Of a DNA stretch of 64,000 nucleotides, positions 1 through 64,000 are shown piece by piece. A model generated the notes under the pieces. It had not been told where the DNA came from, did no database searches, and saw only the letters and a list, made by a program, of their open reading frames with translations. Made by a program: the position numbers and the translations under genes. The DNA comes from Carcharhinus longimanus (lineage: Eukaryota). The DNA lies in assembly GCA_030264375.1 (NCBI GenBank), contig JASCQW010000168.1:12622197-12686196 (forward strand), read 5' to 3'. Numbering within the stretch: position 1 is the stretch's first letter; the number at the start of each line of letters is the position of its first letter.

Positions 1-34
1 CTAAGACAGCATCAGTCTCATCATCAACAATATG

Positions 35-325
35 ATCGAAGTTCACAGTGCAGAAGGCGGCCATTTGGTCTATCGAGTCTGCACCGACCACAATCCCACC
101 CAGGCCCTATTCCCGTAACTCCACACATTTACCCTGCTAATCCCACTGACACTAGGCCAATCAACCTAACCCGCACATCTTTGGACTGTGGGAGGAAACT
201 GGGGCAGGAAACCCATGCAGACACGGGGAGAATGTGCTAACTCCACACAGACAGCGACCCAAGCCGGAATTGAATCCAGGTCCCTGCCGCTATGAGGCAG
301 CAGTGCTAACCACTGTGCCATCATG
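35..325 (-). mobile_element. HE1-like tRNA-derived V-SINE
   Basis: Reverse complement has head ggcacagtggttagcactgctgcctca (A box), B-box-like ggattcaattcc, V-domain acattctccccgtgtctgcatgggtttcc and tail ccttctgcactgt. Confidence 0.85.
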
Positions 326-1284
326 GACTCAGAATCCGGTGAAAATTTCCAAAGGTATCAATAACCCTTCATAACACCCTGTGGTCAAAGCATTTCAAGA
401 TATTTTCTGAAGTAATCTTGGCTGAAGCACTGCCTTCAAGGATTTTTTTTGCGTGTATATACTATACAGAGCTATTACTCCCTTTAAATCTCTGAAATGA
501 TTCCTTTAGAGTACGTTACCATCTGAGTCTTTGAAAGAACAAACAACTAGAAATAACCAGCCTTTTACCTTTTTTTTCCTATTTATTATATAAAATATTT
601 TGGTTTCAGTACTAAGCATTGACGAACATCAACATGAGAAAAGAATTACTGCCCACGACACTGAAGGAGCTGAATTAACTCTCAGTCAGAATGACATGAT
701 TGCTATAGCTCTCTGGGTTAATGACTGTATATCCATTAATGTCAATTCAGAATGCTCCCTTCACTGAAACCTTTGTGATATTCTTTTTCTATGGGATTGA
801 ACGATGATTTGATGGCAGTGAAATTAAAAACAGTAATCGGCTGTGGTGGATTGGCACTTAGAGGATCAATTCACAAGGCACATTCCAAAGCACATTTGCA
901 TTCTAATGATATTCTTTACAGAATAGAGAAAGTATCAAGTAATTGATGGCACGATGCCCCCATGTGCAGTAGCTCTTGGAAACTCCAAAATATTCATTTC
1001 TTTTACTTTAAAATAATCTCATTCTTAGTACCTTCATGTCCACCATTTCCACAAAAAAGACACAAGTGAATTAGCCTCTTGGGAAGCTATTTGCACATTT
1101 GTGTGTTCCATGCTTCACCTTTTCCCAACCCCTCCCCCTACCACCACCATATGCAGCAACTCTGGTAATACTGCATCAATGGTATATTACAAGGAAGGTA
1201 GAAATAGAAGTAATTTTCAACAGAAATATTTGCTTTGTCTCCATTCCATCCTTGTTAGAGCTGTTTCGCCATGGTAGGTGGATA

Positions 1285-1730
1285 GGTGGCACCGTGGTTA
1301 GCACTGCTGTCTCACAGTGCCAGGGCCCGGGTTCGATTCCTGGCTTGGGTCGCTGTCTGTGTGGAGTTTGCACATTCTCCCCGTGTCTGCATGGGTTTCC
1401 TCNNNNNNNNNNNNNNNNNNNNNNNNNNNNNNNNNNNNNNNNNNNNNNNNNNNNNNNNNNNNNNNNNNNNNNNNNNNNNNNNNNNNNNNNNNNNNNNNNN
1501 NNCGATTCCTGGCTTGGGTCGCTGTCTGTGTGGAGTTTGCACATTCTCCCCGTGTCTGCATGGGTTTCCTCTGGGTGCTTCAGTTTCCTCCTACAGTCTG
1601 AAAGAAGTGCTGGTTTGATGCATTGACCCAAACAGGTGCCCTGGAGTATGGCGACTAGGGGAATTTCACAGTAACTTTGCAGTGTTAACATAAGCCTTAT
1701 TTGTGACTAATAAGTAAACTTCAACTTTAA
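1285..1730 (+). mobile_element. V-SINE with HE1-type head and an alternative 3' tail; spans the gap at 1403-1502
   Basis: A box (accgtggttagca), B box (ggttcgattcc), V-domain; tail ctaggggaatttcacagtaac...ttgtgactaataagtaaactt differs from the HE1 tail. Confidence 0.8.
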
Positions 1731-1919
1731 ATTGAATACAGACTATACATCCCTCGTCCTCGACTGAATGAAACGTGCCTTCTCAATGTTCCATTCAAAA
1801 GATTAACCATTGGCTTCAAACAAAGGAACTGCAGCTTGGGAAGTCACCCTCTCAACTGTCGGACTTTCCATGCATTACAGTTAAGTTTGACATTGCCATG
1901 ATACCAATTTCAATCCATT

Positions 1920-2425
1920 TTAGAACACAAGAAATAGGAGCAGGAGTCGACCATATAACCACTCAAATTTGTTCCACAATTCAAAACCATCATGACTAAC
2001 CTTCTACATTAACTCTGCTTCCCATTCTATTCTCTGGCTCTTGATTCTCTTATCTCAACACCTGAGTGGGATTCACAATCCTCTGGGATAAAGAATTCCA
2101 ACAATTCGTGGCCCTCTGAGCAAAGATGTTTCTTATTTCGTTCCTAAATGGCTGACTTCTTGACCTGAATTTATGACTCCTGTTTCTGATCTTGCCAGCA
2201 TCTACCCTGATAAGCCTCCTATGAATGATATTGATTTCAATAAAATTATTACTCCTGCTTCTAAACTCCAGAGAATATTGGCCCTTTCTACTCGATATCT
2301 CCTCACTGGACAACAATCTCACCCCAGGAATCAATCCAGTGAACCTTTGTTGCATTCCCTGTAAAGTAGGTATATCTTTCTTTAAGTAAGGAGACCAAAA
2401 TTGTGCCACAAGTCTGGTTTCACCA
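1920..2425 (-). mobile_element. CR1-clade LINE 3' fragment (decayed ORF2 C-terminus plus 3' UTR)
   Basis: ORF 2050..2409 QFWSPYLKKDI..LQGMQQRFTGLIPG..YSLEFR..WNSL is the typical CR1 ORF2 tail. Confidence 0.85.
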
Positions 2426-3950
2426 AAGCTTCAGATGGTGCACAGTACATGGAGAACGGGTTGAACAGAGAGCCTGAGAGAAGCGGTTTCCAAGAAGTTT
2501 TTAATGACCGCTTTGAAAAGACAAACACAACTTCACTATTTCCACTTGGGGTGAAGGTTTCATTCAGTTGCTGCTAACTAAAAGGAAGACAGAACTGGAC
2601 TAATATCTATCTACCCAACTCATATCATGCATGTGGTGGCTTGTATTGTGTGGTTCACCAGCAAAATTATTCTAATTGTCAAACAGAATTGTGAATGTAG
2701 TCTGATAAGGTACAAAAAATGTCTTCACCCAGAAAGTACCCTGTGATTGATCTTGTGCCTTTCCAGTAGGGAGACCTATCCAACAAGCTTTGCTGGTGTA
2801 CTTGGCCTCAAAAGTATAATATGATGGATCTGAACTGGTTATTATTCATTGAAAACAATCACTTTCTGTTTACAATGTGTTTTCTAGTCAAGATTTCAGC
2901 TCCTGCTCCAATCACCAGTAGCATTTTTACATTCCCCATTGAGGAAACTTTAAAATGTGCTGTTTGCAATCTTTCCCTATTCTTTCTCAGTCTTGTTGGA
3001 CATGATTCCAAGGCTGTCAGCTACCCACACACCTATTCTTCAACTGTGGACTCAGTAATTGAGTAGGCAACTGACCGAGAGGGCATTGCAGAGAACTCTC
3101 TCCCTGTCCTCACCAACGTCCAATATGTTTGTGCTTTCAACATGGGCTGTGAAACAGGGATCAGATGTAGGGACTCTGAATGGTTGCTTTGCCCACCCTT
3201 AAACCAGGAGCACACAGTGACTGCTGTGTCCTTTGCAAAGGCTGGTGTCCCCTTAAGTCAGCAAGTGCTCGTGTTCAAACTTGGGACATTGCTTAATTGC
3301 ATAGATAAACCCCACAGTGCGTGTACCAACTGAGCCAATGGGGGTCTGGATGCATTTCTTAATCTTGGCTGAATTTATTTATTCCCATTCTGATTCTCTT
3401 GATGCCTTCTGCAACTCCATCCTCTGGCTGTCAGGGTGACAAGCCACATGCTCCCAGACCACGCTGGCTCCTTGAGGTGCCCACAGGGGAAGCTCAGTGA
3501 GATCAGTTTGCTTGTTTTCCCTTTCTCACTGGGAGAATGGCCTGGCCTTGGCACTGCTGGTCCTTCCTGAGATACTTCCAGGAAGAGAGTTCCATTACCA
3601 AGCCTTGTGACAAATGTTTAAGCACTGACGGGGTCAGTGCAGCCAACCATCTCACATGACAAATTCATTCATAACAAACACCAGCTTATTTTTTATAGTG
3701 TTACATTATGTAGAATTTACAGAACAGAAGTAGGCTTTCTGGCCCAATAGATCGATGCTTGTGTACCTGTTCCATATGATCTTCCTCCCCAGCTACTTAT
3801 CTAATGTTATCCGCTATTCCTCTCACCCTTGTGCAATTATCCAGCTTAACCTTAAACCCTGCACAACCATTTCTTTATGTTCAACTGCTTTCCATTTAAC
3901 ACAGTCAGGGAGATGGTGGCGTACTGAGTAAAACAACAGATTCACCTTAC

Positions 3951-4245
3951 CCCAAGGTCTGCAAAGGGGCCATCGTACAGANNNNNNNNNNNNNNNNNNN
4001 NNNNNNNNNNNNNNNNNNNNNNNNNNNNNNNNNNNNNNNNNNNNNNNNNNNNNNNNNNNNNNNNNNNNNNNNNNNNNNNNNGCCAACTGTGCGACTCGAC
4101 ACCTGTCTCTGTTTGATAGCGTTTGTGGAGTGCTGTATCCACCTCTCAAGGCATTTTCTTCAGCTAGCATTGATTCCAGCTCTGGCGTGGCTCCCCCTGT
4201 TACTAATGTCCGTATCAGAGTCAGGATATTGTCATTGAAGTATGT
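3951..4245 (-). CDS. KCNMA1: BK channel exon, true length 195 nt, interrupted by a spurious 100-N gap: [65 protein letters not shown]
   Basis: Acceptor tatctccacag|ACA, donor GGG|gtaagg; the two gap flanks join in frame as TTG GC+T CTG (L-A-L); phase 0-0. Confidence 0.95.
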
Positions 4246-5371
4246 CTGTGGAGATAAAACAAACTCTTTAAGCGAACACTATTAAAGTCATCACCAAAGA
4301 AATTCAAATTACGCTTTCCAAGGACTTTGTGCAGTTAAAACTAACGTGCTGTCACTTCACATATTTTATCTGGGAAGTGAAAAGACAGCAGACTCCAATT
4401 ACTCTGTTTTAGTTGTATGTCCCATTAGGTCCTTTCACTATATATCTTTTCTTCCACACACAAATTCAGGTCAGTTTTCTTCTAGACAGAAATTGTAATG
4501 ATTAATTCCCTCTATAATTGCTGTTAGTGGCGATGCAAAGTCTCCCTCTCTCAGCGTTAACTTCACAACCAATATGAGGCAGAGAAAGATACAAAAGTAG
4601 AAGACTCTGGACAGGTTTAAAGCCTGTACGAGCTAGAGTGCCTTTTTTCCTCATCACTGATTCAGCTGGGAACAGCCTTTATGCTGAGATTGTCGCTGCA
4701 CATTAACACATGTACGCTCTCACAGTCCTCTCCTGCTATCACTTCCTGCAGCTTTACGACATGAGTTGACAGAAATCAGACTTAAGTATGTATCAATTAA
4801 ACATTTTGATTATTTTTTAAATAAATGGATGATGAGGGTAAAGTCCCAGGTGGTCTGGTTTAAAACACTCAAGTGTGCTGGCAAGCACAATTTATTAGGT
4901 GCATAGCTACTTCAAGATGACAGCCTGCCAGCATCTATAACCATTCCATCCTGTCAGGTAAACAATCAGTCTTAGAAATATTTACTTAATGTCAATATAA
5001 TAAATTCAAGCTTCATTAAAGATGATTGTTTTAGCGAAGGAGGCACTGTCCCTTTTCAGGCCACCATGAACCTTGTTTAATACCACAGCATCTGTACAAC
5101 ATTACAAAATGCTCTGGTTTTCACACAAAGTTGCTGTTGCCCCCAAAACCATTTATACTTTTGGGATCACAGGGCACAGGTCCACAGGTATCAGCAGCCC
5201 TCAGCTATTTCACCCAAGTACAACCTTTTCCAACATTTGTTTGGGGAGAGCGCTGCCAGGAGATATTTTCCCAACTGGGTGTTACACAGCTCAATTCCAT
5301 CTCAACTTGATACCTGAGGATGCTGGTTTCCCAGTAGGAATTGCTATTTGACCAGCGGATGAGAGAACCCC

Positions 5372-5497
5372 AGGGCATGATCTTACCGGTTCATGCCACG
5401 CTCCCGCTGCAACAAGGTCAGAGTCTATCCAAATCTCCGTTCACTGCAGCGGGATGGGAAACTGCCACCGGCATGAACAGCCGAAAGATTCCAGCTC
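5372..5497. mobile_element. MITE-like non-autonomous DNA element
   Basis: GC-rich ~125 bp with imperfect terminal inverted repeats gggcatgatcttaccgg / ccgaaagattccagc; similar ends recur across the window. Confidence 0.5.
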
Positions 5498-7097
5498 CGG
5501 AATTTCTTCCTAACAAGAAGCATGCAGTAAAATTATAGTGTCAAACAACTGTCCTGGTTTATTAGGTAACAACCTTGGTTGGGTGGGGGAGCGGTTGCAG
5601 GGAAACAACAATCCTTTAAAAGCTGCTTACTTAGTTACTCTTTATTTCATTATTCTGCTGCTAAATTAAAGATATGTCAGGTGAAAGTACGAAGTCCAAC
5701 TGTTGCTAGCTATACAGGTCAGTGAGAGTTTAATTGCTGCTTGGGTAAAAGATGCACAGAAGCAACCAAGCATTAAATAACTTGAAAAACAAAAATAGAA
5801 TCAAAGATTCCATTGGACTGAAGTGTTTGGTGTGTAATATACATGTTAAGACTACTGGGCTCTGCTTTTGACCAACTTTTTAAAGGAGGCTGTCACACTC
5901 TCAGAAGATCAGACCTCTGATTTTAACCTTAGGGCACAATCATGGTGGATGTGGGTGTGTGGAGTGCAGAGGGAAAACCCTGTGGAGAGTTCATTATCAG
6001 GCCAAGGCCATTTTTAGTTCCGGCCTCTTTTAGACAGTGAAGCAGCAATGACTTCTGCCAAAACCAGTGAAAATGATATCAGAGACAGCAGGTAGGAGTG
6101 GAAAATCAGATTGGAGATCTGTGATAATCTGGAGATCAAAGGGAACACCCCCTGCAATAAGGGTAGTGTTGAGAGTTGAGAACGTGCTCAGGCTGGAGTC
6201 TCCAATGCACTCCCAGCAGTGAGAGGGAAGGGCAACATTTGGTGATGTACCTGCATCTCAATCTTCTGTAGTTAAAATTAGATTGTGGTGGCAACAACAT
6301 CATCAAACCGCACCCTTTGAATCTCAAGTAGGCCACATTGCAGACTGCTCTTTCGGGAGGCTCTTTTGCCAAATAAAATGTGTGTTGGGTAAAAATGCAT
6401 CAGGAAAATGATGGAACTGCTCCCTGACCCAACCCCGGTCAACATGTTAACTATCTGTCAGTCCAGTTCACCCTGGCCTGGTTGTGTTGAAATTGGCATT
6501 TAACACTAAATGCTGCTAACTCTGAATTCTCCAGAAATAGAAAATTCCTAACCTCAAGTTATCACAAAAAGTTTCTATTTAATTTCAAAAACACTTCAAT
6601 GTTGTTCTTTTTCAAAGAGGAACTCGGGATTGTAAAATGCATCCGTTCCACAAAGCAAAACAGATCCTGTTAATCACAGTGATGCCAATCTTGCAGCACT
6701 GGTTTTTGACTCCGATGATTGATTGAGAAATGGAATAAGTAGCGTTGCAACAGAGGTGTCACCAAAAGCGATAGCACTGCCATCTCTTATAAGGAGAGAC
6801 AGGACCTGTAGAATACAGATCTATGCTTCATTCATACACATTGCAACACTGACTGAAAACAAAATCCATTCAGAGTGGAGGGATTTTGCTAAATGATATT
6901 TATCAGTAAAGACTTATAGAAGCGAGTGGAGCTAATCATGGAAGGCAGTGGCTATCAAATGAAAAAAAAATTGGCTTAACCGATCTAAAACATAAGGGGT
7001 AATCTTTTTTCTTTTCTTTCAAATATCAGGCACAATTAACTTTGATTGTAACCCAGTTCTGTCCTCCACCTCCATCCCGCATGGGCAGGTGAGGATG

Positions 7098-8886
7098 GGC
7101 AGGTGAGGGTCAAGGTTAAAATCCTAAAGGTCAAAATCCAAACATCAAAACTAACAAGTTCACAACCACCAAAATAATAATACTGCAGATTCAGGCACTG
7201 GGTGACAATCCTTCCAAAAGCAGGTAGGGTCCACTTAAGATTCAAAGGTCATGGTATGACAATATAAATTTAAGGTCAGAGGTGGGGTGGGGCTCCTGAA
7301 ACATGGCTGGAGTACGAGACTGGTCAGAAGAGGCCCAGCTAAGTTATTAAACTGTGTTCCCACTGAACTCCTTGTCGTTTCTCTCCATGACTCTCAGTCA
7401 GTCCTCAGGCCTTCCCAGCACAGGTTTCCCCTTCACCTTGTCTTGACCGTGGGGATTTCTCAACCAATACTGCTTGCTGCATTATATATTAAAAGAAATC
7501 ACCAACCTGCCTCTCCCACTTGAGGAAAGCTTGTCCAACGAAATAGACCATCTGACCTACACAGGATATCTGCTTGGTCTATTCAAAGATCCAAAGATGT
7601 GTGGGTTTGGTTGATTGGCCATGCTAAAAATTGCCCCTTAGTGCCCTGAGATGCGTAGGTTAGAGGGATTAGCAGGTAAAATATGTAGGGATACGGAGGT
7701 AGGGTCTGGGTGGGATTGTGGTCGGTGCAGATTTGATGGGCCGAATGGCCTCTTTCTGCACTGTGGGGTTTCTATGATTCTATGATCAATGATTCTATTT
7801 GAATGAGGCTCAGGTATTAAGAGTGGCAGGGTGTCCCCATCCTTTCTGGATTCATTGACCTTTCTGTCCCGTCTCCTGTTCCAAAAAAACTGACACTTTT
7901 GTATCTGGATGAGGGACTATCAGCATAAATACTGCAAAGTGTCAGGGCATTAAATCTCCAACACCAGAAGGCTGCAAAGATTGGAGATAGAAGCATTTCA
8001 ACTTTTCGCAGCTGTCAGAGGGTAACTTCCTCTTGATGGGTAGCAAGAACCTAATCTTTGAGGCTAGTGGGATATCTCAACCTGCCATTTTAAACTTTTT
8101 GTTAACTTCAATGCAGCTCAGCCACTTCACTTTTTGGTGCCAGTTGGTGCTGCAGCTTTGCTCCAGGATATTCTCTCGCAGATGGCTGCCTATTTTAAAA
8201 GGTAAGTTCAGCTGTATTATGAAACTTTTAATATATTATGCTCACTCTTCTTATGATTGGGTCAGTTCTACAGACTCTGCTGTCACTAAAGTTCTTCTCT
8301 TCATCTGCACAGTGGATCTTTCTTTTTCACCTTCTTTCTCTTTATTTTACTTGAAATTTGTTTAGCCTTTTCTCACCCTTGATGCCAACATTTTTGGTCA
8401 GGTCTGGCAATGGGTCCTTCAGCTTCACGTATGTAACGGTGTTTTTATTCAGGCAATCTCCAAGTGTGTCTTCAATTTAGGTGCACTTCTCTCAGGGCAG
8501 GCATCAGTATCTTTAGTTTTTCAAACTCTGAAATGCCGTGGTCTCTCTCCAGCTGCTTTGAGGTTCTGGGTTTGTTCACTTAGCTGCCACATGTTGGTGT
8601 CTCAGTAAGAGTTCTGGAGACTGGTATGTTGAAACATAAACTATTTATTGTTAACCCATGACAATATATATTGCAGGTACTGCCTCTACGATAGCCCCTT
8701 CTGGATTCTGCTCCACCCTTGATTGGCAGGTGAGGGTCATGGTTAAAATCCTAAAGATCAAGATCCAAGCACCAAAACTAACAAGTTCACAGCCACCAAA
8801 ACACTAATACTACTGATTGAGGCACTGGGTGACAATCCTTCCAAAAGCAGATGGGGTCCACTTAAGTTTCAAAGGTCATGGTACGA
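7098..8886 (+). repeat. Dispersed direct repeat, two ~162-bp copies at 7098-7259 and 8725-8886
   Basis: ggcaggtgagggtca(a/t)ggttaaaatcctaaag...ggcactgggtgacaatccttccaaaagcag...tcaaaggtcatggta(t/c)ga present in both copies. Confidence 0.9.
7585..7788 (+). mobile_element. 5'-truncated HE1-like SINE (3' half)
   Basis: ccaaagatgtgtggg...gattggccatgctaaa...atgggccgaatggcctctttctgcactgt...ttctatgattctatga tail. Confidence 0.85.
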
Positions 8887-8978
8887 TGATATCATGTGAT
8901 CCTCTGCACTATATCGTGGACAGTACTGTTCTCCAGTCCCTCATTAACCTTTGCTCTGCTGAATGCCTTTATATTACA
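8592..8978 (-). mobile_element. Putative solo LTR interrupted by a 162-bp insert (8725-8886)
   Basis: TG...CA ends, AATAAA near the 3' end on the minus strand, typical short-LTR size once the insert is removed; no clear TSD. Confidence 0.35.
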
Positions 8979-10677
8979 ATGGCATACTCCTACCCCTTAA
9001 AGGCATATACAACACCTACAATCAGCCTTGTTGTATGCAAAAGACTTTTATAACACAGTATTGCTTCACCAACAAGAAGACAACAACTACATTAATGGTT
9101 GAGATGAGAGATGTTGGCCCTGGCTGCTTGCACCCCAGTTGCAATGCCAGCTGTACTTTGAATATTTTGTATGAAGACTGCTCACAATGGGATACAAAGT
9201 GAAAATTGTACTAACGTAAAACACTTTATCAAAATACAGTATTTTCCTTGCTTCATTTTGAACAGTGCTGGAAGAAACAAACAACGTAGGTCCCACATAA
9301 ATGGGTTGACTGCTAGCAGCCATCTTCATCTGCCCTTACCAACATAAGCCTGGAAATCATCTGCCATGATCTGTAATTGACAAGTACTGCCACATTTAGA
9401 GAGTTGGAACAAGTGAAATTCACCAGAAATTTCTGACGCTTGGAGAAACAAATAAGAACAAGATCACCCGATTTTATTTTGGGAACAAGCGGTGGGAAAT
9501 TCAGCTCAGAGTGCTCAGCCAGTAAAAACAATGAGCAGCTCCAGGGACTGTATTGTGATTATAAGTGAATTACAGAGGCACGGCTCTTAGTGAAGCAAGC
9601 TCAGCATTAACATGTGGCAGCTATCTGTGATTTTGACAACGCTGTCAACCCGGATGATAGATGAGAGTTGTCTGTTAATCATCAACACCTTTGTTCAATG
9701 TGAAATGTTGCCTGAATGATGTTTTGTTCTAACTGTTTTTCAAAAACGAAGAAAGCGGCCAAATTGAGACATCAAACCAGCAGAGTATTTCAATGCCCAG
9801 AAATCCATATCCTCCTCGCTGGCACCTTTTAGACCACATCAGCCAACAAAAAGCACATTGCTCCAGTGCCATACCCACAAGCCCACGTAGCATTCAAGGA
9901 TTGTTATTTGGGGAACTCGGTGCTGCAGTGACCTTGTTAAGTCATCTAATGTGCTCAGTACAGCTCCATTTGATGGCAATGTATGTGAAAAGTGTGTTGA
10001 CAGAAACTTCACTTGGCTGATACTGCGGCAAGTCGGACTGTCTGATCAATCTGACAGATTCATTTATAAACTTTCGCCTATTAGTGCAACTTGGATTCAA
10101 CTTAAATTTGCATCTGGTGCCAGCACGGGATTTATGAATTCTCTTTTTTTTGTTGTTGTTGCATGGTACGTTACTTCACATTTCTTGCAGTGAGTGATTT
10201 AATATTGAATCTCAGGAACTGGGGATAAGGCTTTGGGAATAGTGCAGTGTTTTGTTTTTTCAAAGAAAAAATATCTCCAAAGCACATACATTGAGTTATT
10301 TTAATATTTCACGCTCAAGTTCACAAATTAAGGACCTCTCTGCATTTTCCTTTAAAATCCACATGCATTTGTAGCCCCAGTGCTTACACACTGTATAAAC
10401 TAAAGATCGTTGCTAATGCCAGAATAATGGGGCTATACTTCACAAATTGTCAGTTGCATTTACATTTATGTTAAATGGAAATGAAACCACGTCTGTTCTG
10501 CTCACTGGAGAGCTCCAAACATCGCTGATCTGAGGCTGCAGCAAATATCGAAGAATGGAGGAAGATCATATCTATTGCATCCAGTTCCTTACTATTTATG
10601 TTTTGCTTCTTTCTTTGTCTGGCTCTTGTGAGTGCACAGTTTACTCACACTACCTGGCCCTATTGGTAATTAAACAA

Positions 10678-11350
10678 TAACAACAGTTCGTTATATAAGC
10701 ACCTTTTTAAAACAAGGCCTAGGGAGGAAATGCCAGAACTGAAGTTATGCTGGCAACTAATAGCAATGGTACAGCAATTTAAGTTAGAGATGCCCAAGAG
10801 GCCAGAGTTAGACCACAGATATTGCAGGATTGTGGGGCTGGAGAAGATTACCGGAAATAGGGAGAAATGGAACCACAGAGGTATCTGAAAACAACGACGA
10901 GGGATGGAATTCTCCAGAAATTCCCGCCGAACTGCCAATGGGCCTTCACGTTGTTTGCAACACGCCTGCTACAATTGCAGTGGCGAGCAGGGTGGGAGAA
11001 TTCCGGCCGACAGCTTTAAAATGGAGGCAGCGTAATCAGGAGTAAATGTAGCCTGTGACCAAAGGGGTGATGGGTTAACAGGATTTATATGTGAATAAGA
11101 ATAAGTAGCAAAGTTTTGGATGACCTCCAGTTTACAAAGGGTAGAATGTGACAGACCGGTCACGAGCATGTTGGAATAGTAAGGTATAGAGGCAACAAAG
11201 GCAAGTATGAGGGTTTCAGCAGCAGATAAACTGAGGCAGGGATGGAGTAGGGCGATACTTCGGAGGTGGCACAGATACATTGGTTGGAAACTCATTCTGG
11301 AGGTTGAGTATGACACCAAGGTTTTGAACAGTCTGGTTCAGCCTCAGAGA
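10678..11350 (-). mobile_element. L2-clade LINE 3' fragment with a nested MITE-like insert at ~10901-11009
   Basis: ORFs 10969..11319 and 11216..11437 (VQNLGVIL...HLRSIALLHPCLSLSAAETLILAFV...YSN..L..L..IQN) match the L2 ORF2 C-terminus; the insert has TIRs ggatggaattctcc / ggagaattccggcc. Confidence 0.8.
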
Positions 11351-11431
11351 GTTGAAAGAAAAGCTTAACAAGATTCTCTTTAGTGTTGTGAAATATACTT
11401 CTTGTTTTACATCTTCAATTGCTCCGCTGTC

Positions 11432-11580
11432 GACCATCCTTCTGTCTCTTCTTTTAAGTTGCTCCTTAAAACTTCCCTCTTGTTCAAGCTGTTGGTTCCC
11501 TGTCTGAATATTTTGTGTTAGATTTTGTCTGAGAATGCTCCTGGGATATTTTTAAAGGCAGCATATAAATGCAAGTAGTT
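11432..11580 (+). mobile_element. L2-like 3' UTR fragment
   Basis: ctccttaaaacttccctcttg...aaaggcagcatataaatgcaagt tail motif, shared with 20200-20532 and 45570-45835. Confidence 0.6.
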
Positions 11581-12865
11581 ACTGGTGTTCAGCATCCTGC
11601 GTGTGCTGGGAAAGCCCTGAATGGCTGCTGAATGAAATATTTAATGTTCAGCAAACTCAGGCCTTGTCCTGACACTTTGAGAGGATGGCTGTCAAAGGTG
11701 ACTCTTCCAGCCATTACATTTCAGCTACATTGGAGCACTTAGCTAACTGTGTTCCATTATTTCAGAAATCCATTCAGTAAAAATCACCGGTTGCCTTAAC
11801 TGTATTGGCTCTTATTATTTTGAAGAGATGCTTTGAAAGCTTTTGATCGTTTTCAAGGTAACCCCAGCTTTCTTATACTCAGTGCTTTATTTTGAGAAAA
11901 CATGTGCCGCCCTTAAAAAAGCAGGTTTTGTTACAATCAAAAGTCTCAAAGGATCGATCCTGTAGTATATTTAGCACAGTTCAAGACCACCAGAAAAAAA
12001 AACTTTACACTTTAGTACTTTTATAACGAAACAATGTTAAACTAACAGGCTAGTTAAGCTCCACAATTTGCATCAATTCTGAAGGAGCTTTGGCTTCAAG
12101 TTGAAGTGAACTGCAAACTACAACAGTGATGTAAAGTTGTCCAATTTGGACAGAGACCAGCAGTGTGAATGGGCCTTGAAGAGATGTGCCCTCACACTGC
12201 TTCAGCATCCCAGCAGCTGCACCTTAACTGCACCAGTGTGAAGGGAATTCTAAACATCTCCCTGCTGGTTCACTGACTGCCAGAGAACTTCAAAAAAAAC
12301 TTGATTTCCACCTTTTAATGTGAGTGACTAACCCCGTCGGCTGTTAGTTACCATTAAAATTTAACTGGCGTTTGAATGCCTGTAAGCAGAGCTCAAGCGC
12401 TCCAGCTTCCTGGTCAAGGAACAGTGTGAAGCCAGCTGTACAACTTGCATCTGCTGATCCCTTCACACTTTGACCAGGTAATTATCGCAGGCTGCTACCT
12501 GTAATATAAAACTGCACCCATACAGACAACACTACTATTTTCTTATGAAATAAAAGGACCAGCTATACAAAACAAAATGCCCCTTAATTAATAGAAGGGA
12601 TGCCTTCACTTCACGTACAGTTCTACGTTATTACTTGCAGTTTACTTCGGCTGCCTTGAAATAGAGCACACTTATTAAAACACATAGCATGCGAGATCTT
12701 CAAATGCCCAAAGGCTTGACCAAGTCCTGCTAAGCTTTGGGTTTAAAAGACCAGTGGATCTGTCTGTCAATGAGCGATTCATAAGAAAGGGTCTGTTTTT
12801 AAAAACTGCGCCTCAGATGGAACCTGTGAGTTCAAGCATAAGCAATGGAGAGAAAAGACTGATCA

Positions 12866-13078
<213 letters not shown>

Positions 13079-13659
13079 TCAAGGGAAGGACATAAATACA
13101 CGATGGGCGAATTGTACAACAGCTTAAAGAGACTGGAAACTGTAATCTCTGAACTTTTTGCTCTAATTTATTTCATATTTCAGTGTAAAGTGCAAAGCAC
13201 AAGCAAGCAAAGTAGAAGTTATTCTTGCTTTGGTAACCCCTGAACTCTGTCTTCAGAGTAAATCTAGCAAAAATAAACAGTTTGAAAGAAGGTTTGATCT
13301 GAAGTCTTGTTTTGATTTTTTCCCCCCCTCTTTTCAGCCTTCTTGTAAGAGCTGTGGAAAGAACTGTCAATCAACATGACAGAGGCTGATGAATAGGCTC
13401 AAGCTGCAGAAATGAACTGCAAGCAAAATACTATGGAAACAGCTGCAAGTACAGAACAGTGAAGTCAAAGGGCAAGAGATACTCTGTGAAAATAATAATC
13501 GTTAAAAATAAATTAGAAGGACACAACTAAGGCAGCCAACTTCAATCATAGCCAGCAAAAGAAAGACACTGACACTGGAGAAATCTCTCTCAGCCAAATG
13601 AAAAGAAGAACTGATGAGCGAAGAGAAACTGTGGACAAAAGGAGAAAGGGGCTGCTTAC

Positions 13660-13743
13660 CCAACTCAGTTATCATTGGTATGTTGGCTCCAATGTTTTTT
13701 TCCTGACTGAATGAAACCAAAGGGAGCAATTTGCCAGGTTTAA
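13660..13743 (-). CDS. KCNMA1: Alternative cassette exon (Slo27/Ca27 equivalent), 84 nt, 28 aa: (V)KPGKLLPLVSFSQEKNIGANIPMITEL
   Basis: Within ORF 13502..13819; resembles the mammalian insert AKPGKLPLVSVNQEKNSGTHILMITEL as recalled; acceptor ctcattcattattag|TT, donor TTGG|gtaagc; phase 1-1, frame-preserving; sits directly before the calcium-bowl exon. Confidence 0.92.
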
Positions 13744-16700
13744 CTAATAATGAATGAGAAATTGGTAAACAGGAGAGTACAAAGACATAAGAAAGAGAAC
13801 ATTCAGGTAATACGTTCAAGAGGCACCAAAATTAGAGAACCAGTTCATTAAATATTTACCATTCCAAGAAACAGTTTCTAAGAACAGGTTTTAATTAAAT
13901 AGGTAACAATGAAAAAACGCTTAAGCATATATTAAAGTAACAGTAAAGGTTTCTTGAACTCTTTAGGAACCACCTTTATATGTCTGTTGGTCATTGGGAA
14001 AGGTTAATTTGTACAATTGTTTTTCCAATTTTCTCTTTTCCTTGAAGGCATCATGACACTTCCCACCTTACAGTATCTCACCCAAGTGGCACTTCATTGT
14101 TGAACTTGCCTGTTAATTCTGATCCTGCTTTCATTAAAGTCAATACAAGAGGCTTTGGAGAATGACCAGGGGCAGAGATACTGCCCAACTTTTCTCCTTC
14201 CTAATCATGTCAGCTGAAATTAACTGACGATACAAACCAGGAGGGCCGTTGGGATTTTTCTGCTCTGTACGAGTCTACTGGCAATATAATCACCAGGGTC
14301 TTTTTTCACCCACCAACACCACCGCCCTGCCCCCCTCCCTCCCCCTGCACCCCCCCAACTCCCCCACCACACTTCAGGAAATACAATACTTTTACAGAAA
14401 GCGCTTGTTGTCCTTGAAAGAAAAACTTCAAGAAGTTATTATTATGAAAATTACCATTGTCAGTTAGTTTCTGTCAGCAGAAATCACACATCACGTATGT
14501 ATAAACAACCCCTGCCAAAAAGCGCAATATTTAATAGTCAGGTGTTCAGTGACTTGCTTCGCTACTGAGAATACAGATTGTGTGCGTCAGTTTGTGAACT
14601 TGAGAAAAATACCATGCATGCATTCACAGAGTGTGAATATTTTGGGTCAGGAATGTGCTATTTATTGTCCACACAATGGAGACAGCTCAGGGCTCAAGTT
14701 GGAGAATGATTAAGTAACGGTAGACTCATCGTAGGAAAACATGCAGAGGCCAGGACACTCATCTCTGCTTACCAAAGGAAATCTTCTGCTTTGACAGAGA
14801 GATGCTTGGCTCACGTGTCTGGGCGAGTAATTAATTTTATTTCTTCAGTTCAGGTGCCTCCTGGCTGAAGTTCAACATGGAATAGAGTGCCAACCTGAAA
14901 TGTATTGGTGCTTGTGGCTGATGCCAGCTGAAGAGATGTCTGATGAGACACTAATGTTCTCCTTTTATACATTTTGGAAAACCTCTCCAACAATGTGGAC
15001 AAGATTTTCTTTATTTGATCACACACTGAACTGTACGATATCCTATTATATGTCACAATGAAATGATAATTGAACAGTCACTTCATAAGTAATATTTGTT
15101 TGTGATTCAGATTAAGATGGCAGCCTTACTTGATTGGCCACATTGCTGCACATCATAAAACACAAATTTCTCTTTAGATTCAACAGGTGGCTTTCTTCAG
15201 AATTCTTCTAGTGCGGGATGAAATATTAAACTCACTGAACATTGTCAACGTCCTCGAGTGCACACGCAATCCCATTACTCCAACTTGAACACATTTTGTC
15301 AAATGTGCAGTTGTCTGCCATGGAAAGAAGGTTGTTTCGAGGCTCTTACTGTTTTAGTTATGGGCAACAGGCAGTGCATTAATATTGCTGCACAGCATCC
15401 AAATGCAGCATTGATCAGAGATGAAAAAGTAGCTCCCATTTTAATGTTATCAAACCAGGTGAGAAATCTTCTGCAGCTCACTGGAGTGTGACAACAGCAA
15501 TTTGATGTCATTTAACATGTCTGCAATTTTTGACAGGTGACAGGACCTGACGTCATCTCAATCATGTAAGGCGGAGATGAGTATAAATGCTGAAGCAAAA
15601 AAGCGAATAGATTTTGTTTCAAGTTGTTTCTGCACATGCAATCACAAACAAAATATATATTGAAGTTTGTGAGTTGTGACAAAATGACTCGGGCTACCAA
15701 AGAATAGTGACATAAATACCGTGTGCGACAGGAAAGAGTGTTATCTGCTACACAATGCATCATGTAATGCACCCATGGTGTACATCTGATCAGCTCATCA
15801 ATACGCTACAAGTGATCTGGATTGTAGATACAGAAGAACACTAAATCGATTAGAGTAAAAAGCAAAAGGGGAAAGTTCACATTGGTGGTAATTATAGTGC
15901 GGACAGTTCTTCAGTTGCAGCCAGCCTGTTAGAAGGTGGATATGAAGATATCTGTGCATTATAGAAAAGGGTCAATGTTAATTTTATCATATAGACAGGA
16001 TCGAAGTTTTGGAGAATAACAGAATCATTTTGCTTATAGGCACTGAGGTTCATTGGTGAATATGTTAGTAATATCATATTTCAGGATTCTTTGTCCATTT
16101 TCCTAGAGAATGGATCTAAATGTGAGTTTTTAAAGAAAAGTTTAGAGTTAAAGGTTTCTTTAAGAGGGTTAACTTTTCAGGACAACTCCATGCTGGGATA
16201 TGAATCTAAAATCAGATGAAAGGAAGTTAATGTGCTAGTCAGAAGTTGTTTTCCCTGGAGTTTAAACATTTAAACATGTTGGTGATTTGTCTCTGTAACA
16301 GATAAACGCTTCACACCTGTCCTGTTGAAAAGTTTTGTTTTGATTTCTTCCTGACAGGTAAGAAGGTTATTCTGATTTTTTTTATGGGAAGGGGATGCTG
16401 TATAGACAAAAGACTATGAAACACAAAAGAGAAAGTAAGTTTGGCCCAAGACTGTAGGATAGAATGTAAAGGAGTTATCATGTTAAATTTGAGTAAAATA
16501 GCTCAATGAAGTGAGTTCATTATTTTAATATGTCACTATACACAGCTAAGTTGAATCTGATTTTAACTTATTTCTATGTATGTTCACCACACTGTGAAAT
16601 AAAGCAGCTTAATGATTTAAACAAAGCTTTGCTTCACCTAATTTAACTTGGTCTTCTGTTGCCGAGAACTAAAGAAACACATGCAAAAAACATGACATCC

Positions 16701-19700
16701 AGTCCAAATTACAAAGGGGTTTGATTATTACATTGTGGATTAACGTACAAGACAGGGGAATGTTAATCAATTTCTATACAAGCTGGGTTCCCCAATTGCT
16801 TCTGGGAGTGTCTAAAGATAACTACAATAGGCTGCATTTATAACAATAAAATAAATTCAATCACAACTGTTGCGTCTCACTTCTTCAGTGTTTGATGAAG
16901 CTTTCATCCTCGTGAAATTGTCCCCAGAATGGAAGGTCTGACATGAATCCAGAGATTCTGCACAAGAGCTGGATATCGAGAGAGTTTCGAATAAAAGCAA
17001 AATAAGTCACGAACTAGGTTCAGCTCAAAGAATAACTTTGCTAGTTGGCTTGTGCTATAGATTGTCACCAAATGCAGGCGATTATGTTTCCGTTCAAGTA
17101 TTCAAATGGGAATTGGATCAATTACCAATTTAGTGAAGTTCAGAGCAGCGCAGGATCTGGTCAGGAAATGGCACAAGGAATATTGGCCAGATAAGGTCGC
17201 AAAATAGAGCCATGGGGATTGCCTGAACAAGCTAGTCTGGTTTCTACATTCTTAAGTACTTATCATAGATTGACAAAGTCAGGTTGCCATGCTTGATGTA
17301 TAATGTACAGCTTCATTGAGAATACAGTGAAGGAACGATTGATAAATCTGTCATATTCCAGTAAAAGTAAAGTTCATTCCTCATTGGTGCTTAGTATCCA
17401 ATTTTTAACTATTTTATTTAAGTCAGCTAAATAAAATAATTAGGAAGGAAAAGCTGCAATTGTTTTGAGGCACTATTCGGTTAATTAAGAGCATATTTCA
17501 TCTAACTACTGCTTTTCTGGGAATCAGACCTGAAGAATAGTATAAATAACTTTTTCCTGGGGATTCTAAATTAAGCATCTTTTCTCCAAGAATAACCTGC
17601 TGCTATTCCTTTGATATATATCGTCTACTGTGGCCTTTCATGTTGTTTCTTAATTAGGTTTAAGCAACCTTTCATCTTAACTTGATTTTCACTCTCTAAT
17701 TTTTTTAATGACTTTTGTGAGAGGCAGCTGCACTGGAATTGAACATGCTTCACTTTCAACAGGAGGCACTCCCAGGTCAAATGGAGCACAGGTAATGAGT
17801 TCAGAGGATGTACACCTCACTCTTATTTGACCAACAATGGGGGCTGACTGCCCATGTGCGATATTATAAAATCATAAACTCTCATGACTTCACCACATAA
17901 TTGCATGGAGTGAATTTCTCCCCACTATTATCCCAAAAAAGCATCATTACTGTTTTAGAACAGGGTTTCTGCTTCCTGAACTAACTACCGACATTGGGCA
18001 AAGACAGCTGGTATTGAATTATTGGAAGTTTTGGGGACACTGGAGCTGCGTGGAATTGCCCAAACTTATTTCACCTTCGGTCTGTTAAAACCAGCAAGAC
18101 AGAGACTTTCATCTCCTCAATGCAGAGTGGGTTTAAGCCTGGATCCAAAGATGAAATATTGGTCCAAAATTTGTCCCATGCCCTCTGACCTGGATATTTG
18201 TCCTCAGACGTTCAACTCAAATTAGATTCATGCTGCACACTGCTGAACACTGAGATGATAACAGCGGAGGACTGGGGTGTTGGTGAGTGATGGTACTAAG
18301 GGCTAAGTTTTGCTGGTCTCTGGGTGGCAGGAGGTTTGTATGGGGGTGCGAGGGGTTGTGATAGGAAGTTAAAATGCCACAAAGCTGCATTGGGAGGGCT
18401 CCTGTTACTGAACCTCTAAACAATTCACTAACCCTATGGAGGGAACCTCAAAGTGATTTCCCTTTGAGAGGGGTGGGAGTTACCCCCCAGCCACTGGGGT
18501 CTGCCTGCCTGCCTGGGCCCAGCAGAGAAAACAATTACCTCCTTCCCCTGTGCGAGCATCTCAAAATGGATATGTCCTCTCATTTTTCTTGCAGCCTGAA
18601 CAGTAGCTACCTCTCTGCCTATCTGATTGGGTTGACAGTGTGGAGAGCCAGCCCCACTAGACGTTGGACTTGGTAGTGGCCAATTAAGAAGACAGTGCCA
18701 GGAAGATTGCAACCTTGAGCCACACATTTTGTTCCAAGACCGGTATTTACCCCTTGCTAATAAAATTCCAACCTAAACGTTTATTCCCTTAATCAGTTAC
18801 ATTCAAGGTCAGAGAGAAACACACTGAATAATAGAGAAGGAAGTCCGGTGAATTTGACAAGAGGTACAAGATCAATTTAATACACTAGAGCAATAAAGGA
18901 ACAAAAGAAAAATTAGATTGGTGAAGAAAACACTGAAGGGAAAAGTAATGAAAAGGTAGAATGGTCAAAATATCTCTAGGAACAATTTTCCACCGTGAGG
19001 TCGAGACTTCACAAATTCAACTGTTCCCTTTCTGAGTGTCCAAAGTTGAGTTTCATGTTTGGGCCAGAAAATCCCCCATTCTTATTGCTGTGGAGTTGCA
19101 GTCCTAACCTTCTGTAGCAAATTTAAATCAGACATGCGGCGCAGTGTCTTGTTGACTTGTTCCCACTTTGTGAGGCTAATGGTGCAATTTGAGGTGATTT
19201 GCTACTCATGGCACCTCTCTTTTCACCGCAAATTGCTGGGTCATTTATGCACTAATAACTGCGTGCACCTTATTTTTCCAACAAAATCTGGGCCAATGCT
19301 ACTCGCTATGCTACCTAGGCACCAGCTCATTAATGCAAACACTCCAGAAGCTATTGTACCTTTAAAAGAAAGTCAAAAGGTTACTGTATGTTTTCATCAT
19401 GATAACCAGGTTCCACACATGAAGGGAAAAAGGATTATTACAATTATAGCAGATTTCATATGACATGTTTAATATATCCTAGACAGAGCCTTTATCATAA
19501 CTAACGACAATTATCTCCTAGTGAACTTGCAGTAATCATGTCACGGTTGTTAACCTCTGGTGTAAATACTGACATAAGTGACTGCACTTCAAAAAAGTAG
19601 TTCATTGTGTGAAACACTTAAGAGACATTTCAATGTGGGAAGGTTTTAAACGCAAGTCTTATTACTGTTGAGTTGAAATGAATCAAGGATATGAAGCATT

Positions 19701-20199
19701 GTGTCAGTGCCAGAACTGAAATCAGGGAGTATAGAGGTGAAATATTCAGGGATTTCTATTTGGTTATGGTAGGATTGCAACACAGTTCATATCAAAAGAA
19801 CAATATTATGTTAACAATCAGTTTGCAAGAGGTTAAACTCACTAACACAGCTCCGATTAATATGAATTAGATCTCGATGAACCTGCTAGTGAAGTGTTTC
19901 TTCCTCCACACAACTTAGTTTCACTCCCATGACTGTAGGGTTAATATTTCTGGGGTCCAGACCACCAGAACACAATGACAGTTCACATTGGTCATTCACT
20001 CTTATCTCTGCCCTAACCTAAGCTCAAATATTCTTTGTTCAATATGGTATTGGAAGATCAGCAGTTTAGTGATCCCATATTCCTGAAACGCTGGTTCATA
20101 ACAAGTTTTTGGAAGCATTGTCACAAATTATGATCTTACAATCATAATATCCAATATTCTCATGCTTATACTGAGCCTGTTTCCATGTCACGATATTCT

Positions 20200-20532
20200 T
20201 GCCTATCCCTGTCTGTGTAATCTCCTCTAACCCAATAATCCTTCAAGATATCGGTTATCATCTAAGTCTAGCCTCTTGAACTTCCCTTATTTTACTTGCT
20301 CCATCACTGGTGGTTATAATTTCTGCTGCTCAGGCCCTAAACTCCTGTCTACTCATCTACCTCGCATTCCTGCTTTAAGGTACACCTTAAAACCTTTGAG
20401 CTAGTTTTTAGTCACCTGACTTAATATCTCCTCATGTTGTTCAGTGTCATATTCTGTTTTATAATATACCTATGAAATGCCTTGGGTATATTATTGGGTT
20501 AAAGGCACTATATAAACATATGCTTTTGTTAT
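20200..20532 (+). mobile_element. L2-like LINE 3' end
   Basis: cctatccctgtctgtgtaatctcct...ccttaaaacc...ttaaaggcactatataaa...ttgttattg. Confidence 0.65.
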
Positions 20533-22134
20533 TGCAGTCGAAAATCCACTCATGCACTACTGGTCCGTCTTAAAAAACTCTGAAAAAAGTTACACCTTGT
20601 TGAAAAGTTACTGCTTGCTAAAAAGTTACATTTAGTTGAATGAGGTGTAATTGGGCTTTTGGTAACATACTAATTTTATAAATCACTCCTAAACACCCTC
20701 ACTGGCCCTGAAAAGCTAATTTTACACAATGCAATGTCAAATTTATCCACTATGATTAAAACATGACATTTTTAAAACAAAATGTTTTTCTGTTTAATTA
20801 AACTTGTTTATCTTTGTTTTAGCTTTTTTCTTGATGTATTCATAACTTATTTCACTATGTGATTGGTTGCTTATGGTTGGCTATGCTGGTGATTGGCTAG
20901 CAACAACTAGCATCCACTGTCGCCAATTGGTTCAATTTCCAACTGGCAACTGGATTCAACTATTGAACTGGTTTTCCCACGTTAAGACATCCCTTTCACT
21001 TGAAGCCAGATTGAAATGGTCAGTGGAAAAGGGCAAAATCCCACCACAAAGGTTACCCATCTTTTGTTGGAAGCTTTCTTGAAAATCAGTGGCAAGCACC
21101 CTTCCTCACAGACCACAAGATCTAGGACATTGGAACATCAGTAAACAAGTTGCAGATGTTGTAGTAGCACTGACTGAAGTTAAAAAGATGAGTGTTCTTC
21201 AGGTTCAACAAAATCTATTTTAAATACACAACATTACTGAGGCTACAACTACATTTGGTCAGCACTGCACTTCCCAACCCAATTTGTTAAAGATAAATGC
21301 GTGACAGGGTATTGAGTCCTAATGACTAAGGATCGTTCATAGGTCTGTGCTGAATTTGCTGATCTCAGCTAGGATGATTGAGGTTGTCCATAGCATCCTT
21401 TGGCTAAGGGAAGAAAATAAATTGGCATGGTTTGACCCTGAGACTTTCTAGGTCTAAATGACTCAGTACCGTTTCCCACATTTATCCACAGGCCATTAGG
21501 GGTGAGCAGACAGTGCTGACTGGGCTAGCAATGTCTTCAATAATGTTCTAAAGTAATATGGATTTCCTTGAGAAATGAACAGTTGTCTTTTGACCTTTGA
21601 TCAGTCAGGTTGCAACAATCTGTACATAAGCATTACAGCAGAAGCCCTTGAGCACAATGGATCTGAATTCTGTCCATATCATCGAACAATTAGCTAGAGT
21701 GGGAATGCCAGCCATTGACCAACATGTCTGTGCTGCAGTCCCCAAAGGTTTCAGACTTGCATTTCCATTACATTTGACCCAGGAATCTACAGCTACCAGC
21801 TCCGGTTTCAACTAGAATAGCTTTTTGTATGAAATCATTGCTGTTAGGTTTTAGGAAACATTCTCAAATCAAGCATTAAGAATATTGAGATAATAAATAA
21901 CTACTTATTTTACAACATATAATTTACAGAGCTTCACTGGTAAGTTCTGTTGTGAGGTAAAGCTAAAGCAAGGTAAATCAGAAGATAAAAAAGCCAGAGT
22001 TTTTAAAGCTTTGCTCCCATTAAGTAGGGAATCTAAATTCCCAAAATGTAATCTATTGTCTCATGTTATTTATTGGACCAGGCAGAAGTAAAATTCAAGA
22101 GTACACCTTTTTTGCTATGAACAGCTTCCTGTTA

Positions 22135-22700
22135 AATCATTCACATGTGGGTGTCACTGATCAGGCCAGTATTTATTGCCAAAGGCATCTTTGACAATTC
22201 ACCAATGCTTCTGTGACAGTATCTTCCAAACCCACGACGCTCACCGCCGAGTGAAGGGCAACAAGTGCATGGAAACCACCAAGATCCTCTCCACATCGTT
22301 CTGACTTGGAAATAATCAACATTCCTTCACTGATGCTGGGTTAAAATCCCTAAACACCCCTGAGAATGTGGTGATGAGCCACCCTATTAAACTGCTGCAT
22401 TCCGAGTAGAGAAGGTATACCCACAGTTCAGCTTTGTAGGATTTTGACCTAGTGTCAATGAGGTACTGGCAGTATCTTTCTAAGGCAGAATAATGTGCAA
22501 CTTGGAGAGGAACTCATGGTTGGCAGTGTTTCCATGCACCTACTGCCCTTATCCTAGGTGGTAGAGGTCACAGGTCTGGAAGGTGCTGTCACAGGAGCCT
22601 TGGTGAGTTGCTGCAAAGCATCCTGTATGCAGCATGTGCTGTAGCCACACTTCAAGATGAAAGGCATGACTGTATAAGGTTATGGATGGGGTGCCAATCA
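22135..22700 (-). mobile_element. 3' end of a CR1-supergroup LINE (family not assigned) with an oppositely oriented fragment of the same family nested at ~22200-22360
   Basis: Tail tcattcacatgtggg...tttattgcc; body ggattttgacc...ggaaggtgctgtc...ggggtgccaatca; 22213-22352 is a diverged reverse complement of 22437-22592. Confidence 0.65.
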
Positions 22701-22947
22701 TTTATAGACAGAGTATGTGTGTGGCTTTCCTGACAATTTCCTTTCAGTAGAATTAACTTTTGCAAATACCAGGTAAGGAAGGAGTCGCTGAGGCATGAAA
22801 CCTAATTTATAAGCTTNNNNNNNNNNGTTTGTGACAAATGGCAAATATGTCAAATGACTGACATTGCAACATGACTAATATACACCATATTCCCGACTAA
22901 CGGGTTAAAACAAACATAGCCGAGAGGAGGAAATCTGACCTTCTTAC

Positions 22948-23061
22948 CTAGCTCAGTCATCATTGGGATGTTGGCCCCAGTGGTGACAGAGGTCTGTCGG
23001 ACCAGACCATGGACTGGGCTGTTGTCTGGTGAAGCTCTGTCCATTCCTGGAGGTGTGAATC
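22948..23061 (-). CDS. KCNMA1: BK channel exon, 114 nt: (G)[37 protein letters not shown]
   Basis: Within ORF 22850..23122; acceptor ttctcattccag|GA, donor CTAG|gtaaga; phase 1-1; includes the RQxS motif corresponding to the mammalian RQPS PKA site. Confidence 0.97.
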
Positions 23062-25023
23062 CTGGAATGAGAAGAAATAATTGAGTCAGAAAATCTACCA
23101 CTAGGACACTTAGCTGCCTCATTTAGAAAAAGAAAATCCAGGTGCATTCTTGTTCACAAATGTGATCATAGTTTGATTTTCTGATAGCTTTAAGTTGATG
23201 CATTTCAGTGCAAGAACTAACTTAAGGCAACTGACCACTACTCAATGCAAGTTTGATTAAATAGTACAGGTAAAAATGAAAATTTTTGACTTTTCTTGCA
23301 CAAAACCATCAAGGATGTTAGCGCAGTTGTCAAAATGTAACTTTATCTGCGCTCCATCTACAAAAAGATCAGCTTGAAGCTGAGAAGTAAAATGCTACAG
23401 TAAGCTCTCATTATAAAGCCCTCTGATGTGCCACAGTTTCTGATACAACATGCGTTGCTGATAAATAAAGTATACACAAACTCCCCGAGTTGCTAGAGTC
23501 CCACTACTGAAACATGATATTTGTATGGCTCCCGAAGGGAGTGTTATAGTGAAGGGCTACAGTACAAAGGAAGCTGACAGCATCTTAAGTTCAGAGAAAT
23601 GACATATGCTTTAAAGCCAAACAATTCTTCTCACCACCACCCTAGCCCCCCAAAAAAAATTGTTAAGAATTCTAATTGAAGTGGTAGCATCAACTGAGCA
23701 AACACTCCTCAATTTGGGAATATGTGAAGAACAGTAAAAATCAACTCCAGTAGCTCTTCTAAAACTGAGTTCCTCCCCTCTTTTCTATCTTGGTAGATCA
23801 GAAACTCCACATTGCAAGCTTTTATTCTAAACTCAGTTTTGGTTTAGGTACTCGCATTAATGTTTCACCATACAAGCAGGAACCTGAAATAATTTCATCA
23901 ATAAAGGTCACTTGATACTTATTTAGTATTTACAGTTTCCCATCATGTTGCAGATATTAATTTTACATGTTCTCCATTTTGGTACTACATAGCAAACATA
24001 AACCCTTTTTATCAGAAATGTTAACGTTCAGAATCCTACCCACCCACCCCCCCACCGCTCCCTCCATAAACATGCCATTTCTTTGAAGTCATGGAACTTG
24101 ACATTTTTCATTTTCCATGTTGACAAGTCAACACCTAAAGCCAGTAATGCTGTATACATAATACATAGACTTCAGGTTTTTTTTTGAGAGGGCTTCAGGC
24201 CATTAGTTAATGCTGACACAATAAAACCCAAGCTGCTGGGTTTTGAATTGTTATCTTTTAAAAAAAATGATCCCAGAGTTTTAGACAAAACACATTCTTC
24301 CACTTGCTTTAAGTAATGCTGCCCAAAATTGCTCTTTTGAAATGGAAATCTTTCTGAGATATTAATGACATATTTTATGTTTCCAAAAAGCTTTGGCTTA
24401 AATGAAGAATAATATTCAATAGAATGCTGGGGACGAATCTTCTCGAGAGATGATCGAGCTCAGTTAAGTCAATCAAAGTGTGATATTTATTCAAGATTTT
24501 GTCTTTTTAAATAACTTGTGTTAACAGTTGTTGTTGAAGGGGATTTGTAATGTATCTCGCAGGGTTATAATAACAAAAAGAAATCAAGAGCCTTTATTGT
24601 TTTCATGCAAATTTCTTGGCTGCAGTTTTGTTCTCTGTATGTTGGAGCTCAGTGTGGCTTGAAAAGCTCAACGTATACAAATTGCCTGCAACTAGAGGAA
24701 AAAAATACACAAAGGAAGAGTGAGTGAATGAGGAGGTCAAAATACCTGGAAACAAAACAATTTAAATCACTAAACCAGAACAAAATGAAATGTGATTTTT
24801 TAAAAAAAAGAATCAAATAGCTTTAGCCGATCGAAACTTGATTTCTATTACCTTTCACCCACTGCCTTATTTCAAACAATTGTTTTGTGTTTAATTCCTT
24901 TCCTGTCTCAATAAAAACTGAACTTACTTTGAGTTCTGAATGCTGACAGATTCACGTTAATAAACAAGATATTTAAAAGTCTCCAGAAAATCCAGTACTC
25001 GATGAAAAAGAAAACACGTACAT

Positions 25024-25350
25024 GGGGTGGCACGATGGTTAGCACCGCTACCTCACAACGCTAGGGACCTGGGTTCGATTTCAGCCTTGGGTGACTGTGT
25101 GGAGTTTGCACGTTCTCCTCGTGCCTGTGTGGGTTTCCACAGGACTCTCCAGTTCCTTCCCACACTCCAAAGATGTGCAGTCTAGGTGGCCTGGCCTTGG
25201 TAAATTGCCCTTTAGTGTCCAAAAGCTGGGTAGGTTAGGTAGATGCGTGGCAGTTACGGACATGGTGGTGGGGAGCGGTTTCAGTGTGTTGGTGCAGATT
25301 CGATGGGCCAAATGGCCTCTCTCTGCACTGTAAGAATTCTATGGTTCTAT
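25024..25350 (+). mobile_element. HE1-like SINE, near full length
   Basis: ggtggcacgatggttagcac, ggttcgatt, V-domain, tail atgggccaaatggcctctctctgcactgtaagaattctatggttctat. Confidence 0.88.
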
Positions 25351-27496
25351 GCTAATGCTTACAGTGCAGAAGAGGGCCTATTGAGGCCCTTCTGCATCAT
25401 TTCCAAATCAACATCTCACAGCTTGTCCAAAGCATATTTAATATTCTTAGTGCCTTTAATATTCTTGTGCCTTCAGCACAACTTCCATGCAGAAATAAGA
25501 TAGATGGAAAGACAGTCATGGCACACAGGACTATATTTGTATTATTATTCTTTAGACCTACTTGAGAGAAGTCTAACCATTTATTGCTTTTAACACTTCA
25601 GCCCACAGAGGATTCCTGTAGAAGATGCTGTCTTATACTATGTACTGCACTGTTCAGACAATACAACTCCCATGTTGTTTGAGACTCTTAGTTACTGTAG
25701 TTGGGCACGAGAGCTAATATGGAAATAATAAAAAAGAAAACTGACAGCGTGCCTCTGTAGTATCAGTGACAGACATCCCACATTGTCTGAGGATACTTTT
25801 ATGGGAAACAGAGATTGAGACACCAACTGACATATTTTAAGATGGTAATGATTGTATGATGTTCAGCAGATAGTGAACTAAAACAATTGTCAAATAGAAG
25901 AACAATCAGTGAACATCATGATAAATAAAACTCAATGACTGGATTAAATACTTGTTAATATCACATTAGTATCTCCTGCAACATAAATTATGTAAATTTC
26001 ACACCAAAGCTTATGTGAAAATTATGCAGATTATAACTTGATTAGGCTTTTATCATGAGACCCAATTTGGCTTTTTTATCTATTAAGCTTCAATAAATGA
26101 GGCATCTGAATAGCTCCCTTGAGCAGCTGCAGTAATAACTACACCAGCAGTTATTTCAGCTTTTGATGTTAAAGTAGTTCTACATGTACAAAGAGTGTAG
26201 TGGGGGTGGGGGCAAAGGATTGTTCATCTTAATGTACAAGTTTATATTTCAGGGAGGATAATCCAAAGTGGCTTTGACAAATCAAGGACATGGAAGATGC
26301 TGTCAGAACGCCTCGGATAGTGCAGAATATACATACAGTAATGATATATTAACACCGATTTAATACATGTTATTGAAATTGCAGTGAGCCATCGAAATCT
26401 CCATTCAGCTTGGCAGGACTGTAATATTCTGCCAGGTGGGAGGAGCTGTAAAATCCTGGCCAGGCAGGCTATCAAATGGCAATGTAGTCACTATACATGT
26501 TTGGTAAGAAGCAATTTATAATCTATTAAGGACTAGGTTAGCCTTTGTTGACTCCTCTCTTAATTAAAGCATCTTACACACTCTGAAAGCCCAAAAACAC
26601 CAGCTACTGAAAAGATATGCCGTAGAGCCAACTAAAAGTATGTTTAACGTTTGCATTCACAATACAAACAATTGCCAGAACTTTCCAGCCTTTCATGCTG
26701 GCGGGATCTTCCAGTTCCGCCAATGGCGCACCGCACCGCGGGTTTCACAGCAGCAAAGGGTGCTTTCAATGGGAAACCCTGTTGACAACAACAGGACCAG
26801 ACAATCCCAGCGTGCAGCTTGGGAAATCCTAACATGGGAGGAAATATGTGGTAGGGAAGACCTTCAATAAAATGTTACTTTATTGAAATTAGGATCCTGA
26901 CCTTCCTGGGCAGAAACCTCAATATGTCACTGGCGAGGGGTGAGGAAAATCAGAAAGCAAGATTTTGCCAATGAGATTCTCACTTTGAGCCTCATGAGAT
27001 TTTGTGCCCATATTATTGCAAATCACAATGAATGTCTTCCCCAAATTAAATGTTGGCTCAGATCAAAAGCCTGCTTCCATAATGGTGCAAAAGGAAGTGT
27101 TGACTACAGCTTCTATGCTATTCCACCTACGTTCCTGAAAGAGTGCAGAGGTGAGGGTTGGTGTTGGTCTCGGTCTCAAGCCCCGGTATGATGTGCAACT
27201 TGTTGTTTCAGTATCCGTGTTATTGTATAAACTCCCCATCTGGTTCAGTCAATGGAAGAGCTTTTCCTATTACACACTGGACTCTGTGTCTTGGGAATTT
27301 CCATATGTGCTTGAGGACATTCATAGGGAATGACATGGGACTGGATCTCATCTGGTTTGTACCTTTTTGGAACCCCCATTTTAATATGGAGATGAAAGAT
27401 ATATGTGGATGATGAATTATATATACATATTCAAAATGCTTTGTACTTGTAAAGAACCAGAAAGAACAATTTGATGTTGCAGAATACTGCAAATTT

Positions 27497-27850
27497 TGGG
27501 CAGAATTCTCCCCAAAAAATTCTAAGTGTCAAATTTGTATGAAAACTGGAGTGATTAATACTGTTTTTTTCCAATGGGAATTCAGAGGAGAACCTTTCAC
27601 ATTCTGCACTGCAGAGGCCACCTGCGTGAATATCATTACATTTCTGGAGAGACTGAAATTGGCAATGTTGAGTGGGTACTACACATGCGCCAATTTGTCA
27701 GTGCTGAGATCGGCGCATGCACAGTGGCCCACACTGATGGTCCCCAGATTGCTGGCCAGACTGGAACTCCCACAATTCCAGATCTCCGTCCCCCACATGA
27801 CCCGATTGCTGGCCCTCCCAACCATTCCCGGGCCCAGCCCCGACAACATA
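27497..27850. mobile_element. Fragment of a GC-rich non-autonomous DNA transposon
   Basis: Starts with TIR-like gggcagaattctcc; internal acatgcgc..gcgcatgc palindromic motifs; related ends at 26675-26830, 28520-28822, 37840-37912, 58410-58500, 61010-61130. Confidence 0.45.
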
Positions 27851-27914
27851 ATCCTTCAAATAGTACCATGGGATCGTTCACGTTCAATACAGCAGAGAGC
27901 CTCAATTGAATGAT

Positions 27915-28060
27915 TCCTCTGAAAGACAGCAACTTTGACGGTGCAGCACCCTCTCATTACTGCACTGAAGTGTCCAGCTAGATTGTGTGCTCAGGTCCCT
28001 GGAATAGAACTTCAACCTATGACCAGTGAATGAAGAGGCAAGACATCTCAGTCAAGGCTA
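27915..28060 (-). mobile_element. DeuSINE (SacSINE1-like) 5' fragment
   Basis: ctgaaagacagca...gtgcagcac...tactgcactgaagtgtc...gtgctcaggtc matches the longer copy at 36730-37122. Confidence 0.55.
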
Positions 28061-30114
28061 AACGAACTACGTGAAGTTACATGGCATGAAGTTAGTGGAA
28101 ATGAAAAACAGTGAAAATGGGAGTAGTTTGGAACGCCACCACAGCTTGGCAATGTGACTACAAACCTCTGAAATAGCATCTTGTGGAAAAACCTCCAGGT
28201 GGATCAATGTGAAAAGTCAGGAAAAAAAACTTTTGCAACAAATTCACAGTTGTGCTATATCAACTCTAAACTGGGTCAGCAAAGCCACTGGCATTTATTT
28301 TTGTCAGCCTATGTTTGTTACAGAATGAAAGATAAAGAAGGAAAAGGAGAAATGAGAACAGTGAAAGGAAATGTGCTAACGTCAAATAGAAGATAGAGTG
28401 AACAATAATAAGACAAAGAGAAAGCAGCAGAAAAGTGGCTACAGGGAGGGAATATTTTGCCACAGGAAACTGAGAAGTTATATGTGGAAAATGACCAAAT
28501 TGTATCAAAATAAACAGACAATGGCCAGAATTTCACCATCCCACGGGAATCAGAGTGGGCGAGGGGTGAACAATGGAGAGGTCCAGGACAATGGAGAGGT
28601 GGGAGTTTACAGTTTTGGGACAAGCGAGGCCGCAAAATCCCACCCAACATGTCAAGATCCTCCTGGCAAAGCTGTTGAGTGTTGAATTGAGTATATATTT
28701 GGAATTTTCCGGCCATTCATACTGGCAGGATTCTCTGGTCCTGGAGATTTGGCTGATTGCCACATTCCCCTTCCTCGCTTACGGTAGCAGCAGGGCGTGA
28801 ACGGTTGAAAAATTCCGGCCTACATGAATATTAAAGAATATATATACTGAAACTCATGCTATTTTCATTAAAATTTGGATCTTTTGTCTGGATCTCAGTG
28901 CGTTAAATCAAAAGGAGGAATGAAATGTCCAAAAGAGTGGCAACGATAATAGATCTGAAGAAGCAGCTGTTACAATGAATCCAGGTATGTGGATGCAGGT
29001 ACTGAACATATTGTCAGCTCACATGCTTTAATCACCATAGATACAAGGTGAGTCATTAGCATTTCTGACACAGAATGAATAGAATATTGATCTGATTGTA
29101 AGTGTAGCTGAAGAAAAGTGATTTAACTCCTTCACTGACATGCATATTTAAATTATAGTTATACACTATTTAATGCAATGCTACTTAAAAAGTCTTCTTG
29201 AACCACATGACAGGTTCAATATTGATTGCATGATAACGCAGACAAAAGGTAGGTTAATAATCCGTGGTCAGATGACAACCAAAATGAGCTTTCAGTGTTG
29301 ATGAATGTATTTATTCCATACTCCTTATATGTTGGAAATGAATAAAACATTTTTCACATAACTCATTCATAACTGAAACGAGAAAGGTGAGCAAAGCCCT
29401 CAGAAGTCCTCCTGTAATGGTGTTGACAGGAAAGGTTATGGAAATCATTTAAAAAGTAATCAAAATGTCACGAAATTAAAGTATATTGAGACGTGCCAAA
29501 GTCATAGTCAACCAAAAGGCCCTACTTTCAAAGACCAATTTTATTTTAAACTATTATATAGATTCATTTTGAAACATTTATTTAGGATGGAGACTTTGAC
29601 ATGAATGTCAAGTATTTGGATCCTTTCCAAACATTGCAGGACAAATGGAAAATAGGTCCAAATCAGAAATTCAGAAGCAACTTCTTTGCTTGAAGAATGG
29701 TTACAATCTGGAGCTCACTACCAAAAAAGACACTGAAGGAGAAACCAGAAAAAGACATGAGGGAGAAAGGAATATAAGGCTATGTAAATAGGGTGAGTTG
29801 AAGAGTGATGAGAGGAAGCTCCTAGACACAAGCCAAGGTAATAACATGGAATTAAGAATACAATTTTAAAATAGAGAACTAACAAGAATGAGTTTCATCT
29901 CCGTAATACCGCAAATCAAACAGATACGATTAGTGACATCCAATCGTATGTTAGTTAGTTCTCCCAGATTACCATTGGTTTGGGGCCCTGCTGTAAAATT
30001 CAGTCAGGAGTGGGATGGGATTTCGAAGAAGGTGGCAGCTTCTTTAGTGTGTGCAAAAGGGGGACAGATTAGGCAAATCATGCCATGTGCCAAACTCCAG
30101 TATACCCATAGAAA

Positions 30115-30348
30115 TGATGTGGAAATGCCAATGTTGGACTGGGCTAAACACAGTAAGAAGTCTCATAACACCAGGTTAGAGTCCAACAGGTTTATTTGAT
30201 AGCAAAAGCCACTAGCTTTCACAGTGCTGCTCCTTTGTCAGGTAAGTGGGAGACGAAAGAGCAGCGCTCCGTAAGCTAGTGGCTTTCACTATCACATAGA
30301 CTTGTTGGACCTTTTACTTGGTGTTGTAAGACTTCTTACTGTGTTTAT
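30115..30348. mobile_element. Penelope-like element terminal remnant arranged as an inverted repeat, flanked by a 9-bp TSD
   Basis: Arms 30145-30239 and 30252-30347 are reverse complements; CCATAGAAA at 30106-30114 and 30349-30357; decayed CTGANGA-stem-GAAA motif in each arm. Confidence 0.75.
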
Positions 30349-30402
30349 CCATAGAAAGCCAGAGACCTCTGGTGGACCTGCTATCAGGATCTGCTGATTT
30401 AA

Positions 30403-31075
30403 TTTTTTTTTATTCATTGTGGGACATGGGCACCACTAGCTAGCTAACATTTATTGCCCATCCCTGGTTGCCTTGGGACTGCAGTTGAGCATCAACCACA
30501 TGGCTGTGCCTCTGGAGTCAGACAAGGACAGCAGATTTCCTTGCCTAAAGGACATTAGTGAACCAGATGGGTTTTTTCAACAATTGACAACGGTTTCATG
30601 GTCATCAACAGATTCCTAATTCCAGATAATTTTTACTGAATTCAAATTCCACCAGCTGCCGAGGCAGGATTCAAGCTGGGTCCCCAGAACATTAGCTGAG
30701 TTTCTGGATTAATTTATTTTATTCATTCGTGGGACATGGAAGTCGCTGGCTGACCAGATTTATTGCCCATCGCTAGTTGCCCTTGGAGGGCAGCTGACAT
30801 TCAACCACATTGCTGTGGCTCTGAAGTTACATGTAGGCCAGACCAGGTAAGGCCGACAGGTTTCCTTCCCTAAAAGCCAATAGTGAACCAGATGGGTTTT
30901 TCTGACGATTGACAATAGTTTCATCGTCACCAGTAGATTCTTAACTCCAGATTTTTTTTATTGAATTCAAATTCCACCATCCACCATGGCGGGATTCAAA
31001 CCCAGGTCCTTAGAACATTCGTTGAGTTTCTGCATTAATAGTCTAGCGATAATACCACTAGGCTTTTGCCTCCCC
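30403..31075 (-). mobile_element. Head-to-tail dimer of a second tRNA-derived SINE family (copies ~30403-30712 and ~30713-31075)
   Basis: Minus-strand head gcctagtggtattatcgctagac...gggtttgaatcccgcc (A and B boxes); conserved body aacccatctggttcacta; tail gggcaataaa...cccacgaatgaataaaa. Confidence 0.8.
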
Positions 31076-31579
31076 TGTCAATTTGCAAGTTGATTTGACA
31101 TTTGAAAGGCCTTTCTTGTAATTTTACCTGTTTTTTCAGTGTCCACATTCTTATATCTGAGAATTCACCTTGGCAGGCATTGTTTGTGAACTTGCGTTCG
31201 CCTAACAGTATCTGTGCCAGCAGATTCCTGATGGTATAACAATGAGATGTGAATGCTTCTACGCTTTCAATGGTGCTGTGCACAATGAAACATGCCAGGA
31301 TGATCAGGAGCTGGCATTAGCTATTTGGTTGCACTTGCCAAGATGTCAACATTATCAGCATTGCAGGTCACTTAAACATGATCAAGCCAAATGAGAAGAG
31401 GGCTGGAATCAGCAGACATTATTAAAGATAATCTTTTTACCTGCATTTGTTGGGCCAGGGAAACAGGAATGCTCATCTCTGGCCTGGACTCTATGCCACA
31501 CCCTTCCACAATTCCTGAATATCCACAACCTGGCCACCAATCTCTATTGGCAAGCAATACGTTTGTGAGGCTGGGTGAA

Positions 31580-31885
31580 GGTGGCCCAGTGGTTTGATTC
31601 CGGTCTTGGGTGACTGTTATTGTGGAGTCTGCACCATCTCCCCATGTCTGTGTGGGTTTCCTGCGGGTGCTCCTGTTTCCTCCCACAGTTTTAAGATATG
31701 GAGATTAGGTGGATTGGCCTTGCTAAATTGCCCCTTAGCATCCTTGAAGATGTATGGGTTGGGGGCATTAGTGGGGTAAATACATAGGATTGCAGGGATA
31801 GGGCCTGTGGCTTGCCCAGTCGGAGAGCTGGTGCATGCTCAATGGGCTGAATGGCCTCCTTTTGCACTGCAGCGATTCTATGACT
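31580..31885 (+). mobile_element. HE1-like SINE
   Basis: V-domain tctccccatgtctgtgtgggtttcc and tail atgggctgaatggcctccttttgcactgcagcgattctatga. Confidence 0.8.
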
Positions 31886-32969
31886 CCAATGATTAAAGTC
31901 TTTGTGGTCTCTGTTGCTGAATGTGAAATCCCACTGAAAAACAGCAGTTTCCGATTGGAAACCCACTCACAGTTAAAATCAGCCCCACAAAATTTATTAG
32001 GAGGGGAAGACGGATGGAGCACACAGTGCGAGAAAGTGACGAAGGAGGAAAGAACAGAGAGGACAGTGTTTTAGGAGCTGAGATGTAAGAGGAATGACGA
32101 GTCCAATCATATTTGGATCAGTAAAGGAAAGAGAGAAGAACGACTGTGACAGAGAATGCAGTTTAAACTTGAAGGTGACAGACTGATGACCCATCAGTCA
32201 TAAAATGTTTCATCGAGTTCAGAAAAGCGAAAACAATGCTGTAAGTATGCCCCCACCCTATCCAAGCCCACACCACCCACCCTGCTTCCCCCTCACCCCC
32301 CTCCTCATCCCCAACACAGAAGTGAGAGAAATCCCCAGTGGTTTATAACTTTATAAAGAGCTAATTTACCAAGGACACAAAAAAAGACTGTTTATCATCA
32401 AAGTGAAGACCAAGTTTCTTTTGAGTTGATTCTTGACACAGGAGTTCCATCTGAGATCAGAGTTTGTGAAGCCCATAAACAAAGGAAGACCAAAAATTGA
32501 GTCATCAAAGACAAGGTTGGGCTTTTATCTTCATGAGCTGAAAGCAACAAGCTTATCACTGCCCCAAAGGGCATGGAAAAGATCAGTATGTAGTGATTCA
32601 CTCTTTATATAACAAGGCAAATGGAGGTTGTGTTCACTGAATATGCAAGCTTAAAACTGTGATGAATGTAGAGTAAAATTATTAGCAAAGGAAAGGCTAA
32701 GATTCAGTTGTTGTAGATGCTGTGTTAGATCCAATTGTAGCTTTAACCCTACAAAAAACATTTGTTCTGATTCACAAGTGAAGAGGTTTGAAAAGGAGGT
32801 TTTATTTTTACATATCCGACTCAGCCCCCTTTCCCTCCAGTTTCTCTGCTGGTTTTTTGAAGGTACTGTGCTTTTTCTTTAAGCAAGCCCATTAAACAGT
32901 AGACCCCAGTGATGCCCCCTCGCTTGTAATGCAAAACACTGAGTCTGAAGTGTATTTAATAACAACACA

Positions 32970-33350
32970 GAACTACATACAAATTACAGCACAGAAACAG
33001 GTCATTAAACTCAACAAGCAGTGCTGGTGTCAATGCTCCACATTAGCCTCCTCCCACCCACTTCATTTAACTCCATCAGCATTAGCAATTATTCCTTGCT
33101 CCCTCGCGTATTTATCCAGCTTCCCCTTAACTGCAGCTATGCTGGCCATCTCAACTACTTGTGGTAACAAGTTCCGCAGTCTGACCACCTTCTAGGTGAG
33201 GATGTTTCTCCTGAATGCCCTTTTGGAGGACTTGGCGACAATTATATATTTAGGAACACTTGTTTTGGACTCCCCACAAACGTGGAAATATTGTCTCCAC
33301 ATCTATCCCATCAAACGCCTTCATAATTCTAAAGACCCCTGTTAGAGCAC
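32970..33350 (-). mobile_element. Old CR1-like 3' fragment
   Basis: acagcacagaaacaggtcatt...tttatccagcttcccctt...gtttctcctgaat...ccttcataatt, typical reverse CR1 3' end. Confidence 0.55.
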
Positions 33351-33557
33351 TCCTCACCCCTCCCTATTGGAAAGATAAAGTGGGGGTCCAGGAGGCAGGG
33401 AAGAGATTGCTATAGTGCAATAAGTTACCAGTTTCCAAACAGCAGCATTTTCAATACCACCCCATCACTGTCTTATCGGGTTTGTTGAAAAGCAAGGCTG
33501 TCTGAACCTTTTCTTGTTCCTTGTCACCAATGCAATGACTCAGGAAGCCCTGAGCTT

Positions 33558-34735
33558 AAAAGAACAAAGAACAAAGAAAAGTACAGCACAGGAATAGGCC
33601 CTTTGGCCCCCCCAAGCTTGTGTCGATCATGATGCCCTAACTAAAAAAACCATCTGCCCTTACTCGATCCATATCCCTCTATTTCTTCCACATTCATGGA
33701 TCCATCCAGGTGCCGCTTAAAATATTACTAATGTGCCTGCTTCCACCACATCCTCTGGCAGCACATACCAGGCACCCATCACTCTCTGCATGAAAAACCT
33801 GCCCCACACATCTCCCTTAAAATTTCTCCCTGCGCCTCGAACCTGTAATTGACACTTCCACCCTTGGAAAAAGCCTCTGATTATCCACCCTGTCCATGCC
33901 TCTCATAATTTTGTAGACCCCTATCAGGTTTTCCCTCAGCCTCCATCTTTCTAGTGAAAACAATCCTAGTTTAATCAACCTCTCCTCACAGCCAACACCC
34001 TCAAGCCCATTTGGTGAACATTCTTTGCACTCTTTCCAAAGCTTCCACGTCCTTCTGATAGTGTGGTAACCAAAACTGCATGCAATGCTCCAAAGGCAGC
34101 CTAACCAAGGTTTTATATAGCTGCAACATGATTTCCCAACTCCTGTACTCAATGCCCCAATTAATGACGGTAAACATGCCATATGCCTTCTTAGTCACCT
34201 TGGTGACCTGTGTTGCCAATTTTAGGGAAATGTGGACCTGCATGCCCAGATCCCTCTGTATTTTAATGTTCCTAAGGGTTTTGCCATTTGCAGTACAATT
34301 CATACCTAAATTTGATCCCCCAAAATGCATCACCTTGCATTTGTCCAGATTAAACTCCATCTGCCACTCTGTGCCCAAGTCTCCAATCTATCTATATACT
34401 GTTGTATCCTCTGACAATCCTCAGCACAATCAGCAACTCCACCAATCTTCGTGTCATCTGCAAACTTACCAATCAGACCACCCATATTTTCCTCCAGATC
34501 ATTTATATATGCTACAAACAACAAAGATCCCAGCAGTGATCCCTGCAGAGCACCACTAGCTACAGATCTCCATTCTGAAAAACACCCTTCCACCACCACT
34601 CTCTGTTGTCTAATAACCAAGCCAGTTCTGTGTCCATCCGACCAACCTACCCCGAATCCCATGCGATTTTATTTTTTGTACCAGTCTGCTATGTGGGACC
34701 TTGTCAAACACCTTACTAAAGTTCACATGAACCAC
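33558..34735 (-). mobile_element. CR1/HER1-like LINE, 5'-truncated and frameshifted (RT C-terminal half plus 3' UTR)
   Basis: ORFs give FSKVFDKVPHSRL, SGALQGSLLGSLLFVAYINDL..IGKFADDTK (catalytic FADD), WQMEFNLDKCKVMHFG, LGLFSLERWRLR; tandem tail (aaagaac)n at ~33558-33578. Confidence 0.95.
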
Positions 34736-34744
34736 ATAAAAAGG

Positions 34745-34975
34745 AACATAGTTTATTACAGAAAACAAATTAAAACCAATGCCATGGTGTACACAGAATA
34801 GTGCCTGCCTGGGACTCCAGTGTAGCAGGTCCAGTCCTGGGCCTGCCTTATAAAGGGCCCAGGTAATGAATTCAAGCTGGGCAGACCATTGCCTGTTACC
34901 AGGAGAACTCATAGTCAATAAGCCCTACAGGCAGATCAATCACTGATCCCCATGGACCTGATGGGGATTATCACA
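34745..34975 (-). mobile_element. Possible LTR fragment adjoining the CR1 copy
   Basis: Minus strand begins TGTGATAATCCCC and contains TTATAA and AATAAA; weak evidence only. Confidence 0.3.
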
Positions 34976-35974
34976 GTCATGTCAGTCCACTGAAACACAA
35001 CTTTGCCAGATTAAAAGATACCTTTGAAATTAAGTATACAGCAAACGAGAAACACATGCTTTCAGGTTCACGACTGCTTAAAGGTGAAACGGAAGAGGTG
35101 AGGTTGTCTTCTGGTAGATTCATATTGGCAAGAGCTGCTTTTCTTATATGAGAAGCTTTGCTGGGCCAGCAGAGAGGAAGCACTGATATATTAAGATCAG
35201 TTGGATGCTGTGAAAAGGGTAACTGACTGAGGGAGGTGGCAGCCCCATAAAAGCTCCTGAGGACAGGAGGAGGAAGCTGGATGGTAGTCAATGCCAGCGT
35301 ACATTTGGAGAGGCATGATTGTGTGGAATATCAAGGGTTATCCAGAGAAAGTCAATGGTGAGATCCTGAGAGCACAGAGTAACAAAGGGCAGGTAAAGAA
35401 TGATGGAAGGGTCAAGGATAATGAACAACAGCTCAAGAGTATTGGAAAGCAATTCCAGTGTGCCAAGAGGGGTCACGGTGGTGATGAGGGGAATCCCTGG
35501 GGTAAACTATGGTTAGTCAGGAATAATAAAAGGTGGGTTGAGGCAGAGCAAGGGTGGTGGAGGACGTGCTAAACAGGCCCATTACATCAGTATTCCAGAT
35601 GGAGGCCCCTGCAAGATCACAAAATGTCACTGTGTAAGTGCCAGTGGAACCAGGGATTACAAACTCCTCACAAAGAGCCAGCCTAAGCTGTTGGATGACA
35701 AAGAGTGGTTACCTGTCTGAGTACTGTTCAAACGTGGCGCCCAGATCTTTAACGCTGTGAGGTAATGGCATGACCAGTGACTTTCTGCTTGTCCCCTTTG
35801 CATGGCTGGCCTGGGCCGTCGGCTCTGCATAGTTGGTTGACTGCTGTGTGATTTGATTTTTTCAATGGATGGGAGGCTGGTTGTGATTGTGTGTAGCCAA
35901 CTGCTCCATATCTGATAGAAGTGCAGCCATCAGGACCTCGACACAAGATGATTATTCTGCTTTCAGGTTCACAG

Positions 35975-36290
35975 AGTTTATTCTCTTGTGGGAGGTGGAC
36001 GTTGCTGGCAAGCATTTGTTCCTGTTGCCAGTTGCCCTTGGTCTAACAGACCTTTCAAGTGGTAGTTAATCATATTGCTGTGGATCTGGGGTCACATGTA
36101 AGCCAGTCCAGGTAAGGATGAGATTTTGTCCCCTAACGGGCATTGGAGAACCAGATGACAATTGATCATATTTGTCAAGGTTACCATTATTGAAACTACC
36201 TTTACATTCTAGATTTATTAAGTTTAAATTCCACCAGCTGCCATATGAACCTACGTCCCTGGATTACAAGTCTCTTGTCACTGTGCCATC
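35975..36290 (-). mobile_element. Diverged copy of the second tRNA-SINE family
   Basis: cattgctgtgg..ctggggtcacatgtaagccag..caggtaagga..gaaccagatg..aaattccaccagctgcca shared with 30403-31075. Confidence 0.7.
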
Positions 36291-36729
36291 TTCTCATGGT
36301 CACATAGTCCTGCCTCTGTGGATCAACCAGCATCGATGGAACAAACAAGACGTCAATGTCTTTAGCAGATTAGTCAAGGGGAGAAAACTGATTTGCCCTG
36401 GAGTCCTCCTGACTATTGCGTATTGCGCAATAGTCCTGACCCCAGCCTTCTGCGTCAATAGGCTGATTCACTGCCTCAGGTGCATAAGATGCACAGAAGA
36501 ATCCAAGTTTGGGTGGACCAGTTGCTCTCAGCTGAGTAGCTATAGGGTTGCAAGAATTGTCCCTGGGGATGAAACATTTGAACTGAGGGGTGGGGTGATA
36601 GTGAAAGTCTGTCATTGTTGATGCTCTTTGCAATGTCCAATGGTTCAGCACTGGCCAGAAATTTCCTGATTAGGTTTGGAAGCAATTTTTCCTACAATCC
36701 AAAACTAATTGCTCAACTCACACATGGAA

Positions 36730-37122
36730 TTGTCATGACCTTGGGATGTCCCAAAGCTTTACAGCCAATGAAGCACACTTGAAGTACAGTCACTGTTACA
36801 ATGTTGGAAACCTGGCAATCAATTGGTACGTGCCACGTTCCCACAAACAGCAATGTGATAATGGCCACAAAACCTGTTATTTAAAAAAAAATGATGTTGA
36901 TTGAAGGATAAATATTGGGGTGAACTCTTCAAAATAGCATTTGGGATCTTTCACCGAAGAGAGCAGATGGAGTTTTCGTTCCAACTGAAAGAACAGAACC
37001 TCCAACAGTCCAGCACACTCTCAGCGCTGCACTGCAGTGTCATCCTGGGTTCTTGAGCTGAAGTGATTTCAACCCACAATCTTCTGACTCTGGGGAGTGC
37101 TCCCAACAGAGCCATAAGTGGC
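36730..37122 (-). mobile_element. DeuSINE (SacSINE1-like), near full length
   Basis: gatgtcccaaagc..acagccaatgaag..agtcactgtt..cccacaaacagcaatgtgataatg..ggataaatattgg..ctgcactgcagtgtca..aacccacaatcttctgactc, recalled Deu-domain SINE pattern. Confidence 0.7.
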
Positions 37123-39564
37123 ACCTGAGCAAGAAAACCAAAATCTCCAGAACAAAAGGAAGTGGAAAGATTAACTGACAACAACAAAATTCTAGCAAAT
37201 GTAAATTTCATCCTCTTCCTTTGTTTTTCAAATTCACTTCTGTAAACAGAAAAATATAAATTGGGTGGCAGACAGTGGCAAATAACTCACAAAAATTAAT
37301 GAATATAGAACATCTTTTAATCATCTACCCACCATAGTTACGCTGCAGCACGTGAAATATTTCCACGCTCAGAAAACCCCTGCACCACAGAATTGCTGTC
37401 ATGTTTCTGAAATTATATCTTATTTATTCATTTAAAAGGTGAAATAGTCAACATTGCAAATCATCTACACTCTCTATACATTTGCAGAACAGATATATTA
37501 CACAGAAATAAGTTAAACCTGGATTTCATGTCACACCTGAAAGAAAATCAGGAAATCGATCACCAAGGTGAAATGTTTGTGTATATCTCGCCACTTCTCG
37601 AAAGGCACACCAATCCCTTGTTATATATCATTTTGTCTCCTTACTGCTACAGAGCCACTTTCCTGCTCTTACCAGTTTGTGAGACAGAATGTGTACTAGG
37701 TATGCACATCATACCAGTTGTGTAGCAATGGAAGCTGATAATAATGATGCTGCAATTTTCACTGAAGTCTAACTTAGTTAAAACATTGAATCTGCATTCA
37801 CACTGCCTTTGATCCAAACTGTCTGAAATAAAACCCACTGACTGGAATTTTACCGCCTTGCCCGCCCCGGAGTACGAGCCTTGCCCGTGCGAGGTTGTAA
37901 AATACCGGCCCTTGTCTTGAATCTTGGAAATGCCTAGAAACACACGAGAGACAATAGAATCCTGGAACTGAACAGTGACCAGATTCCAATTCTACATCAA
38001 TCTCTTCCAGCTCAATTGATAAATGCATTTTCAAGATTAAAATAAATGTTCGATAAGTTCAAATACCAAAAGAAATGTCCTGCTTTTGCTTCTGGGTTCA
38101 TTTGTGAAATGTGCCAAACAACAGTTTCCTTCATATTACTGTGAGGCCCATTCTTGGTCTTTCTCCAACTTACTCATCCGCATGTTGGAGCTCGTGATGT
38201 AAAATCAGCGCATGCAGATCATCAGCTAGGGGAGAAGCCTAATTATCTCTTTGTTCCTCATTCATCCAAGCTGAACAATCTTTCACTCTCAGCTGTCCAT
38301 CAACCAAGCCCAGTCCGACAATTGTTGTTTGGAGAGGTCCCAGTGGCCACAAGGCTTCCACGTCCAATGCCTGGGGCTTTTAAGTGGAGCTTACCCTGTA
38401 CCTGGACAATTTGGCATGTGATCAATTATGCATTAAAGCTAATTAAATGAGGCCCACAAAAGGCTCCTGTCCCCTGACATTCCCCCCCTCCCCACTGCCA
38501 CATACCTTCTTTCTAAAGCATTCATTGAGAAAATAGTGATGATGGAATTCAGGTGTAGAAAGTCCAATGTTCAATTTTATGATTGAGAACAAGTAGTGCC
38601 AATGGGCCCTCAGAACCCTTCGTTTTAATAACGTTCTTTCACTTATTCTGAACGTTGAAATTGGCTGCTTCTCCTTTTAAAAAAAATCCCTTTCTTTCCA
38701 ATCACTGCAGAGCAAAAGGAAAGCAAGAGGAAATGGGGCTAAATTACAGCCCTGGGCACATCCCACTGCTGGGCAGCACTGGAGTCTCCAAGAGACACAA
38801 GAACTGCCAAAAGCCACAGGTGAAGGCAAGGCACACCCCAAATGGCGCCAGGCTACACAAGGACTTTCGCTGATTTGTAGATTATCATAAATATCACTCA
38901 TAGAACAAAAATAAACAGTCCAAACAAGACTAAATCCCCTGAAGGAATCAGCAGCATTCCTAGCCAAATGATAATCAGCATATGTTGGATACTATTATGG
39001 AGAAGAAACATTAATCTTTTTATTTGCAATAATTCTGCAGGGCAGAGGGTAAACTTTTAGTACTTAACACATTTAAATAAGCTTGGCTGCAAATTTCCAA
39101 ACCAAGTTGTCTCAAGGGTCCAAGGGTTCCCCTAGGGGATTTTCACAATAACTTCATCGTGGTGTTAATGTAAGCCTCCTTGTGACACTAAGCAATAAAC
39201 TTTAAAATCATTAACTCTCAATTTCAAGCAAGTTACACATATTTTCCTCCCATCATTTGGATGGCATTTTGATCAGCACAGCAAAATCAAATACCTAGAA
39301 CCTAACTCACGCCAGGGATACCTCCAACCAGAGGAAACTGCTTTGGAAATGGAATCTTAACTGTCCCTTACACTCAGTTATTGTCACTGGGAAAGATGTG
39401 TCGATTCTGTCTTAGCAGTTTGCATCGCTGAAGGAAAGTTCGAATAACAGTATCCATCCACCCGGAACAAACATCCCTCAGCAGCAGATCATGAAATGAC
39501 ACTGTTGGAAAATCAATCCTCATCCTGCCCTAGAGCCCAAACAGGAAGTATAGGAGAGGTAAAA

Positions 39565-39885
39565 TAACAAAAGAACTTGCATTTTCAGTGTGCCTATTGT
39601 CCCAAGGGCTTCAGATCCATTAAATACTTTTGTGTAGTCACTGATGGAATGAAGAAAAATTAAGGCAGTCAAGTTGTGCAAAACAAACAGCAATGAGCTA
39701 AATGGCCAGAAAGTCTGTTTTAGAGATATTGATTGAGATAGAAATATTGGCCAGTCAAAAAATCACCAAAAAGAATCATCCTGCTCCTCTTCAAATAGTG
39801 TCATAAGATCCATATTCACCTTTAACCTTTTGTATGAAATCCTGCAGCTCTGATAGAGCAGCACTCCTACAGTATTGCATTTCTG
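39565..39885 (-). mobile_element. DeuSINE (SacSINE1-like) diverged copy
   Basis: acaaacagcaatgag..aatattggccag..cctgctcctcttcaaatagtgtca..gcagcactcctacagtattgca parallels 36730-37122. Confidence 0.55.
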
Positions 39886-42800
39886 TTCCCCCAGAAAGCA
39901 TAATACCAAATGCAGGTAAAAATATTGGCCAGAGTTGGTAGCAAGGACATCCATCTGAGGTCAATAGAATTTTTTTTTTGCACGTGAATACTGGATCCTG
40001 ATCATGTCATTGGGACCTGACTGCAACCTTACCTTGCTGATCTGACAGGGAAGCTCGAGTGGCGTTGCTGACGAAATAATAACAGTCCGCAAGATAACTC
40101 AGAGCCAATCTTGAGCTCAAACAGGAATAGGAATGCTCCTCCAGCTCAGCATGCAAAGCTTAATACACCCCTACTGAGGACTCTCCCTTCCTGTCCTCTC
40201 CTTTACCATTCCCCTCATGCCACCCACCCGCAGGACAACCCCAGCAACCAAGCCAGCAGCTGCCTGACATCCCATCACTTTCTGTCCAAAATGGATGGGA
40301 GGTGAGGATGAAGAACTAAAAAGTAGCCCAGGCTCGACCGCTGGGGCTCTAGTCGAACTTCTAACTGGCAAAGAAAATGACTCAGAGTTGAAATTGGACT
40401 TTGACCTTTGCACTCAGCTGCTGTTGTTTGCACTAAGGCACACAAAGTTAATGCTATTTCTGAACGTGGCTGACCCACTCTCCTTCCTGTCAGTTTGCCT
40501 GTTTTGCGCAAAGCTGCAGCACACACACTGCTGCAGATCTTGGTCTTGCTGCAGAGCCTGGTATGAGAATCTGCTTGCGTCATTTCATCTTGAACTGTTT
40601 TGCACGAGGACTCAAGTCATCTGATATTCACTGCAATCTCATTTAACTGCACACTTTGAATCCTAAAACAAAAGAAAATGGATTTTGCTGTCTGCGATTA
40701 AACCTGAGGCGATGGAACTTGCCACAGAAATAAATCTGAATCTTATGAGGATTTGTAAAGGTCACTTTTATGAGATCTCGTATCTCTAGTTAACATGCTG
40801 CATTCCCCAAGTTGCCGGTTTAACGTCCTGGCCCAGATGAATGCCTCTGACTTACACAGCCTGTCCTGAGCTTGTTGATGCGATTACTCACACCAGTCAG
40901 GAAGTGGGGCACTGAGACAATCAAAAACACACACGAGATGTTCACAACTTTTAACAAGCTGCTGATAACTTCATTAGCAGTCACATGACAGCCCTGTGTG
41001 ACCCCTGCAACCAACAGTGTGACCTACACTTAGCAGCTGGCCACGGCACCAGATTTATGTTGTACAGCCTGGATGGGAATTCAACCCCCCACTGAGGTCA
41101 TATGCAGAATACATACACTGTAAATTCATGGTCGACATTATATCAGTGAGTGTAATTAGCCTTGTAAATCCCAGAAAGCTGCCTTTGACAGCTACACTGA
41201 ACACTTGCAATGTTTTACGCTTGTGATCTAGGCTTAATATAAAATCATACCCTGGGCAAGCCACAAGCCTTATGGAACTACCTTTGAGCTCCATAAGCAC
41301 TTTAAAAGATGAATTATGTGAGTTTTTTCATTTCTTTCACTTTGATTCACCAACAGGGTGGAAACTTGACTGATGACCATAAATTTCAAATAATTGCCAA
41401 CAGTTGGAAACAGCTCACAGGGAGCTCTGCTGCTTTTTGGACCTTCTGCTACCATGCCCCCCTACCCCTCTGCCGGGCAAGTCAACACATGAATTAATTC
41501 ACTGCTGGCCACCATTTTATGGGTTGATGTACTGTACTTTATGGCTTCCCTTTGTTCCGGTTTCAGGAGAACACAGGATTGCCAACAATATTTGGATGTG
41601 TTCCTGGAGGTTCCACTACATAAACTCTCACCTCTAACTGCCCTATAAAAACAGGCACTATGCCATCACCCAATATTTTTATTACCAATGAACAAAGTGC
41701 TCCATGAAAATGAAAAACAAGGGCAAACAATTTATCTTTTGAAGCCACCCCCTACATTCTTTCTCGCACTCTTGCTTGCAGCAAACTCCAGGAGGCGATT
41801 AATCTTTAATTCCTGGTGACTGCAGGACAAGCTGGAGGGTTGGTAACAGTCGGTAAACACTCCCTCATTCCCCATTTACATTCATTACCACATCGTGCAG
41901 TGCAGAAACATGGAAACCAGATTACATTGGGCTTCAGGTACGTAGGACTGTTTCTACACACGCAGGCAGGATTTAATACTCTCTTCCTAGGTGGGTTTGG
42001 TGGTGAGGGATCATCAAATAGGGTGGGAGGATATCAGATGGGGGGCCCCACACCTTCCCATCTCTGGCCTGATTGAAGCGGGTTGGCAACTCTTGTGGTT
42101 GGCCTTCCCAACCTCGTGCCAACTGCACTATGCCCTAACTGGTCTTCACCCAGCAGCAGGCAGAATCTTGCCATGCAAGAAATCCAAAAAGCAAACCCTC
42201 TTGGTGTTTGCGAGCTTCCAGCGGAGGTGCAAGATGTGTCCTTCAAATTGTGGGATTTGGCATCAGGAAGGAAGGGTTGGCTGACAACCACCACCCTGCC
42301 CTCTCTTCTGACGCCACAGTCCACCCCTCCCATGTAATTTCCCACCCTCCCCCTCCCCCACTTACCATCAATCATCTAAAACCTGCATCCCTCAATGATC
42401 ATGGATCTTGGGTGGATACATTATTGGCAGCAACCATTGCCTCCCTGTCAAGGCTCCCACAATTTCAGCCTTCCAGAGGTACAGGGTTCATCCATTTTAC
42501 CACATATCTTAAAACCAGTATTAAAATTCAGATCTCTTATTGGTCTCTGGCTCTTGTTTATGCAACAATGTGTCTGAGTGGCATCAACCTCACTTCTGAA
42601 TCATGGTGTGTGACGGAGAATCCAGGCTGGCATTTCACTACAGTACTGGGACAGTGCTGCATTATCATCAGGAAAGATGGAGGAGATTCAGTGGATGTCC
42701 AGAAGAATGGCACCATGGGTTTAAATGGGTAAGTAATGAGGAGAGGATGTGGTCCACCCAGGTGTTTAAGAGCCTTAAGGGATTTGATAGGATACGGACA

Positions 42801-43127
42801 CAATAAACTACTTTCTTTATTGAGGGAGTCAGATAGGGGAGGGAGCTCACATCAGATGAAGATTATAACTGCCAGGCCTCATCTGAATCTTGCAGAAAAC
42901 AATGCAAATCAAGTTACCCGCTACCAGAAGACGGCTGTCGGCAGCTCGGCAAATTCAGGGTGCAGGGATGGAGGTGCCTATGGAGGCTTGGAATTTCTCT
43001 GAGGATTATTATTCATGAAAGGAAAGCTTTTCTTAAACTTAACTTTGTAGACTTCACCAACTTCCTGACAGGAAGGTGTGGGCAGCCAGTTAAAATTCCA
43101 TTGCCATGCAAAATGGCTTGCACTTTC

Positions 43128-43410
43128 AGTTTAAAGTTTATTTATTAGTATCACAAGTTGGCTTACATTAATACTGCAATGTAGTTACTGTGAAAATCCC
43201 CTAGTGGCCACACTCCAGCGCCTGTTCGGGTACACGGAGGGAGAATTCAGCATGGCCAATGTATCTAACCAGCACGCCTTTTGGACAGTGGGAGGAAACC
43301 CACACAGATACAGGGAGAATGTGCAGATTCCACACAGATAGTGACCCAAACCGGGACTCAAACCTGGGTCCGTGGTGGTGAGGCAGCAATGCTACTCACT
43401 GTGCTACCCC
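43128..43410 (-). mobile_element. V-SINE with the alternative tail (same subfamily as 1285-1730)
   Basis: tttattagtatcacaagttggcttacattaatactgcaat..gttactgtgaaaatcccctagt followed by the reverse V-domain and tRNA head. Confidence 0.82.
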
Positions 43411-43989
43411 CAATTTATTTATAGGACTCCTGCTAGTCGTGGCTGCATCTGTTGCTAAATGTTGTTAACAATGTAGATTGGTGCAAGCACAGCAGCAAGT
43501 AAAGCCATTCCTTTGTTGCCACTCCTTTGTTCTACTGGAGCCACTCCATTCCTGCTGATCAGGGAAGAGTTAAAATTAGCTCTAACATATGTAGAAGCTT
43601 CACTACTCGGGGCACAAAGTGCAAGTCTGACAGGAAAACGGTAAAAAAAAACTCCTGTTAAAAATAAATTTAACTTAAGGATATAATAAATATTGATGGC
43701 AGCCCAAGAACTATAATTAGTCAATTACTGCCTTCAGGATACAGGCATAACTTTAAATGTTCAATAGGACTTTCACCTTTGTCAGCTATAATGAACTCTC
43801 ATTGACCCTTTGTCAATAGTTCATCCCTGTACCTGGCAACCACAGTTCATATTTCTGTACCACACATTTCAACAAAATCATTGCACCTATCTACGTGTAA
43901 AACCAGTTTTGTTAAATTTCAAAGCATTCCATATCCAAACAATCTTTCACAGAAAGGAATTTCACCTTGCTCCAACCCCCAGTCAGAAT

Positions 43990-44312
43990 AACAACATGTA
44001 TTTATATAGCGCCTTTAATATAACAAAACATTGCAAGGCATTTCACAGGTGTGTAAGAATGCAAAGTTTCACACTAAATGACATAAGGTAATATTAGGGC
44101 AGATGTTCAAAAGCCTGGTCAAAGAGGTAAGTTTTAAGGACTGTCGTGAAGGAGGAAAGAGAAGTCGAAAGGTTGAGAGGTTTAGCGAGGGAATTCCAGA
44201 GCTTAGAGTCCAGGCAGCTAAAGGCCACCAACGATGGAGCAATTAACATTGGAATGCTGAAGAGGTCAGAACGAGAGCAGTGCAGAGAACTTGGGAGGAT
44301 TGTGAGGCTGGA
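43990..44312 (-). mobile_element. L2-like LINE 3' end
   Basis: ORF 44094..44360 AFSCLDSKLWNSLAKPLNLSTSLSSFTTVLKTYLFDQAF is the typical L2 ORF2 terminus. Confidence 0.85.
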
Positions 44313-44524
44313 TATCCTTCTCCCTATTAACACCATCAAAATCTTAATGAAAACTTCCATTAAATCTCTTGTTTTGTTTCTCTATTCCAAAATGTCAAGG
44401 CTTTATCAAAATTATGGCTTTCCATTGCTGGGACCCACCTGGGCTTCTGTACACTAGTGTCCTTCAAATAACCAGTTGCTGAAAACACACAGTGCCCGCA
44501 GACTGTGTCTTAATGATTACAAAA

Positions 44525-44635
44525 ACAAAATAGTGAAGCTGCTGAAAATGTGAAGCAGATGTGGGAAATGCTGGAGCATTCAAGCAGGTCAGGCAGCATC
44601 TGGGGAGTGAGGAAAAGAGTCAGTGTTCCAGGTCC
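44525..44635 (-). mobile_element. Penelope-like terminal fragment (second family); related pieces at ~45862-45945 (+) and ~47755-47835 (+)
   Basis: aaatgctgga..caagcaggtcaggcagcatctg and its reverse-complement relatives agatgctgcct..ctgagt..ccaacattt and ctgctaagtattttcagcattt. Confidence 0.45.
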
Positions 44636-44799
44636 ATGCTCACCAATCTCTCTGATCCTGCTGTCAGCTCAGAGCTTGCATAGGATGCAAGTTCTTCACA
44701 TTATCCTTCGCATCTCATAGTGTAGTACGTAAATTATCAAAGGCTATTCGTTCTCTGCTCCGGTTGTCTTCCTGATCAGATGGATAGTTGGTCTATTCC

Positions 44800-45520
44800 A
44801 TTGATGGTCCTCTTGTAGTTATACTGGTGCACTTCTATTTCCCTTCACAATTCCATTTTCAGTCTCTACAAAATTGCAGGTTGTGTCTTTTTCCCCAGTG
44901 CTTGGCCTTCTCGATTTTGGTCACAAGTCCAGACTGGTTGAAGTTCTGGTAAATCGTGCATTCTATGGCACTGATTATAGTTTCTGGTTTGATTTGCAGG
45001 ATAAACATCCCCCACCTCCACCCCCCACCCCACTTGCTCTCTGTTGTTTTGAGACTTGGCATAAACACGTATGGAACAACAGAAAGTTGAGTTTGTTACT
45101 GTCTTCCCATCAGAAGTTTTGACATGGAAATGAATATACCATCAGAGGTTTCCTTTGCTCATGGTGATGGTCAGACCGGCGATGCAGCTCAAAATCATTC
45201 CTTCATTATTTTGAGATCCCTAGTCATCAAATGGAATTCAGCTCTCTAACACGACACTTTCTAATGTCTCTGGTGTATTCTCTGAAGGATCTCGAGTCTA
45301 AGAACTCCAGATGTGAACAATCTCTCATCATAAATCAATAAGTCATCCACAACACTGAGATGTCTTCTTTGCTTGAAGTATTGTTTCAGGATAAGATTAT
45401 TTGGAACATATTCTGGCCATCCATTTTTGCAGTATTCCCAAATTTTAACATACTCTTCATCTGATTTTGTGCCTTTCAGATGTTATTCAGCTTCTGTGTT
45501 GTTGCTGATAGGAAGTTTGT
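44800..45520 (-). mobile_element. Decayed Ty3/Gypsy pol (integrase region) fragment, internally deleted
   Basis: Manual translation: SDEEYVKIWEYCKNGWPEYVPNNLILKQYFKQRRHLSVVDDLLIYDERL..LRLEILQRIHQ..KCR (H2C2 zinc-binding region) and downstream HDLPELQP.VW..DQNREGQ..VETENGIVKGNRSA; stops and frameshifts present. Confidence 0.75.
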
Positions 45521-45569
45521 GATCAATGGAGTATTTGACCCACTTCACCCTCAGAGGTCTCTGCAAGTC

Positions 45570-45835
45570 CTCTAGTTCTGGCCTCTTGAGCACCCCTCGA
45601 TTTTAATCGTTCTACCATTGGTGGCTATGTCTTCAGCCGACAAAACTCTTTGCTCTGGAAATTGCTCCCTGAACCTCTTTGCCTTTCTTCCTCCTTTAAA
45701 ACATTGCTTATAACCTACCTCTTTGATCAAGCATGTGGCCTTAACATCTCCTTGTGTGTTAAATTTTATTTGATCATCCTCCTATGAAAAGCCTTGGGTG
45801 TTTCACGATGTTAAAGGTACTATGTAAGCAGCTGT
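45570..45835 (+). mobile_element. L2-like LINE 3' end
   Basis: tctggcctcttgagca..accattggtggc..gctctggaaattgctccct..acctacctctttga..ttaaaggtactatgtaa. Confidence 0.7.
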
Positions 45836-48800
45836 TGTCATCTTCCCTCCCCCTCTATCCCCATGGAGACTGCCAGGTCTGCTAAGTATTTTCAGCATTT
45901 CCAGTTTTTATTTCAGACTTCCAGCATCTGCAGTATTTTGATTTTGTTTTGTTGTAGTTGCTGTTGTGTAGCATCTATCGGCACATGGGGGGCTGAACAA
46001 AAGAAAGCCAGGAGTTCAGGTACGTACATGAACAGAAATAAATTAACAATGCTTCAAAATGGGGCTGAATAATGCAGCCCTCACTGAGGCAATAAATAAT
46101 AGCCTTTACGCTACTTAATATAAGCTCTCTGACAAAATTCCATTTTTTAATTCTACAATATAACCTTTATAGGTCTAAGATGATGAACAGTGAAATTCCA
46201 CTCCAAAGGGAATTCACTGTTTAAAGGAAGACTGGTAGTGTTCTATTTTCAAGTCCAAATGGGTGCATGTTACTATTTTTATTCATGGGATGTGTAATTG
46301 TAGTGTTGAATTGCAGAAAGCAAAATAAAAGTGAAGTGCCTCATAAATCAGAACCTGTCACTTTTAACTTGATATAAAGGCTAATTAAAACCTAATTCAC
46401 TTCATTGCTTGGGCAAGTTTTAATGAAAAGTAGTAGTTGCAGCACTGGAACGCATTAGCTGGAGCCTTGCATTGTTCATGACAAGATCATGGTGCTAGCA
46501 GAACAACAAAGGGCAATGCTCATGTCTGCCCAATGTGGACATGTCTGATACACTTAACAAAACTAAAGGGGCAGTCTGTTACTAAACCTGCAACACAAGA
46601 TTCATGTGATCACCTGGCACAGCATTTTCTCAGCACAATCTCATTTTACGGGTAAAAGTGCAAAAGAAATCAGGGAAGCCTTCATTAACAATTTTAAATC
46701 CCTCTTCCTTTTCTCCTTCAATTTATTTCCTAACTCTGATTGCTATTTGGGGCAACTGGGGGGCTGTGGAGGAGAAGAGGGGGGTGCTAATTCCAGACTA
46801 GTAGTTGGTATCCCACAGAAGTTACCAATATCTATAATTGGACCTACACTGTGCACACTGGATGTCCACTCAATCTTCGACATTTGGCCTGCAGGCAACC
46901 TCTGATTGGCAGGTAAAGTGGTGATGATGGGAGGGGATTTGGAGAGCGAGCAACTTCTGATTTTTGGCAGACAGTTTTTTCTCAGGATTTTAAAGCCTGG
47001 GGGAAGGTGGGTAGAAATCCATTGGCACGAGCTTCTCAAGCTCAGGTGGTGATGTGGCTGCAAGGCGTACCTGAACGAGGGCCTTGAGACAGTTCAAAAT
47101 TTGGCCTTGGCCTGAGCTGGCAGCTACTCCACCCCACTTTCCTGAAATGGTTCTGAAACAGGATTTAGGCTTCTTATCTACATACTTAAGGAGCCTAATT
47201 TTTGTTTTAGGTCACTGTTGATAATGTTTGAAAAATCCCCTACCCAATTTTATCCAGTCCTCTGCCAGGTGTCTTTTGGGGAGAGGATATTGGTGCCCAA
47301 AATTAGGCCTTCTTGCACCTATTCTGCAGCTCAGGTGCAACAAAAGCATTGTATAAATCTGTGGTGTCCAACCTCTTGAATATCACAGTACACCTCTACA
47401 CTATAAAGGAAATTTCAGACACACCTCCTGTTTACTCTGAAACGCCCTCCAGCAAAAGACATTTTGGGAGCAATTTTCAGCCTGCGTTCGTCATCAAAGA
47501 GAACATGGTCAAAAAATGGGAAGGGAATCGGGTTTCCATGTTTTACTGTACATGTATGGATGGCAAAAATCTCATTTCCGCCATAATAATGCTGAACACT
47601 AATAGCCTCAGTTTGAGCTATTGCAAAACCTGGACCATTGACTTGGAAAAAGGTAAACAATTCAACACAAATATAAGCTGAATAAAGGGAACCTTGATTT
47701 TCTTAAAAACACAGTTCACATATTATACATATGTTCGTACAGGATTTAGTACTTCAAAAGAGTCATCAACATGTATGTTGACTTTTTCTCTCCGCAGATG
47801 CTGCCTAATTATCTGAGTTTTCCCAACATTTATTCCCCCCAGTTTCTTGTACTAATATCTTGAGTTCTATTATCTCAGGCAGAAAAATGTAGCATGAGAA
47901 AAAAGCAGTAACATAATTAAAAAAGAAAGAGGAGAAAAGCTGAAGTGCAGGACAGAATCTCAGCAAAATGCTAATCTTATATCCAGGCATTAATTAAGCA
48001 TAACTATAGATACAAGTTATTGGCATGGTTTCAATATTGTGATTTTCAGAACTGCATATGTCTTTTTTTTTACCTTTCTCTGCTTCTCTCACTTCTCCCA
48101 GGGTTTTTTGCGCCCTGTTTGAATTTTTGCATGTGTGTGTGTGGGCAGAAAGGACTTTGCCTTCAGCTCCAGGTCCCGTTGGTCATGAGTATGGGCCTGA
48201 CTAATGTAAAAAGTCTGAACCACGCATGTGCGGCTCTTTCCCAGCCAGCACATACACTGAGATCCATCAGGTCTTGGAAAAGCTGACCACAGAGCTGAAG
48301 ACGAAGGTTAATTTTAGTTTAATTAAATGAATTTTTAATCATTTTGAATCTTTTTTGTGGCACACTTGGGGATGTTCAGGATACACCAGTGTGTCGTGTG
48401 GATGCCGTGGTACATTGGTGGGAACCACTGACGTAAATGCTAACTCTTCTGTTCTTTCTTCCTTAATAAGCATTTGAAATAACATAGCAGGCAAGATAAT
48501 AAAGCCAAACATATATGTTGGTCTGAGAGAGTTAAAACAGCAGTTTTGATGGGTTGAATGGTTTTTCCTCATATTTGATATTTTTGCATATTCTAATTTG
48601 TAAAGTCTATATTGCTGCCCAGCTGGGATCAGTGAATTCAGCCCAGAATGCTGATCAAATCTGGAACTGCTAGGGCTTGCAAGGATCAGTACCAGGCAGT
48701 GCGTTCACTTACAAAACAACAGGGAAACAACTTGCTTTATAAAAGTAAAACCGCCAACTGCACAACTGAGTCATTTATTCCCAAGGACATTCATGCAGCG

Positions 48801-50982
48801 ACAGTGACAACCTCTGAAGGGATGCTTACTCAGTGAGACTAGGCTAGGAGGGGTACACATTTTGTGTGACATAAACAGGGGAGACACCACCACCACACTA
48901 ACATCCACAATCAAGTTACTTGCAGCACTGGCAGATTTTTAATTGGACCACTGCATAAAATAACAATTAAATACTCTGGCAAATGAAGACAAAAAGCACA
49001 TTTTACTAGAACTCACTGCAGGTTTCAAAGCATTTTGTTTTTCGCAACTCATGCAATTGAACAGTAAAAGAATGGTTAGCTCGGGAGAGTACAGTGAGTA
49101 ATAAATGTAAATGACAGGAATTTGGAGGTAATGCCTTTCTGAACTATTCCCTTAAGGCCGTGCTGTGAAAAAATTCCTAAATGTAGATACCAGGCTAATG
49201 TACTTCAACCTGCAATTAGAACATTACTGGAACCATTACCCACTTAAACAATAGCATCTGATGCAGTCCTTGTAGTCTCATTAGAATTTTAAGGGTTATG
49301 TGGTTTACTAGCATTGGGTTACTGCTTCAAGTTTGCAATTAGTAAATATAAACCAGCAGGGTGGTTAGCCATACCATGCCAAAGGTGTGTAAAATATTAC
49401 CATAAGAATATCTAATTTTTATTTGCAAGTAAGGGGTTTAAGTGCCATTCGCCTAGTCATTGCAGCCCTCATTTAATTAAGATTGCTGAGCCACTTAAGA
49501 AAACATCAAAGGGCCAAAAGTCATTCTAATAAGGCACCAAACACAATTACTGTAATAATGATAGACCTCTAAATCTATTCCAGAGACTTTTAAAATATAC
49601 TATATTCACATCAAATGTCTTACTAGCATGAGAGCTTTTCAATCTATTCTGGGGAAAATTAAGAACAGGCATGGAGCAACCAGTCCAGCACTAAAGACTC
49701 AGAACATTTTAAAAGTCTCAAAGGAGGTATAAAGTGCTTTTATAAATATTTCAGAAGTACAATCATTTAAACGGTGTTATTATCTATTGCTCTGTTAGCT
49801 CCCTAATACCACTACTTGAAGTTGGTGAGTGTTATTTAGCAATTGTTGCAAATCGATTTCAGTAATTTTATAAACAGCCTTAAGCAATGGTTGATTTTCT
49901 ACCTGTTGCCAAGCAACCGCTGTAATGCATAGTCATCTATATAAATCATTACATTCGGTTCGAACAAACATTGACCCACTCGTACATTTTAATTAAATCA
50001 TAATATTCTTTCCAGATTCAAAAAAGTGCGACAGAATGGGGCAGAGAACCTGTCAGAATGCACTTCAAACAATTCAATGTCTTAAGGCAAACATAAGGAT
50101 TAAAATATTTATAACAGGGTCTAAGAAGCAGTAAATAATTGCATTCTGCACCTATATGTAGATGTTACCGAGCATATATTTGCTGATTTTAAAGGTCCCA
50201 CGTCATTTCTCATTTTCACAAAGGTAGTCAGTTTCAAACCCCACATGAAAGGAAAACATATCAGCAGTTTCTAATATGTTTGTGTCCCCAGATAGTAGCG
50301 TGTAAAATATTTCCACAAGAGGTACACTACTGCACAAACAACTGTACAATCCGACAATGAATAGGATCTAAATCTTTTCCAGCAAAACGTTTTACGAGGT
50401 CAAACTGTTCTCCGCCTCATTCGATCACCAAATAACCCAGCGAGGTTGACGTGCGAGGTATTGAGGCCTTAAACACAGCCAGAGCGCCAAAGGGTGACCA
50501 GTCATAGCTTGGAAAAGATGTACGGTGTATTTCAATATTTAATCAATAATGGTGTCTTTCTGACCTAAACAGAGAAGATATGGAACCTTCCCCAAAACTC
50601 TTCGGGGAACTGCAGGACTGAAAATATCTGCACATGCCTCCACCCTCTGAACATCAATGAAATGTTTGAGGAAAACAAAAAAAAAACAAATATTACAAGA
50701 GAAACTATTGTATATATTTTAAAAAGGCATTTCTTTGTCACTTTTCTGCTCTTCTCTCTCAATCAATCACAAAAACGGCCACCCACAAACCATAAATATG
50801 AACCCTTTCAAATGCTTAAGTTTAATTATGCCCTGCCTATATTAAGCTCAACCCATTTCAAAATTCCCCATCAATCCAAAAGCTATTCCTTTCCATTGCT
50901 GTTTATCTCCGTCCTGTTTAAAACATCATAGCAGTCAGTTGCCCTTATTGTCAAACATACCAATCTGAGACTGTTTGAATTA

Positions 50983-51288
<306 letters not shown>

Positions 51289-52379
51289 TCAAGACTGCAG
51301 CTATGGGACAATACTTAACAAGTAGTCTTTTATTCTCCAACATTAAACCAATGTAACTATGTGCTGGGGAATTGGAGATGTGCACTTATCTGAAAGGGTA
51401 GATGGTGCTGATGGCAACTCTCCGGTTCATTGTTTATACTCAGTGAAGCCATTAAAAGCAAATAAGAGACAGGCTCATTGCCAGCTTTCCACATCTGAGT
51501 CATTGATGCCAAGTCAATAACTGTAAGCAATCTTTTCTAACTGGCAAACACTGGCATTCAGAATGCGTGAACTAAATGCCAGGCTGCTCATCATTGCAAC
51601 AAAATGTCAAATAGCCACTTGCGGCATCCGGATGTCCATGAAACTATGGGTGAAGAAAGTAAAGGAGCCTAAACAATGGCAGTTATTTGCAGACACCTGC
51701 TCTTGCTCGTGTACCAGCACTATGGGAGGGGCTATATTATCGGAATTGTACTTCTATTGGGAATTACAACTGTTTCGTAAGTAAATTCCCCAAATCAAGG
51801 AAAATATTCCTGTCATCATGTTTTAAATTGTATTGAATTAGCACCCATATGCATATTTTGTGACTATTGTATATTTGATTACCTGATGGATACAGGAGCA
51901 CCAATGAACACCTTGTTCTTGGTCCCGGGGACCCACTGGGATAAAGAATAAAGGGGATCTGCCTACATGATGCCTTTTAACTTCTGTCTTGGGTCCATGT
52001 TAGTCTATGAATAAATCATATACTGGTCCCACTTAGTATGCATAATCACGAATGCTTAGCGCCCTTCTGCTGGTGTTTTCCTTCTCATTGAGTGTTTTGG
52101 CATTGGAAACATTGTGCTGAATGAGCATCAACAATTTGGCCTTCAATTGCTTGATATTTCTCAAGTTTCAACTGATGTCTGAACATCATCCCATGTATAC
52201 TTGCTTTGGAGAGGTTATTAGGACTCCTTTTTGCATGGAAGGATGGGATGCATTATTCTGCAGCCAGTAGAAAAGCTGTGCAATTAGGGACCCTCACCCT
52301 CTATAGGACCAGTGATCTGGGCCTTCTGAAACAACAAGACTAATTGGTATAGTTTTCGGTCATCCTGAGCAGTCCAATC

Positions 52380-52735
52380 CTAGAATCCCGACAGTGCAGA
52401 CAGAGGCCATTTGGTTCATCGAGTCTGCACTGACTCTCTGACAGGGCATCTTGCCCAGGTCCATCTCACACCCTATCCCTGTAACCCCAAACAGTTATCC
52501 CACTAATTCCCCTAATCCACACATCTTTGGACGCTGAAGGGCAATTTAGCCTGGCCAATCCACGTAACCTGCACATCTTGGACAATGGAGGGAAACTGGA
52601 GCACCCAGAGGAAACCCACACAGACACAGGGAGAATGTGCAAACTCCACACAATAATGACCCAAGCCTGGAATTGAATTCTGGTGCCTCGCGCTGTGAGA
52701 CAATTGTGGTAAACAAAGTGCTACTGTGCTGCCCT
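52380..52735 (-). mobile_element. HE1-like SINE
   Basis: tagaatcccgacagtgcagacagaggccatt...gggcaatttagc...ggagcacccagaggaaacccaca...tgtgcaaactccacaca. Confidence 0.88.
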
Positions 52736-53184
52736 ATGCAGCAGCTGGACCAGGACATAAATAGCAGAGGTGCTCTATTGGCTACGACTTCTTTGGCAAC
52801 AATCGCCCCTGCTACAGGGTGGCTTCAGAATATCTATACATGATATACTGCAATAACTTATCAATTTTAGTTTGGCAGCAGCAATCAGTCCTATGCTATC
52901 TACCAATAGAAACATAAGAACAGAAACATTGTGATATTGTTGCTCCTTAATCACTGCTGGGTGAAAATCCTGGAGCTTATCTAACATCATGTGTTATTGT
53001 CAGCTATTGGAGGTGGAGGCAACTGTGAACTGGGAGATGTTTTACTAAACTGGCTAGGTAAAAGCGTATGATAGGAGAGCTAAAAAAATGGAACTTGTTT
53101 GAGGCATGGCAGAAAGCCAACAAAACCTGTCACAAAAGCCTAAGAACTCAAAGACAGTGGGGTCCTCGTAATAGTGTTCAAAAG

Positions 53185-53430
53185 ATAAGAAATAGAAGCA
53201 GGAGTGGGCCATTCATTAAACATGCTCTACCATTGAATAAGACTAGGACTGATCTAATTGCGGTTTCAGCACCACTTTCTTGCCTGTCCTCCATAAACCT
53301 GGACTCCCTCATCAATCAGAAATATTCAGCCTTGAATATATTCAATGACCAACCTTCTACTGCTTTCTATGGAAGAGAAGACTAACAATCTTCCAAGAGA
53401 AATTCCTTTTCATCTCCATTTTAAATGAGC
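53185..53430 (-). mobile_element. CR1-like 3' UTR fragment
   Basis: taagaaatagaagcaggagtgggccattc..ccttgaatatattcaatgac, homologous to 1920-2150 and 56875-57100. Confidence 0.6.
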
Positions 53431-54466
53431 TGCATTTTACTTGGGATGGACTGCTTGTCCCCGAGAAGGAATGTTGGCCAGAGGCCACCATGACCAAAAC
53501 AAGCTAACCCCGCAACCATAGCACACTGTGGGTGGCCGACATTGGTTGAGTGGGATTTTCGCCCTTCAGTAAAAGTCTGGCCCTCAGTAGCTGATGGTTA
53601 ATCTGATTGACTGATAGCTCAAGCAGTGCCAAAGGTCAGTGATAAGCACTGCTGGAACTGCAGGAAGGAGGACAAAAATGATCATGGCTTTCCCAGAATG
53701 GTGACTTCCGGGGTTTCAGCGCAGGGAGGTATTCTGGAATGCAGGGAGGGCTGGGTTTTGGAGGCTGTGTGGTGCAGAAGCCATCTTAAAGGGGGTGTCC
53801 TCAATGTGCAGAGAGGATCCCTTGAATGAAGTTCCCCCCTTATCTTCCCAATCTTATTCACATAGGCCATAAAGAAAAGGGTTTGCCCATTTCAGTCCAC
53901 CTGTCTATGCCAGCCTCATTGTTACTTGGATAGCATATTATCCAGGTCAATAAACTTGCTAACAAGCCTAATTGGGCTTTTATTATTTATTTACATATGG
54001 TAGAAGGGCTACCAATTTAAGCACCCACCCACCTTATTATGGCGCAATCAGCTCAGGGTCACGCCATAAAACATGTCATTAAACTGAGTTCCCTTGTTCT
54101 ACATTCCCCTGTGAGAGGGGATATCCACTGACCACTCAGAATCTTAGATGTTAAAATAAGATTGTGTCTCTTTGTTCTGAACTCCAATGAGTGTAGGCCC
54201 AACCTGCTCAGCCCTTCCTCTTGGGACAATCTCTCTTCCTCATGTTCTTTTACTGTGTAACTACACATGCTTTCATTCAATAAATTTTCAACAAAATAGT
54301 GAAATCCATTGCTGAATTAAGCAGAAACCAAGACAGCCACGTGAAAATGGGCACAATGCATTCAAGTGAAGACATACATTCAAGTGTTTACATGATCACA
54401 AGTACTGGAAGTAACTTCTGACCCTGGATTTGAGGCTGAATCAGAGCGCTCAAACCATTAGTATTA

Positions 54467-54748
<282 letters not shown>

Positions 54749-55189
54749 CTAGGAAACAGAGATCTCTATTAATGACAAACAGACAAGTTCATTCAGGTGT
54801 GTAAAAATTAATCACAGAAGAATTAAATGCCAGCACGTCTGTGCCAGACTTGAGCTTTACTCCTTGAAAATGCAAGGGGCTGGTTATTTCACTTTTATTG
54901 TACCCTGTACATATTTTTAAAAATAGATACGCGTAAGCAAGGGTAGCTGCCTTATGTTTCCCTCCTGATTTGCCCCATTCTATCCACGTGACTGCTAAGA
55001 CCTTTGATCAAGTGTTGTTTCCACGAACAGGAGGGCTGGTAAGCAGAGGACACACATTCAAGATAATTGATGAGCCAACCAGGGCGAGATAAGGATAAAG
55101 CTTCCCCTAAATCATGATGATTTGGAACATATGAAGAACAATGGCAGAATATCAATGATTGAATACCAACTCCCAAAGGTGAATAGGAT

Positions 55190-55842
55190 CATAGAATCCC
55201 TAAAGTGCAGAAGGAGGCCGTTCGGCCCATCGAGTTTGCACCTACAACANNNNNNNNNNNNNNNNNNNNNNNNNNNNNNNNNNNNNNNNNNNNNNNNNNN
55301 NNNNNNNNNNNNNNNNNNNNNNNNNNNNNNNNNNNNNNNNNNNNNNNNNNNNNNNNNNNNNNNNNNNNNNNNNNNNNNNNNNNNNNNNNNNNNNNNNNNN
55401 NNNNNNNNNNNNNNNNNNNNNNNNNNNNNNNNNNNNNNNNNNNNNNNNNNNNNNNNNNNNNNNNNNNNNNNNNNNNNNNNNNNNNNNNNNNNNNNNNNNN
55501 NNNNNNNNNNNNNNNNNNNNNNNNNNNNNNNNNNNNNNNNNNNNNNNNNNNNNNNNNNNNNNNNNNNNNNNNNNNNNNNNNNNNNNNNNNNNNNNNNNNN
55601 NNNNNNNNNNNNNNNNNNNNNNNNNNNNNNNNNNNNNNNNNNNNNNNNNNNNNNNNNNNNNNNNNNNNNNNNNNNNNNNNNNNNNNNNNNNNNNNNNNNN
55701 NNNNNNNNNNNNNNNNNNNNNNNNNNNNNNNNNNNNNNNNNNNNNNNNNNNNNNNNNNNNNNNNNNNNNNNNNNNNNNNNNNNNNNNNNNNNNNNNNCCC
55801 TGTCATTGTGAGGCAGTAGTGCTAACCACTGTGCCACCATGC
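55190..55842 (-). mobile_element. HE1-like SINE ends flanking a 549-N gap
   Basis: Tail catagaatccctaaagtgcagaaggaggcc left of the gap; head gtgaggcagtagtgctaaccactgtgccacc right of it. Confidence 0.75.
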
Positions 55843-56874
55843 CAAATACTTAAAGATGAAAGATAGCAGGGGGTAAGGGGAAAGAGCAGAAGAGTGGGAC
55901 TAACTGGATGACTCTTCTAAAGAACTGGCACAGGCAAGATGGGCCAAATGGCCTCCTTTCATGCTTCAAATTTCTATAATTCTAAGCAACTGAAATTCGA
56001 GTAGGTGTTGAGAGAGAAAAATGGCTTTACGGCTGCAAAGTCAGTTATACCGATTGTAAAACAGGACAGCAACAGGATGGGTGCAGCTTGCAGTATTTCA
56101 GACAGATAAACCTGCTAGCAATTCCTTATGATTTAACTCTTTACACTGCTAGGCATCCTTCACGGACTTCAGAATCCACTTCCTCCTGTCATATGGTATT
56201 ATCTGCAAAGCCAATTTGCTATTCATTTCCAAAGATGAACATAGTTAAATTGGAGAGACACATGGAGCTGTATTCCTGTTAATTGACAGTGCCTTTTCAG
56301 ACAGACTGAAAATTTCTAAAATGAGACAGAATTACCAACACAGCTACCACAGGGTTAATCCGATCACATAAAAGCAAATAGCAGCATTCACATAAAATGG
56401 CCCGGGCAGGATCAGGTTTATCAGCTTGTTGTCCTAATGAAAATAATGAAAGTTCTTCATTCTGAAATTAATTAGCACTTGTAAACTTCAATTGTCAGAA
56501 AGATAACAGTCCAGGTCTTCTGCGCTTGAGACAGGAGCTGCTCCAATCTGGACAGTGTTGTGGAAATGAAACATATATGAGAATGGCTGAGCTCAAACCG
56601 GAATACCTTCAGGTATTTAAGCATTGGGAGTTTTGCAAAAGCGGGTTAAATACAAGTTTCAACTCCAGGCTGGTGTGAAATTCATTACAGGGAGTGAGCA
56701 ATAGCATAGACAAAACTTCTCCTTCTCCAGCTCTTGCAGCCTATCATCCATGTTCCACATCACTGGGGACTTGGAGCTGGTTGCATGGATTTGATGCATC
56801 AAAAATTGTCTTCCTTACCACACTTCAGCTAGCATTGAATTTGGGAAGATAATCATTTCTTTCATTATGTAAGG

Positions 56875-57330
56875 ACATAGGAAGAGAGGACTTAGAAGCC
56901 ATTCAGTCCTTTGAACCTGCTCTGCCATTCAATGAGATTATGGCTGATCTCACATGTCCTGTCAGCACCTCCAAAATCCTCAACTCCCTTCTCCATCAAA
57001 AATGCTAACTCTCTCTTAAATAAATTCAATGACCCAGCCTCCACTGATTTCTGCAGAAGAGAATTCCAGATAAAAAAATTACCCTCAGAGAAAATAACTC
57101 TCCTCTATCTTAAACAGGAGACCTCTTATTCCTACAATATGTCCCCTAGTTCTAGTCTCTCCAAAACAAGGAAACCACCTCCTGGTACCCATTCTATCAA
57201 ATTCTCTTAGGATTTAATCTGTTTTAGTAAGATCACATCTCATTCTTCTAACCTCTGATGATTGTCGGCCCAATCTGTTTAACCTTTCCTCCTATGATAA
57301 GCTCCTTATCTCGAGAATGAGTTAAGGGAT
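56875..57330 (-). mobile_element. CR1-like LINE 3' fragment
   Basis: gccattcagtcctttgaacctgctctgccattcaatgagattatggctgatct..aaattcaatgacccagcctccac..tcattcttcta. Confidence 0.7.
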
Positions 57331-57879
57331 CATTCAACCTATGTAGAGCCATAGGTATTGAACAGCTATTGTTGGATGTAAGCTAAAAGAAAAGTGGCAG
57401 AGCACGAAGAAAAGGGGGCATGTCTGCTCTCTGTCTGACTCCAAAAATCTAAGTAGGCTAAAATAACTGGGATTTCATCCTTAACGAAAAGGATTTTCAA
57501 TATGTTGCCTAATTTGAGACACTATTATTTTGGGATGCCAGCTTCTAAGCACTCTGAGCCAACTCTCTGTTAGCCTGGCTGATTACAGCGCAAGCAGAGG
57601 TCAACCAAAGGCAAGGTTCTCTCATCATCAACCTATACGTTCTTTGATTCTATTATCTTATTATTCGACCCTTGTTCCATTGAGTTACTGAGAAAAATAC
57701 TTTAAACCTGGAATAGTTATACAACAATGGTAATAGCAGGGAGCAGCAAAATGTCAGAAAGCCTTGGACTCAGAGCTTTCCAACTTAGGCTGGCTAAAGG
57801 AATATGTAGTGGTATGCAGGCAACAGAACTGTAAGTGCAAATTATGTTTTGGCTCTCTTTGATTTGTTTTTTAAAAGCG

Positions 57880-58200
57880 TATTTGACAGGGTAGATACCG
57901 AGAAGCTGTTTCTTCTCAAACCAGGGGTCAAATTCTCAGGATAAGGGGTGGGCAATTAAAGACTGAGATTAGGAAAAACATCTTCAAAGGATTGTGAATC
58001 TTTGGTCTTCTCTATCCCAGAGGGCTGTGAATACTCAGTTGTCGAATATATTCATGATGGAGATTGATGGAGTTTTGGACAGCAATAGAGACATAATGAT
58101 AGGATGGGAAAGTGGGTTTGAGATAGAAAATCAGCCCTGATTGTACTAAGGGAGAACCAGGCTTGAGGGGCCACCTTGCTTATTCCTGGTCCTATTTCAC
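57880..58200 (+). mobile_element. CR1-like LINE 3' fragment, inverted relative to 56875-57330
   Basis: ttgacagggtagata..ggattgtgaatctttgg..tcccagagggctgtga..aatatattca..gagattgat..tcctggtcctatttc. Confidence 0.7.
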
Positions 58201-59639
58201 GGAGCAGTCACTCCATTTCTTAGCAATCATAGTGTTTTAATTTAAACGTAGCTTAACTTAGATAGCATGAATGTGCAACATATTTATTAAAGTGTAACTT
58301 CCTTTTTGCAAAATTGCCTATTATGTGGCACTTGTATTGAATTTGCCTGGTAACCTACGAATAAAGTAACCTGTCCTGATTATACTCTTTCCTATCGCGC
58401 CCAATAATCAGCGCCGTAATCCTACCACCCTGCCCGCCATGGAATCGGAGCGGGCGAGGGGTGGACAACGGACATGTCTGTTGACCTCGGGAAATTTCCG
58501 CTCTCGCTCAAGTGACAGAACACTAACGCTTAGACACACTGCTGCTTGGAACAAAAAAGCTCACCAACCACTTCAGTTCATTCCCTTAAGTCCTTTTAAT
58601 TCAATTGATTGACCAATCTCTAGGAGGAAAGCCTCCAAAACTCTGACTAACAGAGAGAGACAAGCAAACTCCACATTCATTCCCTTACCTGGGTTAAGTC
58701 AGGCAGCAGTGGGTAAAATACAAATTTATAGTTGCGTCTCTGAGCCAAGGAAGGGAAAAGAGTGACCTATTTCAGTTAAAATGGTTAATCCCTCCACTAA
58801 AAGAGCAGGCGAAAGAATGCCATACGAGCGCACTCGCCATTTTCTCCATTGACAATACCAACAGTCATTTCTGGCCTGATTTTTACTCACAAAGTACGTG
58901 TGGAGGCAACATGATCAGGGTTGTAACAGTCCCCTGATCAAACAGCCCACTGATATTCATTGTCCAAGCTCAGTGACATAACCATCTATGTCAGTTACTG
59001 CAATTGCAGAATGATCCACTGAATGCAGCCCAACAAACCATTGCCTTTGGAGAGAGAGAAGGGGAGAGAAAGAAAATCACAAGCATTTTGAATGACAAGC
59101 AATTGTGATAACAAAAGTCCACAGATTAATATAAATAAAGAACAGAATTGCGACCCTATTCACTACAAAGCTATAATTTCCTTCTTACTTTGTCCTATTT
59201 GGCAAACTGTAATCAAAAAATCATTTTTAAAACAATTTGTGATAGATTACATGTTATACAATGAATAAAAGATCAGTGCTCAAAGGGACAGCAGAAATCC
59301 AATAAGGTGATTAATGGTTGGATATCAACAATACCACAGCAGGGAACAGATTGCTACCATAGTTCAGCTCATGGCACCCATGCCATTCTGTTTATATCAA
59401 ACTATTTTCAGGCTACATTACCTTCAATGATGCCACGCATCACCTGCATTTGTGGTAAGTTCCCCGATATTAATACTTTTGTTTTGACAGTTTGAATAAA
59501 CTATTTGTCTTTTTAAAATTATTATTCACTTGTCCCTCTAGTGACATTCATGATGATGCAACTTTGGTGCATCAGTGAACAGCCGATCACTGAACACTGC
59601 CAACAGTATTCGTAACATTTAAATCATCGATCTACGACT

Positions 59640-59962
59640 CATAGAATTATAGAATCCCTACAGAGCAAAAAGGGGCCAAGGAGCCAAGGAGCCTATTGAG
59701 TCTGTACTGACTCTCTGAAAAAGCATTTTACCCAGGCCCACCCCGCACCCTATCCCTGTAACTCATAAGCCCCCTAACCTACACATTTGTGGGCACTAAT
59801 GAGCAATTTAGCATGGTCAATCTATCTAACCTGCAAATCTTTGGATCATGGGAGGAAGTTGAGGAGAATGTGCAAACTCCATACTTCACTCAAGGCCGGA
59901 ATTGAACCCAGGTCCCTTGTGAATGAGGCGGCAATGCTAATCATTGTGCCTTCGTGCCACCC
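59640..59962 (-). mobile_element. HE1-like SINE
   Basis: atagaattatagaatccctacag..gcaatttagcatgg..tgtgcaaactcca..ggaattgaacccaggtccc..gaggcggcaatgcta. Confidence 0.85.
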
Positions 59963-60477
59963 TTATGCACTGATGAAGAACAATAGGTAAAGGCATTCTC
60001 TATTGTGCAATAGATCTATATACATCAAGTTGGTCACAAGTACAAATCTCTGGCCTACGGCAAGTTTGCTGATCTCGATTATAGTTGTGGTAAAGAGATA
60101 ATTCCCTGTTTGTGTTTAGGAATAAGCTCATTTAGTGACACTCGACAGCTGAAAACATGTGGATGTTAAATGGGAAGAAGACTGAATGATTCTCTTTAAA
60201 TCTGAATGTATCTCCAATGCTAGCTAATGAATAGGCACTTGGATGCAGTGCTAAAGAACTCCACACAGCCATCAAGCTGTGCCACAATGCAAGCCAATAA
60301 TTCAGAGAGAAAGATATTGATATACAAATGAAAACTTGACACATATGATAGCACAATGGAGCCTGCTGGGGAGTTTGCAGATCACTTCAGGTGTGTCTGA
60401 CGTACCAGGACCTCCACTACATCAACTCCAAATACCCCTGACTGACAGCAGATTCCAGGCAGCCTGCCTCTGACTTT

Positions 60478-60846
60478 CTTCTTCATTCATGGGATGTGGG
60501 TATCGCTGGCTGGCCAGCATTTATTGCCTGTCCCTAGTTGCCCTTGAAACTGAGTGGCTTACTGGGTCATTTCAGAGCACAGTTAAGAGTTAATAACATT
60601 GCTGTGGCTCTGGAGTCACCTGTTGGCCAGACCAGGCAAGATTTCCTTCCCTAAAGGAAGGAACCAGATGGGTTTTTCTGACAATCGACAATGGTTTCAT
60701 AGTCATTAGTAGATTCTTAATCCAGATTTAATTTATTGAAATCAAATTCCATCACCTGCTATGGTGGGATTCGAACCCAGGTCCCCAGAATATTAGCTGA
60801 GTTTCTGATTAATACTCTAGTGATAATACTACTAGGCCATCGCCTA
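60478..60846 (-). mobile_element. Full-length copy of the second tRNA-SINE family
   Basis: Minus-strand head ggcgatggcctagtagta (A box) and ggttcgaatcc (B box); tail ggcaataaatgctggccagccagcgatacccacatcccatgaatgaa. Confidence 0.85.
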
Positions 60847-62473
60847 CCCAGACTGATCGCTGATGCCCTGCAGCAGCCTGTCCTTGTGGGAATGCTCCAT
60901 GATCACCATCCTCAACAGTGCTGATTTTTTCCCAGCATTTTCTGCATGGAAATTTCAAGTCAGCTTAAAAAAAAAAATCAGGCAATTGCCTACGATAGAC
61001 AGATCATTGGGTGGAGCTCTACCATCTCGCTCCGCACGGAATCAGCGTGGGCGAGGGTCTGACAACGGAATTCTCCATTGACCCCGGGCAGGAATTTCCG
61101 GTCTCGCCCGAGCAAGGCTGTAGAATCTCGACCATTGGCTGGAATTGTTTCACTTCCTGAAACATGTGCTGAGGTGTCCAGAGTGAAATTTTTACCCAAA
61201 CGAGTTTTGTGCTGTTTTGACATGCTGAATCATAGGGAGAGGAGGAAAAATAATGAAGCCAATTGTTCCACTGGCATTCCTGTATCAGTTTGATTTCAAA
61301 GACTTCAGTGTTATGCTTATAATTTTCCTTTGGCAAATTTAAATAATATAACTACTTTCATTGCTGCAAAAAAAAAGTAAAGACATGTGGGGATAGATAG
61401 ACGGTGCCCTTTCTCAGTTTTCTCTTGCGCTGAAAATCATTCGACTGTTCCAGAATAAGGAGAAAGCCATAAGGGGCACTTGGAACAGAGAAGTACTGGA
61501 ACGGAATGATAACATAACTGCAAGAATTCATTATTCACAGATGAGAACACATCAGTGTTATAAAGTGTGTCACGGCTGACAGTGAGACAGAATAAAAATC
61601 TCCACTTGTGAGGCCGCTCAGAGCTCACTCGTGGTTTCACCACTTGCGAGATGGGTTCACACGTTGAGACATTTATCACATCACATGGCTGGCCAAGATC
61701 CTAGGTATCTGCTCAGATATGCTACGGGGTGAAAGTGCATCGGGTACACCACTACCCTGTGACTGTTGCTCTTTCTCCGCGTTGGGACTGCCTGTCAAAC
61801 AGGCTCTGAAGCTGGTCTCTGTGAAGAAATCAGATCTCCAGCAGAGACTGTGCAGGTTAGCATGTATTCAAAGCAGGACTGCCACATTACTGCAAATCAG
61901 CACAGTGATTTTACAAATGAGAAGTGGCATTTATGCAATCAATGAATGCAGCATCATTTTGAGGACCGGCTGCTGATAGACAACCAGGCATCTAAATGCA
62001 GAAATACACACCTCTGATTGTTGGCCTGATTGCAATTAAATAGAAAATATGCAGTNNNNNNNNNNNNNNNNNNNNNNNNNNNNNNNNNNNNNNNNNNNNN
62101 NNNNNNNNNNNNNNNNNNNNNNNNNNNNNNNNNNNNNNNGCCCATGTTGTTTCAGTGCCTCAAACTGAGCACGGTCAGCATCGTTCGCAAGACGTGAACT
62201 TGTTGCCAATGAAGCAGAGTCTGATTCATCACACTGATAAGTCAGTTAAAATCAGCAAACAATAGGTTTGATCAGGTGACAGTGGATCTTAATGAGGGTC
62301 AGGGCTGTTGGTGGCAGTTTATAAAACAACATGTCACTTTTGCTCTTTGAAGACATTGAAAAGCACAGCGTATATGGTTGTCAGATCCCACTAAATGAAA
62401 TGTCGGTTACAAGTAATTGCAGAGTCATGTCACCTTGCGCCATCCAAGGTCACTGCCAGTTTGTGATACCCAC

Positions 62474-62597
62474 CAGAATGACCTTCTCCATTTCTTTGGC
62501 TGGACACCAGTGAAACATCCCAGTGGAATCATATTTCTTCACGCTGGCGTCCATTTCCTCTATCTGATCATTTCCTGGAATTGACAAGGGGTCATGC
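62474..62597 (-). CDS. KCNMA1: BK channel alpha subunit coding exon (RCK1-RCK2 linker), 124 nt: (R)[41 protein letters not shown]
   Basis: Manual translation of the minus strand matches the Slo1 motif HDPLxIPGNDQI...[12 protein letters not shown]; acceptor tctctgcag|GCAT, donor CTG|gtgggt; phase 2 to phase 0. Not in the supplied ORF track. Confidence 0.96.
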
Positions 62598-64000
62598 CTG
62601 CAGAGACAAGGGAATCAAGGCAAAGAGTTGTCTATCAGCCTGACACCTCACTCAATCTGCTTTGACCAGTTGACAAGTTACTGCTGGCCAGGAACACATT
62701 TAGTGGACGCGAGTGGTTTAATTTACAAGCAATCGCGTTACTGCAGTACTTACTCTAGCCAGCCACACCCTCCCTGCCACCCACCCCGCTCCCCCCCGAA
62801 AAAAAAACCTGATCAAAAGGCAGACATTAACTGCTGCAATGAGGTGAAATAGATAGAGACAGAGCTTCACGCTGGCTGAGTGGCATGAAGATGAAAAGCC
62901 AATTACAGGCTTTTACCGCATACAACTTCCGATGCTGTTCTCTGTGCAATAAAAGCTTTAACAGGGTACACTTGATATATTTTAGCAATTTTACCCCCAT
63001 CATATTTTGCTTTTTTGAAAACTGGAAGCCATTAAAGTTTCAGAGGATGTCAGCTCGGAGCAGATTGATTAATTTACATCTACATTGCGAGCAGATGATT
63101 TTTCTCCAGAAGAACACTGAGTATAAAAGTGGTCCTCAGCAGCTGCCACCTGGCCATCAACGCCTGCACTTCTAACATTTCACTGCATTCTGCACATCCA
63201 TCATTCACTAGCAGCTGTCATCCCAAGTCTCTGTCTTGAATAGTCAGCAATAGAGCTTTAAAAACCCCTTTTCATTCTGACCTTAGCTGAAACTCTACCA
63301 GAATTCCCATTACTTCAAATTCCATCTCTTAAGGGGTAATTACACCTGCGACATACCTTTCTTCAAACTACATCAGTTGCACTTAAGACAAAATTTTCAA
63401 TGCACATGGCAACCCTGCTCAGACACCTGAAATGAGATTATTTTCAATTCTAAAGCTGTAAATTTTATAAGTCAGCTGCTATACTTATTAATAAATGAAA
63501 CACTGGACAAAGGCTAGAGTATATATTTGCATGTGTGCAAGTGGACTTCAACAATTCTGTCTCTTAAATGTGTAGTGAGGATTCAATAAATGCAAAAAGG
63601 GCTAGCTGTTTAACCCTTTCACCTGGAGAGGTTCACACTGTGAGTCCTTTATTGACCCTGGAGTTGTTGTGTGTAATGTACTGTTTGTACTGCAGACCTC
63701 TCTTGTGTAATGCAGTGTTCAGTGCTGATAGCTCCCCAGTGTAATGCGATGCTTCATATAGTCTGAGGTGAGCACTGTAGACATTCGAGAACATTTACTA
63801 CATGGAATTAATTAGACAGTGGGTGAAAGTACCTTTGCAGAAGTACAGGGTTGAGACTGTCCGTTCATCATAGCTTCAATGGGTTAAAAGTGAAAGCTTA
63901 GAGTTAAATTTCAGTTGCTCTGTGTGGATTTAAATTAACCTGCTTTGAAAGGGCAACTTACTCATTAAAAAAAAGGCTTTATTCTGGCTCTGTTTAATTT

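Follow-up and report, generated by a model that had tools for sequence, protein, structure and literature searches.

The optional exon that lies directly before the calcium bowl of the BK channel is the closest described system to the locus treated here. Two forms, Zero and +27, have been described at this site (PMC4055454; PMC3989361), and the insert is credited, as cited in PMC4055454, with faster activation above 5 uM calcium, conductance and voltage dependence being unchanged. Clones from skate ampullae are reported to carry an 'exon 29' directly before the calcium bowl, and inclusion of Kcnma1 exon 24a is described by Jelen et al. (2007; PMC2014790) as higher in brain in both chicken and zebrafish.

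A second relevant system is that of tandem duplicated exon substitutions (Martinez-Gomez et al., 2022; PMC9741552), which are ancient, involve consecutive exons and share a homologous stretch of at least seven residues. The predicted outcome given there is that a homologous segment is swapped within a folded domain, and KCNMA1 is listed with a homologous-exon event. The exon studied here is already well known, as is the origin of alternative exons by duplication; the explanation proposed here, namely a duplicate origin together with a strand swap, is plausibly new.

Results

The window, meaning the whole 64,000-nucleotide stretch of DNA that was analysed, is part of KCNMA1 (Slo1, BK alpha) from an elasmobranch, with the gene on the minus strand, and its exons match elasmobranch proteins with identities of up to 100%. 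Exons A and B both possess AG acceptors, GTAAG donors and phase 1 at both ends, and no further exon lies between them in annotated proteins. The features referred to below are:

51060..51252, minus strand: upstream RCK2 exon of KCNMA1, ending ...QANSQ with a phase-1 donor (5' boundary set by eye)
22948..23061, minus strand: the constitutive exon A (114 nt, phase 1-1), encoding a disordered RCK2 loop and tail A (splice joints observed)
22948..22978, minus strand: tail A, ten residues plus the first base of the next codon, adjoined by the GTAAG donor
13660..13743, minus strand: the cassette exon B, 28 codons in 84 nt, phase 1-1, Slo27/SS4 orthologue (splice joints observed)
13660..13690, minus strand: tail B (GANIPMITEL), the putatively duplicated segment, equal to the inferred ancestral tail and predicted to form the RCK2 strand of the A+B isoform
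12902..13032, minus strand: calcium-bowl exon (splice joints observed)

KCNMA1 has another, mutually exclusive exon pair at S6/RCK1, which is not the pair of exons A and B. The open frames at 33720-34924 and 45264-45482, within a long intron, presumably resemble broken retroelement proteins. A high-copy repeat with very high contig depth in four runs occupies 22145-22680, 270-800 nt downstream of the exon A donor, and is probably a SINE or LINE fragment.

Exon B is located between the FTPPG...TEL exon and the Slo1 calcium-bowl exon, and is homologous to a 27- or 28-residue insert in fish, frog, turtle and bird proteins and to the rat Slo27 insert in Table 1 of PMC3393747, with which it can be aligned by eye. 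This position and alignment bear out the assignment to the Slo27/SS4 cassette made in a preliminary description of the locus. Mouse exon 24a is likely the same exon.

The 3' ends of exons A and B are alike to the extent first reported, with 9/10 residues and 26/31 nt identical at the same donor phase, and 28/34 nt over a longer stretch. Four of the five nucleotide differences are synonymous (pS 0.60 over 6.7 synonymous sites, pN 0.04, Fisher p 0.006). Over the whole window and both strands, the second-best ungapped 31-nt match to the tail reaches 19/31; the tblastn E value is 6e-5 for the pair of tails and 0.48 for the next match; and when the donor-like sites of the minus strand, 97 in all, are compared with the tail, none but those of tails A and B exceeds 3/10. 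The mammalian tails given in the preliminary description, GVNIPIITEL for A and GTHILMITEL for B, proved correct (human A in PDB chains; rat B in Table 1 of PMC3393747), and are 6/10 identical by eye.

The similarity is limited to the final ~34 nt plus the donor, or about ten homologous codons. The heads of the two exons gave no alignment better than shuffles (p 0.82 for DNA, 0.60 for protein), and homology across the whole of both exons was rejected on this basis. Partial duplication, and duplication of a whole exon whose head has since diverged, predict the same outcome in these sequences and remain indistinguishable. Unrelated heads would also fit an exon B that arose de novo from intron, its tail having converged on that of exon A since the position before the calcium bowl accepts nothing but a strand-like end, and a strand requirement alone would indeed favour a hydrophobic-T-E-L ending. 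The identity extends, however, over GANIP, which is widely variable in distant homologues, and the donors of the two exons sit at an identical codon position. Similarity also peaks in early-branching lineages and is lowest in amniotes, which is the reverse of what convergence would give, and a de novo origin is considered extremely unlikely. The duplication origin put forward in the preliminary description is instead supported by the match itself, the shared donor codon and phase, and the single tail of invertebrates.

In invertebrates, GANVPMITEL is present as a single tail in Slo1 of a wasp (P0192) and of two sea-urchin species (P0198, P0341 and P0342), and GTNVPMITEL in that of a nematode (P0200); several other invertebrate tails have L at position 6. 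The sequence P0295 contains an apparent intron read-through after ...MIT, which suggests an insect-like gene with its intron two codons earlier than in vertebrates. Exons A and B were found together in elasmobranchs, bichirs, teleosts, frogs, turtles and birds. Identity between the two tails is 8-9/10 in elasmobranchs, 8/10 in bichir and two frogs, 7/10 in Danio, Megalops and Aldrovandia (kcnma1a-type) and 6/10 in turtles and birds. At the level seen in bichir and frogs, the likeness cannot be treated as a shark peculiarity. Two further teleost proteins, which have GTNIPMITEL in exon B, are likely products of the second copy of the gene in teleosts. Tail B retains the proline in frogs and in two teleost proteins.

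Parsimony analysis of 17 vertebrate A/B pairs and three invertebrates placed GANIPMITEL at the duplication node, every site being resolved without a tie. The searches identified no sequence from cyclostomes, chimaeras, coelacanth, lungfish, amphioxus or tunicates. The reconstructed tail is the tail B of the window, and most B exons of sharks and rays have kept it unaltered. Together with the high identity between elasmobranch tails, this reconstruction supports the earlier proposal that elasmobranchs keep the ancestral tail, and the original tail form of an ancient duplication is likely still present in sharks and rays. Polarity is weak at position 6, however, since this site goes back and forth between M and I, as in exon A of Heptranchias, exon B of frogs and opossum exon A (supplement of PMC2014790); the paralogue described below has I, and several invertebrate tails have L. 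The opossum exon A in that supplement is unusually diverged, its tail ending in LPMITEL, and position 6 there appears able to switch back to M.

Judged on sequence, exon B is likely a tandem duplicate, either of the whole of exon A or of just its 3' portion including the donor, that arose before the jawed vertebrates diverged. The distribution of tails and the single-tail paralogue would make the duplication older than the split between sharks and bony fish, and either later than the paralogue split or lost in the paralogue.

Gene conversion between the tails within the cartilaginous-fish lineage, rather than slow change, could give the same shark similarity after an old duplication. The four topologies compared, covering a single old duplication and lineage-specific conversion, tie at 16 steps, and elasmobranch exon A has M at position 6 as exon B does, where most bony-vertebrate A exons and the paralogue have I. 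Yet M at this position is already found in the invertebrate outgroup, an identity of 8/10 is also reached in bichir and frogs, and pS between the tails stands at 0.60. Additionally, in two related organisms exon A still has the bases specific to A (0 and 1 differences over 26 nt, by eye) and exon B shows no differences, which argues against recent conversion, although neither the high pS nor the copy-specific bases count against any but a recent event. Conversion is thus regarded as unlikely, and an old duplication followed by slow change of the elasmobranch tails is preferred.

A paralogue on contig C166 has a single tail, IPIITAL, followed by a phase-1 intron as in KCNMA1; the 9,951 bases examined (L009, 69 of them N) contained no further copy of the tail. 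It resembles a bamboo-shark 'alpha-1-like' protein, and we infer that it is Slo3-like. At L009:5163-5240 (C166, minus strand) and in neighbouring exons, this paralogue encodes an acidic stretch resembling a calcium bowl, FLDQEDRDDPETE. The KCNU1 proteins examined, from mammals and amphibians, have a degenerate stretch instead. The Slo3-like paralogue, going by this stretch, may retain calcium sensing.

Splice joints were read in contigs from 7 of 22 listed runs, which come from several organisms and are given no tissue or RNA label. These contigs, which drop rare splice forms, are transcripts, because the GT-AG joints in them are spliced. The joint from exon B to the bowl exon is present in six of the seven runs (all but X7), that from A to B in three (X4, X9 and X10) and that from A to the bowl exon in three (X4, X7 and X10), with included and skipped forms occurring together in X4 and X10. 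The use of exon B in transcripts, as had been anticipated, is confirmed by the first two of these joints. Relative to the window, exon B shows 0-1 differences in five runs and the 131-nt bowl exon 1-9 (p 0.013 to 1.0, the comparisons not being independent).

Wherever the upstream partner of exon B could be resolved in the contigs, it was either exon A (three runs) or unspliced intron. The exon at 51060 was found upstream of B in none of the four runs with a complete loose-end table; the loose ends upstream of B in these runs were the exon A tail (twice), intron (once) and a stop 5 nt upstream of the exon (once). In 469 proteins examined, exon A accompanies B in all 284 that contain B, and is present alone in 29. 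These proteins, which include the best 120 of 149 matches to one query and the best 120 of 1081 to another, are for the most part annotation models, a single species often contributing many isoforms. The second query contained part of tail A and supplied 119 of the 284; its best 120 matches were all from birds and turtles. One further protein search gave four matches, two from frogs and two from teleosts. With a query that included B and no part of A, exon A was present in all 120 proteins found.

The preliminary description had also allowed for use of the cassette alone, through a joint from 51060 to 13743. Such a joint would keep the frame, the upstream exon having a phase-1 donor, and mutually exclusive use of A and B in some tissue, in which the loop and its serine/threonine motifs, among them the putative phosphorylation motif RQTS of the preliminary description, would be replaced, is made easier to entertain by the loss of rare variants from contigs and by runs whose tissues are not given. 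Against this stand the complete lack of B without A in the 284 proteins, including the 120 found by the A-free query, the lack of any such joint in the contigs, and the four loose-end tables, in which no end matches the 51060 exon. The dog and rat reports consulted likewise give only Zero and +27 forms at the site. Cassette-alone use was thus not borne out, and mutually exclusive splicing is considered very unlikely; inclusion of B after A, or its skipping, is the reading carried forward.

According to the study on Nova-regulated neuronal cassette exons (PMC2014790), the YCAY cluster of mouse is situated in the constitutive exon on the 5' side. The supplement identifies this exon by its sequence as exon A, and by eye the cluster partly overlaps the I-I-T codons of the exon A tail. 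The window differs from mouse in that its exon A has no YCAY in the last 30 nt; two are present, at 22986 and 22983. The M-M codons of shark exon A (22948-22986, minus strand) abolish the tail YCAYs, leaving the two upstream. Splicing control may have helped to drive the M-to-I change in bony vertebrates. Downstream of exon B, YCAY motifs reach up to 5 per 100 nt (mean 1.8, 99th percentile 6); two lie just before the exon B acceptor (13757 and 13753) and seven at 13489-13357. No Rbfox motif (TGCATG) was found around exon B within 13033-14300. The intron flanks of exon B (13171-16260) have matching stretches in contigs from other organisms (X4, X5 and X7), which suggests conserved regulatory blocks in these introns.

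In A-only channels, tail A is directly upstream of the calcium-bowl segment, and in the A+B isoform only tail B adjoins the bowl. An AlphaFold monomer model (123 sequences, mean pLDDT 79) was obtained for the A+B protein P0001, of 1152 residues, in which the A, B and bowl segments are those of the window save for the split first codon of A; an earlier model built from 41 similar A+B rows alone had a pLDDT of 27 and was discarded. In the retained model, a strand at 892-896 is formed by MITEL of tail B and is followed by a helix at 899-904, and residues 861-887 have pLDDT below 50, with tail A looped out. The modelled gating ring agrees with human 6v5a (rmsd 1.9 A, TM 0.91), and against full channels the rmsd is about 20 A, the membrane part being misplaced in the monomer as folded. 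In the underlying alignment, tail B received the deep ITEL columns and tail A those for GANIPM; this register favours tail B, making the strand model partly circular, and it is taken as support rather than proof.

The preliminary description had pictured both tail copies leading into the calcium bowl. The prediction does not agree with this, giving the strand to B and leaving A disordered. The two homologous tails are instead predicted to share one structural slot, which the model fills with tail B, as the alignment register favours. Of 27 matched sequences in the PDB, none appears to span the insert, and for mammalian Slo1 those alignments extending as far as the insert are interrupted at 867-869; exon B alone returned no PDB matches, a weak result with so short a query.

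Discussion

The evidence above suggests how an apparently simple insertion might alter the channel. In A-only channels, tail A would form the beta-strand before the calcium bowl. In A+B channels, tail B would take over this strand and the tail of exon A would loop out, the repeat permitting a shift of register through which ~27 extra residues would join an existing disordered loop and not be wedged between strand and bowl. The insertion would then act as a hidden strand substitution combined with a longer loop. The swap from tail A to tail B changes one residue in sharks (M to I) and four in amniotes. Such a takeover would explain the strong selection on tail B, and it would also explain why the activation rate is reported to change without a change in conductance or voltage dependence. 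On the strength of the model, the strand-swap mechanism is considered likely.

Taken as a whole, it is held with considerable confidence that exon B is the Slo27/SS4 cassette, that it is spliced after exon A or skipped, that it likely arose by duplication before the jawed vertebrates diverged, and that its tail is predicted to displace the strand of tail A. More cautiously, we lean towards the wider view that the Slo27 'insertion' amounts to a cryptic homologous substitution in every jawed vertebrate, including humans, the co-included duplicate tail displacing the beta-strand of its parent beside the calcium bowl. If this is true, the difference between isoforms would consist of exchanged core residues plus a longer loop, and catalogues of duplicated-exon substitutions would miss such cases, as they require mutually exclusive splicing. 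It would offer a concrete and testable structural reading for a long-known BK isoform that shows higher inclusion in brain in chicken and zebrafish and is reported in skate electroreceptors. The residues of the cassette tail, and not those of the constitutive tail, are predicted to pack beside the calcium bowl in the A+B isoform, and variants in tail A or tail B would, if so, have isoform-specific effects. A genome-wide screen is also suggested, for cassette exons whose end repeats the end of the neighbouring exon.

With regard to novelty, no description of exon B as a duplicate, or of the strand-swap mechanism, was found in the passages returned by full-text literature searches, which include PMC9741552, PMC4055454, PMC10486799, bioRxiv 274449, PMC3393747, PMC2014790, PMC12221596, PMC8149700 and PMC3989361; key work on BK splicing, including King et al. 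(2016) on skate, lies outside this set. The shared ITEL ending is easily noticed, and a prior mention of the duplication is therefore quite possible. Fodor and Aldrich are said to have reviewed the evolution of BK splice sites.

The mammalian Slo27/SS4 exon of KCNMA1 (C4) occupies the same slot, between exon A and the bowl exon, and is likewise used as Zero or insert. Shark exon B has 28 codons where mammalian Slo27 has 27, and its tail resembles that of exon A at 9/10 residues as opposed to 6/10. In the literature consulted Slo27/SS4 is presented as a plain insertion and is not treated as a duplicate or a substitution.

Compared with tandem duplicated exon substitutions, as these are set out in PMC9741552, exons A and B share a homologous stretch longer than the minimum of seven residues (9/10 residues, 26/31 nt), but differ in that the two exons are not confined to distinct transcripts, exon A being present in every B-containing protein examined (284/284) and joined to B in the contigs. 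With B always co-included with A, the swap would occur in folding and not in splicing. The A/B event is consequently not classed as a tandem duplicated exon substitution, although it is predicted to work like one.
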